A stretch of 20,000 bases of DNA from an uncultured virus (IMG/VR IMGVR_UViG_3300030117_003229) (Duplodnaviria; Heunggongvirae; Uroviricota; Caudoviricetes): the IMG/VR virus record IMGVR_UViG_3300030117_003229, positions 44,903 to 64,902 of that record; one strand, written 5' to 3'. The notes under the pieces were generated by a model that made no database searches, had not been told where the DNA came from, and saw only the letters and a list, made by a program, of their open reading frames with translations. Position 1 is the stretch's first letter, and the number at the start of each line of letters is the position of its first letter. Both the position numbers and the translations under genes were made by a program. This document shows, piece after piece, positions 1 through 20,000 of the stretch.

Positions 1-243
1 AGGTGTTGTTTTAATTAAGATTTTATCACCACTATGAACAAGATCACATAATCTATATTCATTTGTTTCATCTATCTTTGCAAATCTTTCTTTTAAAGTG
101 TCCCTGCTTCTTCTTTCTAATTCCATTTCAGCAATTTCATGATGAACAGTTTTAAAAATTTCATCTTCACTTGCACCTGATAAAACAGTTTCCCATGTCA
201 TAGGAAAACTTTGTAAAAGCTCATACTTTTTTGTTTCAACCAT
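1..243 (-). CDS. Hypothetical protein, truncated at the window edge (MVETKKYELLQSFPMTWETVLSGASEDEIF...)
   Basis: Manual translation: ATG at 243, preceded by an AAGGAG RBS and a promoter; the frame is open to position 1. Not in the ORF track. Confidence 0.75.
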   Translation of the reverse strand, partial: MVETKKYELLQSFPMTWETVLSGASEDEIFKTVHHEIAEMELERRSRDTLKERFAKIDETNEYRLCDLVHSGDKILIKTTP

Positions 244-263
244 GTCTAACTCCTTTGTTATTA

Positions 264-338
264 TTTTAATATTCACAAAAGAAGGTACAATAAAATATTA
301 TAATGTCAAAGGGTTTTTTAAGGGTTTATATAGGGTTT
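264..338 (-). promoter_or_regulatory. Sigma70-type promoter P1 with three upstream 11-bp-phased AAACCCT boxes
   Basis: TTGACA (309-304), 16 nt spacer, TACCTT (287-282). The +1 region GTGAATATTAAAA (276-264) is identical to that of P2. AGGGTTT occurs on + at 310, 321 and 332. Confidence 0.7.
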
Positions 339-1188
339 AATATTTCTTATATCTTTCTGATAGTATCTTTGGTACTGCATTTACCCATTTGATACTGTGA
401 TGTATTCTTTTATGATTTGCATTTAAAACTTTTATTTTAATTGAACTGGGTGAGCATAAAACTGAATAAAAACTTTTTACATAAGTTCCATAATTAAGAT
501 ATACGGTTGTCATCCCTTCTTTTGTTTTCTGAGTTTGCTTTTGAACCAATGATGCTAAGTGAGTAGTAAAAAACAAATGTCCTATACTTCCTAAATAAAC
601 ATAAGTTGTTACATCTTCATTTATTTTACCTAAAAAATTAAAAGGTTTATCTGTAGAACATACAAAGCTGTTCATTGCTTTTCTTTTTAGACCTCCTTTT
701 ATTGCAAAAACATTTTCTGCACCTCCAATAAAATCCCCACCTTGTGCTAATGCTAAAGATGTTGTAGGTGTATTTGATACAAAGTTTACCATACTATTAA
801 ATATGTGATCTAAATTTTTAACTGATTCAACAGCTAACTTATTACCTTTGATTGTTCTATACTCAAAAGCTCTATAGTCATCATCTAACTGTATAAAATA
901 TTTATATCCTAGTTTTTTAGCAATGTAAAAACAGTAATTTCTTGCATAGACTACTGTATTTGTATTTTTAAAATTATCAAAAGTATCAAATGTTTTTGAA
1001 ATAGTATTTTTATTAAAAACTAAAACATTATTAAAGTTTTTTTTATATTTATTTAATGTTTTATCTTCATCATCAACTATTAAAAATATTTTTCCAGTAT
1101 ATCCTGAATTTTTTAATGTTTTTATTGTTAAAACATAATCAGGTCTGCCACTAGTAAGAATAAATACACAATAATTATTCTTCACCAT
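337..1188 (-). CDS. GT-A fold glycosyltransferase of the TAGT/GREB1-like phage DNA-base-modifying type
   Basis: N-terminal FILTSGRP, FIQLDDDY (DxD), GGDFIGG, RKAMNSF, INEDV, QTQ..GMT and RIHH.I.W..AVPKI motifs, as recalled for this family. Confidence 0.7.
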   Translation of the reverse strand: MVKNNYCVFILTSGRPDYVLTIKTLKNSGYTGKIFLIVDDEDKTLNKYKKNFNNVLVFNKNTISKTFDTFDNFKNTNTVVYARNYCFYIAKKLGYKYFIQLDDDYRAFEYRTIKGNKLAVESVKNLDHIFNSMVNFVSNTPTTSLALAQGGDFIGGAENVFAIKGGLKRKAMNSFVCSTDKPFNFLGKINEDVTTYVYLGSIGHLFFTTHLASLVQKQTQKTKEGMTTVYLNYGTYVKSFYSVLCSPSSIKIKVLNANHKRIHHSIKWVNAVPKILSERYKKY

Positions 1189-1567
1189 ATTCTTCCATAT
1201 ATCCTTTTTTTATATCTTCTGATAAACTTACATATCCATTTACTAATGCTTTTTCAAAATCAATAATTACTAGTGCTGATTCTTCCATAAGCTCCTGAAC
1301 TTCTTTTGATGAATGTGCATAGTAATCTGCTATCTTTTCATAATTAAATACTATGTGCCTTGTAGATGCTTTTATAAGAAATTGTTTTTCTTCTTCAGGT
1401 ATATCTGAATTTTGAATATTTGCAACCAGCTTATCATGTTTTTCTTTATCATAAAGCTCTAATACATGAGGTTTTTTATTTCTTGGTTCATATAAAGGTA
1501 CTTGTATTTTCTTAGTATATTTTTCATCAGATTCTTTTTTGCCTTTGAATAATGTAAACTGTTTCAT
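1175..1567 (-). CDS. Conserved partner protein of TAGT-like glycosyltransferases (function unknown)
   Basis: YTKKI..P.YEP, RHIVFNYEKIADYYAH and ESALVIIDF motifs. Overlaps the GT start. I recall this ORF type next to such GTs in other phages. Confidence 0.55.
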   Translation of the reverse strand: MKQFTLFKGKKESDEKYTKKIQVPLYEPRNKKPHVLELYDKEKHDKLVANIQNSDIPEEEKQFLIKASTRHIVFNYEKIADYYAHSSKEVQELMEESALVIIDFEKALVNGYVSLSEDIKKGYMEEYGEE

Positions 1568-1833
1568 TCTAATCCTCTACATACTGGACACATCTTTTCT
1601 TTTTTTCCTATAGAGGGCATGACTTCTTTTGGATAATATATATATTTTTTAATATCTATATACTTTGAGACTATGCCCCAAACCTTGCCACATGATTTAC
1701 ATTTAAATATAGTTTTATCCACTTTATCTTTTACTGCTCTTTCTTTGTATAGTCTCCAATATTCAGCCTTTGGGTCTTTTAAAGTCTTTCTGTTTATATA
1801 ATCTATAATATGTTCAGGGTTTTTCTGGGACAT
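1564..1833 (-). CDS. Small Zn-ribbon protein
   Basis: CKSC and CPVC pairs; overlaps both neighbours. Confidence 0.6.
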   Translation of the reverse strand: MSQKNPEHIIDYINRKTLKDPKAEYWRLYKERAVKDKVDKTIFKCKSCGKVWGIVSKYIDIKKYIYYPKEVMPSIGKKEKMCPVCRGLE

Positions 1834-2590
1834 ATTCTACTCTGCAACAGCTTGAGCCTTCCCTAAGTTGCCATTTATTATTAGGCATTTCTCTTTTTCC
1901 ACACTTTGAACAAAATGCAATATAAAGATCAGTAGGTGTTTTTTTAAATTTAGATTCAAATAGGTCATTAGCTTTTTTACCAGTCTTTCCCCATTCAATA
2001 TTATTATCCCTCCATTTTACCAATCTTCTTTTTATATCAAAGGTTTTCTGCATTTCAAACTTCATCTTTTTACCACCTTCATTAGATTCAGTCCAGTAGT
2101 AAATAAAATTATTAATTTGTTCATCAGAAAGGTTTTCAACTTCTACTGCTTTTTTTTTTACAAGATCAGAAAATTCTTTTTCCCTGCTTTCTTTATCTTT
2201 TACCTTTACTTTATCTTTAACCTTATCTTTATCTTTATCTTTAAGAGTATGTGATACCCTATGTAAACCCTTATCTTTTAATCTTTTTAATACACTTAAA
2301 TGAGGTTTAGAGTTTTCTCTTAATTCACCATATTGATATTCAATAAATGAAGGTATATAATATTGATCCTCACCTTGTATATATTTCATTTTATTCTTTA
2401 TTTCATCAGGTAATGAATCATAATCTACCCATTCACCAATCATAAATTCAGCTAAATCCCAGTCAGCATCCCATATACCAGCATGATCACATCTGGTTAG
2501 TAAATACAACCATATTAATTTATTTTTTGGTGATAGCTTTCTGAACCAAGCCTTGTCCCACATCTTTGTATCAATAAATCTTTTAGCCAT
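1814..2590 (-). CDS. Phage replication initiator / replisome organizer (N-terminal wHTH, KD-repeat linker, C-terminal Cys motif)
   Basis: WDKAWFRKLSPKNKLIWLYLLTRCDHAGIW N-terminus is typical of phage initiators; KDKDKDKVKDK linker; FIYYW...KTFDIKRRLVKW domain; internal iteron-like repeats. Confidence 0.7.
   Translation of the reverse strand: MAKRFIDTKMWDKAWFRKLSPKNKLIWLYLLTRCDHAGIWDADWDLAEFMIGEWVDYDSLPDEIKNKMKYIQGEDQYYIPSFIEYQYGELRENSKPHLSVLKRLKDKGLHRVSHTLKDKDKDKVKDKVKVKDKESREKEFSDLVKKKAVEVENLSDEQINNFIYYWTESNEGGKKMKFEMQKTFDIKRRLVKWRDNNIEWGKTGKKANDLFESKFKKTPTDLYIAFCSKCGKREMPNNKWQLREGSSCCRVEYVPEKP
2190..2279. repeat. Probable replication origin inside the initiator gene: ACCCT boxes plus TTATCT-type hexamer repeats
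   Basis: ACCCT at 2256 and 2267 (11 bp apart); imperfect palindrome AGAGTAT-gtg-ATACCCT at 2244-2260; adjacent AT-rich (T)TTATCT hexamer run at 2191-2242. Analogous to the origin within lambda O. Confidence 0.55.
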
Positions 2591-2804
2591 TTTTTTTCTC
2601 CAACTTTTTTATTTTTTCTTGACAATCAATAACACATTTTAGTGTTGAATTTTGAGTTTTAATAATATGAGTCATTTTATCTTTTAGCCTATTTATTTGT
2701 TCAAATATTTCAATTTGAGCTTTCAAAATTTCTATAACATCATCTTTTGTTTGTAAAAAAGATTTATAGAGGCTTTCATATTCTTCTTTTATTTTACCAT
2801 CCAT
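2583..2804 (-). CDS. Hypothetical coiled-coil protein (likely start MDGKIKEE at 2804, 73 aa)
   Basis: ORF track gives 2583..2894; the shorter start avoids a 100-nt overlap. Heptad-like sequence. Confidence 0.55.
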   Translation of the reverse strand: MDGKIKEEYESLYKSFLQTKDDVIEILKAQIEIFEQINRLKDKMTHIIKTQNSTLKCVIDCQEKIKKLEKKNG

Positions 2805-3213
2805 GATTAGCCTTTGTATTTCTAGTGATTTGTGTAGGCATAATAATGTTATAATTTTTATCAAATCCAGATGATATGTAATAATACTGAACATATTTTT
2901 TCATGGTTTTTTTATTAGTCTTATTTTGTATAGAAACAATAAACTTAAATCCAGCTTCAGTCTCTCTTGAAAATAAAGAACATATTTTTTTACCATCTTT
3001 ATATGCTCTATAAATTGGCACACTACTTTTATTTAAATAATGTTCATTAGGAAACTCACCTTTTATAGCTTCTTCATAAAAATTATTTTTAAATAAAGCC
3101 CATTTAACTCCTGAATAAAATTTAATAAATGCTTTTGCTTTACTTTTTTTACTTGCTAAAGTAACATCTCCAACATTCATGTAACCAAATTTGTTTACTT
3201 TAATTAATACCAT
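2794..3213 (-). CDS. Hypothetical protein
   Basis: ORF with a GGAGAG RBS, coupled to its neighbours. Confidence 0.6.
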   Translation of the reverse strand: MVLIKVNKFGYMNVGDVTLASKKSKAKAFIKFYSGVKWALFKNNFYEEAIKGEFPNEHYLNKSSVPIYRAYKDGKKICSLFSRETEAGFKFIVSIQNKTNKKTMKKYVQYYYISSGFDKNYNIIMPTQITRNTKANHGW

Positions 3214-3565
3214 TTAACTCTCCTATTTTTGTTTCCAATTCACTTTTTAACTGTTTATAATCTAACTTATTTTTATTTATTGTATTAGCCTGTTTTTTTA
3301 GTCTGCTTAACCTCCTTTTGCCTAAAGTCTTTTCTGCCCATTCTTTAGCCTCTATAGGGCTTTTATGCCACCAATACAGATGACACCCTAGACACAAAGC
3401 CTTTACATTATCAACATCAAACTGCATTTTTCTGTATTTACCTTTAGGGTAGATGTGAGAGGCATGAAGATTATTAGTCTTACCACACCTCAAACATCTT
3501 TTGTCCCTTAAAATAACAAACTCCCTTACTAATTTATTTAGCTTGGTTTTTTGCTGTTTGGTCAC
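3200..3565 (-). CDS. NinG/Rap-like HNH recombination endonuclease
   Basis: FVILRD..CLRCG, HASHIYPK...FDVDNVKALCLGCH, and a C-terminal helical tail typical of NinG. Confidence 0.75.
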   Translation of the reverse strand: MTKQQKTKLNKLVREFVILRDKRCLRCGKTNNLHASHIYPKGKYRKMQFDVDNVKALCLGCHLYWWHKSPIEAKEWAEKTLGKRRLSRLKKQANTINKNKLDYKQLKSELETKIGELNGIN

Positions 3566-3717
3566 TTTGTACCCTTGTCATATCTAAGTTGCAACTGCAA
3601 CATCCTTTGATAAGCTGAACCTTTTTTCCTTACTATACCTTTTTTAAGTAAGCTTTTATAGAATCTTATAAGGCTACCAAGTGTGTTCTTTTTATATTCT
3701 TTAGAATGGTAGGTCAT
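3562..3717 (-). CDS. Small basic hypothetical protein (likely start MTYHSKEY, 51 aa)
   Basis: Internal ATG at 3717; the stop overlaps the NinG GTG start. Confidence 0.55.
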   Translation of the reverse strand: MTYHSKEYKKNTLGSLIRFYKSLLKKGIVRKKGSAYQRMLQLQLRYDKGTK

Positions 3718-4183
3718 TATCTTTCTTCTTTTGCTCTTCATCAGGCATACTACAAGCAATAAAAAACATTCTAGGTAATAAGTTTTCTATAAGTCCAACC
3801 CTATCCTGTATTGTTTCATCTGTATGTAAAGGAAAACTACTAACTAACTTAGTAGTATTATTAAAAGCCATTCCCCATTTTATTGCCATATCATTAGAAG
3901 CTGGTTTGCTTTTTGGTTTTGCTTCTGTTGGGCTTACAACATACATTGATCTGCCTTCACCAGTAGGCTTATGTTCAATCTTTACTGTATCTCCTTTGCT
4001 GTAATGCTGTAGCATTTCATGAGCTTTTTCTGATGCAAAATAAGACTTTTCTACACCTTCATGATTTACTCCATATAAATGCCACGGCCCATTCTGGTTC
4101 ATGCCAGTTTTAGGTGTATCAAAAAGTAAACTAATTATTACTGATTGATTTTTAGGTATTTCTAATAATGGTCTATCTGCCAT
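3701..4183 (-). CDS. Single-stranded DNA-binding / OB-fold-like protein
   Basis: Beta-rich N-terminal domain, acidic C-terminal DNDLPF tail, strong AAGGAGG RBS, located in the replication/recombination cluster. Confidence 0.55.
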   Translation of the reverse strand: MADRPLLEIPKNQSVIISLLFDTPKTGMNQNGPWHLYGVNHEGVEKSYFASEKAHEMLQHYSKGDTVKIEHKPTGEGRSMYVVSPTEAKPKSKPASNDMAIKWGMAFNNTTKLVSSFPLHTDETIQDRVGLIENLLPRMFFIACSMPDEEQKKKDNDLPF

Positions 4184-4193
4184 TTATTCCTCC

Positions 4194-4310
4194 TTAGTGT
4201 GTTATGATTTGATAAAATATTCTAATTAACATCATAATACATAAAGGTATTATGACTATTGGTAATTTTTCATCTAACCAATTAAAAATATATTCTAATA
4301 AAGTATTCAT
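4194..4310 (-). CDS. 38-aa single-TM protein MNTLLEYIFNWLDEKLPIVIIPLCIMMLIRIFYQIITH
   Basis: Manual translation; AAGGAGG RBS; ATGA overlap with the upstream ORF. Confidence 0.75.
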   Translation of the reverse strand: MNTLLEYIFNWLDEKLPIVIIPLCIMMLIRIFYQIITH

Positions 4311-4414
4311 TTTTTCCTCCTTAAATACCTATGTATTAAAAACATTATGTAATGAATTACACCCAATAATAATAACCCATTTAGTAAATACTCACTTATG
4401 TCTATGATAATCAT
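4307..4414 (-). CDS. 35-aa single-TM protein MIIIDISEYLLNGLLLLGVIHYIMFLIHRYLRRKK
   Basis: Manual translation; ATGA overlaps at both ends; basic C-terminus after the hydrophobic stretch. Confidence 0.7.
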   Translation of the reverse strand: MIIIDISEYLLNGLLLLGVIHYIMFLIHRYLRRKK

Positions 4415-4587
4415 ATATTTAGATCATCATAAATGTTATTAATATTTTCATCTGTTATGTCTATTTTCTTTTCTATCCTGTGCATCCTCCAAAGCATACT
4501 TAGATTTAATAATAAGATCATCAACATAGTAAACTCCCAGTATGGAAAATACTCTACACTAAATAAAGCCTCCCAGTAATACCTCAT
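4411..4587 (-). CDS. 58-aa single-TM protein MRYYWEALFSVEYFPYWEFTMLMILLLNLSMLWRMHRIEKK...
   Basis: Manual translation; ATGA overlaps at both ends. Confidence 0.7.
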   Translation of the reverse strand: MRYYWEALFSVEYFPYWEFTMLMILLLNLSMLWRMHRIEKKIDITDENINNIYDDLNI

Positions 4588-4817
4588 ATCAAACTCATTT
4601 GGTTTTTATTACCTTCAGGACTTATAGCATAATACTGGCTATATCTTTTTCCATTCAAAGCAACTATTGTTTTTGATCCTATTTGCATACCTTCATTTTT
4701 AAGATCATTGATTCTTGAAGCAAGTCTCATGCAACCAAACATATTAAAAGCATCCAAGCTGGTAAGTTTATTACCATGATTTAAATACTCTTTTATCTGT
4801 TTATTCTGACTCTTCAT
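4584..4817 (-). CDS. Winged helix-turn-helix DNA-binding protein (HTH_39-like)
   Basis: QNKQIKEYL..G..LTSLDA...FGCMRLASRINDLK..G..I...Y pattern. Confidence 0.75.
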   Translation of the reverse strand: MKSQNKQIKEYLNHGNKLTSLDAFNMFGCMRLASRINDLKNEGMQIGSKTIVALNGKRYSQYYAISPEGNKNQMSLI

Positions 4818-5226
4818 GTTTACCCTCCTTTATTTCATTTGCTAGTTTAGTAAAATTATCAGATACTTTATAATCATCAAGCATAAGGGCATAATTTTCT
4901 AGTGCCTCCACAATCAAGCCCCTTTCTTCCTGATCAACCCATAAAAGTATTACTGAAGCAGGATCAGATTTAGAGGATGTAGTTGCGGAGTCCCCTTTGA
5001 ACTTGGAGGTCTGAACCTGCTCAGTAACTTTTGAAAATCTAGCTACTATCTCATTAATCCTAGTACATAGGGCATTAAAATGTGATAGTCTTTGTGAATC
5101 TGAATTTAAATCTTCACCTTCTGTAATAGTAAGCAATGAAGATAGTGCATTGAATAGATTTAGGTAATTTGTTTCTAAATCCAAATACTGCTTTTCAGAA
5201 TGTTTTTGTAAAAATGGATATGGCAT
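4801..5226 (-). CDS. Hypothetical protein containing an internal RNA hairpin
   Basis: 141-aa ORF with RBS; the S/T-rich central linker coincides with the hairpin at 4943-5032. Confidence 0.6.
   Translation of the reverse strand: MPYPFLQKHSEKQYLDLETNYLNLFNALSSLLTITEGEDLNSDSQRLSHFNALCTRINEIVARFSKVTEQVQTSKFKGDSATTSSKSDPASVILLWVDQEERGLIVEALENYALMLDDYKVSDNFTKLANEIKEGKHEESE
4943..5032 (-). ncRNA. Candidate structured RNA element B with anti-SD loops (intragenic)
   Basis: About 22-bp outer stem AAAAGTTACTGAGCAGGTTCAGA/TCTGATCCTGCTTCAGTAATACTTTT; inner stem AGGGGA/TCCTCT (G-U pair only on the minus strand); 13-nt loop CTCCGCAACTACA; bulge CCTCCAAGTTCAA. Confidence 0.5.
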
Positions 5227-5450
5227 TATTTACCCCCTTCTATTGGTAAACCACCACCATAAGAGTTTAATGCTCTTAAAATTCCTATTTTTGTAGGCTT
5301 TATATCTCTATAAAAAATAGTTCCATGAACATCAACATCATCATTTCTTTTGTATTTTGAAATTGCTTTCTGCGCTTTTTTCTTAGATGTAAAATATTCA
5401 TCAAAAGAATCTCCATATCTTTCAGTAACATTTATAAAATAAAATCTCAT
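5226..5450 (-). CDS. Hypothetical early protein
   Basis: ORF with AGGAGGT RBS. Confidence 0.7.
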   Translation of the reverse strand: MRFYFINVTERYGDSFDEYFTSKKKAQKAISKYKRNDDVDVHGTIFYRDIKPTKIGILRALNSYGGGLPIEGGK

Positions 5451-5456
5451 TATAAT

Positions 5457-5921
5457 TTACCTCCTAACTCCAAATGTATTTTTTACTCTTCTAGCAAAAT
5501 CTTTCTTTGTTAGTCTCTCAGCATCTAACTTTCTTCTAGCAACATCTTCTTCTTCTATTTGCTCAAAAAATTCACAAAGTGTTTTCTCATTAACATTGTT
5601 AGTATCAAAAAGTTTTTCTATATGCCTAACATATCTGTTAAAAGTACCTTTTAGATTTTGAAAATTTTTGGTAGTATATACTTGATATTCGTCATCCCAC
5701 CAAATTTCTATATAATATGTTGGATTAACATATTTAGGATTACTATGAACACCCACTTCTGGTTCAAAATCAATATGTTTAAAATCAATGCTAATATCAT
5801 TTACATCTGGTAGATTTAAATCAAATGCTATATATTCACAATCAAATACACTTAAACATTCATCCCATTTTGATCTAGATAAATCTGGATTCCACTTGTA
5901 TTGTCCATGTTTAACTTTCAT
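5457..5921 (-). CDS. Hypothetical early protein
   Basis: ORF with GGAGG RBS; TAATG coupling. Confidence 0.7.
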   Translation of the reverse strand: MKVKHGQYKWNPDLSRSKWDECLSVFDCEYIAFDLNLPDVNDISIDFKHIDFEPEVGVHSNPKYVNPTYYIEIWWDDEYQVYTTKNFQNLKGTFNRYVRHIEKLFDTNNVNEKTLCEFFEQIEEEDVARRKLDAERLTKKDFARRVKNTFGVRR

Positions 5922-6244
5922 TATAATTCCTCCAACATTAAATTAAATTCATTAACTGGTATTTTATACCCTTCTAGCCTGTCCCTTACCTTTAAAACTC
6001 TAAGATTAGGACAAGCCCCTATCAATGTATCAAAACCTTCTATTTGAGCCTCCTTGACCCTTTTAACAAGATACTGTAAATCATTATCAACTAATACATT
6101 CCAATCTAATTCTGGATGATCAAATTCAACTTCTACTACATACCTTTCATCTTTTAAACATCCATAGCAAAGGTTTTCTAATACATCCATATCTTCTTTG
6201 GTAAACTTGTTATCACAATGTAAGCAAGTAAAATAACTTTCCAT
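5921..6244 (-). CDS. Hypothetical early protein with N-terminal Zn finger
   Basis: CLHC...CYGC; AAGGAGGT RBS. Confidence 0.7.
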   Translation of the reverse strand: MESYFTCLHCDNKFTKEDMDVLENLCYGCLKDERYVVEVEFDHPELDWNVLVDNDLQYLVKRVKEAQIEGFDTLIGACPNLRVLKVRDRLEGYKIPVNEFNLMLEEL

Positions 6245-6450
6245 TACTTACCTCCTTCTATTTCCCAGCTTAACCAGTTTTTAAACATTCTTTCAACTTG
6301 AATTGAAGACTTACCTATTACATTTACATTTTTCATTTCTGTTTTATTAACATTTGGATTATGAACCATTGTAAACTTCATATCATTACTTAATGCTCTC
6401 CACCAATGTAAAGATTTTGTTCTTACATCATTTACTTCTATTATTTTCAT
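6244..6450 (-). CDS. Hypothetical early protein
   Basis: ORF with AAGGAGGT RBS. Confidence 0.7.
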   Translation of the reverse strand: MKIIEVNDVRTKSLHWWRALSNDMKFTMVHNPNVNKTEMKNVNVIGKSSIQVERMFKNWLSWEIEGGK

Positions 6451-6466
6451 TACTTACCTCCTTCTG

Positions 6467-6766
6467 CTATAAGTACATCAATTCTTCATCTGAAGAATTA
6501 TAGGTTTCTAACTGATACTTAGTGTACCTAAAACTGTACCTACCATCTTTAAATGCTTGTTTAAAAAGCTCAAAAAATAAATCACATTCACTTTGATGAG
6601 TAAACCTATATCGAGATGTATATGGTAACTCATTATACCCTTTAGATTTATAAACTTTTGTATATAAAAAGGGATGATATGCCATATCTATTACGCATTC
6701 CTCAATTAATGATTCTAGTTTCTTATTGTCTTTACTATTTGGAACAACTATATCTACAAATAACAT
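6467..6766 (-). CDS. Hypothetical early protein
   Basis: ORF with GGAGGT RBS; TAATG coupling. Confidence 0.7.
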   Translation of the reverse strand: MLFVDIVVPNSKDNKKLESLIEECVIDMAYHPFLYTKVYKSKGYNELPYTSRYRFTHQSECDLFFELFKQAFKDGRYSFRYTKYQLETYNSSDEELMYL

Positions 6767-6978
6767 TACTTACCTCCACTTCCTTTCCAAACTGCATTTT
6801 GTATGTAGCTTGTTTGCTGTTCATAAATTTTAGCCATAATTTTACTAACTTGCCTTAGTTCTTTTTTATTATCAAGGGTAATTCCAAGAACTTTAGAACC
6901 ATCTGTTTTTTCAAGCTTTACACTTGTCTCTACAAGCAAGTTATAAATATATAACGCTTCTTTTTTAGTTAATTCCAT
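6766..6978 (-). CDS. Hypothetical protein, first gene downstream of promoter P2
   Basis: TTGGAGGT RBS directly after the promoter. Confidence 0.7.
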   Translation of the reverse strand: MELTKKEALYIYNLLVETSVKLEKTDGSKVLGITLDNKKELRQVSKIMAKIYEQQTSYIQNAVWKGSGGK

Positions 6979-7076
6979 TTAAACCTCCAAGTTTGTTTTT
7001 AATATTCACTTTACAATATTACAACCAATAAAATTACCATGCAAGGACTTTCTTTAGGGTTAGGTAAGGGTATGTG
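6979..7076 (-). promoter_or_regulatory. Sigma70-type promoter P2 of the early/replication operon, with ACCCT boxes
   Basis: TTGCAT (7044-7039), 17 nt spacer, TAATAT (7021-7016). +1 region GTGAATATTAAAA (7009-6997). AGGGT on + at 7056 and 7067. Confidence 0.7.
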
Positions 7077-7085
7077 GAAAGGGGA

Positions 7086-7151
7086 GGCTGGGAAGGTTTA
7101 TAGTTGTGAATATAGGATGAAGTTGGAGCGAACACCCTCTTCTCCCCAGCC
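7086..7151 (-). ncRNA. Candidate structured antisense RNA element A (intergenic)
   Basis: Outer stem GGCTGGGGAG/CTTCCCAGCC and inner stem AGGGTG/CATCCT (G-U pairs favour the minus strand); 13-nt loop TTCGCTCCAACTT; bulge ATATTCACAACTATAAAC. GC-rich island in AT-rich DNA. Confidence 0.55.
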
Positions 7152-7189
7152 ATAGGGACAAATTTACTATTTTTATTTATATTTTAAAA

Positions 7190-8254
7190 TTAAAATTCTT
7201 CACTTATACTTAAATTAACATTAAACATATTAAATGCAACTTGTTTCATATCTAGTTTGTTTTGATTAAACCTAGCAAACAAGTAAGATCGCTCTGCATT
7301 GTTTCCTGTATCTGTTGAATCACTAGAAAAAATAAATGGTATCAAATTCCCTTTTGTTCTATTCCAAACATCTGAAACAACTGTATCTTGATCAGCATCC
7401 TCTGTATCATATTCTACTGGCATTATGTCTGAACTTGCTAAAAAATTAAAATTTAGATCATAAATTATTCTACCTCCATATATTCCGGGAGCATAAGTAG
7501 CGGTTGAAAATGGTGATTTAGAGCGCACATTTTGAAATCTTCTGCCTAAATGAGTAGCATTACCAAATTTTTGACCGCCAACAGATTCTTGAATTTTTAC
7601 ACCATCATAGATAATTGTTCTTTTAAGAGAAATCTCTGGATTATGTGGCATTTGATAAGACTCACCTATTAAAATACATCCGATTTTAAGGTCATATATA
7701 CCATCAAAAGATCCATCAGTAGCCGTATCACTTGAGTCTCCATCTTTTCCTTCAAATTGCAAACCCCAATATCTATTGGTACTAGAACTGAATGTAAAAA
7801 TAGTTGATCCATCTGTTGCAGGAATTACTACATTGCCACTTACAATATCAGCATTTACTACTTCTGAAACACTTGAAATATCTGTACCACCACTCATATC
7901 TGCATTATTTACATGACTTTCAGTATTACTACTTTTTACTCGCACTTTTGCTTCAGAACTATCCATGTTATGATTTAAAATTGCAATATAATCACAATTA
8001 AAAGCATTACTATTTAAATCAATATTTACAAGAACATGATCAGTTCTTGCAGTTGCGTTTTCAGATGTTTCAAACTGACATTGATTCATAGGTCTCATAT
8101 CAAACAATTCTGGCTCACTTCCAAGATTAAAAGTATTGATAAGGTCTGATCCGCTTATTACATCAAAATTGCCATCTTGTGCAATACCTGATGCCATTAA
8201 AAAATTAATATGATCTGTAAAAAATTTTACTGTTTTAATATCCATGTTAGCCAT
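7190..8254 (-). CDS. Virion tail-tip protein, Dit-like with an N-terminal beta-sandwich domain
   Basis: C-terminal IGCILIG..., R.IYDLNFNFL, IPFIF, FNVNLSISEEF pattern resembles siphophage distal tail proteins; located in the tail module. Confidence 0.5.
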   Translation of the reverse strand: MANMDIKTVKFFTDHINFLMASGIAQDGNFDVISGSDLINTFNLGSEPELFDMRPMNQCQFETSENATARTDHVLVNIDLNSNAFNCDYIAILNHNMDSSEAKVRVKSSNTESHVNNADMSGGTDISSVSEVVNADIVSGNVVIPATDGSTIFTFSSSTNRYWGLQFEGKDGDSSDTATDGSFDGIYDLKIGCILIGESYQMPHNPEISLKRTIIYDGVKIQESVGGQKFGNATHLGRRFQNVRSKSPFSTATYAPGIYGGRIIYDLNFNFLASSDIMPVEYDTEDADQDTVVSDVWNRTKGNLIPFIFSSDSTDTGNNAERSYLFARFNQNKLDMKQVAFNMFNVNLSISEEF

Positions 8255-8294
8255 TATGAATCTGCCTTTATTGATTGAATTGTTTTATTTATAC

Positions 8295-10574
8295 TCATGA
8301 TATTTGTCTTGCTGTTACTGATATTTTGCCGATTGTTCGGCCTGTTTTTGTAATCATAAATTCTAAATCGCTCCAGCCATTTGATATTCCAAAGGGAATT
8401 GATGGATGCATATCTGTATTGTCAAAATTTATTACTGATCCAACTTCTAAATCATAATACTTAGGAGATACGATTGTAAAACTTATTATTAACTTTGGTG
8501 TACCTAATATGTTATGATAATAATTTATAAAAGAATCATTTGGGTTAGTTTGTTCTTGTACATCATTTTGCTCAACCAGATAATCAAGATTGAAAGTTTT
8601 AATATTTTCTAAAGGTTCAATATTATATTTATCTCGATCAGAAGTAACCTCAAAGGTTTCTTGACTTCTGTATTCATCTGTAGCTGGATGTTTTTCATAA
8701 TTTACAATAAACTTTGTAATTAAATCTGAAACTGATGTATGTGAAAGAGATACATTTGATATATCATTTTTAGTAAGCGTTGTTATTTCGCCAGAAGAAT
8801 AACTATCTTTTACATGAATGTATTGAGGTTGAGTTGAATCACCTTGCTTTAATCTATAAATAAAACATCCTTCAAATTGTAATTTTTCTAAAATCTTTTT
8901 AAATGATTGTTCTTTTGTAAAATATAACCTAGCTCCCCAATCACTTCTATCTGTTTCCAATGCAGAAAAACCATCTATATTAGTTGCTGGATTTGTGGCT
9001 ACATCTAAACCTGAAAATTTATTTAATAAAGCTAAGTGAATGTTATTAATTGAAGTAATTGCATTTCCAACTAATCCTGTAATTGAATGAGTATCTCCAT
9101 CACTTGCAACATATAATTCTTTTGGAGGTGTTTTAAACGCCCTTGAAGCTGTTACACTTACATCATACACTTTAAAAGTACCAGATAAGGGAACTGATCC
9201 ATCCCCTATAAATATTAAAGCTAATACAATTCTTTTTGTACCAGATGGAAAAGGTATTTTGACAGTATTTAATGTAACATTTGCTTGAAAAGTTAAATCT
9301 TGAAAATTAGCATTTTCATTTCCAACTACAATTCCAAATTTTGAACCACCGCCAGCAGCGATAACTTCTAACTGATATTTAAGATTTAAAATATTAAAAT
9401 TGGTTGTAGTAAATATTTCATCATTGTCATCATGTGAAATTGCAGTAGTGTTAAATGCTCCTCTAGTTACTGTTAATGTATTGCTACTAATATTTGTAAC
9501 AATCATTATCTCCTCTTTTAACTTAAGAACAGAACCAATAAAAAGATCACTTGCATCATCTATTACAAATGAAGTTTCAGAACTATTAAAACCACCAGAA
9601 TCATTTACCAATATAGGATCACCATCTGAATCCTGTAATTTTTTAAAATTTTGATCTTCTTCTGGAGTATCTATATTTAAATAATATGATGCTTGTATTA
9701 TTTGAGATGTATTAAAAGATGCTTGAAAAGATGCAAATGTTGTATCATCACCATCATATACATTTGTTAAATTAGAAACTGTCACTCCTCCATCTACTGT
9801 TATGTTTGTAGTCGAATTTGGAGAAACTTTAAAAATATGTTGTGCTGTTGATTCTATCTTTGCATGGTTAGCGTTGTCTGTTGATACCGTTGAGCCTTGT
9901 GCAGATGTTGTAGGTATAAATACATCAAACTGTTCATTATATACTGCTAACTCTGAATCTGATCCACTTTTTGAAGTTGGATAAATAGAGAAACCATCTG
10001 ATAATTTATTATATTCAACTGGTCTATAAGCATACGATGTAAGGCTTGAAACATATTGAGGGGATGCTACTGTTGAAGCAGAATTTTTTGTATAATCTCC
10101 ATAAGCAATGGGAACTAGCATTTTGCGATCAGTTGTCTTAACATTAGGTAAAGTTATCAAATCCCACGGCCTATGAGAGTTCATTTTAATGTTTATTGTA
10201 TTTCCATTTGTATTAATAGATATAACTCTAAAAGATCCAATTTTTACTGGTGTATCTTCATTAATTTTGCAATGTATTGTACATTCTCTATTAATATATT
10301 CATTTGTTCCTCCAAATAGTTCTTTGCTTACAGGATCACCTTTATATTCAAAATCTGGTATATTAATAGATATTCCACTTGTCGATGCTGTGCTATTAGA
10401 AAGAGAAATTGTTTCTGATATAGTTGGTCTGTTTAATATAACCCCACTATAATAATTAGAGCTTTCAATAACATCTGCAAATGATAAAAATAAAAAACCA
10501 CTATTGTTATTAGCTAATTTAAAAAGCCAATTTTCTTTTATGTTGCTTAATTTTATTGATGAACCAAAAGCCAT
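8295..10574 (-). CDS. Tail tip / baseplate hub protein (Tal/gpJ-like) with inserted beta domains
   Basis: Directly follows the TMP; LVPIAYGD, C-terminal YYDLEVGSVI...FMITK, and an insert EEIMIVTNISSNTLTVTRG. Confidence 0.6.
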   Translation of the reverse strand: MAFGSSIKLSNIKENWLFKLANNNSGFLFLSFADVIESSNYYSGVILNRPTISETISLSNSTASTSGISINIPDFEYKGDPVSKELFGGTNEYINRECTIHCKINEDTPVKIGSFRVISINTNGNTINIKMNSHRPWDLITLPNVKTTDRKMLVPIAYGDYTKNSASTVASPQYVSSLTSYAYRPVEYNKLSDGFSIYPTSKSGSDSELAVYNEQFDVFIPTTSAQGSTVSTDNANHAKIESTAQHIFKVSPNSTTNITVDGGVTVSNLTNVYDGDDTTFASFQASFNTSQIIQASYYLNIDTPEEDQNFKKLQDSDGDPILVNDSGGFNSSETSFVIDDASDLFIGSVLKLKEEIMIVTNISSNTLTVTRGAFNTTAISHDDNDEIFTTTNFNILNLKYQLEVIAAGGGSKFGIVVGNENANFQDLTFQANVTLNTVKIPFPSGTKRIVLALIFIGDGSVPLSGTFKVYDVSVTASRAFKTPPKELYVASDGDTHSITGLVGNAITSINNIHLALLNKFSGLDVATNPATNIDGFSALETDRSDWGARLYFTKEQSFKKILEKLQFEGCFIYRLKQGDSTQPQYIHVKDSYSSGEITTLTKNDISNVSLSHTSVSDLITKFIVNYEKHPATDEYRSQETFEVTSDRDKYNIEPLENIKTFNLDYLVEQNDVQEQTNPNDSFINYYHNILGTPKLIISFTIVSPKYYDLEVGSVINFDNTDMHPSIPFGISNGWSDLEFMITKTGRTIGKISVTARQIS

Positions 10575-10580
10575 TATTTA

Positions 10581-12809
10581 CTAGATAGTAGCACGAAGTA
10601 CGGCTCTATTTTCACGAACTGCTGAATTAATTGCTGGTATAATGCTTTCAACTACTGTTTCATCAACCAATGGAGCAGATATATTTACAGTAATATTATT
10701 TCCCATACCACCAGCAAGGTTTTCTTGCTGTGCTTGATTCAAAATAACTTCACCCGGTGTAAGCATTGCTGGTACTGTATCACTTTGACTAGTATTTAAT
10801 CCAGGTACAATGCCACCTTCTGCAAACCCCAAAGCCCCTGAACCCGCCTTAATTTGAGATATTAAAGAATTTGTCAAAGCTCCTACTGCGGCTATAACTA
10901 ATGGCGCACCTATTACAGCCGCCGGCCCCATTGATGCTAATATTCCAGAAATCATTTTACCACCATCTGCAAGAACACCAGCTATATTTTTACCTGAACT
11001 AATTAAAAATTCTTTCATAGCAGAAGATTTAGCAGATGCTTCTTTAAGAGCATTGGTTGCGTTTTGAATTGCTACCTCTTGGAATTTATTTTTTATAAAT
11101 GCCTTTGTATGTTCACCAATAAATCTAATTGTAGAATTTTTTACAGCTTCTTCAATTAATATTCTTCTTTCTGCTCCGTGCATATTTGCATCAGTTAATG
11201 TTTGAATAAACTGATCATGTGCTGAAAGAGTAGCATTATAAAATATATTTTTTTCCTCTAATTCTTTTTTAATGTTTGCTATTTCATCTTCAGTAAGTTG
11301 CCTAGAAATTTGTTTTTTCTTTTCAGCAACATCTTCTTCAAGTTTAATTTCTTGCCCTTTTATGTTTCTTTTAGCATCTAATTGAGCTTGTAATTCATCT
11401 AATTCACCAAGCAATACTTTTGATCTGGAATTAGCAAATAATTGATCAAAAGCCTCTTGCTCTTTTTGAGTTAATTCAGCACCTTCAACTATATCTTGGT
11501 ACATATCTGAAAATAAAAGCCCTATAGCTTCTGTGCTTAAAGCAAATTGACTTTCTAATAATTTTTGCCTAGCAGATATATTCTCACTTAAATCTTTAAA
11601 AGGATTTATTGCATCAAGAAACTTATCACCTAATAATTTTACTCTAGATTCAATATTACTTAAAGCAATAAAAAAAGATTTTTGCATTACCTCAAGAATT
11701 TGAGGAAGTTGCGTTTTTATTGTTTTAGCTAAATTATCAAAACCTATTTCCCCTAATTTTGCAAATTCTTTATTTACACTTTCTATACTAGGTTGAATGA
11801 TTGTGATTAAAGACTTGCCAATTTCAATCAGTACAGACTGAATACTGTTTTTTAACATAGACATTTGCTGATTGAAGCCACTAGACATTTTATCAAATGC
11901 TTTTTGAGTAGCCCCTGTTGATTTAGTAGCAAACTCACCTACATTAGTAGTTAATGTTTCAAAGTTTTGAGCCATAGTCTGAATACCTAATATAGCTTCA
12001 ACTCTAGGAATAATCTTTTTTAATGTATCTGGATCAACACCTTGAAATTGTTTTATAGTAGAAACTAAATCTAATGTGCCATCGTCAAATCTTTTTATTT
12101 CTATTCCAGCTTCTTCCATTGCTTTTTTAGAGCTATCTGCTGGTGATTGTAAAGAAACTAATGTTGCCCTTAATGAAGTAGTGGCTTGTGCTGTACTAAT
12201 ACCTGATGCTGTAAGGGTAGCCATTGCCGCCCCTACCCCATCTAAACCCAATCCTGCTGATCTAGCGAATGGTAAAACTTGACCTAAACTAGCACTTAAT
12301 TCAGTCATAGTAGTTTTACCAAGTCTTACAGTAGTAAATAATTGATCTGCTACTTTATTAGTATCACTTGCATCAAGACCTAAAGCATTTAATGATGTTG
12401 TAAGAAGATCAGCGGCTTCAGCCACACTTGTAACACCACCAACTGCTAATTCACTAGAAACCCTTAATACTTCTGCACTATCTGACACACTACTAAATCC
12501 AGCAGAAACAATATCATATTTAGCTTTACTTAATGAATCTAATGCTACCCCAGAACTCATTGCTACAGCCCTAAGTTCCCTAGACATTTTATCTAAATCT
12601 CTATTTGTAGTTTTTCCTAATAATGTAGATACTTCTAAAAGACTTTTTTGAAAGTCCCCTGCTAACTTTGTAGATAATAAACCAAGTCCAGCAGTCGCTA
12701 TCCCAGCTTTTTTTCCTATACTTGTTACTGCTGATCCTACACTTTTTAATGCTCCTGTAGTTTTCTTAGCACCTTTTATACCAACTTTTAATATTAAACT
12801 TTTAGCCAT
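10581..12809 (-). CDS. Tail tape measure protein (TP901-like)
   Basis: Ala/Gly/Ser-rich helical repeats (AD.L...VRLGKTT..EL..SLGQV), C-terminal FAEGGIVPG...SDTVPAMLTPGEV, position after the chaperones. Confidence 0.9.
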   Translation of the reverse strand: MAKSLILKVGIKGAKKTTGALKSVGSAVTSIGKKAGIATAGLGLLSTKLAGDFQKSLLEVSTLLGKTTNRDLDKMSRELRAVAMSSGVALDSLSKAKYDIVSAGFSSVSDSAEVLRVSSELAVGGVTSVAEAADLLTTSLNALGLDASDTNKVADQLFTTVRLGKTTMTELSASLGQVLPFARSAGLGLDGVGAAMATLTASGISTAQATTSLRATLVSLQSPADSSKKAMEEAGIEIKRFDDGTLDLVSTIKQFQGVDPDTLKKIIPRVEAILGIQTMAQNFETLTTNVGEFATKSTGATQKAFDKMSSGFNQQMSMLKNSIQSVLIEIGKSLITIIQPSIESVNKEFAKLGEIGFDNLAKTIKTQLPQILEVMQKSFFIALSNIESRVKLLGDKFLDAINPFKDLSENISARQKLLESQFALSTEAIGLLFSDMYQDIVEGAELTQKEQEAFDQLFANSRSKVLLGELDELQAQLDAKRNIKGQEIKLEEDVAEKKKQISRQLTEDEIANIKKELEEKNIFYNATLSAHDQFIQTLTDANMHGAERRILIEEAVKNSTIRFIGEHTKAFIKNKFQEVAIQNATNALKEASAKSSAMKEFLISSGKNIAGVLADGGKMISGILASMGPAAVIGAPLVIAAVGALTNSLISQIKAGSGALGFAEGGIVPGLNTSQSDTVPAMLTPGEVILNQAQQENLAGGMGNNITVNISAPLVDETVVESIIPAINSAVRENRAVLRATI

Positions 12810-13191
12810 CTGATTTATGTTTGCTTATATTGTTTATTTCTTGTTCAATTACACCAAAACAATCAAGTTTAAAAGTAGAAATAGAATCAAAGTCTTTTCC
12901 TAAAGGAACATTGTAAGTTGTGGCAAGTTTATATTCTTCTAATATATCCCAAACCCACTTTTTTATATGCTCTTTTGGGTTGCAAAAAAAAGGCATTTCA
13001 TAATATAAAGTCTGACCTATCCCAAACTTTTCTACACCTTTTTGATTTAACACTTTTCCTATTTCAGCTTCAACCATTTTATCATTCTCAAAAACAATCT
13101 TTTTATTGGTTACAGGCGACCGAGCTGTGTAAGGATAATCTAAATGATTATCTGGAAAACCTAGTTGAGTAAACCAGATTGCACACCTCAA
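12802..13191 (-). CDS. Tail assembly chaperone T segment, probably expressed as a -1 frameshift G-T fusion of about 225 aa
   Basis: TTG start with no clear SD; in the -1 frame relative to the upstream chaperone at the slippery GGGAAAC. Confidence 0.75.
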   Translation of the reverse strand: MRCAIWFTQLGFPDNHLDYPYTARSPVTNKKIVFENDKMVEAEIGKVLNQKGVEKFGIGQTLYYEMPFFCNPKEHIKKWVWDILEEYKLATTYNVPLGKDFDSISTFKLDCFGVIEQEINNISKHKSDG

Positions 13192-13478
13192 TCGCCAGTA
13201 GGGTTTCCCATTTCAAGACCCATATATGCAACTATTATTGCTGTTAAAACTTCATCTTCCTGCAAAGCATTTAAACCAATTAGCTTTTCTTCTGCTTTTT
13301 TATCATCTCCAAAAGCTATTAAAGTAAATTCATCTGCTAAGTCATGAAGTGCCTCATTTTTCATAGGGTCTTTTTCATCCATTGCAAATATTGTTTTTAC
13401 TTTTTTATAGTGATCTCTTCTTTGCTTTCTAGTAATGTCATTTATTTCAAACTCACCATGTGATGTCTCAACTATCAT
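13188..13478 (-). CDS. Tail assembly chaperone (gpG-like)
   Basis: Lies between the tail tube and TMP genes; GGGAGG RBS; slippery site near the 3' end. Confidence 0.75.
   Translation of the reverse strand: MIVETSHGEFEINDITRKQRRDHYKKVKTIFAMDEKDPMKNEALHDLADEFTLIAFGDDKKAEEKLIGLNALQEDEVLTAIIVAYMGLEMGNPTGD
13203..13209 (-). other. Programmed -1 ribosomal frameshift site G GGA AAC
   Basis: X XXY YYZ heptamer in the correct phase; the -1 frame continues P-Y-W-R-L-R-C-A-I-W into 12802..13191. Confidence 0.8.
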
Positions 13479-13497
13479 AATATTCCTCCCTATTATT

Positions 13498-14574
13498 TTA
13501 CCAAGTTGTTATTGCACTATTCTCAAATGTTTCTAACTTAAATGCTTCATTTGAACCATTCTGAACACACTCAAATTCTAATGTATGAAATACACCAGTT
13601 TCACTAAGGTCTTGCCCCGGATCACCAGTATATTGTATTTCTGCTGTAATTTCCATTTCACCAGCGGCATCATTACCAGCACCATTAATTAGATTAAGTG
13701 TCATTGTATCACCATCAAGAAAGTCTTGAATAACATTATTATCTGCACCATAGTCAAATTCATCATCATATTTAATAACAAGGCTACCAGTAACAACATA
13801 TTCAGGGAATACATAGACTTCAGCATCACCATTAGTATTAAAACCAACCCTATTAACACCATTAGAGATATTAAAAGTAAATGATTTCATAATAAATGTT
13901 TGTGTTGCATTTCCTTCTACATCTAAAGTTCTAGTGTCAAAGTCCATAACATTAAAATATGTAGTTTGTGCATCAACCCAAGAACCATCAAAGGTCTGCT
14001 CTAATACTGTTCCTGTAGAAACTGGATTACTAAAGCCACTAAAGTAATTACCACTAATGCTTACAAGCCCATTATTTGCTCCCACATCGCCAGTTATGGT
14101 CATATCTGAACATACTACCCCTGTAACTTTAATACCTTCACCAGCGGCAGGATAGTAAGCAAGATTACAACTATGAGGCATACCACTTGTAATGCTTCCA
14201 CCCATAGAATTTAAATTATTTGATCCATCTATTTCCATTTCATGCAATGTACTTCCAGATGTTAGTGATCTTTGACCTACTAAAAGTGCGTGTTGAGCTA
14301 ATGTTCTAGGTGTTGCAACCATTTCAAAAGGTGCAGTAACTGTGCCACCTCTTAAATTAACTATAGTATCAGCGGCATTTTTTACACTTCCTCTTCCACT
14401 TAACAACCTAGATTCCCTAGAAATATTAAATGTTGGTTTTTGTGCTTGTACTACTGGTTGTGTTAGGTATGCAGTACCATCATTACCATCACTATCTAAT
14501 GCTACCCCAAAAGCGGTTTCTGCCTTTAAACCATATTTTATACTACTTACTGGGAGTACTCTTGTATCAGCCAT
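13498..14574 (-). CDS. Major tail tube protein
   Basis: N-terminal GLKAETAFG, G/T/S-rich beta sequence, SFTFNISNG..., VTGSLVIKYD; position before the chaperones. Confidence 0.8.
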   Translation of the reverse strand: MADTRVLPVSSIKYGLKAETAFGVALDSDGNDGTAYLTQPVVQAQKPTFNISRESRLLSGRGSVKNAADTIVNLRGGTVTAPFEMVATPRTLAQHALLVGQRSLTSGSTLHEMEIDGSNNLNSMGGSITSGMPHSCNLAYYPAAGEGIKVTGVVCSDMTITGDVGANNGLVSISGNYFSGFSNPVSTGTVLEQTFDGSWVDAQTTYFNVMDFDTRTLDVEGNATQTFIMKSFTFNISNGVNRVGFNTNGDAEVYVFPEYVVTGSLVIKYDDEFDYGADNNVIQDFLDGDTMTLNLINGAGNDAAGEMEITAEIQYTGDPGQDLSETGVFHTLEFECVQNGSNEAFKLETFENSAITTW

Positions 14575-14765
14575 TATTTAGCCTCCTTCTTCTTTTTTTG
14601 TTTTTTAACTTGCTCTGCAACTCCCATATCAAGTAGCTCTTGAGCAACTTCCTCAGACATTGTTACAGTTAATCCAGCCCTGAGTTTGTCCAGATCACCT
14701 TTATCACACTTAACCCCATTAGGATTAATTCTATGTAATTTATTATCCCTTGCTTTTATGTCCAT
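14574..14765 (-). CDS. Small hypothetical virion-module protein (likely start MDIKARD at 14765)
   Basis: GGAG RBS and TAATG overlap with the upstream gene at 14765. Confidence 0.6.
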   Translation of the reverse strand: MDIKARDNKLHRINPNGVKCDKGDLDKLRAGLTVTMSEEVAQELLDMGVAEQVKKQKKKKEAK

Positions 14766-15187
14766 TAGATTATCTCCATGTTTTGACAATTAAAATTTGC
14801 TACACCTTTTATTAAGGTTTGATCATCTTCATCTATTTCATAAGAGACTGATGTAATTTGAGCATCAAACCACTCTGCCCCTGTGCTTTGTATTTTTTCA
14901 TTATATACTAATCTTTTTAGTCTTTCCATTACATTAGAAACTTGCTTGATTGTATTTTTAGTGTATTTACCACCTGATTTAAGTTCATAATTAATAATCA
15001 CATTATACTGTCTTTGCATACCACTACTTACATTGGTAACTAATTCATCTGATTCAGGAACTAATAAAAAAGATTGATTACCCTTATGTTCATCATAATA
15101 TACAGGAATACTAAACTCTCCATTTATTATAGTTGCTAATTTTTCTAATATTTCATCAAAAATTATATTTACAAATGTAGTAGGCAT
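14765..15187 (-). CDS. Probable tail terminator / tail completion protein
   Basis: 140 aa with an alpha-beta pattern like gpU/gp17; located just upstream of the tail tube gene. Confidence 0.55.
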   Translation of the reverse strand: MPTTFVNIIFDEILEKLATIINGEFSIPVYYDEHKGNQSFLLVPESDELVTNVSSGMQRQYNVIINYELKSGGKYTKNTIKQVSNVMERLKRLVYNEKIQSTGAEWFDAQITSVSYEIDEDDQTLIKGVANFNCQNMEII

Positions 15188-16176
15188 TAATACCTCGTTG
15201 CTCTTACTGATTTAATAGGTGTAAATGATTGATCTAATTCACCACTAACTTCAAGCTCAAATTCATCGCCTGTTGTATATAATCCCGGAGTAAATCTCAC
15301 ATACATATCATGTCCTACAAGTTGCCAATATCCATCAATTATTTCATCATTAGCCATCTGCTCTAGCTTGAGTCCATTTTCATTACCTATAAAAGAATTA
15401 AATTTCACCGTTGTGTTTTCTGTTCCTGCTGTAAATGTACCACCAGAACTAATAATAATTTTTATAATGTCCCACGGATAAGAACTCCTACCCCTTACAT
15501 CGGCAATACCACCAGTTGTATTTGAATTGATAGAAACTGGTCTTAAAATGCCTTTGTATTTTGATTCATCTTCTGATTGATATAAAGTTATTTCACCTTT
15601 TCTTAGCATATCTAGTAAGCCAGTTCCCTGATCATTTATAGCCTGTGATCTAATCTGATCAGCCTTTTCTACATCATAGGGTCTTACTAAACTATCTACA
15701 GCTATAATAGAAGTACATCTAACTATAATCTCAGGATAGTTAAAGCTTGAGGCATCCATTGTGCCAACTCCTTTGTTTGGGTATATTGGGAATGGGAGGA
15801 AACTGCGAACAAAGTCACTAGCACGCTGAACAGCCTCAGTCTTTAAATCACCCCAGTCTCTAGATGCCTCAAATACACTACTATTTAAATTATTAACACT
15901 TGTCCCTTGAAAATAATATTCTAACAAATCTGTACTTGCAGTATATCTATAATTGTCATCTGAACTCGGTTCATTAGTTGTAGATGTTAATTCCTTTCCA
16001 TCCTTGTAAACTTGCCCACTAGCATCTCCTGTGTTATATAGGTAATATAAGTGAGATGTTCCTGAAGCTACCCAATTACTAGCTAAAACTTTTTTCCCAT
16101 CATATTCACCTATATATGGCTCAATAAAGGTAAGGTCTGATGTTGTATTACAATAACTTTCAAAATATGTACTCAT
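15187..16176 (-). CDS. Probable head-tail adaptor (YC..SDL / A...VRSFL..P / PEII motifs) with extra beta domains
   Basis: Motifs resemble Mu gp36/SPP1 gp15-type adaptors; position before the terminator. Confidence 0.45.
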   Translation of the reverse strand: MSTYFESYCNTTSDLTFIEPYIGEYDGKKVLASNWVASGTSHLYYLYNTGDASGQVYKDGKELTSTTNEPSSDDNYRYTASTDLLEYYFQGTSVNNLNSSVFEASRDWGDLKTEAVQRASDFVRSFLPFPIYPNKGVGTMDASSFNYPEIIVRCTSIIAVDSLVRPYDVEKADQIRSQAINDQGTGLLDMLRKGEITLYQSEDESKYKGILRPVSINSNTTGGIADVRGRSSYPWDIIKIIISSGGTFTAGTENTTVKFNSFIGNENGLKLEQMANDEIIDGYWQLVGHDMYVRFTPGLYTTGDEFELEVSGELDQSFTPIKSVRATRY

Positions 16177-16400
16177 GCTTCTGCCTCTGGTTTTGGTAAG
16201 GGATCATATTCTATTACTTGAAGTTCTAAGCTTCTAACTCCTTCAATTAATTTTATTAAAAATTCTTTTTCATCTATACTTGTATTATCTAAAATAATAT
16301 TTGAAATATCTACACTATCAGCAAATTCTTTACACCTCATAATAATATCAAAGGCATTGTAGTCCATTCTGCTAGTATCTATTTCTGTGATCTTTTCCAT
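16173..16400 (-). CDS. Hypothetical acidic protein
   Basis: ORF coupled to its neighbours. Confidence 0.6.
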   Translation of the reverse strand: MEKITEIDTSRMDYNAFDIIMRCKEFADSVDISNIILDNTSIDEKEFLIKLIEGVRSLELQVIEYDPLPKPEAEA

Positions 16401-17425
16401 TTTAAAAACTCTGCCCCTTCATAGGGATTAAAAATTGTAGTAATAAGCCTATTATCATGATCATCATATTTAGGATCAATAATTGTAACTGGTGCATTAA
16501 ATATATTTTTATCATCTAAACCTAACTTATCTGCATATCCATCCATAATTTTAAAACTTGCTACTTGTAAGGCATGAGAAATTAAGCCTGAAGCTGGGTC
16601 TTTTAAAACTTGATAACCTGAAACATGAGTATGTCCACAAGTTAAAATGTGATCTTTCCAACCCATTTGTGCGGCTTTTGCTACCCCATGTGCTGTATTC
16701 CACATTGAATACCCTTTGAAAGTATGTCTAGCATTTATTCTTATTTGCCTTGAATTAGGAAACCTAAGATTTAATCTAGCTCCCCATTTCTCATATACCC
16801 CCTGATGTCCCCTCATTATAAAATCTAGAGGGTCACCATCACCTGACCAAACATCATGATTTCCTGCTACCAAATACAGCCAATTAACACTATTTACAAA
16901 ATGTTCTGTAAGTCTCCATGATTCTTTAGCTGTGACAGATTGCTGTCCATGTAGGAAAGATAGCCTACCTATCCAATTATTCTGCACATCACCTAAATTA
17001 CCAGCAAACATTCCATCTGTTTTATTGATAAGATTACATAAGGAATAAATTTCTGCAATGTTTGTACCATCATCATCAATATGTGGATCACCAAAATGGC
17101 ATATACCAATAGGGCCGTTTTTCTTTATATCTATATTTATTAAAGTTTTAGACTCTTTAGCTTTGATTTGTATAGAATATTTTTTCTTTCTATGTTCTAT
17201 TAAATCATCAATAGGCATAAATTCAGGGTCAGTAACTTCCTTTACAAATTGTGCTTTTTCTAAAATCATTGGTGCAACTGTCCTTTTACCACAATTATTA
17301 CACATATATTGCTGTTTTTTACTTTTTGCCCTATAAAGGAAACCAAATTTTCTAATATCTCTACTTCCACAATGCTTACAACCTATAATATTTCCATCTA
17401 TATCCTGTACTAAAGGATCACTCAT
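16379..17425 (-). CDS. Calcineurin-like metallophosphoesterase with N-terminal Zn ribbon
   Basis: GDPH, GDVQNN, GNHD, RH and GHTH motifs; N-terminal CKHCGS...QQYMCNNCGK. Confidence 0.85.
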   Translation of the reverse strand: MSDPLVQDIDGNIIGCKHCGSRDIRKFGFLYRAKSKKQQYMCNNCGKRTVAPMILEKAQFVKEVTDPEFMPIDDLIEHRKKKYSIQIKAKESKTLINIDIKKNGPIGICHFGDPHIDDDGTNIAEIYSLCNLINKTDGMFAGNLGDVQNNWIGRLSFLHGQQSVTAKESWRLTEHFVNSVNWLYLVAGNHDVWSGDGDPLDFIMRGHQGVYEKWGARLNLRFPNSRQIRINARHTFKGYSMWNTAHGVAKAAQMGWKDHILTCGHTHVSGYQVLKDPASGLISHALQVASFKIMDGYADKLGLDDKNIFNAPVTIIDPKYDDHDNRLITTIFNPYEGAEFLKWKRSQK

Positions 17426-17903
17426 ATTTGATCACAATTTCTTTAAAATGATCAACTGTCCCTTTTCCTTTTTCTGTATTGTACCATTTCTTCCAATATC
17501 TAGCCTGATCATCTAATGTTTCAGGTAATTTCTCTGGACATCTCCAATAATGAAGCCTACAAGCTATAATCCCAGCAGTTAAATTAGTTGTTAGTATTTG
17601 CTTCCAATCTTCTTCTGTTGGATCAGTAAAGTATTTCCAATCTAAATAACAAACATCAGCAACCTTTTTCATTAACTGACTTCTGTACTTTAAATAGTCA
17701 TTACATAAACTTACAGCAACCCACGGTTCACATTGCCAGAAGCCACGAGCTATATCAGAACCTTTTTGAGTAAGATATTTATATTTAGATTCAACTAAAC
17801 CAGTTCTATATATAAGCATCATAGCTTCATGACTTGCAAACTTAGAACCCATTTTTTCTAGGGTGTTCTTTATCAGGTGCATCATTTGTAGTGCATCAAT
17901 CAT
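17418..17903 (-). CDS. Probable endolysin (lysozyme/transglycosylase-like fold)
   Basis: Catalytic-type ES, ARGFWQCEP, ACRLHY and YWKKWYNT..GKG motifs; adjacent to holin-like genes. Confidence 0.65.
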   Translation of the reverse strand: MIDALQMMHLIKNTLEKMGSKFASHEAMMLIYRTGLVESKYKYLTQKGSDIARGFWQCEPWVAVSLCNDYLKYRSQLMKKVADVCYLDWKYFTDPTEEDWKQILTTNLTAGIIACRLHYWRCPEKLPETLDDQARYWKKWYNTEKGKGTVDHFKEIVIKYE

Positions 17904-18130
17904 TACTTCTTCCTAAAAAAGCCACCTAAAATATCTGTAAGTAAATCCATTGCTTTTTCAAAAAACTCTTGTTCTTTTTCTTCACTTACAAAAGGGATGT
18001 CAATTTTTTGATTTAATTTAGTTGCTAACATATCTGCAAATTCATCTGATTCTATTTGCTTCATAGCTTCCTCTTGCATTTTATCTGCTTGAGCTTCTGC
18101 CATTTCCATTAACATTTTTTTAAAGTCCAT
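17903..18130 (-). CDS. Hypothetical acidic helical protein (IDIPFVSEEKE motif)
   Basis: AAGGAG RBS; coupled to the endolysin gene. Confidence 0.65.
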   Translation of the reverse strand: MDFKKMLMEMAEAQADKMQEEAMKQIESDEFADMLATKLNQKIDIPFVSEEKEQEFFEKAMDLLTDILGGFFRKK

Positions 18131-18268
18131 TTATCTCTCCTTTTTAATGGTTAGTATTAATGCTATAATAGATAAGATACTTACAGTAATTTGTAGGTAT
18201 TCACTTATCTGACTTATATTTATAAAATAATTAGCTGTACTGATTGAAAAAACTCTTAATGTATCCAT
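18131..18268 (-). CDS. 45-aa holin-like membrane protein MDTLRVFSISTANYFINISQISEYLQITVSILSIIALILTIKKER
   Basis: Manual translation; TAATG overlap; hydrophobic helix followed by a basic tail; fills the gap exactly. Confidence 0.65.
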   Translation of the reverse strand: MDTLRVFSISTANYFINISQISEYLQITVSILSIIALILTIKKER

Positions 18269-18558
18269 TATTTCCTTCTAGTTTTACTAGGACTCCATTT
18301 AACCTTATTTGCCCACCAAGCGGCTGAACTTTTACCCTTTGCAATGTTCTTTCTATGACGACTTTTAAAAGCCATTCTTTGTGCTACTGTTTGATTTGTC
18401 TTAACACCTTGCTGTCCAAATCTTATTAACTTAGTAACAGTTCTACCACCTTTCTTATATCTTGCCAATACTACATGAGACTTTGTTTTATGTCTTGGCG
18501 TTCTCTTGGGTTTATTATAACCACTTAGACCAAATCTTTTTAATCTTGGGTCAGCCAT
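18268..18558 (-). CDS. Highly basic small protein (DUF5824-like: KLIRFGQQG...FKSRH...SAAWWA..VKW)
   Basis: Motif recognition from memory; very K/R-rich. Confidence 0.55.
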   Translation of the reverse strand: MADPRLKRFGLSGYNKPKRTPRHKTKSHVVLARYKKGGRTVTKLIRFGQQGVKTNQTVAQRMAFKSRHRKNIAKGKSSAAWWANKVKWSPSKTRRK

Positions 18559-18875
18559 TAATTTTTACCGTTTATCCGACTTAAACTTCCATCAATCCTA
18601 GAAACTTGATTATCTAAATCATTTATTTCTTTGGTAAGGGCATCAAATTTTCTATCTAATTTATCATCTGAGGCGTTCCATCTATTTATTAATTTTATGA
18701 TCATTCCTTCCATATTTTGTAGAGTTTCAGATTGACCTTTATTTTCAATTTTTAAATTTTCTAATTGTTCCTGTTGCCTAGCAGATTTATTAGAAAGAGA
18801 TATGACTAAATACACAAACATCGCACCCACTACGCCTATCATTCCTGCTTCGCCATATATAGCTAAAAAATCCAC
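18558..18875 (-). CDS. N-terminal TM + coiled-coil protein (BhlA/holin-like)
   Basis: TM at residues ~3-27, followed by a long heptad repeat. Confidence 0.55.
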   Translation of the reverse strand: MDFLAIYGEAGMIGVVGAMFVYLVISLSNKSARQQEQLENLKIENKGQSETLQNMEGMIIKLINRWNASDDKLDRKFDALTKEINDLDNQVSRIDGSLSRINGKN

Positions 18876-19201
18876 TATTTCTTACCTCTTTTCTTTTTGC
18901 CCCAGCTTAGTGGGTTAATATTAAATTCTTTTTCATAAAATGCTACTTTATCTGCCAACTCTTGTCTTTCAGCCCTTTCTTCCATGATATGTTTGCTAAG
19001 TAAATCCCCAATCTGTTCATTTGCAATAACAATACTATTTTCAAGGTTTTTAATCCTTGTTTCAATCTGCCAATATCCATAGACCAAGATTCCGATGAGA
19101 ACACAAATTTGACCCAACCATTTAAGATTAATGCTAACAATGGCATTATCATCAAGAATAGCAGTCCTATAACTTCTGGCTGTATTTGGCTTTTCACCCA
19201 C
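18875..19201 (-). CDS. Single-TM + coiled-coil membrane protein
   Basis: WLGQICVLIGILVYGYW TM followed by a coiled coil; GTG start after GAGGT. Confidence 0.6.
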   Translation of the reverse strand: MGEKPNTARSYRTAILDDNAIVSINLKWLGQICVLIGILVYGYWQIETRIKNLENSIVIANEQIGDLLSKHIMEERAERQELADKVAFYEKEFNINPLSWGKKKRGKK

Positions 19202-19333
19202 CTAACCTCTTTCCTCTATGTATTGTGTTGTAGTTGAGCTATTTGATTTTAAATTATTTATAACAAAATCATACTTCAAAGGAAGGTAATCAATTACTAT
19301 AACTGGGTTTGTTATTTTTTTCTTTTTCTTCAT
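19202..19333 (-). CDS. 43-aa hypothetical protein MKKKKKITNPVIVIDYLPLKY...
   Basis: Manual translation; ATGA overlap upstream; the stop abuts the next start. Confidence 0.5.
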   Translation of the reverse strand: MKKKKKITNPVIVIDYLPLKYDFVINNLKSNSSTTTQYIEERG

Positions 19334-19620
19334 AATACCATCCACCAAGCAATGCCAGTTTCTACTACAATATCAGCCATAGTGTTGTATGCCCACTTTT
19401 CTTTAGTGATATATGGTTTATAGTTTTCTACATACCATTCAAATATTTCCCATAGTACACCTATTACAAATACCCCAAATACACAATTAAAGTCTGACCA
19501 ACCTAACCATTGGAATATCTTACAGAAAAAAGCCCCTGCACCTATATGGTAAGCAGTCCATCCGTCTAGCTGACCAGTTCTTAGTTGCCAATGTACTAAT
19601 TTTGTTAATGGTGATTTCAT
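19330..19620 (-). CDS. Small multi-pass membrane protein with H...WE..E...D motif
   Basis: Hydrophobic and Trp-rich; DGWTAYH, WEIFEW and NTMADI motifs. Confidence 0.65.
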   Translation of the reverse strand: MKSPLTKLVHWQLRTGQLDGWTAYHIGAGAFFCKIFQWLGWSDFNCVFGVFVIGVLWEIFEWYVENYKPYITKEKWAYNTMADIVVETGIAWWMVL

Positions 19621-19907
19621 CTAGCCACTACCTTATTATCTATTAATTTATGTTTTACAATGTCAATGCGCCCTTGACCAAGAGGTGTCTTTTTAGCAAC
19701 CTCTTTTACATATTCTTCTTCAATAGTTTTAAATGAATCAGATTTTTTTACAATCTCTCCATCTACCCAAAGAAAAAACTTTTTTGAATTAGGATATGTG
19801 ATTGATGTAGTAGTTCCGTCAGCCAACTCCACTACTTTTGTCATTCCTTTTTTATTATTTAAGTGAATAACTACATCAAAATCTTGGGCGCATTTCCTTA
19901 CAATCAT
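19617..19907 (-). CDS. Hypothetical protein
   Basis: ORF with GGAG RBS; coupled to its neighbours. Confidence 0.65.
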   Translation of the reverse strand: MIVRKCAQDFDVVIHLNNKKGMTKVVELADGTTTSITYPNSKKFFLWVDGEIVKKSDSFKTIEEEYVKEVAKKTPLGQGRIDIVKHKLIDNKVVAR

Positions 19908-20000
19908 TAGTCGTTTTCATCTCCCGGATCATGTGGTGAGTGATCATTATTAAGCATTTCTTTCAGTTCTTTAACACCTTTTTGATGTTTGTCCACAAAT
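19907..20000 (-). CDS. 3' end of a gene entering from the right (...FVDKHQKGVKELKEMLNNDHSPHDPGDEND*)
   Basis: Open frame ending in a TAATG overlap. Confidence 0.5.
   Translation of the reverse strand, partial: FVDKHQKGVKELKEMLNNDHSPHDPGDEND

What the first reader, a model, noticed from the sequence alone, without database searches (positions are those of the whole stretch)
6976..7151. Intergenic structured RNA whose loops are antisense to the leader and RBS of the adjacent early transcript
Seen: on the minus strand, 7151-7086 folds into a 10-bp outer stem, a 6-bp inner stem, a 13-nt apical loop (UUCGCUCCAACUU) and a large bulge. Three of its segments are complementary to the ~31-nt P2 leader. 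CUCCAA pairs with UUGGAG in the SD (6990-6985). AUAUUCAC pairs with GUGAAUAU at the predicted +1 (7009-7002), which is also the +1 of P1 (276-269). UAAACCU pairs with AGGUUUA (6986-6980). The first two segments have the same order and similar spacing (9 vs 11 nt) as their targets. Known: bipartite loop-mediated antisense immunity RNAs exist (P1 c4, P4 CI). Inference: this is a phage sRNA that silences both early transcripts, either for immunity or as an early-to-late shutoff. It could arise from late-operon read-through or from a weak promoter (TAAATT about 8 nt upstream).
Basis: partly seen in the sequence, partly recalled or inferred. Interest (0 to 1): 0.85.

Follow-up and report, generated by a model that had tools for sequence, protein, structure and literature searches.

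The report
Phage antisense RNA hairpin before early genes
A conserved RNA hairpin between the tail genes and the next operon of some uncultured marine phages exposes two short stretches that match the start and the ribosome-binding site of the neighbouring messages, so it probably switches their translation off.

Summary
The hairpin is real. Minus strand 7151-7086 folds as described. It recurs in 39 of 39 pattern-derived marine loci (23 distinct element/leader versions), and 7 of its 17 stem pairs show compensatory changes. It is the core of a ~200-nt cassette: conserved -10-like hexamer, hairpin, the most C-rich/G-poor tract of the record, P2 promoter, short leader. Different genes lie on either side.

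In all, 96% of cells pair and 4 of 18 pairs change on both sides. The bulge also matches the 5' end of a second promoter's leader in 8 of 8 genomes. The third segment is not conserved.

Within this one genome the pairing energy is unremarkable, rank 5 of 100 gene starts. No transcript evidence could be obtained. There is no Rfam match.

Best reading: a c4-like, non-homologous antisense RNA element that blocks translation of the leaders. Whether it acts in trans or only in cis is open.

The parts
7184..7189 (-). T-rich -35-like hexamer (TTTTAA), 17 nt upstream of the -10-like hexamer; candidate weak promoter Ps
   Evidence: 21 of 23 distinct upstream flanks have TTT here, against 3% of all TAnnnT hexamers on the gene strand of the record. 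The flanks fall into only about three sequence contexts.
   Evidence: A TAnnnT hexamer lies 8-12 nt before the stem in 23 of 23 distinct flanks. Positions 1, 2 and 6 are invariant and position 4 varies. The wider flank motif is not repeated elsewhere in the record above control level.
7086..7151 (-). Structured RNA element: outer stem 7151-7142/7095-7086, inner stem 7138-7133/7119-7114, apical loop 7132-7120, 3' bulge 7113-7096
   Evidence: Fold. Covariance model R1 scores 71.8 bits, E 1e-13. On 20 sequences 97.4% of cells pair, 7 of 17 pairs change on both sides, and slid controls give at most 1.
7123..7128 (-). Loop segment CTCCAA, complementary to the SD region of the P2 leader
   Evidence: The CTCCAA/TTGGAG type (5 versions) and the CTCCAT/ATGGAG type (16 versions) co-vary at pair 29-180.
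7106..7113 (-). Bulge segment ATATTCAC, complementary to the first 8 nt of the P2 and P1 leaders
   Evidence: Pair 47-161 is UA:14/CG:7 and pair 39-169 is AU:2/GC:2. One variant (L147) has a 13-nt perfect match after coordinated changes on both sides.
7046..7085 (-). C-rich, G-poor tract with ACCCT repeats; candidate Rho loading site
   Evidence: The 40-nt window starting at 7096 has C minus G = +21, the highest of the 64.9-kb record (mean -2.4, sd 4.05, next best 13). In 23 versions the first 40 nt after the stem hold 8-16 C and 0-4 G.
7016..7044 (-). P2 promoter: -35 TTGCAT 7044-7039, 17-nt spacer, -10 TAATAT 7021-7016
   Evidence: My reading of the aligned sequences of the 21 versions finds a TTGnnn/TTTRnn -35-like hexamer about 17 nt before a TAnnnT hexamer, itself 5-6 nt before the leader motif. 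This was not counted by a script, and the simple consensus scan did not list the site.
6979..7009 (-). P2 leader: predicted +1 G7009, GTGAATAT 7009-7002, TTGGAG 6990-6985. The start codon follows at 6978-6976.
   Evidence: All 21 versions with complete downstream sequence have RTGAATA...GGRG...ATG. Mosaic junctions lie at the start codon.
241..309 (-). P1 promoter and leader: -35 TTGACA 309-304, -10 TACCTT 287-282, GTGAATATTAAAA from 276, SD GGAG 253-250, ATG 243-241. Three AACCCT repeats lie upstream at 337-311.
   Evidence: TGAATATTAAAA occurs only at P1 and P2 in the record. Duplex energy with the element is -16.6, z -2.84, with 3 of 300 shuffles as good.

Best explanation
The hairpin is the core of a conserved regulatory cassette of about 200 nt. 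The cassette lies between the last tail gene and the first gene of the P2 operon in a group of uncultured marine phages.

The hairpin works as RNA read in the same direction as the genes. Two co-varying stems hold an apical loop (CUCCAA here) and a 3' bulge (AUAUUCAC here) single-stranded. These two segments pair antiparallel with the Shine-Dalgarno region and with the first 8-13 nt of the short leader made from promoter P2 about 100 nt downstream. The bulge also pairs with the identical 5' end of the leader of a second promoter (P1) 6.7 kb further on.

Inferred: pairing covers the ribosome-binding site and the 5' end of the message, so the first cistron is not translated.

Inferred: the RNA comes from transcription arriving from the tail genes, from a weak conserved promoter-like site (TTTTAA, 17 nt, TAAATT) just upstream, or from both. 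It has no intrinsic terminator. The unusually C-rich, G-poor tract after it would load Rho, and the stable hairpin would mark the trimmed 3' end.

The design is that of the P1/P7 c4 antisense RNA: loop-exposed, bipartite, encoded upstream of its target on the same strand. It is not homologous to c4.

Shown: the structure, its conservation, the complementarity and its co-variation. Inferred: the transcript, action in trans, repression, and the biological role (shut-off of these messages once tail-gene transcription has run through).
For: Structure:
- Searches give the fold and the consensus fold.
- 20 sequences, 97.4% of cells paired, 7 of 17 pairs with changes on both sides, slid controls at most 1, and G-U pairs that fit only the gene strand.

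Family:
- Model R1 found 14 hits among 88 sources and 39 hits in 39 pattern-derived loci.
- Together with the window these make 40 regions, 27 distinct regions and 23 distinct element/leader versions. All are marine records.

The cassette is kept while both neighbours change (my reading of the sequences):
- About three upstream contexts and about 12 different first genes.
- The same first genes occur behind both subfamilies.
- Mosaic junctions in other samples lie at about 6972 and 7174-7182.

Pairing:
- In all 21 complete versions the best duplex is bipartite, bulge to leader position 1 and loop to SD, with z from -2.5 to -5.9.
- Own-subfamily pairings average -18.0 and -16.9 kcal/mol; cross-subfamily pairings average -12.2 and -12.9.
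- 96.2% of long-range cells pair, and 4 of 18 pairs change on both sides, against 0-2 in slid controls.
- L147 has 13 perfect pairs after coordinated changes in bulge and leader.

Second target:
- In 8 of 8 genomes where a P1-type promoter was found, the variable R of RTGAATA equals that of the P2 leader and complements the bulge.
- Four relatives and the window's P1 score z -2.6 to -3.8 against shuffles.
- The loop form TTACTCC goes with GGAGTAA in G003, and TTAACTCC with GGAGTTAA in G002, G004, G005 and G007. G001's loop differs and matches one base less.

C-rich tract. Conserved -10-like hexamer. Not a described family.
Against: - No transcript evidence. The one RNA run that held related sequence has contigs only on genes 6300-6460 and 6672-6777, which says nothing about the element.
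- Inside the window's own genome the pairing is not outstanding: rank 7 of 100 and 5 of 100. The loop matches the SD regions of two other genes (starts at 2590 and 5921) better than that of P2.
- The window is the weakest subfamily-A member, with a U-U mismatch where relatives have G-C or A-U.
- Independent co-variation events are few, about five. The sequences are close relatives, and the shuffle control does not correct for relatedness.
- The scan patterns fixed CTCCA, TCCT and AGGG, so constancy there is by selection.
- There is no intrinsic terminator after the hairpin, although the record has canonical ones elsewhere.
- The candidate promoter has a poor -35.
- In subfamily A the loop does not match the P1 SD.
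- The third complementarity is not conserved.
Confidence: 0.5

Rival explanations
1. Cis-only insulator. The element never acts as a free RNA. On transcripts that run from the tail genes (or from the weak upstream promoter) into the P2 operon, loop and bulge fold back onto the leader 100 nt downstream and hide its SD. The untranslated RNA is then terminated by Rho, loaded on the C-rich tract. Messages started at P2 lack the element and are translated.
For: - Same strand, and always within 69-94 nt of the leader.
- No intrinsic terminator between the tail gene and P2, although the record uses canonical terminators elsewhere.
- In five versions the upstream ORF ends 3-8 nt before the conserved flank, so the element lies in a 3' UTR.
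- The C-rich, G-poor tract is unique in the record.
- Element and leader are inherited as one cassette.
Against: - It does not explain why the leader of the P1-type promoter, 5.7-7 kb away, keeps a 5' end complementary to the bulge in 8 of 8 genomes. That would have to be a promoter feature that merely happens to be shared.
- Hiding an SD in cis needs only an anti-SD. The two loop-exposed segments held by co-varying stems are the usual design of trans-acting antisense RNAs.
Confidence: 0.25
2. Plain end-of-operon signal. The hairpin plus C-rich tract is a Rho-dependent terminator with a 3'-end-protecting stem for the tail-gene transcript. The complementarity to the leaders is incidental.
For: - Position right after the last tail gene.
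- A stable stem.
- An extreme C-over-G tract.
- Pairing energy in the single genome is not exceptional.
Against: - A protective stem needs no conserved loop or bulge sequence, yet these are the most conserved unpaired parts.
- They change together with the leader (L147; GATATTCAC with GTGAATATC against AATATTCAC with GTGAATATT).
Confidence: 0.1
3. DNA-level operators. RTGAATAW at the start sites of P1 and P2, and its inverted copy inside the element, are binding sites for one phage regulator. A winged-helix protein is encoded at 4584-4817. Subfamilies differ in operator and regulator specificity.
For: - The same motif sits at both start sites and once inverted.
- The motif type is the same at all three sites in 8 of 8 genomes.
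- An HTH_39 protein is encoded in the P2 operon.
Against: - It does not explain the second complementarity (loop with SD flank) or its co-variation.
- It does not explain why both motifs lie in the unpaired parts of a hairpin whose stems co-vary and use G-U pairs.
- The distance between the inverted copy and the start site varies (69, 76, 80-83, 86-91 nt after the stem) with no helical phasing.
- L113 keeps the loop-SD contact through a U-G pair, which is meaningful only in RNA.
Confidence: 0.1
4. Invertible promoter. The imperfect inverted repeat (element interior against leader) flanks P2 and is the target of a site-specific invertase.
For: The two complementary blocks flank the P2 promoter in inverted orientation.
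Against: - All 27 distinct regions have P2 facing the downstream genes.
- No strand-changing joint appears among the contigs of 4 runs, though this is weak because contigs drop minor forms.
- The family scans made here named no recombinase, but they were partial: 20 window proteins, 31 and 9, and ORFs under about 90-110 aa outside the window were not scanned.
- An inverted P2 would fire antisense into the tail genes.
- It does not explain the co-varying stems.
Confidence: 0.02

Closest known systems
c4 antisense RNA of phages P1 and P7 (Rfam C4; Citron and Schuster 1990, as cited in PMC12197685 and PMC8198154, passages read)
   Same: - A small structured RNA whose complementary sequences are thought to lie in loops.
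- It binds around the ribosome-binding site of a message and blocks translation.
- It is encoded upstream of its target in the same operon and direction (c4-icd-ant).
- Sequence variants define specificity groups (P1/P7 heteroimmunity). Compare subfamilies A and B and the L147 type here.
   Different: - No similarity to any Rfam model, even at E up to 10.
- A promoter (P2) lies between the element and its nearest target.
- One segment pairs with the very 5' end of the message.
- It sits at the tail-gene/next-operon junction of uncultured marine phages in which the partial family scans named no lysogeny function.
- RNase P processing of c4 is recalled, not read here, and could not be tested.
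CI RNA of satellite phage P4 (recalled from memory; no paper read here)
   Same: A processed, stable stem-loop RNA from the leader of an operon. It pairs with two complementary sites on transcripts of the same region and shuts expression off.
   Different: As I recall it, P4 CI causes premature transcription termination rather than covering an SD, and it serves lysogenic immunity. No sequence or model match here.
sar RNA of phage P22 (reference list of PMC12197685 seen; mechanism recalled)
   Same: A phage antisense RNA that covers the ribosome-binding site of an early regulator gene.
   Different: sar is transcribed from the opposite strand of its target and is fully complementary to it. The element here is on the same strand, does not overlap its target and is only partly complementary.
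T4 RegB endoribonuclease (recalled from memory)
   Same: Same proposed outcome: early messages are switched off through their GGAG Shine-Dalgarno sequences.
   Different: RegB is a protein nuclease. Here the agent would be an RNA that also reads the 5' end of the message.

Membership tests
C4 antisense RNA (Rfam C4 family) | Match to the family covariance model | tested here: not met
   No match at gathering score in the window. In 6900-7260 at E up to 10 the only match is a chance snoRNA hit on the other strand.
C4 antisense RNA (Rfam C4 family) | Two exposed segments complementary to the ribosome-binding region of the target message | tested here: met
   Loop to SD region and bulge to 5' end, both in unpaired parts of the fold, in 21 of 21 complete versions. 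The second segment targets the 5' end rather than a second site next to the RBS.
C4 antisense RNA (Rfam C4 family) | Encoded upstream of the target, on the same strand, in one transcription direction | tested here: met
   The difference is that promoter P2 lies between the element and its target.
C4 antisense RNA (Rfam C4 family) | Released from a longer precursor by RNase P (recalled) | not testable with these tools
   The sequences after the outer stem do not show a constant NCCA-type tail (my reading's listing).
C4 antisense RNA (Rfam C4 family) | Part of an immunity region controlling an antirepressor in a temperate phage | tested here: inconclusive
   The downstream genes have no family assignment. 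The scans named no lysogeny function, but they were partial and searched for no specific gene.
Cis-encoded (opposite-strand) phage antisense RNAs such as P22 sar or lambda oop | Transcribed from the strand opposite the target and overlapping it | tested here: not met
   Element and targets are on the same strand, 76 nt and 6.7 kb apart. G-U pairs in the stems fit only the gene strand.
Intrinsic (Rho-independent) terminator | G+C-rich stem followed at once by a run of U | tested here: not met
   Not listed by the terminator scan. The stem is followed by a C-run. Some variants have a U-run only 7-9 nt later. Canonical terminators exist elsewhere in the record.
Rho-dependent terminator (rut site) | An extended C-rich, G-poor, unstructured tract on the transcript | tested here: met
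   Highest C-minus-G window of the 64.9-kb record, conserved in composition in 23 versions. Rho dependence itself is not testable here, and the host is unknown.
tRNA-like element or attP core | A tRNA or tmRNA gene call, or identity to a host genome | tested here: not met
   No tRNA or tmRNA in the window. The family pattern found no match in 185,579 species genomes.

The most novel reading that the evidence does not exclude
The element is an 'end-of-cycle' RNA. It is made only when transcription has run through the whole morphogenesis operon. It then feeds back in trans on the first cistrons of both leader-sharing promoters. Its co-evolving loop/bulge-leader types (A, B, the L147 type) act as RNA specificity groups among co-occurring marine phages. 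A cell late in infection would then silence the incoming early messages of a superinfecting phage of the same type but not of another type. This would be an RNA-only heteroimmunity in phages in which the partial scans here named no lysogeny function.
Probability: 0.15. Interest if true: 0.8.

Novelty: new variant of a known kind. Interest (0 to 1): 0.62.

Why it matters
Few phage antisense regulators are known, and I know of none from uncultured marine phages (my three literature searches did not target this).

Here a purely sequence-based case rests on evidence that can be tested directly:
- stems that co-vary;
- exposed segments that co-evolve with two leaders;
- at least three natural specificity types, which amount to ready-made compensatory mutants.

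If the reading is correct, it shows an RNA-only way of shutting off a phage's own messages. It would also add a new structured RNA family to the marine virome. The compact cassette (weak promoter, hairpin, C-rich tract, promoter, leader) could be moved into reporter systems.

Tried and rejected
- Rfam at gathering score and at E up to 10: nothing relevant.
- tRNA/tmRNA scan: none.
- blastn of the region against 50,697 phage records: no match.
- Exact 27-mer in viral contigs: none.
- The family pattern in genome contigs: no match, so no prophage copy or host clue.
- First loose pattern: 101 or more stretches, mostly chance. Only 14 of 88 sources, duplicates and the window included, held the element.
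- Pattern with a free outer stem: 2 new loci, neither matching the model. No third, more distant subfamily was found.
- A relative with a tail protein only 45% identical (L007) has no element after that gene.
- Expression: one search for runs and one laying. The only RNA run has contigs on 6300-6460 and 6672-6777 and none on the element. Contigs cannot show ends or strand, so this is uninformative either way.
- The conserved 5' flank as a repeated phage-specific promoter: not repeated on the gene strand above control level.
- A second copy of the element in the record: none.
- The third complementarity (7100-7094 with 6986-6980): not conserved, rejected as chance.
- Loop match to the SD of the 258-aa gene (start 2590; 9 nt): not kept at the homologous gene of G003. 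Treated as chance or lineage-specific.
- P1-type promoters in metagenome records could not be examined because those records are not held.
- Family scans of the genes after P1 and P2 gave no function.
- Earlier findings of the scan: none for this genome or sequence.

Full report
**What is there**

The window is the last 20 kb of a 64.9-kb virus record. All long reading frames are on the minus strand. The finding lies in the 211-nt gap between the stop of a 354-aa protein (7192-7190) and the start of a 70-aa gene (6978-6976). That 354-aa gene follows a tape-measure gene and a 759-aa gene.

Energy is -21.4 kcal/mol, z -2.56. The hairpin is unchanged when the whole gap is folded. There is no tRNA, no Rfam family at gathering score, nothing relevant at E up to 10, and no blastn match among 50,697 phage records.

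**Relatives**

The tail protein led to five loci with about 70% identical proteins. Four of these (three distinct; L003 and L004 are identical here) carry a similar hairpin right after the gene. The fifth (L006) ends inside the gene.

A covariance model built from four sequences found the element in 14 of 88 sources. It also found it in 39 of 39 loci from a family pattern scanned over viral and metagenome contigs. With the window these make 40 regions, 27 distinct regions and 23 distinct element/leader versions. Two of the 23 are cut by contig ends. All come from marine records.

The scan patterns fixed CTCCA, TCCT, AGGG and the make-up of the 5' outer strand, so constancy there proves nothing. 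The bulge, the loop flanks, the 3' strands and everything downstream were free. A pattern with a free outer stem brought no further member, and genome contigs held none.

**Structure**

On 20 sequences 97.4% of cells pair. Seven of 17 pairs show changes on both sides; the structure slid by 1-3 columns gives at most one. Several pairs are G-U, so the fold belongs to RNA (or a single strand) of the gene strand. I take the structured element as established.

**The cassette**

By my reading of the printed sequences, the order is the same in every version:
- a conserved flank with a TAnnnT hexamer 8-12 nt before the stem. It is present in 23 of 23 distinct flanks, and TTT lies 17 nt further up in 21 of 23, against 3% of all such hexamers in the record;
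- the hairpin;
- a C-rich, almost G-free tract with ACCCT repeats;
- an A-rich stretch;
- a sigma-70-like promoter, here TTGCAT-17-TAATAT at 7044-7016;
- 5-6 nt later, a leader that starts RTGAATA and ends in GGAG and the start codon.

The 40-nt window beginning at 7096 has the highest C-over-G excess of the whole record: +21, against a mean of -2.4, sd 4.05 and a next best of 13.

Again by my reading, the genes on either side change: about three upstream contexts and about 12 different first genes. The same first genes appear behind both subfamilies. Contigs from other samples diverge at about 6972 and 7174-7182. The cassette is therefore a unit that moves between mosaics.

**The complementarity**

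In all 21 complete versions the best duplex between the hairpin interior and its own leader is bipartite. The bulge pairs from leader position 1, and the loop pairs with the SD region. Scores run from z -2.5 to -5.9 against dinucleotide shuffles; the window scores -15.6 kcal/mol, z -3.1, with 2 of 300 shuffles as good.

There are two subfamilies:
- A (window and four other versions): loop CTCCAA with TTGGAG, and bulge xATATTCAC with GTGAATATy.
- B (16 versions): loop CTCCAT with ATGGAG, and bulge TTATTCAY with RTGAATAA.

On one contiguous alignment, 96.2% of the 343 long-range cells pair. Four of 18 pairs change on both sides:
- 29-180: UA 16, AU 5;
- 47-161: UA 14, CG 7;
- 39-169: AU 2, GC 2;
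- 22-187: AU 12, UA 1.

Slid controls give 0-2 such pairs.

Two further observations:
- Within A, GATATTCAC goes with GTGAATATC and AATATTCAC with GTGAATATT. The window itself has a U-U mismatch at that edge.
- One B variant (L147) differs from its kin by three changes in the bulge and four in the leader. Together these make 13 perfect pairs.

Own-subfamily pairings average -18.0 and -16.9 kcal/mol, and cross-subfamily pairings -12.2 and -12.9.

**Second target**

In the window, TGAATATTAAAA occurs only at P2 and at P1 (276 onward), behind TTGACA-16-TACCTT.

A P1-type promoter was found in seven further records, 5.7-7 kb downstream of the element in those where both positions were listed. In 8 of 8 genomes the variable first base of its leader equals that of the P2 leader and complements the bulge: G with C in the window, G003 and G006, and A with T in the other five.

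The element scores z -2.6 to -3.8 against these leaders. In B the loop also fits their SD flank: TTAACTCC with GGAGTTAA in G002, G004, G005 and G007, and the one-base-shorter TTACTCC with GGAGTAA in G003. In A the loop fits the P1 SD poorly.

**What speaks against**

- Within the window's own genome the pairing is unremarkable. The P2 leader ranks 7th of 100 gene starts with the whole interior, and 5th of 100 with loop plus bulge only.
- The loop fits the SD regions of the genes starting at 2590 and 5921 better than that of P2. The 2590 match is not kept in G003.
- The co-variation rests on about five independent events among close relatives. The shuffle control does not correct for relatedness.
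- No transcript evidence could be had. The only RNA run holds contigs on two genes of the P2 operon and none on the element, and contigs cannot show ends.
- The hairpin is not followed by a U-run, though canonical terminators occur elsewhere in the record.

**How it most likely works**

The stems exist to display two segments that are kept complementary to the leaders. That is the design of loop-exposed antisense RNAs. Pairing would cover the SD and the 5' end and stop translation of the first cistron (inferred).

The RNA can come from transcription leaving the tail genes. In five versions the upstream frame ends only 3-8 nt before the conserved flank. It can also come from the weak conserved promoter-like site. 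The C-rich tract fits a Rho loading site, and the hairpin would then be the trimmed, stable 3' end (inferred).

Whether the element acts as a free RNA or only within read-through transcripts cannot be settled here. The matching 5' end of the distant P1-type leader favours trans action. The missing terminator and the tight linkage to P2 favour cis.

A DNA-level reading takes the three copies of the motif as operators; a winged-helix protein is encoded at 4584-4817. It fails on three counts:
- it does not explain the loop-SD co-variation;
- it does not explain the G-U-containing stems;
- the spacing varies without helical phasing.

An invertible promoter is not supported. All 27 distinct regions have one orientation, and no strand-changing joint was seen.

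**Comparison with what is known**

The closest system is c4 of P1 and P7. It is an antisense RNA encoded upstream of icd and ant in the same operon. It binds around the ribosome-binding site with sequences thought to lie in loops, and it underlies P1/P7 heteroimmunity (passages of PMC12197685 and PMC8198154 read).

The element works like c4 but is not a member. No model matches, a promoter lies between it and its target, one arm reads the 5' end of the message, and the setting differs. P4 CI RNA, P22 sar and T4 RegB are looser parallels; their mechanisms are recalled, not read here.

Three literature searches were made. None was aimed at marine phages, and their listings showed no such element, so I cannot claim that it is not in print.

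**Verdict**

Comparative evidence supports an antisense relation to two leaders, but expression, mode of action (trans or cis) and effect are untested. It is a new variant of a known kind, of moderate to high interest.

Noticed in passing
whole record G000 (window = 44903-64902 of 64902): The record carries two tape-measure genes, two Phage_capsid_4 genes plus a third capsid-like gene, and two Laminin_G_3 fibre-like proteins. The relatives with the same cassette are complete at 31-32 kb, one with terminal repeats. The record may therefore be two related genomes joined in assembly, or a chimera. Only one copy of the element and of each leader type is present.
   Followed up: partly
window 311-337 and 7051-7070 (minus strand); L154, L156, L157, L160, L180: ACCCT/AGGGT motifs crowd both promoters. 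Three AACCCT repeats lie just before the -35 of P1, and TAACCCT lies before P2. Several relatives have short AAGGGT...ACCCTT hairpins before the P1-type promoter, and the outer stem of the subfamily-B element itself contains AAGGGT/ACCCTT. This could be a protein-binding or upstream promoter element. It is unexplained.
   Followed up: no
record positions 44583-44662 and 43889-44336 (just beyond the window's low end): Two canonical intrinsic terminators (G+C stem followed by a U-run) follow the first two genes after P1, ahead of the terminase, portal-sized and capsid genes. P1 may therefore drive a small regulator gene, with entry into the packaging genes requiring read-through.
   Followed up: no
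window 2590 and 5921 (gene starts, minus strand): The apical loop is complementary to 9 nt (AAGTTGGAG) at the SD of the 258-aa gene and to 7 nt at the SD of the 107-aa gene. Both matches are better than the one to the P2 leader. The match is absent at the homologous gene of G003.
   Followed up: partly
window 6972-6978 and 7174-7182: Contigs from other marine samples keep the cassette but switch to unrelated sequence exactly at the start codon and about 25 nt upstream of the hairpin. Among the family, about 12 different first genes follow the same leader. The cassette ends look like recombination joints.
   Followed up: partly
window 337-1188 (minus strand): A 283-aa protein matches PHROG 842, annotated beta-glucosyl-HMC-alpha-glucosyltransferase (E 1e-68). 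This hints at sugar-modified DNA. A homologue precedes the P1-type promoter in G004 but is absent from G003.
   Followed up: partly
record positions 10912-13046: This is the only stretch with genes on the opposite strand (four frames of 91-193 aa, one of the GP88 family). It is flanked by long non-coding, repeat-rich sequence.
   Followed up: no
window 6300-6460 and 6672-6777: One marine metatranscriptome run holds contigs 95% or more alike over two genes of the P2 operon. This could be transcription of a related phage or carried-over DNA.
   Followed up: no
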